In this document: piece after piece, positions 1 through 64,000 of the stretch | How the letters are laid out: each line of letters begins with the position of its first letter | Position numbering within the stretch: position 1 is the stretch's first letter | Assembly: GCA_965644315.1 (NCBI GenBank) | Contig: CBFFRQ010000053.1 | Location: 124,001 to 188,000 of the forward strand | Length of the DNA: 64,000 nt | Direction of reading: 5' to 3' | Source of the DNA: Caecitellus pseudoparvulus | Taxonomy: Eukaryota; Protista; Bigyra: Bicosoecida | Made by a program: the position numbers and the translations under genes | Notes under the pieces: model-generated | What the model was told of the DNA's origin: nothing | Seen by the model: the letters and a program-made list of their open reading frames with translations, nothing else | The model's database searches: none

Positions 1-737
1 TTGTATCTGTGCCGGAGAGTCCCAAGTCTGCTGCCCAGGGAGCGGCTCAGGCGCCGCCAGCGGCAGCCGTGTCAGCGCCCCCGCAACCGGCAGCAGCAGA
101 GCCGGCCGCGCCCTCTGCCCTGCAATCTGCAGCCTTCCAAGGAGCACTTTTGCACGGATACCTGCACCGCCACCCCCACACCAGTGCACTGGCAGACGCT
201 ATGGGCCCAGCTGTTGCAGAGGCGGTGTTGGAGAGCCTGCTGCCCAGCGTCGTTGGCGCTGCCGTCCGCTCCGCAACTCGAGCCTTCCACCAAGCCATGG
301 CCAAGCGCACAGCGGAAGCAGGGGGGGCGCTGCTGGACAAGGACAGTGTAGAGGCTGCATGGCAAGTGGTCGCAGTGCGCGCTCAGGCGGCAGCGCGGGA
401 GAAGGCGGCAACCCTCGGTGCGCCTTTGGTGCAAGCGGCGGTGAGCGCCGCGGTGAGCACTGCCTTGCTGCCGCAGGACTGTGTTGGACGGGGCCCAGGG
501 GATGCGGGCACGTCACGGAAGGACTGGCTGATGGCGTGTGCCTCAGCGCTGGCGAGCGACATCCCCGACGAGAGGTCCACGGCAGCCCTCGTGGCAGGCG
601 ATGTCGCTGCCCATCTGGCCCTGCCCAAGTTGGATGCGGCGGCCAAGCAGCTCGCACCCGTCCACGTCGCAAGGGCCATGGCAGCGGTGCAGGGCACATC
701 CACTCGCACCTACTGGAAGGCACAGGGACCAGATTGA
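1..737 (+). CDS. 3' part of an Ala-rich hypothetical protein (probably starts upstream of the window)
   Basis: The frame of ORF 9..737 is open from the window edge and has coding-like GC3 codon usage; no recognisable motif. Confidence 0.45.
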   Translation, partial: VSVPESPKSAAQGAAQAPPAAAVSAPPQPAAAEPAAPSALQSAAFQGALLHGYLHRHPHTSALADAMGPAVAEAVLESLLPSVVGAAVRSATRAFHQAMAKRTAEAGGALLDKDSVEAAWQVVAVRAQAAAREKAATLGAPLVQAAVSAAVSTALLPQDCVGRGPGDAGTSRKDWLMACASALASDIPDERSTAALVAGDVAAHLALPKLDAAAKQLAPVHVARAMAAVQGTSTRTYWKAQGPD

Positions 738-1172
738 GGCAAAGGTGGAGTATGTGAGTATGTGATGCCGCGCTGCGTGACTCACGGCTGCGGCTTCGCC
801 TCGGCGCGCGTGGTCTTTCCGGGCTCCTTTGCGAGGGCCCGGTCGCCGTGCAGCTGAGACCTGTCGGACGACACTGGCATGCGAATTAATGCTACACCCA
901 TACGCGTTGCCAGGCTCGCTGCGGGGCTTGCAAGCTGGACCTGTATAACTCCACCCAAGTGCACTGCAGCAGAGTTGGCGTGTTGGGCAAAGCCCGCTGA
1001 CACCCCCCCTTCACCCCCGCAGGCCGGGGGGGCGCACTTGCCACGTCAGTTCACTTTACCCACTTACCCACACACCGGTTCCCTCCACACCCTTGCCTCT
1101 GCATCCCGGCACGCTCCCTGAGGGTGTGCTTCCTCCTGCACGCAGTCCCGCTGACCACCACGCCCGTGCAAC

Positions 1173-3762
1173 ATGGCTGACGAAGCCCCCACCATCTTCA
1201 CGCGCTACACGCGCATTGTGACTGTGGTTGTGCACCACTGCTCCGACCTGAAGAATGCAGCTCTGATGGGTACGTGTCGTGGTGCTATGCAGTGCGAGAG
1301 CTGCCGTGGCAGGCCTGCCTCGCTTTTGTGGTTGCCGTGCCCTTGGGCCCTTCGTCCTCTCGCGCCACTTCCGTGCATGTGAGCTATACCACGCGGCTTT
1401 GTGCAGGCACAAGTGACCCCTATGTCATGGTTGACTTCCCCGATGCCAAGGCTGTGCATGGCGGCAACACGTGCGTAGGAAGTGCATGTGATGGGCTGAC
1501 ACAGCACGTACTGGAGCGCAACCCTTCCACCCTCCTTTTCTGCAGCGATTCTGACGTCGACGGCCGCACTACTGTTGTGGACGACAACCTCAGCCCAAAG
1601 GTGACAATCTTGCGCCCGCCAGTCTTGCGTCTGCCGCTGCACCGAGCGATTCCCCACCCGCGGCCCCACAGTTCAACGAGCAATTCGTGTTCTTCGTGGA
1701 CTCCACTGCGACCAAGTTCCGCCTGCGCGCCTTCGACAAGTGTGTGGGCATGGATGCCAATCTGGGCTCTACCCAGGTGCTCCTGAACGAGGAGGAGGCG
1801 AACTTCGTCACTGCGCCGCTGGGTGGGCAGGGCACCATAACGTACTCCTTCACGCAAGTGAACGTGGCTGACCTGCGCGCTCTGGCCAGGATGGACGACC
1901 AGGCGGGAATGGCGGACCAGCTGGCGGTGGAGAAGGAGGCCCTGCAGGGGGAGGTTGCCACCCTTCAGGCGGAGGTTGCTGCCCTGCAGGGCACTGTGGC
2001 TTCCCTGGAGAGCGCCATGGCAGAGGATGGCGGCCTGGATGAGGCGCGCGAGGCTGCCTTGGCGGATGCCAAGGCAGAGGCCGAGGCCAACGCCGCCAAA
2101 GTGGCGGACCTGGAGGCCGCCGTCGCTGCCCTGAACGAGGAGGTGGAGGCTCTGACTGGGCAGCACGCTGCCGCTGCGGAGGCCGCCGAGGCCGCCACGG
2201 CACAGCTGGGTGTCCTGCAAGCCGCCCTCGGCGAGCAGGAGCAGAGCGAGGAGGCCGCTGCCGCTGCCGCCGAGGCTGCCGCTGCCCGGGCTTCGTCCAT
2301 GCAGGCTGAGCGAGATGCGTTTGAGAGCCAGGTCGCCAGTGCCATGGCAGCTGCTGAGGCTGCCGAGAGCCGTGCCGCGGAGGCCGAGGCACAAGTGGCC
2401 GAGTTGTCCGCTGCAAACGAGGAGCTGGCGGCGGCGGCAGATGGAGTGGGCGATGAGGAGCTGGTGGCCACCATCGCCGGCCTGCGTGGCGAGGTGGCTG
2501 CTCTGCAGCAGCGCCTGGGTGAGGAGTCTGCGGCGCCTGAGGTGGCCTGGGAGTCGGCGAGCGAGGTGCCCTTCACGCATGCGTCCACTGGCGGAGACTG
2601 GATGCTGGCTGTGGACGAGGCTGGCACCATCTACCGCAAGGCGTCTGGCGACATTGCAGGGGAGGAGACTGTCATCGAAGGCCGCGCGAGCTGCGTGTCC
2701 ACCAACGGCACGTGCGCGTGGGTGGTGAACTCTGAGGATGTCATCTACGCCTGCGCTGATGTCGGCGCAGAGCCTGATGGCATGGGGTGGTACAACGTCC
2801 CTGGCCGCCTGCGCCAGGTGCACGTGGGCGGCGACTACGTCGTGGGCACCAACCACGATGGCGTGTTCTACCTGCGCAAGACTGACGCAGAGCCAGACCA
2901 CCCGTGGGTGCCGCTCAACGGGCGGGGCGTGCAGATCGTCACCAACGGCGAGTTTGCGTGGCACATCAACGCCGCTGGCATGATTTACAAGGGCCCCATC
3001 GCTGGCGCTGAGGAGGCTCGGCGCATTGAGTGGGTGGAGGTGCCTGGCCGGCTCACCTCCCTGTCCATTGACTCCTCCCGCGTGTGGGGTACCAACGAGC
3101 ACGGCAACGTGTACTTCAAGGATGCCGCTGGCCTGTCACCCCACTGGACCCAGGTGGCCGAGGGCATGAAGCTGGTGGTCCCTCACCGCCACGGCATCGC
3201 CGCCATCTCCGCGGAGGGCACCTTCGTCACCCGCGCCTCTGTCGTGCCGCCTCCCCCCACCGACGCCGCCGTCCTGGCTGACGTGCCACAGGGCTACCTG
3301 CGCATGTTCATGCACATGGCCCACCGCACGTACAAGACGGGCGCCCTGCTGGCGGTCAAGTCTGCCGCCTACAACCTGGCCCTGCGCGTGGAGGACGAGG
3401 CTGGCGAGCGTGTGCGCGCCCACAACGGCGGCAAGCTGGGCCCACTCAAGCTCATCAACGTGCGCCCACACCCCAAGAACAGCCAGGCGGTGCTGCTGCA
3501 GTGCCGTGCACCTGGCAAGTCCTCCAAGAACTACCAGAGCGTGGGCGGTGGGGCTCTGCAGGCCACGGGCGGCACGGCTGCCGACACCCAGTTCGTACCC
3601 GAGTGGTCCCCCGTCAACCCCGGCAAGCTGACGCTGCACACCCCTCGTGGCTACGTGCGCTTTGCGTCTTCGGGCACCGTGGACGTGGATGGCATGCCTT
3701 CGGCACGCACGGAGGTGCACATTGTGCCTCACCCCCACCAAACCAAGCAGAACCTGTGGTGA
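1173..3762 (+). CDS. C2 domain - coiled coil - tectonin/beta-propeller repeat protein with a C-terminal beta-rich domain
   Basis: Three GT-AG introns (~1270-1407, ~1471-1545, ~1601-1671) join a C2 domain (VTVVVHHCSDLKNAALMG-TSDPYV...RTTVVDDNLSPK-FNEQFVF...FRLRAFDK). It is followed by an E/A-rich heptad coiled coil (~1890-2520) and tectonin-like repeats (W.VN....IY, W..VPGRL..V.VG, VWGTN..G.VY; ~2550-3230). Confidence 0.8.
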
Positions 3763-3925
3763 GCGGGGCTGCGCTTGAGCTCAGGTAGGCTACGCGCCAC
3801 CAAGCTCGCGTTCTGTCTGAGCGTCGACAGGGTCAGAATGCAGTCGTGAGTGATACCCTCTTGGTCCGCCATTAGCGATTTCCCGGCTTCGCGGCGAGGG
3901 CGGCTGGCAGACACAGCTGCCGTGC

Positions 3926-6048
3926 ATGCAAGTCGCCTCTGACGGGCACATCCCATTTGTCCACCCCAGTCGGGAGCAAGAAGCGACTGTGTGGAATCAT
4001 CATCACGCCATGGAGGGCCTCGTATGCTACCCATGGAACGGGGAGGTGGAGTTGAGCGATGTGGGCGTGTCAGGCTCTTTGTGCGGAATCGGGCCTGATG
4101 CAGGAGTTGCAAGCCCTGTCAGCGAGTTGAGGGAGGTGACCACTGTCTGCGGCTCATACTGCTTGCGAGAAGTTGTGGTGAAGTTCATGAACAGTACGCA
4201 CGCTGATGCTGTGGAGCTGAATCAGAACTTGCGCTTGAGGTGTGTCCCGCCACGCCGACCACGAAACGCTGCCGAAACGAGCATCGCCACTCTGCGCACA
4301 GTGCTGCGATTGATGATGACCTAGGCGAGCATGTGGGGGCGAGGCACTGGCTGAGAACACTGACTGTCCAGCACACGCTCGGCATGAAGGACCTACCCTC
4401 GGGTGTCCCGCCAGATTCGGTGTTTGTGGTGCTGGAGCGGTGTGCAGGCAACTTGCGAGGCGCGCTGGCCCTGGCCCGCGCGTTGCGGGATGATGCAGAC
4501 AAGGCCCCCAGTCCCGAGCCGCCACAGGCAGCAACACCAATGTGGGATGGAGTCTCTGCGCTGCCAGCTGGCTCCTATGCTGCAGCGGCCTGCCCTGCGC
4601 CTCCCTCGGCAGCCGTTGCTTTGGAGGCGAGTGCAGGCACGGCACCAGCCGAAGCGCCTCTGCCGGCCCCCTCACACCACGAGACCTTGCGGCAGAAGGC
4701 CACCGAGTGGGGCCTCCCACACAAGTGCTACGAGGAGCGCTTCCTCATCAACCTTGCCCGCCAGCTGGTCAGTGCCGTGGCTTTTTTGCACGACCCGGGG
4801 CGGGGCGGCTTTGTCGCGGTGGCCCACGGGAACTTGAAGCCGTCCAACGTTCTGCTGCGCAACGGAGTCGTCAAGCTGTCCGAGTTCGACCCCTGTCCAG
4901 TGTCGGCACAGGTTGATGCGGGGGAGGCCGCAGTGCGGCATGCGCCTGTCTCGCCGTGGCGGCCCCACGAGGGCTTGCCACGGTCCCCTCAAACTGGCAC
5001 CAGCGGCGCACCCCCCCCCATGGCTTCCGCAGGGGGTGCCGGGGGCGCAGGGCACTTCACAGGGCAGAAGGAACACGTGGACGTGTTCGGCTTGGGCTGC
5101 CTCATCTTCTTCGTTCTGACGCTGGGCGACCACCCCTTTGGCGGCACCACCAGCGAGCAGGTGAAACGCATCAAGCTGGGCGCCATGCCGGCGCTGTCAC
5201 AGCTGCGGGCCCTGAAAACCGCCGCAGGCTTCGAAGCAGCGGACTTGGTGGGCACGCTCCTCGACAAACACACGGTGCACGACGGCACAGTGGCTCGGCA
5301 GGCGCTGTGGCACCCGTTGTTCTGGGACGTGCACGCGAAGTTTCGCCTCATCACAAACGTGTCTGAAGGCCTGGAGGTGAACCAGACCCTCGTGCCCAAC
5401 GCTGTGCAGCGTGCATTTGCCACCGCCTTGCAAAGCGCCATCCAGCGCCATCTGGGTGGTGCACGGGGGTGGCACGAGTTGATGGCGGCTCCACCCGGCG
5501 CTGGGCCAGACGGGTGGGGCAACGCCACCATGTACCCGTTCAAGACGCCGGAGGAGTACGAGGGGAACTACGCGGGGCCCTTCTCGAACTACTCCCTCGT
5601 GCGTTTCGTGCGGAACCTGTACGTGCACGGCGCCTCACATGTGCGGGTGGGCCTGTTCACATCCGTGCGGGCCATCACGCATCACGTGCTGCGTTGCTTC
5701 CCCTGGCTTCCCCTCGTGCTGTGGCAGGTTGACCAGGCCCACGGTGGCCACTTCACACAGGCAGCCCTGGCCACCACGGAGAACCCAGCGACGACGGCAG
5801 CAGCGCCGCCTGCCATCATGGTGTCTCACAAGCGTCTGCTGAGCAAAGGCCGCATTGCCAGCGCCCTGCCAGCCAGCAAGCCCGGCGGTGCTCCGCAGGC
5901 GAAAAGCCACAGCAAGGAGGACGACACGTCTGACTCGGACTCCAGCAGCTCGTCGAGGAGCTCCGGCTCATGGGCCTCACGTGGCTCTCAGGCGCGGCGT
6001 CGGCGGCGGCAGAGGCGGAGGTCTGGCAAGCCTCGCCGGCGGGGATAG
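3926..6048 (+). CDS. RNase L/IRE1-like pseudokinase + KEN endoribonuclease domain protein
   Basis: Exon 1 (3926-4239) has VVVKF. Intron 4240-4301 (GT..AG, phase 2) restores the frame. Downstream motifs: HGNLKPSNVLL, KLSEFD, DVFGLGCLIFFVLTLGDHPFG, LWHPLFWD, and KEN motif YSLVRFVRNLYVH. The tail is basic/Ser-rich. Confidence 0.8.
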
Positions 6049-6327
6049 GGGGGGAGGGGGGGTGCTCACAGCGCTGCGCCTGCGTTTGAGCCTCGCAGCC
6101 GCAAGGCGAGAACCCAAGCCAATACCCACGAGTGCCTGCCACCAATTCATGATGCGATCTATGCACCCCGCATCTTCCTGGTACTCCCGGGCGTTGAGAG
6201 CCCGCTGCAAGCTCCCGGCATTTGTCTCCCATCACCACGTTTCTGCCTTGCCAGGTTCTGGCGTTGCAGGCACTCACCTGCACCTGCAAGCGACGTGGAC
6301 GCCTGATGGCAGGAGCAACTCAGCAGG

Positions 6328-7315
6328 GTGGATGCAAACGACAAAGATGCAGTGGATCGACCCTCCAAGGCGGCGTGCAGCTCACTGTGGAGTCGTCAGG
6401 TGAGTGCGGCAAGAGGCTGGAGCGCGTTTCGCTGTCGGAGCGTTTCTCAGCCACGCTGGCGATGGAGGTGCGCCACTCTGTCACTTGTCAGTGCGCTCCC
6501 CTGCAGGAACACCACTTAACCCAGTAGATGATACAGATGGCTCCCCGGCCAAGCGTCCACGCCCCCTGAAGTCCGTGTCATGGCCGGACTGGAAGGGGGA
6601 CTTGGCCACGGAGGACAGCAGCCAGGCTGGCACACTGGAGAAGGTGTGGGTGTTGTCCCCCTGTGCCTACCCCAAGGACTATTGGAGCGCTTGTTCGCCG
6701 TGGTCAGTCGTCATCGCCCAGCTCGAATCGGCGGTGGATGACCAGGAGGCATTGCTGTCTCGGCACTTGGCTGGTGGCCGCACAGCCCGGAGCCAGGTGC
6801 TGCCTATCCACACATCAGCGGCGGCGGCTGCTCGCAGCCGCACCATCATGGGCACGGCAGAGGGACTGTTTAAATTGTTAGGAATTTGCGCGTCTGCCCT
6901 GCAGCAGGGGAGGCAGGAGTCCACGGTGTCTGCCGCGGTCCGGCGCATCGCTGTGCTGCGGGCAGTGCTGCAACACTTGCACTCCCAGCGCGCGGCAGCG
7001 TTCCAAGCAGGGCCTTCGGCACCCTCCAAGGCCCCAGTCTCTGAATCCCCACCCCCCACTCGCGAGGGCGACAGCTCCACCCCCTCCCCGCCCACACATG
7101 CGGATGGAAGGCAGGGCAGAGGGGGGCGGGCCGCGGATGGTCCCGTGCTGCCCCCCGCCACCCTCGCGCCCTCCACCGCGACAGCCAAGGAGGACGACTC
7201 GCTGCACCTCAGCCCACGAGCAGTGCCCACGCCGCTTGGTCCCTTGCCAGGCCCAGCGACTGCGCCTGCTCCTCCACTGGCCCAGCTCCTGCCTGGCGCC
7301 AGCGCCAATGAATAG
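6328..7315 (+). CDS. hypothetical protein (probably spliced; 5' end uncertain)
   Basis: Short ORF from 6328 ends at a gtgagt donor (~6400), followed by the 303-aa open frame 6404..7315; no motif recognised. Confidence 0.35.
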
Positions 7316-7322
7316 TTTTCCG

Positions 7323-8280
7323 TCACCACACCCTCGATTCGTCACTGTCCAAATCCTCACCCCCACCATGGGAGGTGCTGCTGAAGGTGGCAGGCAAGGG
7401 CTGGGGCATGTCCTCACCCTGTGCCTGGCTGTCTGCCGCGGTTGCGGTGCTGCTCTGTGACTCCTCACGCTGCCCGGCCGTTGCTGGCCCCCCTGGCGCG
7501 CGGGCTGGAGCCAACGCTGCACCAGTTGACGCAACAGCAGCAGTGGATGGGGCAGCAGCCGTGCTTGCAGCGCTGTGATCCTTTGGGCCCACGCCCAGTA
7601 GGGTGCTGGAGTAGCAGCTGTTGGCGACGAGCCTGGACACGCCGCGGTCAATGACCACCACGCCTTGCTCTTCCTGCCACCTCAGGACACTGGCCACGAC
7701 CATGGCGTCGCGAGTCTTGCGGCGGTGCTGCAAGGCGTTGTTCACGGCGCACCAAAACCGCACCCGCACCTCGAAGTCAGCGGGGAAGAGCCAGGACATG
7801 CTGCTTGGCAGCGCCACCTGTGATGCGGTGGAGCCGAGCCACAGGCCAGGAGGTGTGCAGTATGCAGGGGCAGGGAGAAGCATCAACACACACGCACCCC
7901 ATCGTCATCACCATCGTTGCCTCGGCACTTGAAGTGCTGCAGGACAGCTTCAAAATGGGCCAGGCGAAGGAGGAGGCTGTGTGCGGCTGCCTCGGGGGTG
8001 TAGAACACACCGTCCACTCGGATGGGGCTCCCGTACAGTGGGGCTGGAATGATGGCTTCCCACACTTTCAGCTGGGTAAGGGGGGCGCCGCATGGGGAAG
8101 CACCAGTGCCCCGCCGAACCCTCAGCGAGGCCGGGTGCGGAAATCGATCCAGCCGCTCACCTCGCCTCCTTGGTGCTCAAGGTAACACCTGGGAAAGATA
8201 CCCGGAATGGGGGTATGAATAGTCTGCTCAACACTGTTCAGGATCTCTAGCAGGGCTTCGGGAGTGGCCTGGCTGGCCAT
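7323..8280 (-). CDS. hypothetical multi-exon protein
   Basis: Successive protein-like minus-strand segments (MASQATPEALLEILNSVEQ..., WEAIIPAPLYG...HFKC, SWLFPADFEVRVRFWCAVNNAL...) are separated by intron-like gaps; exact splicing not resolved. Confidence 0.45.
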
Positions 8281-8638
8281 TTCGCCCCGTGAACGCCGAC
8301 TTGGGCTGCCAGCGGTGCGGGCCAGCCTCGAGGATGTCAATCGCAGGGCTTGGTGGACCTCACCGCCGTGGTGGGCAATTCAGAACAATACAAAAGGATG
8401 CATGTCGCCCCCCTGTGGGCGTGGCGTTTTGTGGTTTGACGAGGGGCCCACAGTGTGCGGGAAGCGACTGGCGGCCGCGGCCGCGCCGGCCAACATTTGA
8501 AGCTGCTGGACAAACCCAAAAGCACGCACGGCTCCGTGGCGCTCAATGGAGTGAGCCTCACGAGTACACAAACCCCGCACATTGCACGCACTGTGGTGTG
8601 TGGGAGCTTCCTGCTCCGTTTTCCACGATTCGCCCGGC

Positions 8639-11600
8639 ATGTTGCGCCAGGCTGCAGGCCAGCAGCCATCCCTGCTGGCGCTGGTGCAGGCTGCAGTGCA
8701 GGATCCTCCCGCGCTGGACTCGCTGCTGCTTGGGGGCTTGTTGGAGGCCAACCCAGGTGCCACGGCTGAAGATCTACTGCATGCCTTGGACGCCTCCAGC
8801 AGCAGCATCTGCGGCAAGAACTTCGACGAGGGGGACTTGGTGTACCAGTGCGCCACCTGCGGAGTGGACCCGACGTGTGTCGTGTGCTCGGATTGCTTTG
8901 ACAGGTCTGCCGGCGCCCACGAAGGGCACGAAGTTACCTGCTATCGCTCGGGGGGCAATGGCGGCACTTGTGATTGCGGGGACCATGAAGCATGGAGTCG
9001 TGAGTGCTGCCTGTGGGCTCTGCAACGCTGACGAAACACCTGAGCCTGAACGCGATTGCTGCGCTGCCACCCCTCGCAGCTGAAGGCTGCTGCGACCAGC
9101 ATGGAGCAGGCGCATGTGAAGAAGCAGATGCCACAGACCCCTACGAGCGGTACCCACCGGGGCTGAAGCAGCACGTCGCTGCCGTCATTGGCGTGGCGGT
9201 CACTCTGCTGGTGGAGTCCGTGACGGGTGTCTGCCGCTCCTTCCGCACCGAAGCCGTCCTGGAGGCGGCAGACCCCTCCGAAAACCTGCAGCTCATCGTG
9301 CACAACGACGATGTGCACACGTACGATGAGGTGATCGGCGTGTTCGCAAGGGTCGGCGGCCACTCGCAAGCCGCTGCCCAAGCCTTGACCGTCAAGGTGG
9401 ATGACGAGGGGCAAGCGATGCTCCTGTCTGGGACGCAAGAAGACTTTTCTCTCCCCAAGGTGCCCGTGGCGGGGTCTTCCTCCACCCAGAGCGTCATCCA
9501 CGCCATGCAGGAGTCTCACCTGCTCTTCAGCCTCCGCAGCCCAGCCACGCAGAGGCGGGCGGACACAGCGCGCGTGCTGTCCCAGTGGCTGTTGCGCCTG
9601 TCCAACGCCCAACGGGGCACGCGGCTCCTCATTGTGGACGCCCTGGGCGGACTGGATGTCTCCGACTTCATGGCTGCCGCGAGCGGGCAGCAGCCGCTAC
9701 CAGTTCTGCGGGCACCACCTGCCGAGTGGGTGGGGGGCGTATCCTCTTCGACTGCCCTGCCAGAACCAGCGTTTGTCACCCCCCTGGACGTGCTCATGAG
9801 AGTGGGTGCATACCAGGACAAGGCTGTTATGTGTGCCGTGCAGTCCATGTACACGAGCTGTGTGCGGGAGCCGGTGTTCCGTGACGCCTTTGGCTGGGCC
9901 CTCCTGCGGCAGCTGCCGTTCATCTCCCTTGAGTACGCGGCAGGCATTGGCACAGCAGAGCTGTCAGTCCTGGACTTCTCCGTGCAGATCCTCACTGTGC
10001 CCTCCTTTGTCACCCGGCTCGTGCCGCCTGCTCTGGTGGGTGCTCTGGCCAAAGGAGAAGTGCTGGCGCCAGACGCAGGGCACGGCACGCACATCTTCCG
10101 CCTCGCCAAGGCCTTTGCGGACGTCATGGCACACGGCTCCACGGTGCAAGCGTGGGCAGTGCATGGCCTGCAGGCGCACTACGGCGGCCCACTCCCTTAT
10201 GCCGTGGAGCTCTCGACAGATGAGGCAGGCGAGCCACTCTCCGCACGCCGGGCGGAGTCGGACACCTTCACAAGGATGCTGAATCTTTCAGACCGCATGC
10301 TCCAGCACCGCCGGCAGGACGCCACGGGTCGGGTCATGGACTACATCAGCCGAATCCCAGGCATGGCGGCCACCACCATGGCTTGCCCTGCCGTGCTGGG
10401 GCAACTGCTGCGGGCCATGGCACCAGCTGATGGTATGGACAGCCGGCGTCGCAAGACTGGCGATCACATGGGCTTCGAGAGTACCTCCTGGGTGACCGCA
10501 TTCAACATCTCCCTCACCCTTGGGCCATCCGTGCAGTCCTTGGTGCAGCACGTGGTGTCACAGGCGGGAGCTGCGTACGCCGCCCGGCTGAACGTTGCGC
10601 GCGGTGTGGAAGCTGGCTCTGAGCACTCCCCCATTTCCACCGGACCACAAGGCACAGCGGCACTGCACCCTGCTCAGTGGTGTAGCATGCTGCAGCAGGT
10701 GACTGCGGCCATCGCACGACGGCTGGCAGGGCTGGCGCCGCCCCAAGACGGCACCTCCGCTCCTGGGCAGCCAGACTTTTCCCCACTCCCGCTGCAGGAG
10801 GTGCCGTTCCCTGTGCCGGGCGATGGCTCTGGGGCCCTCGTCTGTACCTCGACAGCCCAAAACTCCATGGTCAGCTTTCACCACCCTCTGCACCGCCTGC
10901 TGGGCCTGCTGGCCTCTGCGCTGGCAACCCGCCTGCCACCGTTCCTGCCCAACCCTCAAGCGCCAGCTGCAAGTGCGACAGAGTCAGCCGATGTACCAGG
11001 CAGCGTAGATGCCATGGTGCAACAGTATGGCGGCGCCGTGCTGGACCCCCTCGCGCTGCTGCACGAAGCAGTGTCGGGCTTCGTGGCAGGGCAGGCTGCA
11101 GGGACGTCCACAGGTCCAGGAAGCGGGGGCGACGCGCCTATCGCCTGGACAGAGCAGTCACTGCTGGCTGCCTTGCTGCACCCACCTTTGCAGTCCATGG
11201 CCATGGCAGGCGGCATCGCAGCAGGCCTCTGGGCCCGCAACGGCCATGCGGTGCTGGAGGAGGTCGGCAACTACAGCCGGCCGCCCCAAAGCAGCACGCT
11301 GCGAGACCTGGACATCATGGCCGTCACCAGCGCCGTGGGTGCCATGCTGGTTCCCGCACAGACCCCGCAAGAGCTCGGTGCGCTCGCCTCTGCGGCCATG
11401 GCTCAAGTGTTGCACCAGTTCGGTGCGCGGTGTTGGCTGACGCACCCAGCAGCTCGCATGACCCTCGCTGCCCCAGGCATTTTGCTGCCTTCTGCTGCGG
11501 AAGATGCTCTGGAGCAAGTCTCCACACGTGCGGAGGAGGCTCTGCGGACACTGATCGTCTTGGTGTCTGAGGCGCCCTGCAGGGTAGCACCCTGTGTGCC

Positions 11601-14600
11601 CGCCCGCACGGCTGTGAACGCTCAGGACTACTGTGACGCCGCCACACTGGCTCGCATGCGCCGGGAGGTCGTGCACCATCTCATGCTGGGCCCCTCCCCG
11701 CGATCCAAGATCTCCAAGGCAGTGGCTGTGCTGCAGGTGCGGAGGTCCGAGCGCCTGCCCGACAGCATCTTGACCCAAGTGCTGCGAGAAGTGGCAGAGT
11801 ATCGTGAGCCGTCGGGCATGGAGGCTGGGAAGTACGTGCTGCGCAAGGAGGTGCTGGAATCAGAGTACGACCCCTCTTTCTGGCACCTGATGCCAAAGGA
11901 GCACACCACTGCGCGGGAGGCGTGGCTGGAGGCACGAGAGGCCTCTGCCTCCTCGCGCTGGGGCAAAGTGCCGCACAACGCCGTGCAGGTGAAGAGCAAG
12001 CACTTGCTGGGGGCCCTGTCGGCGGCCAGACCCATGTGCCCTGCCCCGCCCTTGGCAGCTGCGGCGTACAGCCGCCTGTACGCGCTGCTGTTTTGCCCTG
12101 CCTCCGTTCGCGTTGTGCAGGTGCTGCTGCATGCGGCTGTCGCCGGCCACGCCGAGACGCAGGCTGTGGAGGCAGTGCAGGGAGCCTTGAGCACGGTGCA
12201 TGGCTGGGCACAGCTGCCGCCCAGCTCGTGTTGTGTCCCCCCAGCCCATCAGTCCTCTACCGGCCTTGTGACACTTGCGCTGCAGTGGCTCACTCTCGCC
12301 CTTCAAGTCGCTGGCGCGGTGCGAGACGCAGGCGAGGCATCCCCAGCTTTGGCACCCCACCTTGCTGCAGCTACGGAAGACTGGCTCGTCATGCTGACAG
12401 CGCCAGAGGCTGCCCAGTGCATGGCCCTGGACACGGCCAGCATGGTGGCAGACCCAAAGTCTCCGGCTGAAGCTGCCTCTGAGCAAGCAGCGGTGGACTG
12501 CTTCAGCAGTCTGGCTGCGCAGCTGCTGGGGCACGATGACGCAGAGGGGAGCAGTGCGCGAAAGCTGTACTTTTGGCACCGGAACAAGGCCGGACCAGCT
12601 CCCGAACAGTGCTTGCAGCACGCGACAAGCTCAGATGCATTGTTGCTGGCTGCAGAGGCCAAGGGGCTCGAGGAAGCACAAGCAGCGCGCACAGACCTGC
12701 TGCAGCCCATGGCCCCTGTGGTGAAGTACCTGTCGTTGCTGTGGCGTGGTGGTGGACAAGGCGCATGGAGTGGCGAGAGCGGGGCTGCAGCGGACGGCGT
12801 GCTGCCTACCCCCTCCCCGCTGGTGCGGGAGAGCGCTGCGTGGTGCCTCGGCGAGTTGCGCAAAACGACCACCTGTGCCGCGGCAGTGGACGAGGCCATC
12901 GGCCTCACGGCAGCTCTGGCAGAGGAGGCGGCGGAGGAAGACCCGGAAGGGGGTAAGAGCGCGAAGAAGTCCTCCAAGAAGTCCTCCAAGAAGTCCTCCA
13001 AGAAGGGTGCCCAGGCCAAGGCCATGGCCGCCCTCATGGCCCGCCAGTCGTCCTTCCTCACCGACATGGACGACGGGGATGAGGGCAAGGCAGGGGCACA
13101 GCTGCGACCTGCAGCCTCCGTCCTCCCAGCCATGAACGACAGCCCAGACACGTGGGCCGCTGCGCTGGAGCAAGCTGGCGTGGTGCATGCTGCCTTGCCC
13201 GAGGAGGTGGCTTTCTTTGCCGAGAGCCTGCCAGTGGGCGCGCTCCCTGAGGCTGCTGCAGATATTGCTGCTGAAGACGACTTCCTGCGTTCCCGCCTGA
13301 CAGACATTGCCGTCGAGCCTGCTTTGTCCCAAGTCAATGAAGAGGGAAAGTGTGGCGATGCCCCACCCATGGCCCTCGCAGCGGCTCTGCACTGGCAGAC
13401 AGTGCGGCTTCGGCGTCTGGCAGGAGTGGGCCGCCTCGCCCTGCTGGTTTCTGACGGCGTGCACGAAGAAGAGTTGCCGACGCCTTCCGCACAGGCAGTG
13501 CCGCCTGGTTGCCTGCCGCTGGCGCCGCTTCAGGAGGTGCAGGCAGCGCTCGGGGACGTGGTTGGACTGCTGGAGTCATGCGGCCTGTCCAAGCAGTGCG
13601 AAGCCTTGGACCCAGCTACCCATGGCGTGCAGTGCCTCGTGTGCAGAGACCACCGCCCTGGACAGCAGTTCTTGTACACCACCCTGGTGGAGCCCGCTGC
13701 CAACTTGTCTCCGTACTTGACTCCCACCCTGGCCACTGAAGCCAGCCGCGACGGCGGTGTCTTGGCTGAAGAAGTGAGCACGTGGAAAGCCCTGACTGGA
13801 AGGGTGCCCCCCGAAGCTTCCGAGGTGGCGCTCCCGTCCGCAGGGCACTACGCTGTGACGCGTGGCTTCGCCATGTCTCAGGGAGACCCAAGCTCCTCCT
13901 CTTGGCTGCACCTTCTGCACGCGCAGCCGGCCCCCCTGCCGCCCACTGAGGCTCTCCTCAAAGCCCTTTCCGGCGACACTGACCTGCAGCTCTCGCAAGA
14001 CACTCCTAGTCACATGGATCGCGCCGTGCTGCTGGGCATGGTGGGCGGCAAGTTCGGCTCGCGGCCCAGTGCGCTCCTCCCCCCCACTTGCGCTGCTGCA
14101 GAGACTGCCGCTGAAGCTGCTGGAGGCAGTGACGGGGACCCACTGGATGCTGCGCTGGATGAGGTCCTTGGGGAGGAGGGCGGCGACGCAGCTGCGGCGC
14201 AGCCGGCTGAAGCGGCCGAGCATGCCGAGGCTGCGCCCGCTCCAGCGCCCGCCCCAGCGCCGGCCCCAGCGCCAGCTGGCCCACCTCCAGGCGTACCTCT
14301 CCCCGCGTGGCACATGGCACAAGCAGTGCTTGCTTCTAACAACCCCCAACTGCATGCCATGCTGGCCATGTTGGGGGCAGAGGCAGCAGCTGGCTTGGCG
14401 GGCATGCTGCTGCAGGCCAACCCCATGCCCGGCATCACGACCGCACACATGACAGCGGCGATTTCTGCCGCATTGGAGCAGCAGGGCGGCGACCAGGGTG
14501 CCGGGCACGGCGGCTTCGACTCTGAGGATGACGAAGAGGAGGATGGCATTGGAATCGGCATTTCTGCCGCTGATCGCCGATCTCGTGCCTGCATGCCCGT

Positions 14601-17600
14601 GCGCAAGGGCCTGAAGGAGGCCTGCCTGGCGGGCTTGGCGCACCCTGTGGCCAAAGCTGGGTTCCTGCGCCGGGGCAGCGTGGCAGGCAGCGCTGTGGCT
14701 TCTCTGAACGTCTGGTTTTCGGGGTCCGCCATGCACGCACAGTGCGCCAGTACGTTCCTGGAAGACCTTGCTCGCAAGGCTGCAATGCCAGGTCACCACG
14801 ACGGGCACCTGAGTGCCAATGTCGCGGGAGGCGAGTTCCTGTGCCCCCTGCGGCGCACACTGGCCAACGCCTGTCTCCCACGTGCCTGGGGCGGGGACAG
14901 GGTGGAGGGCACCACGGCCGCCTTGGACATGTGGTGGCCTGTCACGGCCAGGCTCCTGAACGACGGCGTGAACCGAATCCTGGACTGGGAGAGGAAGTTC
15001 TTTTCCCCCGCTTTGCGGAACTTGGCCTCCAGCTCCGCATTCGCCGTGCCTTCTGTCGCGGATGCCTTGCAGAAGCTTGGGGCGTTGGTGGTGTTGCTGC
15101 CGGCCGATGGACAGCGAGCCTTGGTGGCGACTGTCTTGCAGCAAGTGCGCCAGCGCACTAGCCCAGACACGGTCACTGCGATCCTGGACAACGTGCGTTG
15201 TTCCAGCCAAGATGCCGACATGCATGTCTCCGTGTGGCGCGAAATGCTGCAGGAAGCACTGGGTGTGCCCCCCGCAGACGTGTTGGGAGCTGGGGCAACG
15301 GGCCTCTCCGCCCCGCCACGTGACCTGCTAGAGATGGTGCTGAGGACAGTGTCAGTTGCGGAGCAAAGTGGGCTGATGGAGCAGAATGTGACCACACGCA
15401 CGTGCGCCACGGCCATGGCGGCGGACCATGCGCCCCCCGAAGGTAAGGAGGGTGACTCCCAGCCACCTCCTGCCTCAGAGGTGATGCAAGAGCACCTAGC
15501 CCTGGCTCGTTTGGAAGGCGATGAGTGTGCCAAGTTCGCACGCCAAGTAGTGAAGCGGATGGAAGTGGCCGAAGGCGCGCAGCACGTGCGCAAGGCGCAC
15601 TGGAAGGCGGCGCAGCATCTCGTGCCACTGCGGGGGGATGCTGCCGTCGTCCCGCTGCGCAGCGGGCTGGCTGACGGAGGCTTGCTGGTATCTGCTTCGC
15701 CCAGCGCCGCCAAGCGTCGCCGCACCGAGGGCTCGGCTACTCACCCCAGCTGCACACCGGTGGTGGTGCTGCACGCAGCTGGCACCCCCCTCGGCTTGCT
15801 ACCTGCCCAGGAAGGGTGCAGTGCCAGTACCTGGCAGGAGGAGCCCCCGAAGGTGCTGCGGGCGAGGACCAACTGGCTGTCTGAAATCATCGTGTGCTTG
15901 AGGGGACTGGCAGGCGCAGTGCTGCGCAGCCTGACCCACACCACTGCTCTGCCCTTGCCGTCAGTGAGCGTCTCAGCAGCGTTTGACCCTGGCATGGCAG
16001 CTGCGACCAAGGACATGGTGGACGCCTGGTTCGACCCAGCAACCCCGCCTGAGCAGCAGGCGTCCCCCACACCGGCTGCAGCAGCGCCCAGCATGCCATC
16101 CCTGGCGCGTGGCTTCTCCACTGGGGCGGCCTCCACTGTGACAGGGTCCTCCGAGGCCAGCACGCGCCCTGGAGAAACTCCTCTGGGAGCGACCCCCAGC
16201 ATGCTGACGTCCCCGCGCACGGCGTCTGCATGGGCCAGTCTTCTGGCCGCTGCCCGTCGACTGGTCAGCCTGCGCACTGGCCGCTTGGCGCTGTGCCTAC
16301 ATGCTCCCCTGCTCGCGTTGCTGCATGGGCAGGCTGCAGTGCGCGTGGGGCCAGCATTAGGAGACTGGGCCAGTGTGCTGGCGAAATGCGAGGAGGAAGG
16401 TGGCCCTGTCAAAGTCGAGTCCCACAGCAAGCTCCTGCATGCGTTCACCACTGGTGTGCCCTCGTCATTCGGCTCGCCAAACACGGTGTGGGAGGGGAGG
16501 GAGGGTGAGCAGGGCATGGCGCCTGCCCTCCTCGTGCTGCCGCTGGAGGTGGTGAAGTTCTTGATGCCCCACGCAGTCGACGATGAAAGCATGGGGCACG
16601 ACGACGAAGGATGCACGTGCAAGGCAGAGGGCTTGCTGGCTGCTGGCGCACCCCTGCGCCTGCACCAGGTTGACCCCCGTCGCCTGCTGCTGCTGTTGGC
16701 GGCGACCCTGCCTCGGTGGGAGGAGGTCCGGGCCACTGCAGGGCAGCTGCACCTCGCCGCAGCCGCCAGCCAAGTGCTGTATACTCACCCAGAAGCAGGG
16801 CGGACTGGTGGGTACACCGCCGGTGCGGCCGGTCGCGCGCCGTGCTCCACCATGGAGTTCTACGCCTTTGCGTCGGCCCTGCTGCGCCTCGTAGCCCCGC
16901 CCCACCTGCGCGCAGAAGCAGCTGCCTTGGTGCTGGAGGGCCGTGTCGCCACTGTGGACCAAGCTCTCTTGCCTGAGCTCGTCCAAGCGCACGAAGCTGT
17001 GTCTGGTGAGGCAGATCACCTCCACGTCGGTGAGTGGCTGCAGGTGTACTTGCAGGCCGCCCTGGCGCCAGTGTGGGTGGGGCAGCCAGTGGAGGCGGGG
17101 GCAGAGCACGTGTCCATGCGACGCTGGTGCGAGGGCTCCCAGGCGCAGGTAGGCTTCATGTTGTCATTGGTGGCTTGTGCGCAGATGGCTGGGGTGAGCG
17201 GTGGCCTCTCCTTCGAGCACAGCAGTGGTGTGTGGACTGTGCGAGGCCTGGCGGCCACAATGGCGACGCAGTTGGCGCGTGCCGCGTGCCAGCGCACCAC
17301 ACCCACCCACGCCCAGCTACAAGCCTTACGGGGTCCAGAGGGTGCGCAAGTGCCAGCTGCTGGCGCAGGCGTGGCCCCTGCTGCCCTCGCCTCAGCTCCA
17401 CTCTTGCGGCATGTGCCACTGTACGTGGCCACACTCATCCCCCTGCCCGTGCGATTCGCTACCTTGTCCAAGTGGGCCATGCGCACGCACTCCCAAATGC
17501 TGCCCGTGGGTGCGGAAGGATTGACGGCTTGGCGTGACGTGCAAGGCGCAGAGGGCATCTTCGGGCCGGGCGTCAGCGTCATGCGCGATGCCACACACCT

Positions 17601-17976
17601 GATCACCGAGGAGCCGGCGCTGGACCTCGTCACAGGCACCATCCTCCCTGCAGGGCAGCAGGCGCGTGATCCAGTCTCCCGCTTCGGCGCCACGACACGG
17701 TTCTCGAACTTCTTGCACGGCGGCGTGGGCGTCTTCCTGCTCGTGCGCACCTCTGCCGTCGTGTTGGTGCGTGGCCAGTACTCTGTCTGGTACGCTTCGC
17801 CGTACGTGGACAAGCACGGCGAAGCGGACCACGGCTTGAAGCGAGGGCTACCACTGACGCTGGCCCCCTCACGGTACGCTCGCCTGGCGACTCTGTGGGC
17901 GACTGGGCGCATTGGCGAGGAGGTGGCACGCCTGCGCACAAACGCAGACAAGGTCATTCGCATGGGGTGGTATTGA
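8639..17976 (+). CDS. UBR1: UBR1/PRT6-family E3 ubiquitin ligase (N-recognin)
   Basis: UBR box (CGKNF..GDLVYQCATCGVDPTCVVCSDCF...HEGH...GGTCDCGDHEAW). Intron 9000-9079 gives W-S-P-EGCCDQH. Also a ClpS-like domain (IVHNDDVHTYDEVI), winged-helix (RREVVHHLMLGP.PRSKI), split RING (CLVC...MH..C...GEFLCP), and C-terminal SPYVDKHGEADHGLKRGLPL. Confidence 0.93.
12964..13005 (+). repeat. 12-bp coding microrepeat (aagaagtcctcc)x~3.5 = KKSS
   Basis: Seen directly within the UBR1 basic region upstream of the RING. Confidence 0.85.
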
Positions 17977-18344
17977 AGCGCCGCCCCTCTGCGCCACACC
18001 TGTGCCTCTCCATGGCTGCTTGGGTTGAATGCAGAGCTCTGGGTCCATTGTTTGTGACAAACATTACAGGTGCAGGTGCATCGCATACCCGGCTTTGCAA
18101 GCAGCGCGGGGAAGGCGGGGTGCGCTTGCACGTCAAAGTGACCGAAACGATGTACATTCTGAACGGGGGCAGTACCAGCCTCGCCACTATGCCTGATAGG
18201 CCATCAAGGGTGGGCTAATTGCTTGGACGTGGCTGCCACGAACACTCGTACGGCGGTGTGCGGCTCCGACGCGTTGTGGGAGCAAGTAAACGCAGGTGTA
18301 GGGCTGCAATGGCGGTAGCGCCAGGAATGGAGGGGTGGGGTCGC

Positions 18345-19550
18345 TCAATCGGAAGGAGAGGTGTGCTTGGGAGTGGGCAGGAATGCAGCCGTGTACAGTT
18401 CAACAAAGGTGTTCATGGTGAGCAGAGTGATGATGGCGTGAGGTGCACAGCGAGCAGAATAAGCAGCATACCCCCGCCACAGCTGGAAGAAGCCATCTTT
18501 CGCAATGAGCTGGCGGCCGCAGTCGAGGAAGCCGCTGTACGGGTTGCGTCCGCCCTCCGCCTTCATGTCCTGCATGGCCACCTTGATGCGGTCAAAGGGC
18601 AGGGAGGTGAAGGCGCAGGCAAAGCCGGCGAAGCCTGCGGAAATGACCCGCGTCGTGAAGTCGTCCGCACCGCCCCTGGCAGACACGACCAGGTACTTGA
18701 TCTGGTCAAAGCTAGCCATCATGCCCACGTTGACGCTCATGGCACGGGCGACAGTGGGCGTGGACCCTCGCCAGAGGCTGAGCACGCCCTCCTCCCTCAC
18801 GATGCGCACGAGGGCGTCGAAGACGTGCTTGTAGTTCCGCCGGGTCTCTGGGGGTCGCGTCGCGTCTGTCTGCATGCGCACCAGCGACAAGTCCATGGGG
18901 TTCCCGATGAAGGAGCCGATGGCGCCGCTGGCCATGCTGCTCAGCACGCTCTTGTACGCTGGCAGCTGCCCGCCCCCCTGGGCCTCCAGCATGTAGTTGG
19001 AGAAGGAACGGTGCAGGCCCAGACGGGCGGTGCCGTACACTGCCTGGCGCATGAGGGCTGCCGACAATCTGCGGGGCGGGGGAGGGTGGGTGCTGGGCTG
19101 TGTGGGTGCGGCAGGCCGCCCATGCGGCTAGCCACCCACCCGCGGTAGAAGCCAGTGGGCCCCGACTCTTTCAAGGTGACTTTGATCATCTCCGCGGCCG
19201 GCCGACCAGTCACCTGCACGCGGGTCTTCATGAGGTCTGCGAAGCAGGCGCTGACTGGGCCGTGACGCAGGCGCTGCGGCGGTGGGAGGCGGCCTTCGCA
19301 CCTGCCGGGTGAACCTGTGCAGAGTAAGGCGAACACTTGCGGGGGTGGGCATTGCGGGTGCAGCTCACTGGCCCCGGTCGCACTCACAAACATGGTGGCA
19401 AACATGGCCGCAGCTCCTCCAGAAGCGTACGGCTTGGCTGCAAGAGCAAACCAGTGCCCCTCTGCGCGGCGTGGAGACTTGTTTAATGTCGGGAACTGGC
19501 CATGCGTGTGAGGGATGCACATCCAGCTCACCTTCTTGCTGTGAAGCCAT
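18345..19550 (-). CDS. mitochondrial carrier, 2-oxoglutarate/malate (SLC25A11/DTC-like)
   Basis: Three Px[DE]xx[KR] motifs (HPADLMKTRVQ, NPMDLSLVRMQTD, LPFDRIKVAMQ) plus LSAALMRQAVYGTARLG and RRNYKHVFDAL. Several short introns, including a 13-nt micro-exon at 19302-19314. Confidence 0.92.
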
Positions 19551-19780
19551 GGCGCAGTTGGTGGGGGCGGGGCGGCGTGTTGGGGTGGGCTTGAGAGCAA
19601 CTTCCGCCGAGGCCAGCCAATGGTTCGGAAGGCCTTGCCGCGGAAATGCAAGGCTTGTGAGCATGAGGGACTGTTGGACTACCTGCGCACAACAATGAAT
19701 TGACGGGGAGACATGTGTTGCACCAGGGTATGCCCCCTCCCCTCTGCACCTGCCACCCCACGCACGCCCCGCTCGTTGGC

Positions 19781-20830
19781 TCAGCTGTAGAAGTCTGGCT
19801 CGACAGAATCTGCGTCTGAGTCAGCGGCTGCGGCGGCGGCAGCGCTGGTGCTGAGCAGGGGAGGCGAGACCTTGCTTATGTGATAGTAGTTGTACATGGC
19901 CTCCTCCATCTCGTGCATGTGTCCGGCGATGGCGAGGGAGTGCAGCGGTTTGCCGAAGTCCACCGTCAGCAGCTCCTTCAGGGTGCCGGCCACGATGAGC
20001 TGGTCCTTCTGGCCCACGCGGGCAAGACCAAATGCCTTGCTGTCTTCAGACAGCACCCCTCCCTTGCCTTCCCCCTGCAGGCGCGTCTCAATCTCCAGCA
20101 GCTGCTCCACGGCAGTGTTCACCGTCATGTACCGGGGCGGCAGCCAGGCAGTGCGCCCCTTCATGAGCGCCTTGAAGTCAGGCTCCTTCACCTTGATGTC
20201 CAGCAGGCACAGCGTGTGCAGGCCACCGGAGGCGTTGAAGGCCAGCTTCTCGTAGAAGCTGTCGGGGCGCCACTCGTCCGTGAAGAAGGGGATGCTGATG
20301 GTCTGCCCGAAGGAGTACAGCTGCAGCCCGCAGGCGGCGCAGGCGTTCATGATGCTGGCGTTGTGGATGATCTCCACCTTGATGCCCATGTCCACTGCTC
20401 GCGTGAAGAGGTCCATGTGTGTCGTGGCGCTGCGCGGGGGCGGGCGTAAGTGGCTGAGGGTTGCGCAGACAGCTCTGTTCCCTGTCCACGCACCACAGCG
20501 CATCCCCCACGACGAGGAAAGCGACATCCTCTGTCTTGGCCGGGCCAAGAATCGCATCTGAGCCAGACTCAACCATGCTGCGATCAGCGATGATGACCTC
20601 CTTGCCGTACTTCTCAGTCTGCTCAGGGCGTGGACGGAGCATGGGGATGCATGCGGAAATCGCTTTGGCACGCGTTTTCCGCAGCGCTGGCTCACCAACT
20701 CTGCGTTGTCGATGCCGAGGATGGACGTGTACATCTCCAAGAACACATGGCTACTCTTCTCGATGGCTGCCGCGCCCTTCAGCGTGACATCGTCTGCATC
20801 TCCGAGGCCGAGGCCGATGATGTACAGCAT
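19781..20830 (-). CDS. DPH5: diphthine methyl ester synthase
   Basis: [72 protein letters not shown]; two introns. Confidence 0.96.
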
Positions 20831-20968
20831 CGTGGGAGACTCAACAACAAAGAGGTGTGCTGGGCGGTGCGGCCAGCCCTGCAAGGGGAACTAGGTGGAG
20901 CAGTGCAAAGAGAGCAACGCAAGGCAGGAGGAAACAACAGTAAATTGCGCGGAGGGGCTGGGAGTACG

Positions 20969-23148
20969 CTACAGGGGGGCCGACGTGCTCTCCTCAGTGG
21001 CTGGCACGGGCGCACTCAGCAGCTCTTGCACGTGGGCTGCCAGTGCCGCCGCGTTGGAGACGTGGCAGGACACCTTCTTGCCTTGCGCAGCTGCCTGGTC
21101 GTAGGCAGACAGCCACCGCTGCGCCTCCTGCTGGAAGGCTTCGGGGAGCTCCAGCATGGTGGCCAGCTCCACCGCTGCTGCTCCCTGGCGCGTGAGCAGG
21201 TGGGCCAGGGCGGAGAAGAGGCGAGTGGCGACGCGCCCGGACTTCTGCCCCTCCACTGCAGCGAAGGTCTGGCACAGCAGGGCCGTCGTTGCGTCGGAGT
21301 AGGAGTCCGAGACGAGGGCGCCGGGGAAGAGCGCCAAGGCGTAGTTGTGCAGGACGCCGGCTGCGGCGAGGAGCACGGCATCCCCCGTCACGCCGCACTT
21401 GCTGCCGCAGGACACAGCTGCGCAGTCTGCTTCCGACCCGTCCGGGCCGCCCCTGAGCAGGGCGTTGCAGGCAGTGGTGACAACGGGCTGCATGGTGTCG
21501 GGGCGCAGCATGGTGGGGCGGGACACGGCGTGCCCCAGCAAGTTGCCCGCGAACGCCAGGGCGGTGCCTGCGATCATCCAGTCGCAGGGCGACACGGTGC
21601 CCGTGCCAGGCGCAGGCACCGCCGCCAAGCTCGTCTGCAGCACCTTGGACAGCGTCTCCTGGGCGTCCGTGAAGGGCAGGGCCACCTCAGCCGCCTGCGC
21701 CTGTGCGTTGGGGCAGTTGGGCACCTTGCCCTCCAGCAGCGTGTAGAAGCCCGCGGCACAGGGCCGGGCAGCTGCCGCGCGGAGGAGGAAGAGGGTGGCC
21801 ACCTTGGCCTTGCTGGGCCACTGCGGCGACAGGTGCACGCGGCTGAGCAGGGCGTACCACCTGGGCCAGTCCACGGCCGAGTCCTTGGCGGCCCACCGAG
21901 CAGCCTCCACGGCACAGTCGGCATCAGGGGCTGACGGCGCGGCAGCCAGGGCCTCGGCCCCGCCCCGCAGCAGCGCAACGTCTTCCTCGCTGAGGGCGGC
22001 TGGGGCGGTGGCTGGGTTGGCGGCCATGGTGCGGGAGACAGCCTCCAGGCGCCGGACGAAGGGCTCAGCCCGCACCACGTGCGCATTGATCAAGGGTTCC
22101 CCCAGCTTCGTGCTGAGGAGATGTGCGCCGTCGGCAGCCGTGGGCGGGCGCACGATGCGGCAGGTGTCCCCCTGGCACACCACATGTTGCCCTGTGGCAG
22201 CTGCACTGGCGGTGGGTGCAGCAGGTGTGCCGCCCGCCATGGCAGTGAAGGGGTCGTTGCAGCCACTCTCCGCTGCCATGCTGCGCTGCATGCCCTCCAC
22301 CATGGGCTTGATGACTTGTCCCAGGGGTGTGGCAAGCACTTCAGCCGGGAGGCCCGTGATGTGGGCGGGGATGCCTTTTCCCAGCAGAAAGTGGCACACT
22401 TCGTCCGAGAAGTTGTTGCAGTTGTTGTGGAAGAGGTCTGTGCACCGAGCAGGGCGAGCGAGGGCTGCGGCGCATGCCAAAGCGAGGATTCCGCGAGTAC
22501 GCAAGCCGCCTGCGCTGTGAAGGCAACCGCGCCAGAAGCCGGACGCACCGTACGTCTGATGTGTGTACTTGGACCTGAGAGGGGGGCGGGTGCAAGGCAA
22601 GTGCATGGCTGGGAGCGGTGCGTGGTGGAGGCCTGCGTTGGTCAAGTGCAGGAGCCTGCGGGAGTATGCGCTCCCGCAGGCACGCCAAGTGGCGAGCCTG
22701 CGCCTCAGCCGACGTTGCGCCGCCCAGCTGCTCAGCAACGCACTTGATGCTAGTCAGGAACTCCTGAAGCTGAGCGCGGGTCTTGGTGGTCGTGCCGAGC
22801 TCTACCTTCTCCGTGGGCTGCAGCTTGAAATGAGCCAACTGAGAAACGTGGGTGGAATTCCCCAGCGTGAGGGAAAGCGCCCAGAAATGTGCGAAGCCGG
22901 GGCGCACGCACCACTGCCGAGTGAGGCAGCACTTGGATGCCCCCTCCGAAGAAGTACTCCTGCCCGAACACTTCCACGCCCGTGTGCCAGATGCCGTCTG
23001 GGTGCAGGCATTCGTGGTGCAGTTCACCCGCGGAACCCGGCGCAGCTGCTCGCCACCACGCACCGATTTGCTTGCCAATGAGGGCAGTGGACATTGCTTT
23101 CGCCGCCCCCATGGACAGGTCGTACACGTACAGGCTGACTACGGGCAT
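20969..23148 (-). CDS. PPPDE/DeSI peptidase with C-terminal helical (PUL-like) domain
   Basis: VSLYVYDLS.G, DGIWHTGVEVFGQEYFFGGGI (catalytic His), YDLFHNNCNNFS (catalytic Cys) across about four introns, then an Ala-rich helical C-terminus. Confidence 0.88.
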
Positions 23149-23520
23149 GGCTGGCTCGTGCGGGTCCCGCTGAATCCCTGCGGAATTCGACACACAACAG
23201 ATAATGCCCAGCTGATGGCGTGCCTGGCAGCGGCAGGCGTTCCGAGCTGTGGCACGCAATGGAGGGGTGAAAGACTGTCAAGTGCATGTGGGTCCAGGTG
23301 TGTCTTCGCGTGGAGTTTAGCTTCGGGCGGCCTTTGCTTGGTCGCCCAAGGCGCAGCGTGACCCAGCTGGCGACGCACGCGGTCGACTGAGGCACCGCGT
23401 GGTCATTCCATGCCGCACTGGCAACATGAGCGCAAAATCCACACCAGCATCGAGATTACGAAGATACCTGCTCAGCACTGTGCTGCGGCTCCGTGTTTCT
23501 GTCGCCCAGCACCGGTATCC

Positions 23521-26130
23521 ATGGCGGCCAGCACCATCGCGGAGGATGCTGAGAAGCAGGAGCAGGCGCTGCTGGAGGAGTGGGCGTCCAGGCCTGATGC
23601 AGAGGCGGAGGCGGCGGCGGCGGCAGCCACACGGGAAGGACAGTTCCAGGAAGCAGTGGACATCCTGGACCGCCTGCTGGCACTGGCCAGCAAGTACCAC
23701 CAGCGCATGTGAGTGAGCAGCAAGAGGCGTGTGAGCCAGGACCGCGGCGCCACGCGTGACACGTCGTCTTCCCAGGTCTCACTTGAACAACGATGTCATC
23801 GAGGCCCAAGAGCCTGCAGGGTTCCGGAATGGAACTCTTCGAGACTACCAGTTGCTCGGCTTCAGGTGGCTGGTCGCGAGGTTCTTGTTTGGCGAGGGAG
23901 CGATTCTTGTGTGTGAATTTCCGCATCGAGCCTGGGCCTGACGTGGCGCCGCGCACGCCTGCCCGGCACGGCATCCACGCGCAGGCGGACGAGATGGGAC
24001 TAGGCAAGACAGTCCAAGTCATCGCGTTGCTGGCCTGGTGTACGTCCTGCGTGGGTCGCTGCAAAGAGCACACGCCGGCCTCGCGCTGGCCGAGTTTGAA
24101 TGCTGCCCAGCCAGGCAAATGCCAGGCATGCACCCTCTCTGCTTGTTTGCGCAGTGTACACCCCCGAGACAGCCAGTGTTCCCGGTGCTGGAAAAACCAA
24201 GCCCGCCCTGGTAGTGGTGCCCACGTCAACCATCGAAAACTGGTGCCGCGAGGTGCAGCGTTTCAGCTCCTTGCCGGTGGTCAAGTACTACGGCTCCAAG
24301 GCGGAGCGGCAGCAGATGCAGGCAGACTTTTCCAGGCCCTCCACCCGCAAGCCGGGGACGGTTGTCGTGACGTCTTACGCCGTGGCCATGCGGGATGCTG
24401 CCGCGTTGACCCGTGTGGCGTGGCAGGTGGTGGTGGTGGACGAGTCTCACCGACTGAAGAGCACCGCCAGCCGCCTCAAGAAGGAGCTCATGGCCATAGC
24501 AGCAGCGGGGGAGGACCCAGGAGACCCTGTCACCCGCATCCTGCTGACAGGCACTCCCCTGCAGAACGACCTGCTGGAGCTCTGGTCCCTCTGCAACTTC
24601 GTCATGCCCCGTGTATTCTCAGACCCGGACTCGTTTGCCACCGTGTACGGCTTCATGGCTCTGGACACGAGCCAGGGCCAGGCACAAGTCCTGGCGCGCC
24701 AACGCCACCACAGTGTTGTCTCTAAGCTGCACGCCCTGCTGAGCAGGTACCTACTGCGCCGCACCAAGGCACAGGTGGCCCTCGAGTTGCCCAGCAAGGT
24801 GGAGGTTGTTGTGTACTGTGCGCTGTCCCCGCTGCAAGCACGGTTGTCCAGGGCGGTGCTGGACGGGCGGCTGCGGGAGGAAGTCACGCAGGACCTCCGC
24901 TGGCGCCATGAGCCTGCCCTGCACGGGTCACTGTCCTGCGGCAACCGCCAGGGGCAGCTGCGCAAGGTGGCCAACCATCCGTACTTGTTCGGGGAGCCCC
25001 CCAGCAGCTTCGGGGAGCTGACAGAGGGCCTCGTGTCGGCCAGTGGCAAGCTGCGTACCTTGGACGTCATGCTGCACCAGCTGCTGTCGGAGCGGCACAA
25101 GGTGCTAATTTTCTCCCAGTTCACGCGCGTGCTGGACCTGCTGGCAGACTTCCTGCTGCTGCGCAAGGAGGCATTGGGGCTGCCAGAGGACGGCTACCTG
25201 CCCCGCATCGACGGCGGGCAGAGCCTGGAGCAGCGGCAGGAGGCCATGGACCGCTTCAACGGGGAGGGGCCGTTTGGCGCTGCCGAGGCGAGCCGGCACC
25301 ACATCGCCCTGCTGTCCACGCGGGCGGGGGGCATGGGCATCAACTTGACGGCGGCAGACACCGTCATCATCTTCGACAGCGACTGGAACCCCCATGGGGA
25401 CTCCCAGGCAGAGGACCGGGCCCACCGCATCGGGCAGAGGCGGGACGTCGTCGTGTACCGCCTCATCGCCGACTGCAGTGTGGAGGTGGACTTGCTGCGC
25501 CGCGCCAACGCCAAGCGCGCCCTGGAACGCATCGTGCTGCGAGACGGGCACTGGCAGCGGGCGGAGCTGGACGGCAGCAGCAGCAGCCCCAAGCGCCGTC
25601 GTTCCAGCCGAGGCGCAGGCAGTGCCCCACACACCCCGCCCGCCGTCTCAGCCGGCGCTGCTGAGGCTACCGAGGCGCGTCGCAGGTCAGGCCGAGGCAC
25701 GAAGCGGAAGGCAGGGTCGGCGGCCAGTGAGGGTGAGCAGTTGGGGGAGTTTGGCGCGCTGCCGGAGCGACTCCTGCGCCTGTGGCTGCGTGAGGATGTG
25801 CGTGATAAGGCGGGGCGGGTGGGCGGCATCCAGGCTGCCGAGCTGCGGGCGCTGCTGCACCGCCCCCTGGCCATGCAGGCAGGCCTGCAGCAGTTGGCGT
25901 CCCTGCAGGCAGCGGCACACGCAGCTGTCGGGATGGCTGGGCACAGCACGCCCACTGCATCGCCAAGCAGTGGTGCGGGGGCAGGCAAGGCGGCCGCCCC
26001 TGCACACCCCACTCTGAAAGGCGTGCCAGTGCCGCAGCACCTGCCCCCGGAAGGCGACGGGTACACGTTCGTGGCACACAGCACCGCAGGCATGTTGGGT
26101 GAATTATGTGAAGGGGGCGGGCAAGGGTAG
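23521..26130 (+). CDS. SNF2-family chromatin remodeller, DDM1/LSH(HELLS)-like
   Basis: LRDYQ..GFRWL, ILADEMGLGKT, VVVDESHRLK, RILLTGTPLQNDLLELWSL, LRKVANHPYLF, LLSTRAGGMGINLTAADTVIIFDSDWNP..D.QAEDRAHRIGQ. 'VVSKLHALL' resembles the DDM1/LSH subfamily (inference). Confidence 0.88.
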
Positions 26131-26137
26131 GGTGGCG

Positions 26138-27215
26138 TCAGGCCGCCTCACTCCGCAGGGCCTGCCAGTCAAACACGGTGCCGGCAAGCCAGTCCAAATG
26201 AGCAAACAGCGGCGCGAAGTGCGTGCTGTGCCGGACATGGTGGGTGTAGTGGGCCAGGGAGCCGCCGAAGATGGGCAGCACCTTGTCATACCAGACAGGG
26301 AAGTCCATGCCCGAGTGGCTGTCCATGAGCAGCCAGATGAAGCAGTGCGTGAAGACGTTTCGGGTCAGAGGGTGTGCCCGCACCAGCTTCAATGCAGCGT
26401 TGGCCGACAAGATGAGGAAGACGCGCTCAGCCAGCGTCAGCTGGTTCGTCACTGCGCAGTGGGGTGCAGAGGGTGAGTGCAAGGTTGCGGTGGGAGTGCA
26501 GGCTGCCTGCAACGCACCGTGGTGGGCCACTGTTTCGTGGTCGTGATGGTGCTTGTGCACAGCAGCATAAAGCCACGGGAAGGTGTGCAGCGCAAAGTGC
26601 AGGAAGAAGAAGATGGCGTCGTACACCAGCAGTGCGGCGAAGGTGTGCCCCACAACCTCCTTCGCAGTGGGGGGCTCAGCTGGCAGCAGGCGACTGAGTT
26701 GGAAGCCAATGTAGGGCTGCGCAGCCCACTCTGCCAGGTCCACGCCGTCGTAGTACTTGCGCAGTGTCACGTCCAGCAGCATGAGCGGCGCCGCGTAAGT
26801 GACTACTTGCATCATGCCGTGGCTCCAGCTCCAGCCAGGCCACACAGCCTGTGCAGCATTGGCCTTGGGAGGTTGCAACTTCGGGTGTTGCTTGCGAATT
26901 TGGAAGCCCTGCAGGCAGGACGTGTTAAGGAGCGGCAGGAACCATGTGACGTAGAAAAAGGGGCCCAGAAACAAGACGTGGAACGTCTCAAAGAACCTGC
27001 AACGCGGGCAATCCACGTGGGGACATGTGGGCGAATTCCGCAGGCTCTTTGCACTGGCGTCTTTCCACGCACGTGCTCTGGTACAGGGGGTTCCCACGCA
27101 GAAAGGACCAAAGTCCGGCAATGTATGTATCCAGTGTGTCTTCCCAGCAGGCAGCAGCTACAACTCCGGCCACCAGCAGCAGGCGCAGGGCCCAAATGCA
27201 GGTCGGCACAGCCAT
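26138..27215 (-). CDS. fatty-acid hydroxylase/sterol desaturase family, cholesterol-25-hydroxylase-like
   Basis: His boxes HFALH, HKHHH, HSG, HYTHH; C-terminal HFAPLFAHLDWL resembles CH25H NFAPYFTHWD; two introns. Confidence 0.82.
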
Positions 27216-27389
27216 GCCTCGTCGCAGTCCCTGCTCCAAAGCAGCGCCTCGCAGACAAGCCGGCGGGGCGGTGTGCCATGTCACAGGTAAAGGCTCCCAA
27301 ACACCCTCGCAAATAAGGCTTCCAGTGGGGGTGGGGAGTGGCCGCTGCTGCCTTGTGCATTGGTGTGTTGTGAGGGGGAATCGCACAGC

Positions 27390-29054
27390 TCACGCTGAAC
27401 CTTCCCACTGCACTTGTGCCATGCACGTCTGCCCCTTGGCGCCCACAGCCGGGTACACAAACACCACAGGGCGCTGACCTTCCACTCTCGCAGCTTTGCT
27501 CGCGCTGCGCGAGCCCTCCTCCGCCACATTGGGGCAGTTCAGCTGTCTGCGGGTTCGCTTGTGGCCGCCGGCAGAGGCGGTGCGCGGCAGGAGGGGCGAG
27601 GGCGGGGCTTCCTGGGGGTCCTCCGTCTTGCACACGTCGGCCTCAGTGTCTGCACAGTCAGCACACGGCCAGAGAGAGGTGGTAGGCACCGCCCCTCGCG
27701 CAGGGCCGGCGCAGGCCTTGAGAAACGTGCCCACCCGCACGCCGCTGCCGCCGCCGCCGCCGCAGCTCTCTGCCCCCACCACAGCCGTCACATCCGGCGC
27801 CTGGCCACACAGCACGCCCTGCAGCTTCGCCAGGACTGCGTGTCTCCCAGGCACCAGTGGCCCAGCTGCCTCCAGCGGCGCCGGTGTCTCTCCGGCAGCC
27901 TTCGCAGCCCCCCCTGCCTTGCTGCGCCGCAGGCGGCGTGTGGGCGTCGCAGCAGCGCCGTCCTGTGCGCGTGCAGGCGCTGCTGAGGCGGCTGACAGGC
28001 GCTCCAACACACAACTCTGCATGCACTGGGGCGTGGGCTGTGTCACGGGGCCAGGCGGGGCCTGGGCGCCCTCGGACCCCCCACTGCCAGGGCGGGGGGT
28101 GTCCGCAGCGCAGTTCGACAGGGTGTCTCCTGTGCAACTGGCGGCCCACATGGCAGCACGCAGGCGGTGCCTGACGCGCACCAACGCCTTCACCCGCTGC
28201 AGGATGGCTTGTGGGTCCTTCCAGGGGACAGGGGCTGACTCGGGCGTGGCTGCTGCCGCGCTGGCCACGGGGACCAGCGCTGAGGCAGGGCGTGTGGCAC
28301 CCCCCAGTCGAGACGCGCGCTGGGCAACCTGCGCAGCGTCGGCGGGGGACGGCTCTGTCGTCTCCTGCAGGCGCAGGCGGCCGTCCCGCCCGCCATTCAC
28401 CGCCAGCACCGCCTCCGCCTCAGCCACGAGCAGCCGGGCACGCATGGCGTCGGGCAGGGCAGACACCAGGTCGCTGTCAGACATGTCCTGGCCGTGCCTG
28501 CTGCCAGGATCACCAAAGGTGCTGCGAGTAGCAGGCGTGATGCCCGTGGCGGCCGGCAGGCGCTGTGGAGTGGTGAGCTGCCGGGCCACGCCGCCGCTGC
28601 CTGCGCCACGGGCTGCGGCCAAAGTGTGGCTGCTACTCTGCGGCGCGGTGGGCGTGCCTGCGCACGGGAGCCCTGCCCCAGGCATGAACGCAAGGGATGG
28701 AGTTCCCAGCATGGTGAGGGTGGGGCCCATGCCAGTCCCCGTCGTCTGCAGGGGTGTCAACAGCTCGTCTGCTGCCACGCCATCGCTCACGAATTGCAAG
28801 GGCGCGCTCGGCGTCATTTGCGCGTTGGAACGCGACGCCGCACAATGGCCATCCATGGCAGAGGGCGAGAAAATGAGTGGTGCACTGGAGGGCATGGAGT
28901 TAGGCGCGGGGGTCGCCCGTCCAAAGCCTTGCGGGCCGCCTGGAGTGCCAGCGGCGAAGTGGGGTGGCAGTGGCGTCCCTCCCGCTCCTTCAAGGCTCGG
29001 CCCTGGCCACATGCTCGCGCCCAGAGAGGGCGACAGGCCAATGAATGCTTCCAT
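27390..29054 (-). CDS. hypothetical low-complexity (TP/SP-rich) protein
   Basis: 554-aa open frame occupying a gene-sized slot, with many TP motifs; strand assignment is plausible but unproven (an antisense frame is also long). Confidence 0.45.
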   Translation of the reverse strand: MEAFIGLSPSLGASMWPGPSLEGAGGTPLPPHFAAGTPGGPQGFGRATPAPNSMPSSAPLIFSPSAMDGHCAASRSNAQMTPSAPLQFVSDGVAADELLTPLQTTGTGMGPTLTMLGTPSLAFMPGAGLPCAGTPTAPQSSSHTLAAARGAGSGGVARQLTTPQRLPAATGITPATRSTFGDPGSRHGQDMSDSDLVSALPDAMRARLLVAEAEAVLAVNGGRDGRLRLQETTEPSPADAAQVAQRASRLGGATRPASALVPVASAAAATPESAPVPWKDPQAILQRVKALVRVRHRLRAAMWAASCTGDTLSNCAADTPRPGSGGSEGAQAPPGPVTQPTPQCMQSCVLERLSAASAAPARAQDGAAATPTRRLRRSKAGGAAKAAGETPAPLEAAGPLVPGRHAVLAKLQGVLCGQAPDVTAVVGAESCGGGGGSGVRVGTFLKACAGPARGAVPTTSLWPCADCADTEADVCKTEDPQEAPPSPLLPRTASAGGHKRTRRQLNCPNVAEEGSRSASKAARVEGQRPVVFVYPAVGAKGQTCMAQVQWEGSA

Positions 29055-29701
29055 TTCTAGTACCTGTGGGGGCTGTGACTCCCACAGTTGTGCGCAGTAG
29101 GCGAGTCTTCCGCGAGAGGGGTGTCAGTGTGTCACCCAAGAACTGCGCATTCAAATTCCGCGCCCGCGCCGTACTATAAACCAGCACCAGCGCGCCTTTG
29201 GAGCGCCTGTACTCTGTGAGATTTTGGATACACGAAAAGGGTCGGGTGGGGCTTCTTTTAACGAAGACGTGGCTTCGGGTTTGGGCCACTGCAACTCGGG
29301 CGTGGTGTGCGTCTGCCCCCCCCCTGACCAGATCGATGGGCCCCTGCCGCGCCTTCTTGCCTCCCACACAGCGGAGCACAAGGCCGCCGTGGGCAAACCG
29401 CACAATTGAAACCAGTCTGAAACATTGTCTTGGGCATCGCTTCTGGGGCTCTTTGGCGTCCATCTCCTGCTTGCAGGCACCTGCACTTGCAACGTGGCAG
29501 CGGAAATTGAGCTGCCTGGTGCGCCTCAGCAGGCCTACTTGGCCCCCACGCCGCCTTCTCACTCGCAGGGCAGCACATTAAAGCGAAGGTTGATTGCTTT
29601 CGTGTGAGCTACCTGAGTGCCGGGCTCACTTGGCGGCCTGTGCGGGTCCGTGACGCCCCTCTACAGCCCTTGCAGGGAAACTCACATCTGCCACATCAGC
29701 C

Positions 29702-30952
29702 ATGCAGCGCATGGAAATCGACTTCGGGGATGGGGAGGACGACAGGGAGACGGCGAGGCTGATGCAGTGGGACGCCATGCAACGAGGAAGTGGCCCCCGC
29801 TGTGCCCCTGGCGTCTGTGCACAGTGCACTTTTCCCAGAATCGCGGCAGCGCTCGCCCTGCTCCTCTTGGTGGTGGCAGCCGTCTGGTGGGGCGCCTTCA
29901 CGACGGCGACAGCGCCCAGCACAGCCCCCGTGTACGCTGCGTCTCCATCTCCCACCACTCCCCCCTCTGACCAGCCCTCTTCCTCCCCACTGCCAACTTC
30001 CACGCCTGCATTCTCTGGTACTCCGACGAGCTTGCCGGCAAGCTCACCGCCAGCTGCATCGCCGTCCAGTGCACCGGCAAGCTCACCGCCAGCTGCATCG
30101 CCGTCCAGTGCACCGGCAAGCTCACCGCCAGCTGCATCGCCGTCCAGTGCACCGGCAAGCTCACCGCCAGCTGCATCGCCGTCCAGTGCACCGGCAAGCT
30201 CACCGCCAGCTGCATCGCCGTCCAGTGCACCGGCAAGCTCACCGCCAGCTGCATCGCCGTCCAGTGCACCGGCAAGCTCACCGCCAGCTGCATCGCCGTC
30301 CAGTGCACCGGCAAGCTCACCGCCAGCTGCATCGCCGTCCAGTGCACCGGCAAGCTCACCGCCAGCTGCATCACCGTCCAGTGCACCGGCAAGCTCACCG
30401 CCAGCTGCATCGCCGTCCAGTGCACCGGCAAGCTCACCGCCAGCTGCATCACCGTCCAGTGCACCGGCAAGCTCACCGCCAGCTGCATCGCCGTCCAGTG
30501 CACCGGCAAGCTCACCGCCAGCTGCATCGCCGTCCAGTGCACCGGCAAGCTCACCGCCAGCTGCATCACCGTCCAGTGCACCGGCAAGCTCACCGCCAGC
30601 TGCATCACCGTCCAGTGCACCGGCAAGCTCACCGCCAGCTGCATCGCCGTCCAGTGCACCGGCAAGCTCACCGCCAGCTGCATCGCCGTCCAGTGCACCG
30701 GCAAGCTCACCGCCAGCTGCATCGCCGTCCAGTGCACCGGCAAGCTCACCGCCAGCTGCATCACCGTCCAGTGCACCGGCAAGCTCACCGCCAGCTGCAT
30801 CGCCGTCCAGTGCACCGGCAAGCTCACCGCCAGCCGTGCGAAGGGTCAAAGAAGACTCTCGTGTGCTGCGCTACAAGTTCCCATCCAAGCGCCATGAAGC
30901 GGACAGGCAGCATGGAGACAGCAGAGGACGCCTGCTGCGCGCCGGCGGGTGA
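29702..30952 (+). CDS. single-pass membrane protein with mucin-like Ser/Pro/Ala repeat stalk
   Basis: Acidic N-terminus, hydrophobic segment IAAALALLLLVVAAVWWGAF, then an S/T/P-rich region grading into (ASSPPAASPSSAP)n. Confidence 0.65.
   Translation: MQRMEIDFGDGEDDRETARLMQWDAMQRGSGPRCAPGVCAQCTFPRIAAALALLLLVVAAVWWGAFTTATAPSTAPVYAASPSPTTPPSDQPSSSPLPTSTPAFSGTPTSLPASSPPAASPSSAPASSPPAASPSSAPASSPPAASPSSAPASSPPAASPSSAPASSPPAASPSSAPASSPPAASPSSAPASSPPAASPSSAPASSPPAASPSSAPASSPPAASPSSAPASSPPAASPSSAPASSPPAASPSSAPASSPPAASPSSAPASSPPAASPSSAPASSPPAASPSSAPASSPPAASPSSAPASSPPAASPSSAPASSPPAASPSSAPASSPPAASPSSAPASSPPAASPSSAPASSPPAASPSSAPASSPPAVRRVKEDSRVLRYKFPSKRHEADRQHGDSRGRLLRAGG
30035..30834. repeat. 39-bp tandem repeat (minisatellite), ~20.5 copies
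   Basis: Unit gcaagctcaccgccagctgcatc[g/a]ccgtccagtgcaccg, contiguous with no spacers; only one variable position. Confidence 0.97.
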
Positions 30953-31004
30953 CAGGACAAAGCAATGTACATTCCATAACGAAGGCCCACGAGGAGTGGG
31001 GCAC

Positions 31005-34000
31005 TCAGCGAGCAGGGGCGAGAGTGGCAGTGGCCACGGGCTGCGCGGCAGGTGCGCGGATGTCAGGGACAGGCGTCGCAGCCATGCGTTGAATGGAGGA
31101 GGTGACGCTAATGCGCCCACTCGCACTGTCGGGCCGCCGGGGGACTGGCCCTGGCCCACCGCTGGGGGGGGCAGCAGAGGGGGGGGCCATGCCGACGCTG
31201 CTCGAGTGCGGGCGAGACGTCGCGGCAGTGCCTGGCGCAGCGGCCAAGGACCCTGCCGACGTGTTGTGGCGCAGAGTGGGCGTGTTGGCGCGGGCTGGAG
31301 CTGTGTCAGGGGGGTACGCGCTGGGGATGTGCGCGGCATGCTGACTCCCAGGCTGTGCGGGAGTGGCGCTGTACCCACTGTGCTCGGCCAGCGCCTGGCG
31401 CAGCTGTTGGTGCAGGCGTCGCACCGCGTTCTCCACCCCCGCCTGTCTGCTGGAGATGAGGCTTTCACGCTTGGTGACACTGCTTTTCAACTTGCGCGCA
31501 TGCCGCACCGCCAGGTCGTCCATGATCTTCTTGTGCCTCGCTGCCTCCGCGATCTCCTGGTCCTTGTGAAGCCTCACCTTGCGCTCCATCATCTCTGCCT
31601 TCGTCTTGACCACCCGCATTTCCTTGCGCGCCTTGTCGGAGGCGCCACGCTCGCCCCGCGCCGGCTTGTCCGCTGGCATGGCAGGCAAGTCACTCAGTGC
31701 AGCCAGTTGGGAAGAGAGCTCCTCGGCTTGTGCGCCCTGGTGCTTCTCTTCCTCCAGCTTGCAGCTGCGCGCATTCAGCTCAAGCATTTTCTTCTCGTGC
31801 TTCTTTAGCTCTGCCTCACGTTCTTTGTCGGTTTCATCCTGCACCTTGCCGTGCGCTGCTTCCATGTTCACGAGCTTGGCGCGGGTGCGGGTGTACTCCT
31901 GCTGCACATCTTGCCGGAAAATGGCGAGGATGGCGTCCCTGCTGCGAACGAAGCTCTGGCCAGCAGCAGATGCCGGGCTCGGCTGCCCTCCCAGCAGCTC
32001 CTCGGGAGCCAGGTCGAGCGCGGTGGCCTCTTCGGGGTGCACTTCGCTGGCCAGCACGTGCGCTTCTTTCACCAGGGCGTCCTCCACAACAGCTGTGGCT
32101 GCTTCTTCCCCATCTTCCTCAAGCACGAACAAGCGGTACCTGGGAGTGCTCGTGTCCGAATGCTCGCCTGCTGACGTCAGGGCGGGGCCCTTGGCAGCGG
32201 CTGCGTGCAGACGGCTGGGCTGGGCATCCTTGGCAGACCCGGCTGCGACGGGGAGGCCGGGCAGCACCTTGCCGAGTGGCTGCTCCGCGAGAGGTTTCCC
32301 GGGCACGCGCCACGCGGCAGGGGCGGCCGGCTGCGCTGTATCGCTGGCACCAGGCAGCTTGCCCGCCCCCCACTCCGCACTCTGCCCTGCAACATGGCGC
32401 AGGGCTGCAGCCATCTCTGCCATCCTACCGTGCATCTCTGTCATCTGACTGCGCAGCAGCTTCACCTCAGCTTGAAGGGCCTGAAACGCAGCAACGTCAA
32501 CCATTGGTGTTGTGGAGTGCACAGCTGCCTGGCTAGTTGCAGCCTCCTGACCGGGGAGAGCAGTTCCAGCTGGCAGGCCCTGCCCGGAAGCGTCCACTGG
32601 TGCTGTGGGCGCTGCTGGGGAGTGCGTGACGTGCCACTCAGACACAGCAGCAGGGTGGCCATGCTCGGCAGAGCCCGAGTCAGAGCCAGCTGCTCCTCTT
32701 GTCGTGCTGGTCCCGTCGGGAATGCCCGCGGCACTTGCTGCCGCTGCGATGCCGGGGGTCACTTGAGTACTGCCGCCGTCTCCGACCGAGGGCGAAGCGG
32801 AGGAGCCTTGCCTGGACTTGGCTGGGGCGGGTGTAACCGCCGGAACCCCATCTGGCAGCGGGCTGCCTTCCCCTGGTGGGTCCGTCTGAGGTGGTGGTGT
32901 GCGGGGTGGTGGCAAGCCTTCTGTGGTGTAGACCACCTGGGCAGGTGTAGCTGGCTTCCTAGCTTCAGTGGAAAGGTCCGCTGCGGAGCTCTCGTCGCCA
33001 GCATCTTTACCTGCGGGGGAAGTGGCCGGCACGAGCGGCGTGGCATCTTGGCTTCCAGTGGGAGCGCACACGCCCACTGGGCCATCCGCCTCTGAGCCCG
33101 CGATGAGGTCTGCCTCGCTTCCACCGTCATCCACAGCAAAAACGCCCACCTGAGAGGCGTGCTGTGCAGACGCCTCCGTTGAGGTTTGTGACCCCTGGCC
33201 GGCAGTCTCAAGTGCTCCTTCCTCCTTCGACGGTGGCTCTGTTTTCGGCGTGTGAGCAGCCGCTTCTGGAGTGCCGCTCGCCTCTACGCCAGGAGAGGCA
33301 GGGGCTTCTACGTCATCTGCAGGTTGTGGTGGGGGGGGCATTGGCCGGGCCTTGGTGGGGGGGCGGGGAATCACGATACCCGCCTCCTCCACCAACTGCA
33401 TCATCGCGTCGGTGTCAGTGTTGTCGTCGTCCCGTGGCTCAAAGAAGCTGTCAGCCAGGAGCTCCCCAGCTGTTGGTCGGGCTGCAGGCTCGCGCAGCGG
33501 TGCGAGGTCACCACTCTCGTCGCCCACCTCTGCAGAGGACTCCGCCTCCGCGGCGGGAGGCTGTGTCCGCGGCCGCACGCCGAGCACACACAAGATGAAG
33601 AAGTCATACGCCTCTGGCCAGGCCACCTTCAGGGCCTGAATGGACTCGGGCAAGGTGCGGCTCATGATTTTGTCCGAAATCTTGGCGAAGCTGCCGCACT
33701 CCGCGTACGGCACTTCCCCAGTCACCATCTCCAGCAGGCACATGCCAAAGGAGTGGATGTCCACGCTGGTGTCGTAGTTCCCGCTGAACATGTCAGGCGC
33801 CATGAACTCGGGGGTACCCATGGCCGACCGTCCATCTGTCGTGGCCAGGCCCAAGTCCCCCACCTTGATGTTCTTGGCCTCGGAAGAGACGAAGATGTTG
33901 TCACACTTCAGGTCTCGGTGGATGATCTTGGCCTTGCCTGCCGTCTCCTCTGAGTGCAAGTACTGCAGGCACTCCAGAATGGCCCGGCACCACTCCTTGA

Positions 34001-34709
34001 TCTTGCTGCGAGTGACGGGGTACTTCTGCCGGAACCTGCGAGAAGCGTGGGCGTGGTGGTGCTGACCCACGCAACGCCGGGCAAATTCCGCTAGCGCGTC
34101 TGGGCGCTCCAAGCCACAGCACCCCGAAGGCAGGCCTGCACAGCCAGACGACGGCTTGGACGCCCCGTCAGTACACGCATCCACGCACTCTTTGATGGTG
34201 CCGCTGTGCATGAAGTCCGTGATGAACACGAGTTTGCCTTTGTCAGGGACGTCCCAGATGCCGAAGAACTTGATGAGGTTCTTGTGGTTCAGGGTCTTGA
34301 GCAGTCGCACCTCGTTCACAAGGCGGTCAAGGTCCTTCCTGACATACCCAGCAACCGACACTTCGTTCCACGCGACTGTCCGGCCGTTGTGGAAATCCAG
34401 TGCTTTCCACCTGCAGTCGCAAGCGATGGAGGCAGCGTGGCATGCGCTGCAGCCCACCTCGGCGCAGGCCCGCGCCCAGAGCGAACCCCCCACGCACACT
34501 TTCTTAAAGGCCCCAGCACCAGCCAGAATGTTTGTCTGCGCAGCGTCAGCACGGCTCCCAGTGCGCGCTTGCCCGCAGCACAGCTGCTACCGCACCAAGT
34601 GCAGTGCAGGCACGCTGCCCAGCGGCAGGGGCGGCCGCCGACTCACCCTTCCCCAGTGCTGGTTTGGGGAACGCTCCACGATGCTATCATCGCTGGATTG
34701 CGCTGCCAT
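31005..34709 (-). CDS. WNK-family Ser/Thr kinase with long disordered region and coiled-coil tail
   Basis: LGAGAFKKV (Lys in subdomain I), VAWNEV, IIHRDLKCDNIFV, KVGDLGLA, GTPEFMAP; 5' exons from MAAQSSDDSIVERSP; intron 34036-34188. Confidence 0.88.
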
Positions 34710-34953
34710 GCTGCCCAAGCGTAAGGGTGCAGCTGCCTGCAGCGCCAAGTAGATGGCGCAGCGCAGATGAGCAAAGACCGCACCTGAGCACCCAGGGAGA
34801 GGGCGGGTCACCCGTGCAGGGGGGGGGACAAGGTCATTCTCGACAGGGCGGTATCCTAGCATGCATTGCAAGGGGTGCACATGTGTGGAGTGCCCAGCCC
34901 TAGCCACTGGCCGGGCATGTCTGGGGGCCAGTGGCAGGGGTGACGAGTGCCCC

Positions 34954-36443
34954 TCACAGCTTGCGCCCACACACCCGCTGCACAGTGGCCACGATGTCGT
35001 CCTTCTGTGGCAGTGCCATGGCCTCCAGGTTGGCAGCATAGGGCATGGGCACGTCTGCACCAGTGACGCGCTCGTAAGGCGCGTCCAGGTAGTCGAAGGC
35101 GTCTGACTCGACGACGATGGCGCCAACCTCGGCGCCGATGCCACAGTGGTGCCAGCCATCCTCCACAGTCACCAGGCGGCCGGTCTTCTTGACGCTGGCA
35201 ATGATGGCATCCCGGTCAATGGGGCGCAGCGACAGCAGGTTCAGCACCTCCGCGCTGATGCCCTGCTCAGCCAGCGCCTCTGCAGCATCCAGACACTTGC
35301 CAACAGCCCGGGAGAAAGAAACCAGGGTCACGTCAGTGCCCTCCCGCTCCGTCTTGGCCTTTCCAAAGGGAATGGTGAAGTCAGGGTCCATGGCCTCGGC
35401 ACTGACAGTCTGCGTCACGCCGTACATGAGCTCGTGCTCCAGCACCACCACAGGGTTGGGGTCGCGTATGGCCGCCTTCATCAAGCCACGGCAGTCGTCT
35501 GCGGAGTACGGCGCCACCACCTTCAACCCTGGCACTGAGCTGTACCAAGCTGCAAAGCACTGGGAGTGCTGCGCACCCACGCCGGCGGCGGCACCGTTGG
35601 GGCCGCGGAACACGATGGGCACGTTGATGTCCCCTGCGCTCATGTACAGCTGCTTGGCTGCCGAGTTCACGATCTGGTCAATGGCTTGCATGGAGAAGTT
35701 GAAGGTCATGAACTCAATGACGGGCTTCAGGCCGTTCATGGCGGCACCGACGCCGATGCCAGCGAAGCCTGAGCAGGCGCAGGAAAAGGGGGGGGTGTAG
35801 GCCACCATGCGCTGGGGGCAAGCCCGGTGGCCCTACGCACCCATCTCAGTGATGGGGGTGTCAATGACGCGCTCAGAGCCCCACTTCTGCCAGAGACCCT
35901 TCGAAACCTGGGGCGGGTGGGGGTGTGCGTCTCCTCGTGCACGCCAGCCTTCGATTCTGTGAGCGGGCCGCTGCCGACGCGAACGACACGCACCTTGTAT
36001 GCGCCCTGGTACTGAGCAACTTCCTCACCTGTGCATAGAGTATGGCAACAGGTGGCATGCGGCGGCGACGGCGTCGCTGGGCGGGCAAGGGCGTAGGACA
36101 ACACGCGGGGTGTTGCGCATGGTGCAGTGCACCTTCGCCTGCAGCGCTGCCACGGGACGCACCCAGCAGGACCACCGTCTTGTCCCGGTCCATCTCCTCA
36201 TCAATGGCAGAGTTGAGGGCCTCACGGATGGTCATCTGTGCACACGACGGGGGGCATGGCGCCGTGCGGCAGTGAACACCACGCACGTGGTGCGGATTTC
36301 GCTGCTCAACTGCCTGCACACTGCCGGCCTTCGCTCACCTCTGTGGCCTGTGCAGCGGCGCTCATGCACCGCACAGTTCCAGCAGGCACCTTGCATGCAC
36401 CTGCTGCCAATGAGGCAACCCGGCGGGTGGCCTGAGCAAGCAT
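34954..36443 (-). CDS. PDHB: pyruvate dehydrogenase E1 beta subunit, mitochondrial
   Basis: Transit peptide [14 protein letters not shown]..., then [73 protein letters not shown]. Confidence 0.97.
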
Positions 36444-36853
36444 CTTGTCGTGCTGGCTGAGCCGATGCAGAGCAGGGAGGCAAGAGCCTTTTTGCTGGGC
36501 CGGCCTGGCTTGCAGGCAGTCAGGGCAGGGGGATACGGGAACTCAAGGCGCCTGCTCGTGCATGGAAGGGGCCAGGATCAGGTGTTATGAATGTGCCTGG
36601 GACCGTCCAAGGCAATCGCTTTCTGGGCGCCTGGGCTGTGGAGCTGCTCGGCATGCCTCGGCCCAGGTGGACTGTGTCGGGCACACTCACGCTGACATGG
36701 CAAATCCGCCGCCACCATGGTCACTCTGCGGACAGATCTTGGACAGCCTCACCCAGGAATACCTCGGCAGCCCCTCTGGGCGCCTGCACAGCGCTTTCAC
36801 AGCCACTGCGGAAGTTCGCCGCACAGTCCGCGAAACGCCACACCTTGGCCGCC

Positions 36854-37745
36854 ATGTCCGCTCCAGAGGACAACCCCTTCGCAGACCCGCCGCCAGCACC
36901 GGGCAGTTCTGCTGCAGCACCCCCAGCTGGTGGCACAGCACCTGCAGCACCCGCTGCTGCTCCTGCGTACGTGCCGCCCGCCCGCCTGGGCCGTGCTGGT
37001 GCAGGTTTGCAAGCTCGCTTCGACCTCGCTTCGCAGAGCGGCACCGGCCAAGTCTTCCTCATGCGACATTGCTGCGTGGTCTGACAAGGGCATGCTGAAC
37101 ACACTGCGGGCTGTGAACATGCTGAACGGCGCGCTCGTCATCGCCGCCTCCATCTTGGTCTTCCTCACCGGCATCGTGGACCTGAACTTCACCACGGCCA
37201 CGCTGGCCTGCTACATCATTGCATTCGGCATCGTCATGCTGTTCGTGGAGTGCAACATCTCCAACTTGCAAAGCTGCGTGCGGGCTCAGTGTGGCTTCCT
37301 CTTCAGCTTCTGGGGCCGGGCCATCTTCATCACATTGTGCGTGCGCCCGGTGGGTGACCTTGCCGCTGACCCCCTGCTCACCTCTCCCCGCCACTGTCCT
37401 CGCAGCTGTGGCACGCTCTGCATTGCTCTGGACAACTGGGTGGGGTACCTCTTCGGCTCCCTCACGTTTGTGAATGCGATTTTCAACATGTACTGCATCT
37501 GCGTGCACCCCGCCTTCACCAGCGGCCGCATCACTGCCTCGTCTGACCCCTACACCTCCTACGTGGGTGGTGAGAAGGTCATGGTGCAGTACCTGAAGGA
37601 AAACCCGGACATCGCCCGCAGGGCGGGAGCCAGCGCCGTGCAGTTCGCGCGGGACAACCCAGATGTGGCGCGACAGGCAGCTGCCGGAGCGGCCACCGCC
37701 AGCCAGCCCAAGAGCGGCAGCAGCGGGGACAACCCCTGGGCTTGA
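36854..37745 (+). CDS. COPI-associated/TVP15-like Golgi membrane protein
   Basis: About four TM segments, GFLFSFWGRAIFI motif, N-terminal DNPF and C-terminal DNPW motifs; introns ~36965-37035 and 37337-37405. Confidence 0.75.
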
Positions 37746-37773
37746 ATGCCGTGCACAATGCATGCTTGCCTGC

Positions 37774-39340
37774 TCACACATACCGAGGCGCCTTGCGGCG
37801 CTGGCTCCTGGTGAGGGGCGGAGACGGCTCACTGACGCTACTGGAGGCGGAGGCACTGTCGGAGTCGGTGAGGCTGCCTGCTTCGCTGGCACTGTCAGAG
37901 CTGCCTGCGTCACTGGACTGCGCCTGGGCCGCCTGCCGCCGCCTGCGCGCGACTGCACGGCGGAGGCGTGCTGAGGGAACTTGCGACGCTTCGTCAGCCA
38001 CGCGCCGAACCGACCACGATGTGTCCACGCCCTGTGCATCGGCCAGCACCTGGGACAGCACAGACGCAGGGGAGTGCGTTGGGGAAGTGGTGGCACGAGG
38101 CCGCTTCAGGGGGCGGGGCGCTTCCGGTCCGCTGGGCACGAGGGAGGCGGGCACTGCGCCAGTGCTACCTGCCAGCACCGCCCCTGCCACGTCACTGCCC
38201 CTGCCGTGGGCGAAGGCTGACAGGTGCCCCAGGCCAGGGATGAAGACATCCGCCTGTGTGGAAGTCGGGGATGCCAGGCTGCCGCTGTGCCCGCCGCCTG
38301 CCGTGGGGCTGGCAGCCGACGCGGAGCCAGAGTAGCCGAGAGCAGGCTGGACCCCGCCGGCGCCCCCGCTGGCAGCCACTCGCGGGGCGCAGGTGGGGCA
38401 GTACCACTTGTCTTTGGGCCTGTTGCTGGGGGCTATGCCAACGCAGGCGCAGTGGAACCACTCCACGCTGCAGTCCTCTGCGTCACAGGCAATCATCTCC
38501 CCAAACGCCACCTGGCCACACGTACAGTACGTCGGCTCGTACGGGTTCACAGGCGCATCCAGCCGGGCGTCCAGTGTCAGGGCAGGCGACGCCAGGCCTG
38601 CAGCAGTGGACAGGCCTGCTTGGCCCGTGGGTGCCGCCTGGCGTGACGAGCGTGGCCGTGAGCGGGTGTTGCGCTGGCCGGTGGCGGGGTTGGACGAGGC
38701 GCCTGCCCGGCTTCGCTCCGCCCGCCAGTTCTCAGAGCACAAGGCCATGGCAGTCTGGATTGTGTGCGAGTCTGCGCAGGGGTCAGTGGGCGAGTGGGTG
38801 ACTGTTGCCCAGCACAGTGCCTGGGGCCGCCTCTGCCTCACCGAAGGCTCGCAACCTAGCGCTGACGCTGCCCAGAGTGGAGTCCAGCGTCTGCACGTGG
38901 TAGTCCACGGCATTGTACAGGCTCTTGGCCACTCCAAGCTTCACGTCGCACATGTTCAGGAGGCACCGCTGCAGCTTGGCCAGCTGCGAGGCCAGGGTGC
39001 GTCTGGGTGTGTGGGCCAGTGCGACGGCAGCGCCGGGCGCAGAGCCTCACCTCGGCCTCAGCGGCCCGGCGTTTCGGGCCAGGGCCAAGGCGGTTGATGC
39101 GCTTGCATGTGAGGTTGCTCCGCACTTCCAGGTCTGCGGGCGGCCAAAGTGTGGGATGTGACGGGCAAAGAGCCCACTGTTGCGCCGGCGCCCAACGTTC
39201 GCCCCAATCCCCGCACCCAGGCGCGAGCACTCACCCTGGCGAGCTGTGTCCAGCGAACCCAGCACGGACATCACTTGCTTCACGCGATCAGGGAGGTGTT
39301 GCACCGTGTCCATGAACCTGTCAGTGCAAGGCGTCGCCAT
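37774..39340 (-). CDS. ING-family PHD finger protein
   Basis: N-terminal FMDTVQHLP.. coiled coil; PHD '[40 protein letters not shown]...KWYCPTC'; multi-exon. Confidence 0.9.
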
Positions 39341-39771
39341 GGCGGCGCCAGGCACGTCGCAGAGTGTGGGCTGCCTTCCCAACGGCAGCGAGGCGTGCTC
39401 TTGGCGCTCTGGCAAGGGGCCCTTCGCAGAAAGGCAGAGGGCGGTGAGAAATGTGGTACGCGCAAAACGAACCCAGCACACTCCACTGGGCGGTGATTGT
39501 GTTCCCTTTGCCCTGCTGTCTCGTCAAGCATCGTCGCGTCGCAGTGGCCGAGGTGCGGTCTTTGAAGCGTGTGCTCGAGGCTCTTCCACTTTCACGAGCA
39601 GTGCGACTTGACCTGCGGAACGCGGACCCATAGCTTCCCTGCTGGCACGGAGTGTGCACTTGTGCTTGACCCGCGGCCCCTCCTTTCTGCAAGCGGCTTC
39701 GCTTTGGACGGCTCCTGTGCAGGGGCGCTGGTTCAAATCCCCGCCGCAAGCCCCAGGCCAAGCAAGCCACC

Positions 39772-40890
39772 ATGGACTCCCCAGAGTTCCCTGTCATCGG
39801 CGCAGCAGCCCAAGGCCGGTTGCACACGTTTCGCACCAGGGCGAGTGATTTCCAGCTGCGCAGCACCAGCACAAGCACGCCCTCTGGGCGGCTTGGCGGC
39901 ACCAAGCGCAGCCGCAGCGCTGTGCCAGAGGCGTGCAAGCCCAAGAAGCGAAATGGGCAGGCGCAGATGGTCCTGGACTTTGGACAGAAGCGTTTGCTGT
40001 CCACCCAGTGCCCAAAGTGTGGCCTCGTGTACCAGCAAGGGCATGCCGAGGACGAGGCAGTGCACAGCGCCGCCTGCTTGGAGCACGCCTCCCCTCCATC
40101 GTTCAGCCCACCTGCCTCCCTGCCCAGCCTGCCTGCCCCAGCCCCCCTTGACCGCATCGTGCACATCCAAGGCTCACCACCCTCTGCGCTGGCGGACAGC
40201 GTGGGCAGGGTCTTGGCACGTGTCTCTCAGGACTTGGGCATGGACCGTGTGCACCTGACAGGCCGCCACAGCGTGTTCATGGCTTGCCGAGGCGGCCGGG
40301 TGCTGGGTGTCGCTGTGGTGGAGCCCATCCACGCAGCCTTCCGTGCCATGCCGGTTGCTGAAGAAGATGGCCCCGGCTCGCCGGAGCAGCCGCCCCCCGG
40401 GCAAGTTGCGTCGGCATGCAAGGATCCACCCACATCCACGCAACGGTCCCTTTTGGCTTTCTTTGCAGCCGCCGCACCCTGTGCGCCTAAGTCGGTGCCC
40501 AGCAGCGCATCACCTCCCGTGGCAGCCCTGTCCCCAAGGCCAGCGAACGGGGATGCACACGAAGCCAAACCACCCCCATCCCACACACCAGTCAAGACAG
40601 CAGCGTCCACCGCTACACGACACGCGCCCCGCCGACCCCAGACAAGTGGCGTCTTCCGCGCCACATCCACCTCCTTTCCAGCCACCTTGGGCGTGCTGCA
40701 GATCTGGACACACGCTGCACACAGACGGCAAGGCATTGCGACAGCCCTTCTGGAGGCTGCCCGAAAGGCGGCAGTGTTTGGCCAGGTCGTCCCGCGAGCG
40801 GCCTGTGCGCTGTCGCAGCCCACACGGGCGGGGCACTTGTTCGGGGCGGCATACTTCGGGCAGGTGGATCACTTGGTGTACGCTGTGTAG
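39772..40890 (+). CDS. ECO1: cohesin acetyltransferase Eco1/ESCO/CTF7
   Basis: QMVLDFGQK (PIP-like), zinc finger CPKCGLVY..G..EDE..H, GNAT tail LGVLQIWTHAAHRRQGIATALL...ALSQPT.AG. Confidence 0.9.
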   Translation: MDSPEFPVIGAAAQGRLHTFRTRASDFQLRSTSTSTPSGRLGGTKRSRSAVPEACKPKKRNGQAQMVLDFGQKRLLSTQCPKCGLVYQQGHAEDEAVHSAACLEHASPPSFSPPASLPSLPAPAPLDRIVHIQGSPPSALADSVGRVLARVSQDLGMDRVHLTGRHSVFMACRGGRVLGVAVVEPIHAAFRAMPVAEEDGPGSPEQPPPGQVASACKDPPTSTQRSLLAFFAAAAPCAPKSVPSSASPPVAALSPRPANGDAHEAKPPPSHTPVKTAASTATRHAPRRPQTSGVFRATSTSFPATLGVLQIWTHAAHRRQGIATALLEAARKAAVFGQVVPRAACALSQPTRAGHLFGAAYFGQVDHLVYAV

Positions 40891-40984
40891 AGCAATGCAT
40901 GCATTCCCCTCGGCTCCGATGCCCTCACGCGCAGCCAAGCCGACAGGGCCACATGCGCACACGTCAACACGGCAGCGAAGGCCG

Positions 40985-43900
40985 CTACGCCACCACCTCT
41001 GACAGGCCAGCTGCCAGCGGCTCAGCCGGCTGGCTGCCCGCCTTGCACAGCCCTGCAGCATATGTGGCCAGCTGAGGCACATGTTCTGCCGCGCTCAGGC
41101 GGGTGAGGGCGTCCCCCGCCGCTGTGCGCATGGCAGACACGGCAGCAGGGGGGGCCTCTGCCGAAGCAGCTGCCATGAGGCGAAGGGTGCCCGCGACAGG
41201 CAGCAGTGCGGCCTCTTCAGCCCCATCCGCCAGGGCGACGGGTACCGACGCAGCGAGGAAGGCCCCCAGCGCAGAACAGTACTGCACAACGTAGGGGGCT
41301 GTGGCCCTCAGTGGACGGGTGCCGCTGTCGCTGTCAGCAGGGGCGTGGAAGAGGGTTGTCCCGGCAGACACGGCAGGTGGGAGACCCTCCTCCGCCTGCA
41401 CGCCTGCTGCACCTGCTGCCTGCGCGAGGCTAGGCAGGACGCTGCTGAAGGCGCTCTGCCCAGCCAGGGAAGCAGCTGCCCCCAGCGCAGCGGCTGCAGA
41501 AGACCGGCTCATGCGGGCAGCTGGGTGCTGCGCAGCAGCCGCCGCCAGCAGCACTCGCACCAGGCAGGCGGACACCGCGGCAGCGGAGGTGGACGAGACA
41601 GCCGTGCTGGTCACCGCCGCCGTGCACAGGCGGTGTGCCAGGCGCAGGAGGTGGGACACAGCGTCGGCACAGGGCTGGCTGGTGAGAGCTGCGTCCTCGC
41701 CTGCCGCTGCCTGCACCAGCTCATCCCACGAGACGGACGGTGCAGAGAGCCAGGCGCTGACGGCTGAGGGCGTCGCAGCCCACGACGTGAGGTCGTGCAC
41801 CAGGCCCTCACTGGCCCCTCCGGCAGCTGCGATGTCAGCTGCCGTGCTGGCCAGGGTCAGGGCCATGTCGCTGGCAGCCTTGGCAAGGCTGGCTGCAGCC
41901 ACAGCACTCGCACCCTCCCCCGCGCCGGCAGCACCGGTGCCCAGGGAAATAGCTGGCAAGGCGTCTGTGATGAGCCAAGCTGACCACTCCCCCCACTGCT
42001 GGGGCAACGACCACGCCGAGCCAGCCGCGGAGGGGGCGGCCGTGTGCGCTGCGGCAGAGGCAGCAACAGAGAAGGCGAGGGCAGCTTGCAGGGCCTGTGC
42101 AGGGGGCAGTCCTTCACCCGTGGCGCCTGCCAGGGACAGCACCATGGTGGCAGCCGTGCCAAGACTCAGCACTGACTCGTCGTTGGCCAAGCGCAGCTCC
42201 AGCAATTGGTGGCGTGCGGCGCTGTGGCTGCCCTGCAGCACCCGGCGCAGCACCCACAGCGCTGTCATGGGATGCATGTCGCCGCTCTCCCCATCTGCGA
42301 GGGCAGAGTGGGCAGTGAGCAGGGCGCACCGCAACAGCTCGCCTTCTGCGTCGGCGTCACACAGGGCGTCCACCAGTGCTGGCAGGGCGGGCGGGCACCC
42401 TGCGCTGTGGGAAGGCATGTGCATGACATGCTGCACCAGCCAGGACGTGACCGGCGCCCGCTCAGCTGCAGGCAGCATGGACGCCAGGGCGGCGATTGCA
42501 CCGGTGATCTCGAAGGTGGCAGCTTCCTGGGGTGCGCCCGCTGCTGGCGCCCGTGCGGCCGACGAGAACCACTGCAGCCAGCGGCACAGCGTGTCAGCCG
42601 AGAAAGCCGCCTGCAGCTTGGTAGCCAGCGAGTCTTTGGGGGGTTCCATGGCGCCCCAGAGGGTCGCCGCTGCGCGCAGGCAGGCAGACATGAGCGCCGT
42701 GTTGGTGGCGTCCAGGGACGGCGCCGCGCCGCCCCCCTCAGCCACGACACCTGCGACGCCCTCTTCGTCGGACTCTGCGCAGTCAGCGGCAGCGTCGCGG
42801 GATCGCTTGCGCTTGGTGGGTGCCGCTTCAGCGGCTTTGATGGCCTTGTTCACGGCCTTGTGCAGGATGAGCAGCACCTTGCCCACGCTGCCGGCTGACG
42901 CGTGAGCGGGGGCGTTGCGGAAGAACGCCAGCGTGGCGGCAGGATGCGCATGCAGTGCCTTGAGGGTGCGCGTGGCCCACTCGGAGCCAGAGGCTGCCGG
43001 CGGCATGAAAGACGGCAGCAGCAGCGCAGTGAGAGGCCCTGCCACGGATGCCTCCTCAGCGTCTAGGGCCAGGCGTGCGAGGGCGTCCGGCACAGGCACG
43101 ACGTCCATGAAGGTGATACCCTTCAGCGCCTGCAGGGCCAGGAGCAGGCGGGCCATGGCCGCGCGCACCTTGACGCTGCGGTCATGCAGCAGGTGCCCCA
43201 GGAGGGGCAGCACCTGTGCCAGCGTCGCGTGGGCCAGGGGCTGCTCCAGCAAGAAGGCCATGCCATCCCCCACCGCTTCACGCACTGCGGAGCAGGCCGC
43301 ATCGCGGGAGCACTGCCCCACCAGCGTGCTCAGAAGGCCCTTGATGGCGGCGGCAGGGATGAGCTCCCAGTACAGGGACAGCACCCGGGCAGTGCCCTGC
43401 ACGCCCACCACCCTGACGTCCCCTGCCGGGTCCGTCAACAGCCCCGCCAGAGCGTCGAACTGCTGCTGCAGGATGGCCTCATACGCTGATGTGGGCCCAT
43501 CGGCATCGCCCAGGGGGAAGGTGTCCAGCCACAGCGTCGCGGCGTTGCGGCGCACGGCCGCGTTCGGGGCATCCAGCGCCCGCCACAGGATGGGAGCCCA
43601 GCACCGCGTGAGCATGGCGTCCACGCCCGCTGCTCGCTTGTGCTCCGCCAGGCCGCTGAGCATGCGGCGCACAGCTGCGAAGGTGCTGGGCACTGCCGCT
43701 GTCACGCCCTTGTGCATGAGGTCCTGGATGGCGGCCTGCTCCACCGCCAGGCGTGCGGCACCCTCAGCCTTGGCCCACCCTTTGAAGTACACGTTGGCCA
43801 GGCTGCGTAGGGAGCCCTTGGAGCTCTCGGGCAGCACAGACAGCACTGTCGCGTGGATGTCAGGCACCAGCTCTGCGTGCAGTCCCAGGGCGAACTCCAG

Positions 43901-44560
43901 GAAGCGCGCGTTCTCCTTGGTGCGCAAGAACAGCGGCGCGGCAAACGCCCGCAGGATGAGCTCCTTCACGCCGTCGGCTGACTCGTGCTCCAGGTCGAAG
44001 ACGTGGAAGGCGTCTTTCACGGAGAGCAGGCGCTTGATGTCTGCATCCTTTGCATCAGGTTGTGTCGCGTGCACGAGGAGGGCTGGCACCATCTGCACAG
44101 TGATGGCTTCTGCTTGAGGGCGCCCTTGGCACCAGTACCGGATGCACAGCTTCAGGATGCCGGAGCGCAACGCGTCCCCCGCGGGACCCTTGACGTAGAA
44201 CACTTGGTCGTGGAGGGAGCACACCACTCGCATCAAGCCGGGGCAGACCTTGGCCTGCTTGTCTGCCAAGGCACTGTGCGCCAGGGATGCGAGGCGGGAC
44301 ATCAAGTGGAAGGTGCTCTCGATTTCCGCACTGTCTGCATGGCCATGCTCGTAAGCGGCGATCGCGCCCAGGTACGCCTCCACGTCGCCACCAACGATGC
44401 CCTCCAGAATACCCGCAGCTGTGTTCCAGAAGGAAGAACCTTGTTTGCCCTGCAGGCAGTTCAGGATGGCTTCGTCGCTGCCGGCGTCCAGCAACGCCGT
44501 GAGAGACGTTGCGTCCGTTACGCCCACAACGGTGGCGCGGGTGACACCCGATGCCGCCAT
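40985..44560 (-). CDS. NCAPG2: condensin II HEAT subunit CAP-G2
   Basis: GVDAMLTRCWAPILWRALDAPNAAVRRNAATLWLDTFPL, LQQQFDAL..LL.DP...VR..GV.G...VLSLYWELIP, LLHDRSVKVRAA match CAP-G2 conserved blocks. Confidence 0.9.
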   Translation of the reverse strand: MAASGVTRATVVGVTDATSLTALLDAGSDEAILNCLQGKQGSSFWNTAAGILEGIVGGDVEAYLGAIAAYEHGHADSAEIESTFHLMSRLASLAHSALADKQAKVCPGLMRVVCSLHDQVFYVKGPAGDALRSGILKLCIRYWCQGRPQAEAITVQMVPALLVHATQPDAKDADIKRLLSVKDAFHVFDLEHESADGVKELILRAFAAPLFLRTKENARFLEFALGLHAELVPDIHATVLSVLPESSKGSLRSLANVYFKGWAKAEGAARLAVEQAAIQDLMHKGVTAAVPSTFAAVRRMLSGLAEHKRAAGVDAMLTRCWAPILWRALDAPNAAVRRNAATLWLDTFPLGDADGPTSAYEAILQQQFDALAGLLTDPAGDVRVVGVQGTARVLSLYWELIPAAAIKGLLSTLVGQCSRDAACSAVREAVGDGMAFLLEQPLAHATLAQVLPLLGHLLHDRSVKVRAAMARLLLALQALKGITFMDVVPVPDALARLALDAEEASVAGPLTALLLPSFMPPAASGSEWATRTLKALHAHPAATLAFFRNAPAHASAGSVGKVLLILHKAVNKAIKAAEAAPTKRKRSRDAAADCAESDEEGVAGVVAEGGGAAPSLDATNTALMSACLRAAATLWGAMEPPKDSLATKLQAAFSADTLCRWLQWFSSAARAPAAGAPQEAATFEITGAIAALASMLPAAERAPVTSWLVQHVMHMPSHSAGCPPALPALVDALCDADAEGELLRCALLTAHSALADGESGDMHPMTALWVLRRVLQGSHSAARHQLLELRLANDESVLSLGTAATMVLSLAGATGEGLPPAQALQAALAFSVAASAAAHTAAPSAAGSAWSLPQQWGEWSAWLITDALPAISLGTGAAGAGEGASAVAAASLAKAASDMALTLASTAADIAAAGGASEGLVHDLTSWAATPSAVSAWLSAPSVSWDELVQAAAGEDAALTSQPCADAVSHLLRLAHRLCTAAVTSTAVSSTSAAAVSACLVRVLLAAAAAQHPAARMSRSSAAAALGAAASLAGQSAFSSVLPSLAQAAGAAGVQAEEGLPPAVSAGTTLFHAPADSDSGTRPLRATAPYVVQYCSALGAFLAASVPVALADGAEEAALLPVAGTLRLMAAASAEAPPAAVSAMRTAAGDALTRLSAAEHVPQLATYAAGLCKAGSQPAEPLAAGLSEVVA

Positions 44561-44976
44561 GGTGCGAGCGGAGTGCTGCAGCTCCCACGTGAGAGTTTGG
44601 AGGACGAGTTCACATGCATTTGAGATGCATGTGAGGTATTTCCGTGCTTGTTTGGAATTTGCTCGGTGTGGACGTGTGTGCGAATGCCAGGAGGTTGTCT
44701 GCGACAGGCAGCAAGACCTGCTTCGCACCCCCACCCCGCCGGTTGACACTACAGTGGACCAGGCATTTCCCTGGGCCTGGCTGGACAGTTCAACAGTCAG
44801 TACGCACGTCCCTTCCATGCAAAGGCAGTGCGCCGTACGTGTTTGGAGGAGCTGGAGACTGGTTCTGGCTGTTTGTGCAGGGCACCTCACCAGATCAAGG
44901 CAGACCCCACTTGCACAGCCTGCTGCGCCCCTCGACGTTTACCGTCAAGCCAGTGAAGCCACACTGCACGTAGATC

Positions 44977-47900
44977 ATGACGCAACTCCTCTCCCGTGCA
45001 CTGGCGCCAACCGTAGTGCTGGCGCTGGCCGCGTGCGTCGCAGCGTCCAAGCAGACCTTGCGTGTCGGCATGCTGCTGCCTGGGACAGGGCCAGAGTGCG
45101 CCATTGGCCTGCAGTACTGGGCCATGGCCCAGACAGCAGTGCAAGGTATTGCATCTGAGCCATGGTGGCCCAGTGACCGTTTGGAGGTGGGTTGCCAGCT
45201 GCGATGCTTAGCGCCTGCGCTGCGGCGCACCTTCCCCGAACCTTCCTCTGCAGTTGGAGCCAGTGTGGCTGTCTGCGCAGCGCCCCTATGACGCGTGGCA
45301 CGCGGCCGAGGAGTTTGTGGACTCAGACCCGTGCACCCCTGAACAGTGCAGTGTCAGCCACGCCGCCCTTGTGCGTGCTGCGCGGGTGTGCGGCACAATT
45401 TCCGCACACGTCACCCTTGCCTCGTTGTCCTCGCTCGCGGCACAGGTTGGCCCTGCCACGACAGCATCCACTGAGCCAGTCCAGTACTTTGCACTCAAGA
45501 ACTCAGTGCCCCTTGTTGCGTTCCGGGCGACCGCCATCGACTTGACACGAGGCGTAGGCGGCGTGCCGGTGGAGGAGGGAGGGGTCTTTGACCCTTACTT
45601 CTCCCGCGTCTGCCCCACGGACGGCATGTTTGCCGCTGCCGTGTACAAGGGCATTGAGAAGTTCGGTTGGGATCAGTTTGCAGTGCTGGTGGAGGCATCG
45701 GAGTACGGCCGGCTGTTTCTGCAAGCCCTGCAGCAGGAGCACGAGGAGGCAGGGAACCCCCGCATCGTGACAGCGGAAGCCAGTTATGAGCCAGGCAGTG
45801 ACTCCTCTGTGGACGCAGCCCTGCGGGAAGTGCGTGCGACTGGCTCCCGCGTCATTGTACTCATTGCTGATGGCGCTGGCGCTGCCCACCTGCTGGACCG
45901 GGCCGCTGCCAGCGACATGACCGGCGTCGGCTGGACTTGGGTAGGCGCGGAGTGGGTGCAGGAGGGTACGTGGCTGCAGCCTATTTCAGCCGAACCTGGC
46001 AGCGTCGCTGCCCGGGAGGCTTCGGCCCGCGTCGCCAAGGCCATGGAGGGCGCCATTGGCGTCATGCCCGACACCGGTGCTCTGCATTCCTTCGCCGGGG
46101 GAAACTTCTCCACCCTGCGCCCAGCATTCCTGCAGCAGTACTTGGCACCAAATGGTGTCCCTGAGCCGCCAGGGCCTCCACACTTCCGCCCCCCCACTGC
46201 AGCCGGTTGCCCTGCCCTGCAGCAAGTGCCCTTCTCCGAGGGCGTGCGACCCGACGAGTACTTGCCGTACTTACACGATGCGCTGTGGCTCGTCGCCAAT
46301 GCCGCAGCGGATAAACTGCAGTGCACTAACAGCACCGCCGGCATGGGCGCCACGGGTTGCCTGGACGTGAACGTCACCTCCCGAGGGCTGGGCGAGTTGA
46401 TGCTGGGGGGTACAACCCGCACCTCACCCATCACAGGCAGCGCCATTTCCTTCTCACACCGCCACGACAGGTATGACGTGGGCCTGCACTTGGTGAATGT
46501 GCAAAGTGGGGGCATAGTCGTGCAGGCGGGCCAATGGCGTGTGCAGGGCCCAGAGACTGCGCAGGCCAGTGGGCAGTCCCTGACAGCTGGCAGGTGGGTG
46601 AGCTGGCGCCCACAAGACATTGTCTGGGCGGGGGGGCGCACCAACATCCCCTCGGATCGGGCAGTGCTGCCTGTGCACGTTGAGGCAGCTGTGTTCGTGG
46701 CAGTCATCGTGGGGGTCGTGCTGTCCATGGTGGGCGGTGCTGTGCTTGAGACATACCATGTCCATGTCTTGCCAGAGTCGGGTCTAACGGTGCTGTTGGG
46801 CATGTGCATGGGTGGCGCCTTGCTGGCGCTGGGGGAGCAGCACAGCCACCTGGCGCGATTTGACGAGACGGTGTTCTCGCTGGTCTTCCTGCCCATCATC
46901 ATCTTCGAGAGCGGCTTCGCACTGGACAAGCACCCGTTCTTCTCCCAGCTCGGCTCCATCCTCACCTTCGCGTGCGCTGGCACCCTCATCTCCGCCTTCA
47001 CCATTGGCGGCCTGCTGTTCTCAGCCAGTCAGAATGGCGTCATCCCCGGCCTCTCTTTCCCAGAGTGCATGTGCTTCGCCGCTCTCATCTCAGCGGTGGA
47101 CCCCGTCGCCATCCTGGCAACCTTCTCCTCCCTGCGAGTGGACCCCAGCCTTAACGCGCTGGTGTACGGCGAAGCGGTCATCAATGATGCCGTCGCAGTG
47201 GTGCTGTTCCGGGCATTCTCTGCCTTCATCGTGCTGGAAGCCACCCCTGCCCGCGTAGGCGAGGCGGCGGGCTCCTTCATTGGCATCCTGCTGGGCTCCG
47301 TCCTGCTGGGGGGCGCTGTTGGCCTGCTGGCCACTATCACCTTCCGGTACCGACCCCTGGTGGCGCAGCTAGCGAGCAAAGAACCCTCTCCTGCGGTGCA
47401 CGGAGTCGTGCAGGCGTCCCTGCTCTTGCTTTTCTCCTACCTCGCCTACGCTCTTGCGGAAGCGGCGGGCATCTCAGGCATTGTCGCTTCCCTCTTCGCC
47501 GGCATCGCCATGAATCACTACACGCAGAAGGCCCTGGATCGACGGGGGCGCGAGACCTCCAACCGCGCCTTCCGCATGCTGGCGTTCATCGCAGAGACAG
47601 TCGTCTTCTTCCAAGTCGGCATGAACGTCGTCTTGTACGTACGGGAGCTGCACTGGGCCCTCATCAGCATCACCCTCTGCCTGTGCCTGGTGGCGCGTGC
47701 ATTGAACGTGTTCCCCCTGGCTGCCCTCCTGAACTGCGGCCGCAAGGCCCCCATCCCCGGCAAGTACCAGCTTGTCATGTGGCATGCCGGGCTGCGCGGG
47801 GCCATCGCGTACGCGACCAGCATCGCCTTCCCCTCCCAGCACCGAGACATCATCATCTCCACCACCAGCGTGGTCATCCTCTTCACCATTTTCCTGCAAG

Positions 47901-48361
47901 GCGGCTCCATCACCCACCTCCTCGGCTGCATCGGCGTGCAAACAGGCGTTGATCCGGAGGAAGCTGCACAGATGCGCGCCTCTCGCCTGGCCATGACGCA
48001 CCAAGCGGAGCAGGAGAGCTGGGTCAAGGCGGGCCTGGCCCGCGCGGACAGAGCCCTGCGCGCCTGCCTGTACCACCCCAGTGTCCGGGAGGGGGACAGC
48101 CCCCTGCCCCTGGACAGTGCCTCCCAGCCACCAGCAGAAGCAGGTGCCGAGGAGGAAGCAGGTGGGGAGGCCGTGCCGCTCACAGGCGGCCCAGGTGCCC
48201 TGAGTGGCCAGGAGGGGGGCTTGGACATGGGCCCGCTGGATGGCGTGGGAGCAGGCGAGGTGGAGCTGGTGCCCATGGAAGGCGCCACAGCCAGTGAAGG
48301 CTCTGCTGCCAGCGAGGCGGGATCACAAGGCGACGATGACGCTGAACAAGTGCAGGTGTGA
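44977..48361 (+). CDS. Venus-flytrap (ANF-receptor/PBP1) ligand-binding domain fused to CPA1 Na+/H+ exchanger
   Basis: Signal peptide + LRVGMLLP. Introns 45187-45253 and probably 45371-45445. VFT motifs: AALVGP, YFSRVCPTD, FGWDQFAVL....EYG, SRVIVL, GWTWVG, YLHDALWL. NHE motifs: LPESGL, LVFLPIIIFESGF, FAALISAVDPVAIL, LVYGEAVINDAVAVVLF, GLRGAIAYA. Confidence 0.9.
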
Positions 48362-48384
48362 GGAATGCAGAGTTTGTCGTGGCG

Positions 48385-49455
48385 TCACGGCAGGGACAGG
48401 TTCAGGCGCCCACTCCGCCATGGCCCAGTATCACCTGCCACACCCTCCCGTAGCAGGCCCTGCGCACTTGACTGGCCCAGAATACCCTGAGCTGCGCTCT
48501 CAGCCATGTCAGATGCTCCTGAGCTTGCAGCCAGCAGCACCTGGATCGCGCTACGATACGCTTGTGGGTCGCTGCGAAGATGCGACACATGTGGCGAACT
48601 GCCGAAGCGCACCGCATGCAGGGGCACCCCCCGCTGCTCACGGCGGGCCATAAGACCCTCCAGCTCGCCAGCCCCTGTCAAAGTGTCTGCGCTGGAGTAC
48701 AGGAAGAGCTGGGGAGCCTGGGAGGGCAACTCTGCTGCGCCCGCCCAGTACTCGTCTTGCCACCCACCACCCATGCAAGAGAAGGCCAGGCTCAGGAGGC
48801 CAAGCAACAAGGCATTCGCAGCAGAACGTGTGCAGCCTGTGGGCATGCCCTCTGTGAGTGACCGCGCTGCCACCTCCACACTCAAGCGGCCGGGACAGCT
48901 GTCCAGGATCCAGCCTTGCACCTTCCCAAGCAGCTCCGCGGGCTGGGACCCGGGGTGAGGCGCAGCATGGATCCCAACCATCACCATGGGAATGAAGCCG
49001 CCATTAGAAAAGCAGTGCACCAGCAGCGGGCACTGCAAAGTCGCTGCAGTCTGCATGGGGAGTGTGGACCAGTGTGGCTTGCCGAATCGATTTCCGCACC
49101 TCGCAGCCCACAAACCTTGCTTGCAGCGGCCAGACCCGCCACTCCCAACTCATACAGTCGTTTCCAGTCCACGTAGATGTCCCTGTGCATATGGCAACGT
49201 TGAAGTGAGCACGGACGTGTGACAGCGCACCCAGCGCGCCCGCACGAACCATGTGGAAGGGGTCGTGCGAAGGCTGGCGATGCCAAGCTCCGCGTGCACT
49301 GCGGAATATTTGGCCAGGTACTTGTCCTCGCAGCCAGTCCACCCAAGCAACAACACCACTGCGCGCGCTGGCCCAGTGGAGGGTGTGTACTGAAACGTGA
49401 AGCCGCCTTCCTGCACCGCCCCAGGCGCAGTCTTGGCCCCTGGCGCGGCTGCCAT
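48385..49455 (-). CDS. TMEM53/DUF829-family alpha/beta-hydrolase-fold protein
   Basis: VVLLLGWTGCEDKYLAKYS, LLVHCFSNGG, ILDSCPG, PQLFLYSSAD, FGSSPHVSHLR.DP..Y; two introns. Confidence 0.85.
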
Positions 49456-49632
49456 CGGTGGTGCGACAAGTGCAAAGATGTGGTGGGCCACAGTGGGGGA
49501 GCTGCTGCCATGCCCTGGCTACGAGGCGCCACTACGCCTCAAGGGACTCTGCATTTGGTTTCAGAGCCGCGCTTGCTCCACACGCACATGCGCGGCAGCG
49601 AGGACGCAGTGCTGCCGCTGGCCACCGCGTGA

Positions 49633-50865
49633 TCACTGCGGTGAGTGGCACTCCACGTTGGCCGGGGGCTCCAGCAGGACAGGGGGGAAGTCGAAGTACT
49701 CTCCATACGCAAGCTGGTACCCCATGGACAGTGTTGTAACACCTGTTGTGATCTTGGGGTTGAACCTGTGAGGGATGCAGAAGCAGTGTGCAGGGAGCCG
49801 CCCGTGTGCCGGGTGGCATGGCGCTCAGTACGCACGCGCCCTTGCGGTAGACGATGGTGAAGGAAGCCCAGAAAGGACGGCCGCCACAGAAAGGGTCCTT
49901 CTCGGAGGGGTGGTTGCCAGCCCAGTCGATGGCTGCGACGACCTCAGCCACATACGGGTCGGCAACCTTCAACAAGTACAAGCTGTACGTCCGGTCGCCC
50001 TCCGTGGAGTTGCCGATGAAGACGGAGTTCTTCTGGAAATCATACCGAGACTTGATTACCTTGGAGAAGGCCGCGTTCTTCACGCAGAAGGGCTCTTGGC
50101 CGGATGTCGGGCCGTACGTTGTGCTCAGCCTGTGGGAGAGGGCGCAGGGCACAGGGTGCACACTGCCCACGCGCCGGGCCACGGCGCTTGGCCTGCCTGG
50201 ACACTCACAGTGTCCGTGCGACGCCCTCAGAGGCATTGTACAGGTTCTCGATCTGGTTGTACTGTGGGTGGTGAGACAACGGGGGAGTCAGGGCAGGCCT
50301 GCAAGGTGCGTCGGCGCTACGCGCGCCTTACGCCGAGCAGCTCAGCGAAGGCGGGTTGGAAAGCCATGAGGTTCGCGTCAAAGGTCATCACATCACGCTG
50401 CCACTGCAGGTCGCCCTGCTCGTCGAACTTGGTCGTAAAGAACCGCTCGCCCTGTGAGGTGGAAGGGTACCTTCTTGCTTCTACCTGCAACTCGGCGGCA
50501 GTGCCACAGCACGGCACGCACCAGCACTGGAAACGAAGCGTATGAAGTGTTTAGCTGTCCTGATACGGTCTGCACTCCCCACCATGCCGAAGGGAGGGGG
50601 GGAGGCGCAGGCGCTCCTGCGGAGAGACAGCGGCGAGAGACTGCAGCGAAATGTCCGAGCTTCGGTATCTAGCACCCCACACTTCCAGGCTCCGGCGGCG
50701 CTCCCCACGTCCACACAAGCCATGCATGCTTCCCGCCCAAGTATACCTCGCCCACAGCCAGGGTCACGCACCTCCCTGCACGGCACCAACATGCCCGCCG
50801 TGGAGGCTGGCAAGGTCGGCCGACGAAAGTGCGGCGAGGGCCGCGACGGTGCTGGCGGCCAGCAT
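49633..50865 (-). CDS. secreted hypothetical protein, ~6 exons (possibly ependymin-related/LolA-like fold)
   Basis: Manual splicing at GT-AG sites gives a continuous frame: signal peptide, PPPLPSAWWG, GERFFTTKFD, YNQIENLYNASEG, FCVK, SVFIGN, ending EYFDFPPVLLEPPANVECHSPQ*. Confidence 0.6.
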
Positions 50866-51041
50866 GACTGTGCTGTGGACAGTGTCACAGGAACAAGGAA
50901 GGGGACACAGTGCGAGGGCTGTGGGCGGTCGTGGATGAGTGCTGGGCGCGGCAGTGAGATGGGAAATGGCCCCAGCCGCGATGTGCATTGCTGCAGGGCG
51001 GCCTGATCAGCACCTTCCAGGCTGCATGAGGGGGGCGCACC

Positions 51042-52675
51042 TCAGTGCAGGGTGGCAGCTTGCCCCTTCTGCCCCATGGCATGCAGGTGGCGCACATGTG
51101 CCACCCATGCAGCCCAGAAGTTGGGCTCCACGCGGAAGGGCAGGTTGTACTTCTCACACACCCGCATGACAATGGGGGCGAGGGCGGGGTAGTGGTACTG
51201 GGAAATGGAGGGGAAGAGGTGGTGCACGATCTGGTAGTTCAGCGCGCCAGCCATGAACGTCGTGAAGGCGTTGTTGTGGGCGTACTCCACGCCAGTCAGC
51301 ACCTGCGCCTCGGCCCACGTCACCTCCAGCTCGCCCTCCTTGGCCGCCTTGCGCCCAGAGGGGAAGAAGGCGTGCTCGGAGATGTGGGACACTTCAAAGT
51401 TCCACGCCAGCCAGTACCCTGCCGCCAGCTCCGAGACGAGGAAGAGCGTCGCCCACTGTGCCAAGGGGATGCCCCACACGAACAGCGGCAGGAACACGCG
51501 GTACAGCAGCCAGAAACCCTTCACAGCCACCACCCGCATCCACGGCGAGTCGTAGTAGTTCACGCGGATGGGCCCATCCATGCGCTGCCCCCAGATGAAG
51601 AAGACGTCGTCAAAGCGCACCTTGAAAGCCAGCAGCCCGTACAGCACCGGCATGTACAGCCACTGCCATTGGTAGAGGGAGGACCACTTCTGGCGGTGCA
51701 CAAAGCGACGCGGCTCAGCGCCCATGGGCAGGTCAGGGTCGGCACCGTACACATTGGTGTACACGTGGTGCCCCATGGTGTGCTGGTGGTGCCAGGACAG
51801 CATGCTGGCCCCTGCCATCCAGTCCAGCGTCAAGCGGCCCCAGAACTGGAAGGACGTCTCTGAGTGCCCGATGGCGGTGTGGGACGCATCGTGCATGACG
51901 TGCAGCAGGGGCAGCACCTGCAGCACGCCGAAGGCCATGGCTGCCAGGACCTGCAGTGGCCATGCAACAGGGATGAACTGCTGCACGACAGCGTAGGTGA
52001 GGGCGTACCCCGCGAAGACGGGCAGCATGCGCAGGGCACCGCCCCGCCAGTCCTTGGGGTCCAGGCCAGTCTCGTCGAAGTACTCTTTCACTGCCTCGCA
52101 GCACTCCTCGTAGAAGCCATTGTCTGGCTTGTAGGTAGGGAACTCGAAGTCAGTCACGACGCCGATCTGGGGGGCGGTGAGGGGGCAGTGACGCAGATTT
52201 CACTGATGGGACGCTCGGCGGGGCTCACTTCGTGTCCCTTCAGGTAGTTCAACGGGGACGCCCGTGTCTTCATGCTGAAGGGGTGATACATAGGGATGAG
52301 CTCAGTGCAGTCTCTACCTGCCACAAGCTTCATGATTTCGAAGCCACCCGGGTGCTTGTGCATGTACCCTGCGTGCCACCAAGCGGAACGGTGAGCGGCT
52401 CTGACGCGTAACGCGGACACGAAACGCTGACGTACACGTGATGTCGTAGACGATGCCGTTCACGATGACCCACGCGCTCTCGGGCGTGTTGTGGGCGGCG
52501 ACATCTTTCCATGACAGCTTGTTCGTGCGAACTGCGCAGACAGGGGCGAGGGCGGGCTGCGTGCCTTGCAAGCTTGCGCCGCACGGCTTCCCCTCCACAC
52601 CAACGCACAGTCTGGCCCTGCAGGCTGCACCGTCATGCCCTCAGCCCCGGCATGTTGCATGGGGGCTGTCGGCAT
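51042..52675 (-). CDS. front-end (delta-5-like) fatty acid desaturase with cytochrome b5 domain
   Basis: HNTPESAWVIVNGIVYDIT, HPGG, and His boxes HDASH, HHQHTMGHH, QIVHHLFP; three introns. Confidence 0.93.
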
Positions 52676-53087
52676 GGTGGAAGAGTTGGCGGCTGGTGCT
52701 GGCGGTACGGCGCCGGTCAGAGGTTTCCAGGGCTCGGGTGGCGGGCTGGGGATCCTGGGTGAAAGGGAAGTGGCGTGGACACGCTTGTATCCGGGCTAGG
52801 GTGAAGGCGAGCGGTGGCGCGGCCTCCGTCTGCCCTTGCAGTAAACATTGGCCACACCCGCACCACATTCTCAATGCGGCGCCAGTGGTGCAGACTTACA
52901 GCCCATGCAAGCCCCCGCACGCTGCCGCTGCACCCTGCCGCGTCTGTGTGTGAAGGCTGCCCCGCGCCACTTCCCTGCCTGCACGTTGCCCTTCGCCGAG
53001 TGGCAGGCGCGCTGGCGCCCCATCGAGCTGGCGAGACACGTTCTGTGAGGATCTCACCACTGCACTGTGCAGTGGATAGGTAGAGGC

Positions 53088-54556
53088 ATGGCTGCTCAAC
53101 GACGCAAGAAGCCTGCGAACTTGACACAGCTCTCAGGTGAGCTCGCCGGCGTTTTTCAAGGCAGCATTGCAGCCGGCTGAGCCTGGCAAGTGGCAGGCTG
53201 CGACGGGGAAGGCGGGACGCCAGGGTGGCATGACGTGGACCCCCCCCTGCATGACTGCTTCCCGTTCAGGAAGTTCACGCTCCTGCATTGCTCCGCCGCC
53301 CGCCCTGCGCAGTGTCTGCCGAGGAGCAAGGCTCCGCGCCTACAGCTGCCCTTGCCCCGCAGATCCACTCACCAACCCACACGCAGTTCGAGACGCCGCC
53401 CAAGCCTGCAGCCGCCCCAGCAGGTGCAGCACCAGACATCAACAGCCCCACTGGTGCTGCCACGCGCGCTTATGACTTTGACGAGGAGCAGCGGGGAGCT
53501 GGGCAAGGCGGCAGCTCCTCAACTTCCGCAGGGGAGGGGGTTACAGTCTCAGCAACTCCCCCGCCATCGCATGCTCTGGCGTCTGTTGTGACGCAGACAG
53601 GCGCGTCAGGCCAGCAGCACATCCCACACACTCCGCCCACTGGCAAGGCAGCAGTGGCAGTGGACGTGCCCGCCTCCGCGACCGCCTCACCGGGTGCAAG
53701 CGGCGGCTCAGGCAGCCGGGGTGGCGACAGCAAGGGCCCACGCTCGGGCTCCTCCTGCCTGTGTTGCCGGTCCACCAGCGCGGAGGAGCCAGGGGACGCC
53801 CCTGACAGCCCACCGCCCTCCACACCCACTCGGGTGCAGGTGGCAGGCGCCACGCCGCCAACGCCCAACGCGCGGTACCCCAATAGCCCCACCCACCACG
53901 GCATGTCCAAGGCCCACGGCAAGGGGGACGCCACCCCCACCCCCATGAAAAAGGGCATGCCACTGTCCTTCCCTGACGGCCCCCTGGCAGATCATGCCCC
54001 CTTCGCCCTGCTGCCGCCCGCCCACGGCAGTGACGCAGACAAGGTGTGCCTGGTGCTGGACCTGGACGAGACGCTGGTGCACAGCAGCTTCGAGCCGGTG
54101 CCCAACGCCGACTACGTCATCCCCGTGGAGATCGACACCATCCTGTACAACGTGTACGTCTGCAAGCGCCCCGGGTGCGATGAGTTCCTGGAGCGCATGG
54201 GGCGCTGGTTTGAAGTGGTGGTGTTCACGGCATCCCTGGCCAAGTACGCCAACCCCCTCCTGGACAAGCTGGACCCCAAGGGCATCATCAAACACCGCCT
54301 GTTCCGGGAGGCGTGCGTGTACCACCAGGGCTCCTACGTGAAGGACATGAGCATCATGGGCCGGGACATTCGCCGCATCATCATCGTGGACAACTCCCCC
54401 GCCTCCTTCATGTTCCAGCCGGAGTCTGCCCTGGGCTGCTCCTCCTTTGTGGACCAGATGGATGACAAGGAGTTGTGGGCCATCGGGGATTTCCTGGAGC
54501 GCCTGAAGGATGCGCCGGATGTCCGCACAGAGCTGTCAGCCTGGGTCATCCCGTGA
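53088..54556 (+). CDS. CTD small phosphatase (SCP/Psr1-like, NIF domain)
   Basis: KVCLVLDLDETLVHSSF, KRPG.DEFL, VFTASLAKYA, YVKDMS..GRD, IIVDNSP; CLCC putative palmitoylation motif; probable first exon 53088-53136. Confidence 0.92.
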
Positions 54557-54739
54557 CCAGCCATGGGTGCCGGCCAGTGCTGCCCAGCGGCACATGCAAT
54601 GAACACTCAGCGAGCACAACGTATGTGTTGCGTAGTTGTGTGCTCGCCCCACACCAGGGCAGCCACGTTGGGCAACGCTCCCCGCCCCCGCTGAAGCAGG
54701 GGGGCTGCTGGCGCGGAAATTGCAGCCCGGCGGCCAGCC

Positions 54740-57007
54740 ATGCAGCGCCTGCCTCTGGCAGCTGCTCGGCGCGTGCGACTGCCCCAGCGTTACTCTCTGA
54801 GCTTTCCAACTCAAACCCTTCCGACCTTGTGGCCAGTGGTCCCTGTGGTGCATTGCCCCTCCAGCCGTGACAGCCAGTCTGCACGGCTGGCCTGCACGGC
54901 ACCGGCGCCGACCGCCTCTGCCCAGCCCCTGGCCCATGTCGCCGCCCTCATCCACCGTGGCGGCGCCCCTTCGTCAGGGGAGCTAGCTGACGCCCTTCGC
55001 CAAGCCTCCACCGCCGCCCCCCTGCCTTCCACTGCCTCAGACCTCGTGGTCACCCTGAGCAGCGCCCAGGAGCGGCGTCTGCGTCTGCATGACGCGACAC
55101 TGGCCGCCGCCGTGCGCACAGCTTCCGCCACCAGGCACGTGCAGGCCATCCCTCTGGCCTTGTCCTTGTCGCCCTCCCCGTCCACCGCCCTGCTGGCCGG
55201 CGCCATCACTGCCTGCGTGCAGTGTGGCGCTGCTGGCGCCGCTGCGGACTTGCTGCCCCTCGCCCTGGACCCACCGCCGTCCGCTGCCGCCAGCACGAAG
55301 TTGACGGGTGCCCTGTGTCGCCTGGTGGCAGACCAGGCCGCCTCTCGAGACCTGGACTCGGCCCTCTCCACCGTGGCCACCGTCGCCGCCGCCCCAGCCA
55401 TGGAGCCAGCGCGCCAGGAGCTGCCGGCAGCCTTGCTGCGAGGCCTGGGCCGCGCGCTGAGCCCAGCTCGAGGAGGCGTGCGCGTGGCGCACAGCGTGCG
55501 GGGCGCCCCTCCCTGCTCTGTGCCGTACATCCCCGTGACCTGGGGCGGGGCCCTGGCTGCTCTGGACGCCGCCTGCCTCGTGACGTTGGTGGAGCAGGCC
55601 ACACTCACGGCAGGCGTGCCCCTGACGCCGGGCGCACTGGAGGCAGCTCTGGCAGTGCAGCGCACACTTGTGCGGGGTGCCGGCGCGGCAGGCACAGCCA
55701 GTGTGTGGGCGCTGCTGCGCCTGGGCGGGGTGCGTGGGGCACGCGACCCACCCTCACGCACGCCTGTCCTCACAGAGGATGCCGCCGCTGCCGTGGCGGC
55801 CTGCTGGGCTGCTGCACTGCCTGCGGGACAGACCACGGCACCTGCTTGGTTGCGGGCTTCTTGCAAGGCTCTGCAGCCAGCCCTGCACCAAGCTGGCGTG
55901 CCCCCCTCCAGCACTCTGGCTGGCAAGGTGGCCGCTCGCCTGGGCGAGGCGCTGCCCTTGGTGAGGGAGCACTTGCACTGGCTGCCGCTGCCTGACGCTG
56001 CAGCACCTTCCCGGGCCAAGGGGGGGGCTGACTCCGCCGCTCCAGCTGCGCTGTCTGCGCTGCATGCAGAGGTGTGTGGGGGGGGCGCGGCTGGGGCCGA
56101 TCTGCCCAGCGACCGGCGAGAGGGGGTGTTGGGCATCCTTCGCGAGGCATGTCACCCGGCACACCTGCACCGCCCAGGACACGTCCGGCGAGCCATAGCC
56201 GTGCTGGATGCGCTGCAGCCGTGGAGGTGGCCACAGTGGGGGCATGCCGACAGGGGCGGAGCTACAGCCGTGCTGGCCCTGGCCGCTGCCGCCTTGCGGC
56301 ACATGAAGGGCAAGGGCTGGTATGTGCGCCTGCGAGGGGTGCTGGGCAGGGTGTTTGTGGAGGGTGGTCTGCGCCCCCTGGTGCCCCCGCCCCCGGCCTG
56401 GCACGACCTGACTGCCCAGCAGCTGTTCTCGCCGCAGGGCCGGCCGCGCCACGGCAGGGGGCGGGGGGCGCCCCCTGCCCTTGTGCACATCCCGGACGCT
56501 GCAGGGACCATCATCCCCTCAGAGGGGCACCCCCATGTTCCCGAGTGGCTGGCACACACCCTCAAGTCGGAGCGGGGGCTGCTGGACTTCTTGCCGGCAG
56601 CAGCGGGGCTGTGGGCGGTCAGCGTGGCTGCCTGCCCGCCCGAGGCGGCGCCCCTGCTAGCCAAGGTGCTGCTGCACCACACGCTGCCCATCACGCCTCT
56701 GAATGCCTGCATCATGCTGCACTGCGAAGAGGCGGTGGTGGCGGATGTCGTGGCGGCGGCGCAGAGCACAGCTGCCGCCCAGGGCGCCGCGGCGCGCTCC
56801 CGCTTGCAGGCGAAGCGCCGTGGTGCTGCGGCAGAGCACCTGCACAGCATGCCGACAGGCTTCACGGTGTCCAGGCTGCAGAATCTGCCTTTGGTGGTGG
56901 TGTGGCCAGTTGCTGCGCAGGACAGCTGGACTGTCCTGCCCCAGATCATGTGGGAGGCCATGCCGGGCACACGCCCGCCGCCGCCACAACACACAGCGCA
57001 GCAGTGA
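54740..57007 (+). CDS. hypothetical Ala/Leu-rich helical protein, possible organellar presequence
   Basis: 755-aa ATG-initiated ORF with an Arg-rich, acid-free N-terminus; no diagnostic motif. Confidence 0.5.
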   Translation: MQRLPLAAARRVRLPQRYSLSFPTQTLPTLWPVVPVVHCPSSRDSQSARLACTAPAPTASAQPLAHVAALIHRGGAPSSGELADALRQASTAAPLPSTASDLVVTLSSAQERRLRLHDATLAAAVRTASATRHVQAIPLALSLSPSPSTALLAGAITACVQCGAAGAAADLLPLALDPPPSAAASTKLTGALCRLVADQAASRDLDSALSTVATVAAAPAMEPARQELPAALLRGLGRALSPARGGVRVAHSVRGAPPCSVPYIPVTWGGALAALDAACLVTLVEQATLTAGVPLTPGALEAALAVQRTLVRGAGAAGTASVWALLRLGGVRGARDPPSRTPVLTEDAAAAVAACWAAALPAGQTTAPAWLRASCKALQPALHQAGVPPSSTLAGKVAARLGEALPLVREHLHWLPLPDAAAPSRAKGGADSAAPAALSALHAEVCGGGAAGADLPSDRREGVLGILREACHPAHLHRPGHVRRAIAVLDALQPWRWPQWGHADRGGATAVLALAAAALRHMKGKGWYVRLRGVLGRVFVEGGLRPLVPPPPAWHDLTAQQLFSPQGRPRHGRGRGAPPALVHIPDAAGTIIPSEGHPHVPEWLAHTLKSERGLLDFLPAAAGLWAVSVAACPPEAAPLLAKVLLHHTLPITPLNACIMLHCEEAVVADVVAAAQSTAAAQGAAARSRLQAKRRGAAAEHLHSMPTGFTVSRLQNLPLVVVWPVAAQDSWTVLPQIMWEAMPGTRPPPPQHTAQQ

Positions 57008-57010
57008 ACA

Positions 57011-59006
57011 ATGCAGGTGAAGTTGGTGGGGATCAGAGAGGTCCCTTGCTTGTGTGAACCATGGTGCGTGGAGCATGCCCCAACGTGCTGGCACCCGAAT
57101 GCGACCGGGCCGCCGTCACGTGCACAGGCCAGCGCAAGTGCTGCCCCATCGGGCAGTGTCGCAACTGCACTTGCAAAAGTCTCCGACGGCCTGGCTGAGG
57201 TGACAGAGGACTGGGAGCGGCGGTCAGATTGCTTGCAGCTGTTTTTCGTGAGTGCAGGGCTCGGCGACGGCTCGCTTCATGGCAGGGCCGTGCATGGCGT
57301 GTGCGTTTCATGAAACACAGGCCATCGTCACCCGGCACCAAGGCGAAATCGAGGTGTTCAGGGCGGACGCGCTGAGGAGCATCGGCCAGGCACTGTCGAA
57401 ACAGGTAAGCCAGCAGCCCTCCCTCCTTTTCCCCGCTCGAGCCCCACCCACCTTCCTCGTGCTGCCCTCCCCAGCTCACCGACAGGCGCAGCCAGATCGT
57501 CCGCGACACTTGTGGAGCAATCAAGCACCTCGTGACGGTGCTGGGGCAAGCGGCTCGCCCTGCTGCGGTTGACTTGCTCCCAGCCATGCTCGACATCGCA
57601 GGCAGCGGGAACCGCGTCATCGCTGCGTATGTGGCTGAGGCCCTGCACACACTCATCATGTTTACTCGGCCGCGCAGCCTGGCGTCCACGCTCACCTCCA
57701 CCCTGGCGGGCGGTCCTGGCGGGCACAAGGGCGTGAGCAATACCACCAGGGAGCTGTGTGCCGAGTGCATTCGGACAGCCCTGGAGACCTTTCCTGACGC
57801 AGAAGCAGACCGGCAGCGGGCTGACTTGACGGCGCTGGCAGTGCAGCTACTGTCCGATGCCTCGGAGGGGGCCCGGGCCACCGGCCGGCACTGCATGGCC
57901 CTGCTCAAGCTGCGCTTTGAGGAGCCCACGCTGGCCGCTGTGGCACAGCTGCCACTCCGTCTCAGGGAGGCCGTGACTGAGTGTGATGCGTGGAGTGCGC
58001 AGGGTGGCCTGGCAGACAGCGTGGCCCCCGTGCTGCCCACGGGGACTCGCAGTGACCACACGGCCGCCGTGCCCGCCAAGACCCCGGCGCCAGCACCCCT
58101 TGCCAGTGCCGGTGCCCCCCCCGCCCTGCCTCGCAGCCCCCCCCGCCATGACGAGGGCTCCGCAGCAGGGGGCAAGGCACTGGCCAAGTCTGACACAGGC
58201 AGCTCCCACGCCAGCGTCCACGGAGAAGGTGGTGCTGGCGATGCTCGCAGCAAGTCTGCGGGGCATGGGCGCCCCGGGAGCCAGGCACGGGCGCGGAGAG
58301 CAGGCGGCAGCAGCGGCGGGCCAGGGCGCCACGCCACAGGCCCCGCCGCCATGCTGCACACAGTGGACGATGCCCACGGCAAAGCCCTGTACGTGGGGAG
58401 CCCCGTGCTTGTGACGCATTCCTCCCATGGGAGCGCCGCTGCGTCCTCCAGGGCAGAGGCGCTGGGGTGGGTGCGGTGGATGGGGCGGCCTGCCTTCGCA
58501 GAGGGCGTCTGGCTGGGCCTGCAGCTGGCCTCTGCAACAGGCAAGAACGACGGCACTGTGCAGGGGGAACGGTACTTCCACTGCCCACCCCAGCATGGCT
58601 TGTTTGTGCGCCCCAAGAACGTGGCGTGGCAGGACACACCCACTGAGGCTAGCGCTAGCGTGGAGGCAGCTGCCCCTGCACTGCCGGAAGTGCCTGCCGT
58701 GTCGGGGGTCTCCCTGGCAGATCTGCTGGTGGAGCACAGGGCGCACGTCAACGGTATGCTGGAGGTACTCAAGGCAGAGTTTGTGGGGGTAGAGGGGGTG
58801 GCGGAGGATGAGCAGGCGGCCGCTCGCCTCATGCTGGCGGCAGTGGAAGAGCGCCTGGCCCTGGACCGGCTGTGGTATGTCAGGGTGGCCGGCTTTGCCA
58901 AGGGACAGGCAACGGCTTCCGAGGGAGAAGCACACGACGCCGCGGCAGGTGGTCCTTGAAGGCCGTCGCCCGCAATGTGGCCAAGGGGCAGGCGGTCAGC
59001 GACTGA
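57011..59006 (+). CDS. TOG/CLASP-N HEAT domain + CAP-Gly domain microtubule-associated protein
   Basis: EDWERRSDCL, LTDRRSQIVRDTC, GNRVIA, LLSDASEGARATGR (CLASP-type TOG); GWVRWMG...GVWLGL...GKNDGTVQGERYFHCPPQHGLFVRP (CAP-Gly). Start and last exon uncertain (stop at 58959 if unspliced, 59006 if spliced). Confidence 0.82.
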
Positions 59007-59278
59007 CATCGGAACTGGCCAAGGTGAGTGACCGCAGCAGGTAGGAGCACGGGACGCTTGCCCAAACCTGCTGTGCCAATGCACTGCAATGAAGGAGCCC
59101 AGCACGGCCGAACCTGTGGACCAGCCTTGCGTTCACCGGAGGCTCGCTCACGAGGCTCTCACAGCAGCGCAGTCATTGTCGGCGAGCAACTTCCCCTGCG
59201 CGGCCACATGTCATCGATGCTGGGCAAGCACCCAGCCACGCTGTTCCCACGCAACCTGCTGCCAGCCCCTCGCCACCC

Positions 59279-62086
59279 ATGGCAGCAGCGGCAGGCGGCA
59301 GACCCCAGGCGCTGCTGTTCCTGACCGCACGGCCGCTGGCTAAGCAAGGACATGGCGGCGACAGGTTCGCCACAGTGAGCATTGACACACTCAGCGACCA
59401 CAGCTTTCACAATGAGGAGCCGGCCTTGCGCAAGGTGTTGCGAGAAGGCGAGGCAAAGGTGACACTTATCCATAGGCATGCAACTCGGGACTTGACAGCG
59501 GAGTTGGGGAAACTGAACAGCAGGTTCGAAATACGGGCTGTGCATTTTTCTGGCCATGCCTTCGCCCCCACCGTGGGCGCCACTGGTACGGCCGCCCCCG
59601 CAACGGTGGCATGTTGAGAGCTACTTCCGCAACACGCCTTGAGCTTTGCCTGCCCCGCAGACACCCTTCCATCGCTAGGGTTTGAGGGGAAGGAAGGCCT
59701 CGTGGATTTGTTCTTGGCTAAAGACCTGCGTGACGTCGTTGTGGACTCCCTCAAGGACATGCGCCTGCTGGTGCTGGCTGCCTGCCACAGTGAAGCCATC
59801 GTGGAAGAAGCCAACATCGACTGCGTGCCCAGCATCATCTGCGTGCCAGCAGAGCGGAAGGTGTCCGATGAGCTGTGCGGGAAGTTCTCCTCGGAGTTGT
59901 ACCGGCACTTGCTGCAGGGGGCGGCGGTGGGCGATGCTTTCAGCCAGGCTTCGACGGCCTGCCGCAACGCACCGTTCACGCTGCGCACAAGGCAGCCTGG
60001 CACCGCCATCGCCACTGGCCCGGGGCACTCTGAGCCCTGTTTTGTCTTCGAGGGGGCGGGAATGAAGGTGGGCAGCCAAAGTGAGGTGTTTGAGGGGCCA
60101 GCCTGCACCCCAGAGATGGGCAACCTGCCCGACACTAGCACGTGTCTCGTGGCGCCAGTGCGCCAACACCAGCTCCTGCGCGCCATGAACTTGGCCCGAG
60201 CAGTGGAGCGTGTCTGCGCCTTGAGCGTGTATGGGCGGGCAGGCATTGGCAAGAGCAAGGCGGCCATTGACGCGTGTCGGTACCAGGCCCAGCGAGACCC
60301 AGAGAAGGTCCTGGTGGGCGTGAGGTTTCCAGGCGCCTCTGCGTCCAGTACAGGCGGGGCGCATGAGGCGGCTGTTGCAACGCGCAGGCCTGTGTGGGAG
60401 GTCATTGCAGAAGCCGTGTGTGCCGAGTGGCGCCGCGAGTGGCGCGGCGAAGAGGAGTTCTTGAGGAGCCTGTTCCAGATGCCCGGCTACCCCCTGCTCG
60501 TCCTGGACGGCGTCGACGCCTGGTTGAGTGGCCCCCCCTCCAACCAGCTCGGCGAAGCCCTCACCGTCGCAGCATTCGTGCAGCACGCCCGGAAGCTGCC
60601 CGAGGCGCAGGGCCTCATCATTGCCACGTCCTGCGAGCCAGCCGTGCCCCGCGACCATGCCCAGAACAAGCACACCCACCTGGTTGAGCCGCTAACCTGT
60701 GTCGAGACTGCCTCGCTGCTGCTTGCAGTGGACCCCCAGGTACGCTTGAAACCGAAGGGGCAGTCAGCAGGCGACTTGCCGCCCATTCCGCTGGGTGGAT
60801 TCCTAGGCCGACCACAGATCGTGCGCAGCGCGCCCACCTTGTCCAAGCTGGACTTAGCAAGAGAACCTGCCGTGAAGCAGTGCGCCGGCGTGCCCCGGGC
60901 CGTGTACCGCCTGGATGAGCTGCTGCACAAGCTGCCGGAGCACGCGCTGTCCATGCTGCAGGCGGCAGACTTGGAGCAGCTGGCACACCTGGCAGCGCAC
61001 GGCAGCCCGGAAGACCATGCGGTAGATACGCGAAAGAGAGGCGTGTGGCCAGGGTCAGGCGCGCGGGCTGGTGCGCCGGCTGCGTCCTTCCCTGCTCCAG
61101 GAACGCCAGCGCCGGCCCCAGCCCTGCTGTGGCCCTGGCCCGCAACGAGTGGCGAGGCAGAGAAGGCCCTGGGGCTAGCTGGCTTGGAACAACTGCCACG
61201 GCTGCAGCCACACTGCGAACAGGCCGCCAGTGTGTGCCTGCCGGGAGACGGCTTGGGACAGTGCATTTGGCTCCGGGCCAGCCGTGGCGCAGAGACAGCA
61301 ACCCAGGACGACTTGCGGCTGGCCTTCATGGACGTGTTTGGAGTGTTCTGCACCCTCCGAGGCCACCCACCTCGCACGCTGAGCCGGTCGCAGCAGATGG
61401 GCCTGCGGGCCATCCTGTTCTGCAAGGGCTTTGCGGGGGTCGGCGACACGCCGGCACGCTCAGAGCAGCTCCAGGAGCTGAGCGAGAGCAGGCAACGGGC
61501 GTGCTTCAACCTGCCTGTGAGTCTGGATGGAAGGGTGCAGCACTCGGGCTCGTGGTGCCGGATGTGGGGCTGGCTGGGGCCGTCCGTGCGGGCGCTGCGA
61601 GGTGGGCTGCTGCCGCTGTGGCACGACAGCCAAGAGGGCCGGGCCTGCCTGCTGCCTTTCGAGACGACCGTCACGTACAAGAACCTCATTGATAGTTGCC
61701 CTGACCCCAAGGCTTTCACGCTGGGCTTGTCGGAGACACGGCCAGGGGGTCTGCGCCTGATGCGCAAGCCCACCAGTCCGCTGCGATGTGATCGCCTCCT
61801 GCCAACGACTGCCGGGTCGTACGACCAGTACCAGGACCCTTTCCGTTCCAGGACGGGGTCTGTGCCCGAGTTACTGCTTCAGAACCCCGACATTGACACT
61901 GCCTTGCCGTGGGGGGTGCCCAAGCGCCAGGCCATGCACCTGGAGCCAGCCTCTGCCTCCAGCCATGCCAGCGCCACCTCCCCCATGCCAGGGTTCACCG
62001 GTCATCCACCTGTGGAGGCAACTGCTGTGATGGGCTTCAGAGCCCCTGGGCATCCCGTTCGCCACAGTTCCCGTCTGCTGGGTTGA
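59279..62086 (+). CDS. CHAT (caspase-like) protease - STAND-like P-loop NTPase - STAT-like linker/SH2 protein
   Basis: Exon 1 (59279-59585) has LLFLTARPL and VHFSGHA. Intron 59586-59660 (phase 1). Then LGFEG, LLVLAACHS, Walker A GRAGIGKS, Walker B LLVLDGVD, and C-terminal W..MWGW...LLPLW...AFTLGLSETRPGGL. Confidence 0.78.
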
Positions 62087-62451
62087 CTGTCCGGGGCGGC
62101 TGCGGAGCAGATCCAGCGCACAGCACGGCCCCACAGTCAGTTGCGGGGCAGGCAATAAATTCCTCAACACGCGTCGACTTCCAGCGACGTTCATTGCTGC
62201 AGTTCGTGACACCCTTGAATGTCTCTTCACATACCCGTCACTCGACGAAGCGAGGTGCCTTGCGGAAGCTGAATCCGCACAAGGCCGTGTTGCCGCACCC
62301 ACAGGCGCACACCTGCGTCGTGCGAGTGGGAATTCAGGCGTCGCTCAACCTGAGCACCTGCTGCATCCCTGCAGGCTTGCTCCCTTCACTCGGGTGCCCA
62401 GTCGACGTGGCGTGGCAGCTGGCCGAGCCGCGTTTTTACTTGCAGTGAGCG

Positions 62452-64000
62452 ATGACTGACGGCGAGTGGGGCATCTGCCCCGTGGAGGACAACAAGGACA
62501 TTGTGGAGAACAGCCCCGTCAACTACGTCTACATTGTGCGTCCCCCGTGCTGCCTCGCGGCGCGCCGGCGTGAGGCTGGCGTGGCGCTGCCAGGGCGCGC
62601 AGCTCCCAGCTCCTCGCCACCACCAAGCCAAGCAAGGCTCCGTTGTCACGCCCCTCGCGCCGCCGACCTCCGCAGGCTCTGTTCATGGGCATGTATTTTG
62701 CATTGTCAGTGTACCTATGCTACGAGCTGTATGTTTTCTGCAGGGACAAGCAGAAGGGCTTCTGCGAGGCGCTGGGCAACAACAAGAACCAGGTCATCGC
62801 TGCCCTGGGGCTGGGCTCGGTCTTCCGCCTGCCCACCGTCATGACGACGAACTGCGTCATTGAGGAGGCCTTCCGGCTGCTGAAAGACGTGCGTTGGCTG
62901 GCAGCCCGCTCACGGCGTCGAGGGGTGTCGTTTCCCGCACTTCCCCAACGCCTCGCGTGGCACGCCCCGTCTGCCGCCCCTCCCCCACCTTGCAGGTGTT
63001 CGTCATGCTGTCATTCCTGCTGATCGTCATGTTCTGGGTGGAGATGCAAAGCTCCATGAGCAGGGTGTCTTCGGTGGACAGGTGCGTCTGAGCTTGCACC
63101 GTCGCAGCGCGATGCACGGCCTTGCAGAAGCCCGCTGCCACGGCCCTCCGCAGGCTGAGGCCGTACGTCATCGCTGTGATGGTGCTGTACAGCACCACCC
63201 GGACAGTGCAGGCAGTCTTCGACCTGTTGGGTGAGAGAACCCTTCGCCTGGTCTTCTCCTTCCTGACCGCCCTGGTGTATGCGGGCGTCCTGGGCGTCGG
63301 CGTGTACTTTGGCTGTCAGCTCCTGCGCAAGATGGGCAGCATGTCCCTGAACGCGACACTGAAAGCCAAGCTGCAGCGCATGACTGCCTTCATCGTGTAC
63401 GAGATCGGCCTGCTCTTCCTCATCTTCGTCGCCTGGCTGGTGCGCACGCAGGTCTTTTCCTACGCCAAGGAAGACGACCCCTGGCTCTGGTGGGGGCTCA
63501 AGCTCATCGAGAAGGTGCTGGAGTTCGTGGCCCTGCTGTTCCTGGTGCAGATCGTCGCGCCCCTGCCCTATGAGAAGATGTGCCCCTGCCTGCCTTGCTG
63601 CCAGGAGTCAGCTGACTCTGGCAAGGGTGGTGACAGCTCAGCTGGTGGGAAGGGCGGCGGCAGCACGGGTGCCAGCAAGGACGTGGAGCAAGGTGGGGGC
63701 GGAGGCTCCCGAGGTGGGGGTTCCCGTGGCGGCGGTGGTGGCTCCCGGGGAGGTGGCTCCCGTGGGGGCGGCTCCCGCGGTGGCGGCGGCCGCGGCGGCG
63801 CGAAGAAGAAGCCCCCAAGTGTGGAAATGACCAGCAAAGCAACGCCCCGACGAGGCAGCTCGGGCGGCATGGGTGGCTCCTCCACCGGCTCTGGCGGCAC
63901 AGGCGGGTCAGGCGGCACTGGGGACACGGTGCAGGCCAACCCCCTGCACACTGCCGGCAGTGACGCTTCCACTGAGGTGGACAACCCCATGCACACGTAG
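62452..64000 (+). CDS. 7-TM membrane protein (THH1/TOM1/GPR137-like) with Gly-rich tail
   Basis: Four exons give about seven hydrophobic segments; FLLIVMFWVE and LRKM...LQRM patterns; stop codon at the window end. Confidence 0.65.
63692..63800 (+). repeat. degenerate coding repeat (GGSRG)n
   Basis: About five GG(G)SRG units in the tail of the 7-TM protein. Confidence 0.75.

What the first reader, a model, noticed from the sequence alone, without database searches (positions are those of the whole stretch)
44977..48361. Candidate ligand-gated Na+/H+ exchanger: Venus-flytrap receptor ectodomain fused to an intact NHE/NHX transporter
Seen: one continuous reading frame (45254-48361) plus a signal-peptide exon joined by a clean 67-nt GT-AG intron. 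About 500 aa carry type-I periplasmic-binding/ANF-receptor motifs (LRVGMLLP, AALVGP, PYFSRVCPTD, FGWDQFAVL..EYG, ARVIVL-like SRVIVL, YLHDALWL, W.GG...PSDR). With no intron or stop between them, they run into a full CPA1 domain with its ion-binding motifs intact (FLPIIIFESG, SAVDPV, GEAVINDAV, GLRG). Established: this flytrap fold is the ligand sensor of class C GPCRs (mGluR/GABA-B), iGluR amino-terminal domains and natriuretic-peptide receptor cyclases; these and NHEs both work as dimers; canonical NHEs are regulated by cytosolic tails, not ectodomains. Inference: an extracellular or luminal ligand (amino acid, peptide or ion) could directly gate pH/Na+ exchange, i.e. a receptor-antiporter. 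I do not know of a characterised example.
Basis: partly seen in the sequence, partly recalled or inferred. Interest (0 to 1): 0.92.

Follow-up and report, generated by a model that had tools for sequence, protein, structure and literature searches.

The report
Flytrap receptor domain fused to Na+/H+ exchanger
A marine protist gene joins an outward-facing Venus-flytrap sensor domain (as in glutamate and calcium receptors) to a complete Na+/H+ exchanger; the fusion recurs in dozens of protist sequence clusters, I found no paper describing it, and it may be a transporter controlled directly by an outside chemical.

Summary
Window 45254-48361 (+) is one 1035-codon open frame with Pfam ANF_receptor (E 1.7e-27) followed by Na_H_Exchanger (E 2.4e-57). 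Exon 1 (44977-45186: signal peptide and first strand) is joined by a 67-nt GT..AG intron. That intron is skipped in a seawater metatranscriptome contig and sits at the same position in a 56%-identical syntenic ortholog.

One correction: a second, in-frame 75-nt intron (45371-45445) is probable. Its 25 residues are absent from all 23 aligned homologs and model at pLDDT <50.

The ectodomain model matches mGluR, CaSR, GluN1, GLR3.4 and LivK flytraps (Z 27-29). The five mGluR1 alpha-amino-acid-binding positions read T, T, D, Y, E. The exchanger is NHE8-like, with 13 helices and every ion-site residue invariant. A 22-residue linker without indels (invariant P-x-D-R) joins flytrap to TM1.

About 40 sequence clusters carry the same fusion, in the same order, including two transcriptome-derived proteins. 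Named sources are Cafeteria and Platysulcus. Seven literature searches found no description.

Best reading (about 0.5): a sensor-regulated exchanger. Ligand gating and ligand identity are inferred, not shown.

The parts
44977..45186 (+). Exon 1: start codon, signal-peptide-like hydrophobic N-terminus, first beta strand of the flytrap (LRVGMLLP), conserved Cys41
   Evidence: frame, 70 codons. (hydropathy peak at aa 12-23). (aligns to N-termini of 9 homologs; G31 and C41 invariant). (RNA contigs cover it).
45187..45253 (+). Intron 1, 67 nt, GTGGGT..CTCTGCAG
   Evidence: an X1 contig joins 45184/45252 with GT..AG ends (cut +2); ortholog L016 has an intron at the identical codon boundary (2954-3054).
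45254..45370 (+). Exon 2: continues flytrap lobe 1 (conserved AW..F...PC....C segment)
45371..45445 (+). Probable intron 2, 75 nt, in frame, GTGCGT..pyrimidine-rich..CACAG; if retained it adds 25 residues (ORF aa 40-64)
   Evidence: only this GT/AG pair restores AALVGP. (gap in all 23 aligned homologs). (pLDDT <50 at aa 43-68). (absent in the ortholog's genomic DNA). Not covered by RNA contigs.
45446..46618 (+). Rest of the Venus-flytrap (type I periplasmic-binding-protein / ANF_receptor) ectodomain; pocket positions T70, T93, D123, Y151, E233 (ORF numbering); three N-x-S/T sequons
46619..46684 (+). Juxtamembrane linker, ORF aa 456-477 (IVW.GG....P-S-D-R...), no indels in 21 homologs; P466, D468, R469 (46649-46660) invariant
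   Evidence: 'WPGG..P' aligns to the GluN1 and GLR3.4 ATD ends.
46685..47932 (+). 13-helix NHE8-like CPA1 exchanger domain (aa 478-893); D616 in SAVDPV (47099-47101), E640, N644-D645 (47183-47188), R815, R848
47933..48361 (+). Cytosolic C-terminal tail (helical to about aa 948, then acidic and disordered) and stop codon 48359-48361

Best explanation
Shown: one gene (44977-48361, + strand; two RNA- or homology-supported exons and probably a third) encodes a protein of about 1,080 residues. Its order is cleavable-looking signal peptide, Venus-flytrap (VFT) ectodomain, 22-residue linker of fixed length, 13-helix NHE8-like Na+(K+)/H+ exchanger, cytosolic tail. It belongs to a family of at least about 40 sequence clusters, all with the same domain order, found in marine protists; I found no paper describing it. 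Inferred: the VFT faces the outside or the lumen of an endomembrane compartment, because NHE TM1 starts on that side. NHE folds work as homodimers, so two flytraps should sit side by side above the dimerisation domain, to which TM1 belongs. Binding of a small ligand in the cleft would then close or re-orient the flytraps, and the rigid P-x-D-R linker would pass this to TM1 and the dimer interface. That would raise or lower elevator-type exchange, so a chemical cue becomes a pH/Na+ change without a second messenger. The most likely ligand class is an alpha-amino acid or similar, because the window keeps T/T/D/Y/E at the five mGluR1 backbone-binding positions. My odds: architecture real 0.97; exchanger active 0.85; VFT extracytoplasmic 0.9; VFT is a ligand-dependent regulator of exchange about 0.5; ligand is amino-acid-like about 0.3.
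For: Single frame with both Pfam domains. Intron 1 spliced in RNA, and a contig crosses the domain junction. Full-length homologs come from transcriptomes: P0004 (TSA) and P0017 (Platysulcus, EukProt). There are 21 fusion proteins, and 19 more fusion clusters among 50%-identity representatives, always VFT then NHE within 3-5 residues. A syntenic ortholog has the same exon-1/intron-1 structure. VFT fold: profile against PDB gives GLR3.4 at 1.7e-38 and mGluR6/4/8, GluN1 and CaSR at about 1e-30; the model has pLDDT 78.8 and pTM 0.83; Foldseek gives E about 1e-19; VIA gives Z 27-29 over 300-370 residues. The pocket positions corresponding to mGluR1 S165, T188, D208, Y236 and D318 (definition in PMC2680970) read T, T, D, Y, E in the window. 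About 10 of 24 members keep this pattern. The exchanger matches NHE9 at E 8.7e-67 with identical D, E, N-D and R residues, and these are invariant in 21 members. The model shows 13 helices with TM5 and TM12 broken at SAVDP and GLRG. The linker has no indel from I456 to TM1, and P466, D468 and R469 are invariant in 24 sequences. The nearest non-fused VFT relatives carry 7tm_3, kinase or other effector modules, so this VFT type is used as a sensor elsewhere. SLC9C1 shows that an NHE can be gated by fused sensor domains (PMC6052114).
Against: No ligand, binding or transport was measured. The best sequence matches include the iGluR amino-terminal domains (GluN1, GLR3.4), which serve assembly and allosteric modulation rather than agonist binding. 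The pocket signature is kept in only about 10 of 24 members, and the invariant ectodomain residues (R118, R199, G226, W227, G266) look structural rather than ligand-contacting. The homodimer test of the ectodomain gave no verdict. The relative orientation of the domains in the monomer model is not informative. The subcellular location is unknown; animal NHE8 is largely Golgi or endosomal (from my own knowledge).
Confidence: 0.5

Rival explanations
1. The flytrap is an iGluR-ATD-like structural module. It drives folding, dimer assembly, sorting or slow allosteric tuning of an otherwise constitutive NHE8-type exchanger, with no acute ligand gating.
For: The top profile hits are ATDs of AtGLR3.4 and GluN1, and the 'WPGG..P' end motif aligns to the ATD-LBD linker of GluN1. 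Invariant ectodomain residues are structural, and pocket positions vary among members.
Against: The window and about 10 members keep all five amino-acid backbone-binding positions. Full-length VFT alignments to ligand-binding mGluRs and CaSR are as good as those to ATDs. The strict linker conservation suggests force transmission rather than a tether.
Confidence: 0.3
2. Transceptor reading: the exchanger half mainly serves as a membrane anchor or signalling platform through its cytosolic tail for a flytrap receptor, and ion transport is secondary or lost.
For: VFT relatives are fused to many different effectors. The tail carries conserved helices at aa 901-948.
Against: All ion-binding and transport residues (D616, E640, N644, D645, R815, R848) are invariant in 21 divergent members, and the TM3-TM13 core is the best-conserved part of the protein.
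Confidence: 0.08
3. Substrate-capture reading: the flytrap acts like the substrate-binding domains fused to some bacterial ABC transporters, binding a cation or co-substrate and handing it to the exchanger.
For: The fold equals bacterial LivJ/LivK-type substrate-binding proteins. JGI auto-annotation names some members 'ABC-type branched-chain amino acid transport substrate-binding protein'.
Against: NHE substrates (Na+, K+, H+) are abundant in sea water and need no capture protein. No CPA transporter is known to use one (my own knowledge). The closest sequence relatives are eukaryotic receptor VFTs, not bacterial SBPs.
Confidence: 0.05
4. Artefact: two neighbouring genes are read as one because of an assembly or annotation error.
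For: None beyond the general risk. Near-identical database entries are fragments (P0121, P0122).
Against: There is an uninterrupted frame, and the same junction occurs in about 40 independent clusters, including transcriptome-derived proteins. An RNA-library contig crosses the junction. There is a syntenic ortholog.
Confidence: 0.02

Closest known systems
Class C GPCRs (mGluR, CaSR, GABA-B, T1R)
   Same: N-terminal signal peptide plus a type I PBP Venus-flytrap ectodomain (Z 27-29). The five alpha-amino-acid backbone-binding positions are chemically conserved. The effector is expected to be dimeric.
   Different: There is no cysteine-rich domain and no 7tm_3 domain. The effector is a 13-helix secondary transporter, so no G protein is involved. 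The flytrap joins TM1 through a 22-residue P-x-D-R linker.
Ionotropic glutamate receptor amino-terminal domains (GluN1; plant GLR3.4)
   Same: These are the best profile-to-PDB sequence matches (1.7e-38 and about 3e-31). They share the 'I(I/V)WPGG....P' motif at the end of the domain.
   Different: No S1S2 ligand-binding domain or Lig_chan pore follows; a transporter follows directly. iGluR ATDs are modulatory rather than the agonist site.
SLC9A8 / NHE8 and the organellar NHE6/7/9 exchangers
   Same: The transporter half is about 40% identical to animal NHE8 and matches NHE9 at E 8.7e-67, with identical ion-site residues. It has 13 helices. Animal NHE8 nests among the fused proteins in the domain tree.
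   Different: Canonical NHE8/6/9 have only a short N-terminal segment before TM1. Here about 520 residues of receptor ectodomain take that place.
SLC9C1 (sperm NHE) and plant SOS1/NHX7
   Same: These are NHE cores fused to dedicated sensor or regulatory domains that gate exchange (PMC6052114). Both appear among the PDB hits.
   Different: Their sensors (voltage-sensor domain, cyclic-nucleotide-binding domain, autoinhibitory tail) are C-terminal and membrane-embedded or cytosolic. Here the sensor is N-terminal and extracytoplasmic.
Venus kinase receptors, natriuretic-peptide receptor cyclases
   Same: A VFT ectodomain is fused to a non-GPCR effector. VKRs are activated by amino acids (PMC2680970). 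Protist relatives of this VFT also carry kinase domains.
   Different: Those use a single-pass membrane anchor and an enzymatic effector. Here the effector is a polytopic transporter.

Membership tests
ANF_receptor / type I periplasmic-binding-protein Venus flytrap (PF01094) | Profile match above the curated cut-off | tested here: met
   96.8 bits against a cut-off of 25.4, aa 48-417. The family profile against PDB gives GLR3.4 at 1.7e-38 and mGluR, GluN1 and CaSR at about 1e-30.
ANF_receptor / type I periplasmic-binding-protein Venus flytrap (PF01094) | Two alpha/beta lobes joined by a hinge (bilobate fold) | tested here: met
   Model pLDDT 78.8, pTM 0.83. Foldseek E about 1e-19 to CaSR and mGluR. 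VIA Z 27-29, 300-370 aligned residues, to mGluR, CaSR, GluN1, GLR3.4 and LivK.
ANF_receptor / type I periplasmic-binding-protein Venus flytrap (PF01094) | Extracytoplasmic location (signal peptide; N-out junction to the membrane) | tested here: met
   Exon 1 has a hydrophobic N-terminus, as do 9 homologs. An odd number (13) of TM helices follows. There are 7 Cys and 3 N-x-S/T sequons. No dedicated signal-peptide predictor was available.
ANF_receptor / type I periplasmic-binding-protein Venus flytrap (PF01094) | Cleft residues able to bind an alpha-amino acid (mGluR1 S165, T188, D208, Y236, D318) | tested here: inconclusive
   The window has T70, T93, D123, Y151 and E233 at the aligned positions. 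About 10 of 24 members keep the pattern. The GLR3.4 ATD keeps most of them too, so the pattern does not prove binding.
ANF_receptor / type I periplasmic-binding-protein Venus flytrap (PF01094) | Actual ligand binding and lobe closure | not testable with these tools
   Needs purified ectodomain with thermal shift, ITC or a structure.
CPA1 Na+/H+ exchanger (PF00999), NHE8-like | Profile match above the curated cut-off | tested here: met
   194.9 bits against a cut-off of 26.2, profile positions 5-373 of 375. NHE9 8.7e-67, NHE6 2e-62, NHE1 5e-53.
CPA1 Na+/H+ exchanger (PF00999), NHE8-like | Ion-binding and transport residues (TM5 Asp, Glu, N-D motif, two Arg) | tested here: met
   D616, E640, N644, D645, R815 and R848 are identical to NHE9 in the alignment and invariant in 21 family members.
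CPA1 Na+/H+ exchanger (PF00999), NHE8-like | 13-helix NhaA-type fold with two broken, crossing helices | tested here: met
   The full-length model has 13 helices between aa 478 and 893, with TM5 broken at 613-616 and TM12 at 846-850. Hydropathy agrees.
CPA1 Na+/H+ exchanger (PF00999), NHE8-like | Homodimer; measurable electroneutral exchange | not testable with these tools
   A full-length dimer exceeds the size limit of complex prediction. The ectodomain-only job gave no verdict.
Class C GPCR | 7tm_3 heptahelical domain (and usually a cysteine-rich domain) after the flytrap | tested here: not met
   Pfam finds no 7tm_3. The membrane part is an NHE.
Ionotropic glutamate receptor | S1S2 ligand-binding domain and Lig_chan pore after the ATD | tested here: not met
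   No such Pfam matches.
SLC9C (sensor-gated NHE) | Voltage-sensor and cyclic-nucleotide-binding domains C-terminal to the exchanger | tested here: not met
   The tail of 142 residues has no Pfam match and is mostly disordered in the model.

The most novel reading that the evidence does not exclude
A directly ligand-gated solute carrier. Binding of an extracellular or luminal small molecule (amino-acid-like) to a dimeric Venus flytrap switches a Na+(K+)/H+ exchanger on or off through a rigid P-x-D-R linker to TM1. The cell would then convert a chemical cue into a pH/Na+ signal with no G protein, channel or second messenger. This would be a third output class for flytrap receptors, beside GPCRs/channels and enzymes. 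In phagotrophic flagellates it might couple nutrient sensing to the pH of the food vacuole or the cell surface.
Probability: 0.35. Interest if true: 0.88.

Novelty: new variant of a known kind. Interest (0 to 1): 0.72.

Why it matters
Solute carriers are generally thought to be paced by their substrates and by cytosolic regulators. SLC9C1 was notable as a carrier gated like a channel. A family of exchangers with a receptor-type ectodomain would extend that idea to extracellular chemical gating. It would also give flytrap receptors a new effector class. The family is compact, has few introns and comes from culturable bacterivores such as Cafeteria, so the hypothesis can be tested directly by expression, ectodomain deletion and ligand screening. 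It also marks an unannotated family in marine protist metagenomes, where members are currently labelled 'NhaP-type antiporter', 'sodium/hydrogen exchanger 8' or 'ABC-type substrate-binding protein' according to which half the annotator saw.

Tried and rejected
1. Alternative donor GT at 45146 for intron 1: out of frame. RNA supports 45187.

2. Other GT/AG pairs around 45340-45470: only 45371-45445 restores the conserved 'VGP' motif and matches the homologs.

4. The database fragments P0121 and P0122 do not reach that region.

5. Complex prediction on two copies of the ectodomain: no verdict, score 0.00. This is neither support nor evidence against dimerisation.

6. ESM Atlas look-alike search: no usable hit.

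7. Single-origin question: the NHE-domain tree (quick method, with long branches and an unreliable own-genome outgroup) needs at least 3 label changes and places animal NHE8 among the fused proteins. I do not draw a conclusion on one origin versus several, or on gain versus loss.

8. Taxon of TSA GECG01006072: no paper found.

9. Literature: seven searches that ran and look-ups in two candidate papers found no description of the fusion. The one paper that holds both Pfam numbers lists them separately for C. elegans. Two further searches failed on syntax.

10. Operon-like context: rejected as irrelevant. This is a eukaryotic locus and the neighbours are unrelated (condensin II subunit, DUF829).

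The models therefore lack exon 1 and carry the 25 probably intronic residues.

Full report
**Observation**

The window is GC-rich (62-70% around the locus) and eukaryotic. The ORF listing returns a 1035-codon frame at 45254..48361 on the + strand. Pfam places ANF_receptor (PF01094, aa 48-417, E 1.7e-27, 96.8 bits) and Na_H_Exchanger (PF00999, aa 492-890, E 2.4e-57, 194.9 bits) on it, both far above their curated cut-offs, plus a sub-threshold Peripla_BP_6 match.

**Gene model**

Upstream, ATG 44977 opens a 70-codon exon ending at 45186. GT at 45187 and AG at 45252-45253 delimit a 67-nt intron that keeps the frame. Three lines of evidence support it.
- A 217-nt contig of the seawater metatranscriptome run X1 joins 45184 to 45252 with GT..AG ends.
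- The exon aligns to the N-termini of nine homologs: hydrophobic leader, then the 'VRVGLLLP' strand, with G31 and C41 invariant.
- A 56%-identical ortholog on a 190-kb metagenome contig (L016) has the same exon, an intron at the identical codon boundary (2954-3054, GTAAGT..CACAG), and the same upstream neighbour, a condensin-II subunit on the opposite strand.

A second X1 contig (46543-47069) runs unbroken over the domain junction.

The frame is probably not one exon. The 75 nt at 45371-45445 (GTGCGT...pyrimidine-rich tract...CACAG) encode 25 residues that are a gap in all 23 aligned homologs. They are absent from the ortholog's genomic DNA and model at pLDDT <50 (aa 43-68). Both RNA-verified introns near here also begin with GTG. 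No RNA contig covers the spot, so I put this intron at about 0.75.

**Ectodomain**

- The single sequence hits GluN1 ATDs and mGluR flytraps only weakly (E about 1e-6).
- A 24-member family profile hits AtGLR3.4 (1.7e-38), mGluR6/4/8/7, the GluN1 ATD and CaSR (about 1e-30), over the full flytrap for the mGluRs.
- The AlphaFold model (pLDDT 78.8, pTM 0.83) matches CaSR and mGluR by Foldseek (E about 1e-19).
- By VIA-align it matches mGluR, CaSR, GluN1, GLR3.4, T1R and bacterial LivK/LivJ at Z 27-29 with 300-370 aligned residues. These rows are tied, so no single subfamily is singled out.
- In the HMMER alignment to mGluR6, with the mGluR1 motif as defined in PMC2680970, the five positions that hold the alpha-amino and alpha-carboxyl groups read T70, T93, D123, Y151 and E233 in the window. 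About 10 of 24 members keep (S/T)-T-D-(Y/F)-(D/E); the others vary.
- The ectodomain has 7 Cys and 3 N-x-S/T sequons.

**Linker**

From I456 to the start of TM1 (A478) there is no indel in 21 sequences. P466, D468 and R469 are invariant in 24 sequences, and W458 nearly so. The 'IVWPGG....P' part aligns to 'IIWPGGETEKP' of GluN1 and the equivalent stretch of GLR3.4.

**Exchanger**

- phmmer gives NHE9 8.7e-67, NHE6 2e-62, NHE1 5e-53, NHE3, then SLC9C1 and SOS1.
- The alignment shows SAVDPV/SATDPV, GEAVINDAV/GESVLNDAV, ARALNVFPL/ARACNIYPL and GLRGAIA/GLRGAIA.
- D616, P617, E640, N644, D645, R815 and R848 are invariant across the family.
- The full-length model (pLDDT 71, pTM 0.69) has 13 helices between aa 478 and 893, with TM5 and TM12 broken at the expected motifs, then tail helices and a disordered acidic end. 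Hydropathy agrees.
- Thirteen helices with TM1 aligned to NHE1 TM1 put the N-terminus outside. That side is where NHE1 carries its N-glycan (my own knowledge), so it fits a signal peptide plus ectodomain.
- The nearest full-length unfused proteins are animal NHE8 (about 40% identity). In a quick tree, animal NHE8 nests among the fused proteins. I take this only as 'NHE8-like'.

**Family**

- One search lists 21 proteins with both Pfam domains.
- An exhaustive phmmer of the ectodomain against 1.84 billion representatives gave only 188 hits. Local profiles built from alignment A1 identify 19 further fusion clusters among them, always flytrap first and NHE starting 3-5 residues after the ectodomain profile ends.
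- Named members are four Cafeteria strains, Platysulcus tardus (EukProt), an unnamed TSA transcript and an unnamed EukProt model. There are also fragments about 99% identical to the window, filed as 'Slc9a8, partial [Symbiodinium sp. KB8]'. All others are metagenomic, with one-sided automatic names.
- Two members are transcriptome-derived, so the fusion mRNA exists in relatives.
- The window's own genome (30.6 Mb) has about nine NHE loci and only one other ANF_receptor gene. Only this gene is fused.
- Earlier notes of this scan call the organism a marine, apparently non-photosynthetic stramenopile. That fits the named homologs, but I did not test it.
- The closest unfused VFT relatives carry 7tm_3, protein-kinase, PARP/WWE or tandem-VFT architectures.

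**Mechanism**

Shown: the architecture, the topology logic, intact transport residues, a flytrap with a plausible amino-acid pocket, a rigid conserved linker, and expression.

Inferred: the flytrap senses a small molecule outside the cell or in a lumen, and modulates exchange through TM1 and the dimerisation domain.

Rivals: an ATD-like assembly or modulatory role (0.3), a transceptor (0.08), substrate capture (0.05) and an artefact (0.02). The homodimer test gave no verdict.

**Novelty**

Seven literature searches that ran and look-ups in two candidate papers found no description. The sequences are public but uncharacterised. SLC9C1 (PMC6052114) is the nearest precedent for a sensor-gated NHE, and VKRs (PMC2680970) for a flytrap on an unusual effector. 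I rate this a new variant of known kinds, with interest 0.72.

Noticed in passing
window 47987-48131, minus strand: A contig of RNA run X5 skips 145 nt with CT..AC ends on the + strand. That is a GT..AG intron on the minus strand (GTGGCT...CCAG), antisense to the exchanger's C-tail coding region. It is probably part of the transcript or 3' UTR of the minus-strand DUF829 gene just downstream.
   Followed up: partly
window 40988-44890, minus strand; L016 1-2504: The divergent upstream neighbour is a 1301-aa condensin-II non-SMC subunit (PF12422, E 2.6e-38). The same neighbour, in the same orientation, flanks the 56%-identical ortholog, so the locus is syntenic between two protists.
   Followed up: partly
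window 48388-49113, minus strand: The convergent downstream gene encodes a DUF829 protein (PF05705, E 1.3e-26). Its stop lies only about 25 nt from the exchanger's stop codon.
   Followed up: no
G000:C61:38098-43278 (L002, L003): The only other ANF_receptor gene of this genome lies in a 3976-aa open frame with at least two flytrap matches. It may be a giant multi-flytrap protein like the tandem-VFT hits P0136, P0138 and P0168.
   Followed up: no
proteins P0121, P0122 (NCBI CAE7874793.1, CAE7911472.1): Fragments about 99% identical to the window's protein are deposited as 'Slc9a8, partial [Symbiodinium sp. KB8]'. The window's high GC content, its GT-AG introns and its stramenopile homologs suggest this protist contaminates that dinoflagellate assembly.
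   Followed up: partly
alignment A1 columns about 1490-1620 (P0018-P0021): One subgroup of the fusion family carries an extra insert of about 100 residues between TM11 and TM12 of the exchanger. Its nature is unknown.
   Followed up: no
G000:C41:227690-231905 (L008, L013); C28 (L009, L011); C57 (L014): Other NHE loci of the same genome sit in very long open frames (2252, 1272 and 1060 aa). They may be further NHE fusions (SOS1- or SLC9C-like, or new).
   Followed up: no
window 45703/46799 in run X12: A poly(A) metatranscriptome contig touches 45684-45703 and 46799-46816, with 20 unrelated letters between them and unrelated flanks. It is most likely a chimeric or unrelated contig, not a splice.
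   Followed up: no

Follow-up and report, generated by a model that had tools for sequence, protein, structure and literature searches.

STAND receptors nearly always sense via repeat domains, and in the Apaf-1/CED-4 apoptosome and the NLR inflammasomes the STAND module is accompanied by a winged helix and WD or LRR repeats, the caspase being a separate protein that is recruited by death-fold domains. The STAT-type linker–SH2 module is known as a part of animal and amoebozoan transcription factors, and in SH2 domains it is the basic pocket residues that underlie canonical phosphotyrosine binding. Fungal CHAT NLRs have been linked to gasdermins (PMC8851545, PMC12881547). SAVED–CHAT, with a catalytic dyad of H375 and C422 (spacing of 47), is switched on by ligand-driven oligomerization into filaments (bioRxiv 10.1101/2023.06.23.546230).

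The gene described here (the query) lies on the forward strand of a 64,000-nucleotide stretch of Caecitellus pseudoparvulus DNA (G000:C53:124001-188000; hereafter the window, to which all positions refer unless another contig or locus is named). The genome is eukaryotic, intron-bearing, GC-rich (about 65% in the window) and 30.6 Mb in size. The explanation that we favor, with a probability of about 60% for the whole including its mechanism, is that of one intron-containing gene encoding a protein of ~910 aa, in which a CHAT protease, a STAND NTPase, a flexible spacer and a STAT-type linker–SH2 module follow one another. By analogy with STAND proteins and SAVED–CHAT, such an effector–switch–sensor order would constitute a ligand-gated, oligomerization-activated protease. 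The main result is the family to which this gene belongs: its combination of Pfam domains is visible in databases, and its layout is apparently undescribed, as full-text searches of literature outside subscription journals yielded no paper describing a CHAT–STAND–linker–SH2 architecture.

A CHAT–STAND gene with a predicted intron

Gene callers give two ORFs at the locus, 59279–59617 and 59639–62086, which share one frame and are separated by a TGA at 59615–59617. This stop codon falls within a 75-nt GT..AG segment in phase 1 (59586–59660), which we predict to be an intron. The CHAT His codon (59555–59557, in VHFSGHA) lies in exon 1 (59279–59585), which would encode the N-terminal half of the CHAT (caspase-HetF) protease, and the catalytic Cys codon (59783–59785, in LAACHS) lies in the C-terminal CHAT half (59661–59980). 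The preliminary description had proposed that removal of 59586–59660 restores the His–Cys dyad, and this is supported by coordinate arithmetic and by comparison with the ortholog. Given the predicted intron, the His of HxxGH and the Cys of hhhxACxS are 51 residues apart, a spacing calculated from coordinates. Among six frame-keeping GT/AG-type pairs, only 59586–59660 yields a spacing within the range of 41–51 residues seen in intact homologs; the alternative splice pairs fell outside that range and were dropped. The prediction is further supported by the ortholog, in which His and Cys stand in different frames, so that an intron is required at this position too. Of seven candidate GT..AG introns found there, six are in phase 1, with His–Cys spacings of 42–54.

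The two exons were searched separately. Exon 1 aligned to the CHAT N-terminal halves of 11 homologs, with both His of HxxGH invariant, and the Cys was invariant in the full-length alignment. Scanned apart with Pfam CHAT (PF12770), exon 1 scored 13.6 bits (E=0.047) against a cut-off of 24 and exon 2 gave no match, and all nine intact family proteins scanned scored 32.9–60.4. The top PDB match of an exon 1 profile was the CHAT protein 8tl0 (E=7.9e-5), which was also the closest solved CHAT to the family profile (E=4.2e-17) and which we take to be the SAVED–CHAT filament. The PADLOC model SAVED_CHAT matched one family member, and PADLOC returned no match for the query protein. The gene is thus predicted, from its motifs and their conservation, to carry an intact His–Cys CHAT dyad.

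Were 59586–59660 to remain unspliced, the gene would be split or a pseudogene with no intact dyad. The two ORFs listed by gene callers fit that reading, as does the donor GTACGG, which is unlike the GTGCGT of predicted neighboring introns; one allele of the locus has GTAAGG, which is nearer to consensus. We consider it very improbable in view of the ortholog, which is split alike but with another intron length and frame, of the CHAT of a paralog (below), which is likewise interrupted by GT-AG introns, and of the allelic variation. Across six near-identical alleles, exon 1 has seven synonymous changes and one non-synonymous change (pN/pS 0.05) and exon 2 has 30 and 15 (pN/pS 0.17); both exons are under purifying selection.

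The STAND NTPase (NB-ARC/AAA_16-like) spans 60119–60946. It contains a Walker A of the form GxxGxGK[ST] (GRAGIGKS, 60233–60256; GPAGIGKS in other alleles) and a Walker B of the form hhhhD (LLVLDGVD, 60494–60517). The sensor-1-like IIATSC (60617–60634) ends in Cys, not in Arg, an Arg that varies across the family, and a GxP-like helix with CAGVP begins at 60881, its GxP Pro being invariant in the alignment. The preliminary description had located all of these motifs correctly (His, Cys, Walker A, Walker B, IIATSC and the GxP-like motif). The family FxGR motif ahead of Walker A is degenerate in both the query and its ortholog. Pfam NACHT matched the query below threshold (E=0.002), and relatives pass the NB-ARC, NACHT or AAA_16 cut-offs. 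After the GxP, no winged helix was matched in 12 SH2-type proteins by a profile that also missed several TPR-type controls. Because no winged helix was detected in this test of limited sensitivity, Apaf-1-type ring formation is not assured. An Ala/Pro-rich spacer follows (60947–61201), which is probably disordered, judging by its composition. From the GxP to the linker Trp, the query has 124 residues, with a core that is 19% hydrophobic and 15% Pro; across the family, the GxP-to-linker spacer ranges from 56 to 179 residues and is mostly of low complexity.

The C-terminal linker–SH2 module

We assign the C-terminus to a STAT-type linker–SH2 module, comprising a helical, EF-hand-like linker with a poorly modeled lineage-specific insertion (61202–61600), an SH2 domain whose phosphotyrosine pocket is degenerate (61595–61936), and a low-complexity tail that contains no Tyr and ends at the stop codon (61937–62086). 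The SH2 assignment of the query is transitive, because the query alone lacks a significant match: Pfam returned no SH2 match, and against a leave-out family linker–SH2 HMM the query alone did not exceed 2000 shuffles. The assignment therefore runs through the ortholog and through profile and structure tests. The ortholog scored 21.7 bits against the leave-out family HMM (best shuffle, 3.9), and the C-termini of query and ortholog align with E=1e-20. When a profile of these two sequences only was compared with the whole PDB, it matched STAT5B with E=3.5e-5 and 18 of its 19 matches were STATs; by hhalign, it matched the family profile with 95% probability. The top PDB match of the 13-row family linker–SH2 profile was Dictyostelium STATa (E=2.3e-22).

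The predicted structure of the module (mean pLDDT 62.5), with linker helices at model residues 7–145, is partly circular evidence, as its input alignment held canonical SH2 rows, whereas the result with the query-plus-ortholog profile is not circular. The model matched SH2 folds with Z up to 11.3, Dictyostelium STATa (1uus) with Z=10.4 over 184 residues in a whole-length alignment, and Atlas STAT clusters with a TM of 0.55–0.56 over residues 1–252, its full length. A parallel between the C-terminus and the STAT linker and SH2 had been drawn from motifs in the preliminary description, which asked for modeling as a check; the STAT5B profile match and the SH2 and STAT fold matches agree with it. 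In Foldseek, nothing matched with an E of 0.001 or below; the rows that it listed are SH2-containing proteins. Single-sequence AlphaFold of exon 2 reached a pLDDT of 33.9, and ESM Atlas features of the C-terminus scored under 0.8. Matches of query pieces to SMAD MH1 in a phmmer search of the PDB (E above 1.2) were set aside as chance.

The SH2 core tryptophans and the LSE/PGG motif are retained in the query, as is the Ser at betaB7. The residue at betaB5 is Gly (61724–61726, within FTLGLSET at 61715–61738) and that at alphaA2 is Thr (61667–61669), so the betaB5 Arg and the usually basic alphaA2 of phosphotyrosine-binding SH2 domains are both missing; the ortholog has Thr and Leu, respectively. 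In the 11 other family SH2 units, betaB5 is Arg in ten and Lys in one, and alphaA2 is Arg or Lys in 10/11. This pattern makes canonical phosphotyrosine binding unlikely for the query and likely for the rest of the family. To judge by these columns, the basic pocket residues were lost in the lineage of the query and its ortholog, and the Arg-less SH2 would be a derived state. The loss of the phosphotyrosine-binding Arg, as first described, is thus upheld, but it does not define the class, in which 11/11 other units are basic at betaB5. Nor is the query a STAT transcription factor, which would have a DNA-binding domain and a Tyr after the SH2: no STAT_bind match was obtained and no Tyr follows the SH2, and STAT-style reciprocal dimerization is therefore predicted to be unavailable to it.

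Relatives, paralogs and the query lineage

A search of 1.84 billion representatives returned 44 hits for the query, mostly to the C-terminal half of CHAT. The full order CHAT–STAND–linker–SH2 was found in Saprolegnia diclina (XP_008612470, with the database title 'SH2 domain-containing protein'), Mataza sp., Norrisiella sphaerica, Leptophrys vorax and four other assemblies, from organisms that we take to be stramenopiles and rhizarians. In family members, a single chain carries CHAT, STAND and SH2 matches that exceed or approach the Pfam cut-offs. Several of these sequences come from transcriptomes, so that in these cases the fusion exists as one mRNA. Two members carry tandem linker–SH2 units (P0062, in the Norrisiella cluster, and P0043, from L045), and one protein from Nemacystus is matched by the linker profile but has no Pfam SH2. 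The same CHAT–STAND core is joined to TPR in bacteria, and oomycetes (Aphanomyces, Pythium) have FHA–CHAT–STAND proteins (P0029, P0056), FHA being a phospho-threonine reader. A tree of STAND sequences pairs the query with its ortholog on long branches (100/99), among proteins of the SH2 type, and the deeper nodes are not resolved; the SH2 type undergoes five changes on this tree, of which the starred branches force only one, a result compatible with a single origin of the type as well as with several. Domain and profile matches thus delineate a family across stramenopiles and rhizarians, of which the query is predicted to be a divergent member. Two family members lie near or beside an SH3-domain gene (L045:1-113, L046:3708-6374), an arrangement that may be due to chance.

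The Caecitellus genome holds a second CHAT–STAND–linker–SH2 gene, very distant from the query, on contig C18 at about 250577–253794 (L014:1578-4795). Its SH2 Arg is intact, its CHAT dyad is split by GT-AG introns and a Tyr directly follows its SH2; on these features it seems likelier than the query to be a phosphotyrosine-gated protease. A recent duplication of the query from this paralog was rejected, as the two match with a BLAST E of 0.018 and do not group in the tree. The presence of an Arg-bearing and an Arg-less copy in one genome offers a natural pair for ligand comparison. Other STAND genes are an Arm/LRR–CHAT–STAND gene of over 3100 aa (L012:480-9998, minus strand), a CHAT–STAND–TPR gene (L013:319-5997, minus strand) and a TIR–NACHT–SH2 ORF (contig C73, L016:1087-5847), whose SH2 bears the Arg; the last was not matched by the STAT-type linker profile and is possibly a separate STAND–SH2 fusion. 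In a stand-alone SH2 protein (contig C68, L015:2734-4347) with its Arg intact, the SH2 is apparently preceded by helices and by another SH2-like segment that is degenerate. Kinases matching PF07714, a profile that does not show tyrosine specificity, are present in the genome, and matches to PF00102 are short and weak. The genome gave no match to a STAT DNA-binding domain in an uncontrolled search and none to gasdermin or metacaspase in weakly controlled searches.

The query is single-copy and has a syntenic ortholog (L025), flanked by a CAP-Gly gene upstream and EMP24 downstream. In the window, the CAP-Gly gene (57011–58959), with a helical N-terminal part, is 39% identical to its syntenic counterpart, and the downstream multi-exon membrane-protein gene (62452–64000), with a Gly/Arg-rich tail, has a last exon that is 71% identical to the ortholog. 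Identity of the query to its ortholog is 39% in the C-terminal half of CHAT and 28% in STAND and linker–SH2. ENA and Logan metagenomes contain nearly identical copies of the gene, and so does a contig of 2.4 kb (L024) that was deposited under Symbiodinium sp. KB8 and probably comes from a co-cultured protist; an insertion of 286 nt in this contig corresponds to a gap in the assembly (263 N). One metagenome scan returned only the known ortholog.

These data bear on two alternatives to the favored explanation. The preliminary description took the SH2 for a sensor or decoy. In the strongest form of that reading, an Arg-less SH2 integrated as bait in an inflammasome-like immune receptor would trap a pathogen effector aimed at SH2/STAT-like proteins and thereby trigger cell death. 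The effector–STAND–sensor order fits this reading, and so do the genome's other STAND receptors, whose effectors are of the CHAT or TIR type and which end in TPR, LRR/Arm or SH2. The low identity of STAND and linker–SH2 also fits when set against the 61–82% of the 7TM and EMP24 neighbors, but two other neighbors are about as divergent (29–39%). We regard the decoy as unlikely and as the weakest part of the first description, because the gene occurs in one copy, has kept its synteny and evolves under purifying selection; it is also not close to the Arg-bearing paralog. Amino-acid polymorphisms are few (five synonymous and four non-synonymous in the linker–SH2 of the six alleles), close relatives show no sensor swapping, the SH2 appears ancestral to the family, not newly integrated, and the missing STAT DNA-binding domain, for what an uncontrolled search can say, likewise disfavors a decoy.

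In the second alternative, the query is a degenerating or repurposed paralog with a working protease, in which STAND and SH2 serve as a scaffold with no switch, and the C18 copy holds the family function. STAND and SH2 are indeed the most divergent domains, on long branches, and the FxGR motif, the sensor-1 Arg and both pocket residues have been lost. Still, the query and its ortholog share Walker B and the Lys of Walker A despite about 70% divergence, the SH2 retains its core tryptophans and its LSE/PGG motif, and pN/pS is 0.20 and 0.27 in the STAND and SH2 parts, which leaves this reading quite unlikely.

Proposed mechanism and comparison with known systems

In the favored explanation of a ligand-gated protease, a nucleotide-bound STAND module would hold the resting protein monomeric with its protease off. 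A protein or peptide ligand on the linker–SH2 would release STAND, nucleotide exchange would lead to self-assembly, and clustering would align the CHAT dyad for cleavage of a specific substrate. For the family, the input would most likely be a phosphotyrosine peptide; for the query, it may be an unphosphorylated ligand read by the SH2, or the SH2 may act as an autoinhibitory latch. Fusion of another phospho-reader, FHA, to the CHAT–STAND core in oomycetes is in keeping with this. The degenerate FxGR, the sensor-1 that lacks its Arg, the undetected winged helix and the result that no substrate gene adjoins the query gene count against this mechanism, as do, more weakly, the blank gasdermin and metacaspase searches. 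If fungal and bacterial CHAT NLRs are a guide, the output may be defense or cell death, a proposal to which we give slightly less than an even chance, and ordinary regulated proteolysis in signaling is a serious candidate at somewhat lower odds. More tentatively, we propose a SAR-wide receptor class in which the linker–SH2 would read tyrosine phosphorylation and signal through STAND to a caspase-like protease, with cell death or defense as the outcome, and in which the query lineage would have been re-tuned to a phosphorylation-independent ligand. If true, such a class would link phosphotyrosine signaling to regulated cell death or defense in protists. A linker–SH2 in the sensor slot of a protease–STAND protein also offers an entry to SH2 roles in SAR protists, and the family bears on the origin of the STAT linker–SH2 and on how SAR protists run regulated death or defense.

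The gene had initially been called NLR-like. The effector–STAND–sensor layout stands, with CHAT as the N-terminal effector before the NOD, but the repeat sensor does not: no C-terminal repeat family (LRR, WD40, TPR or ANK) was found in the query or its relatives, which have a linker–SH2 instead. Lacking such a sensor, the query is not an NLR by the tripartite definition. The CHAT–STAND–TPR/WD NLR-like proteins of bacteria and fungi, which are homologous to it by sequence, likewise have an N-terminal His–Cys CHAT followed by STAND; the query differs in its lack of repeats, in the linker–SH2 that occupies the sensor slot, in the winged helix that went undetected and in having no gasdermin nearby. 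Like the query, the apoptosome of Apaf-1/CED-4 and the NLR inflammasomes place a STAND switch over a caspase-fold protease.

Haliangium SAVED–CHAT (8tl0) resembles the query as a sensor-gated protease in one chain with a similar His–Cys spacing, but its SAVED sensor binds cA3, and it has no NTPase, is bacterial and is CRISPR-linked. With the STATs (Dictyostelium STATa, 1uur/1uus; STAT5B), the query shares a helical linker and SH2 over the full module; unlike them, it lacks the coiled-coil, the DNA-binding domain, the post-SH2 Tyr, the betaB5 Arg and a basic alphaA2, and its module is fused to a protease–NTPase. The domain order of the query recurs in the members seen only in databases, such as XP_008612470, none of which is characterized in the papers found, but these have kept the phosphotyrosine-binding Arg.
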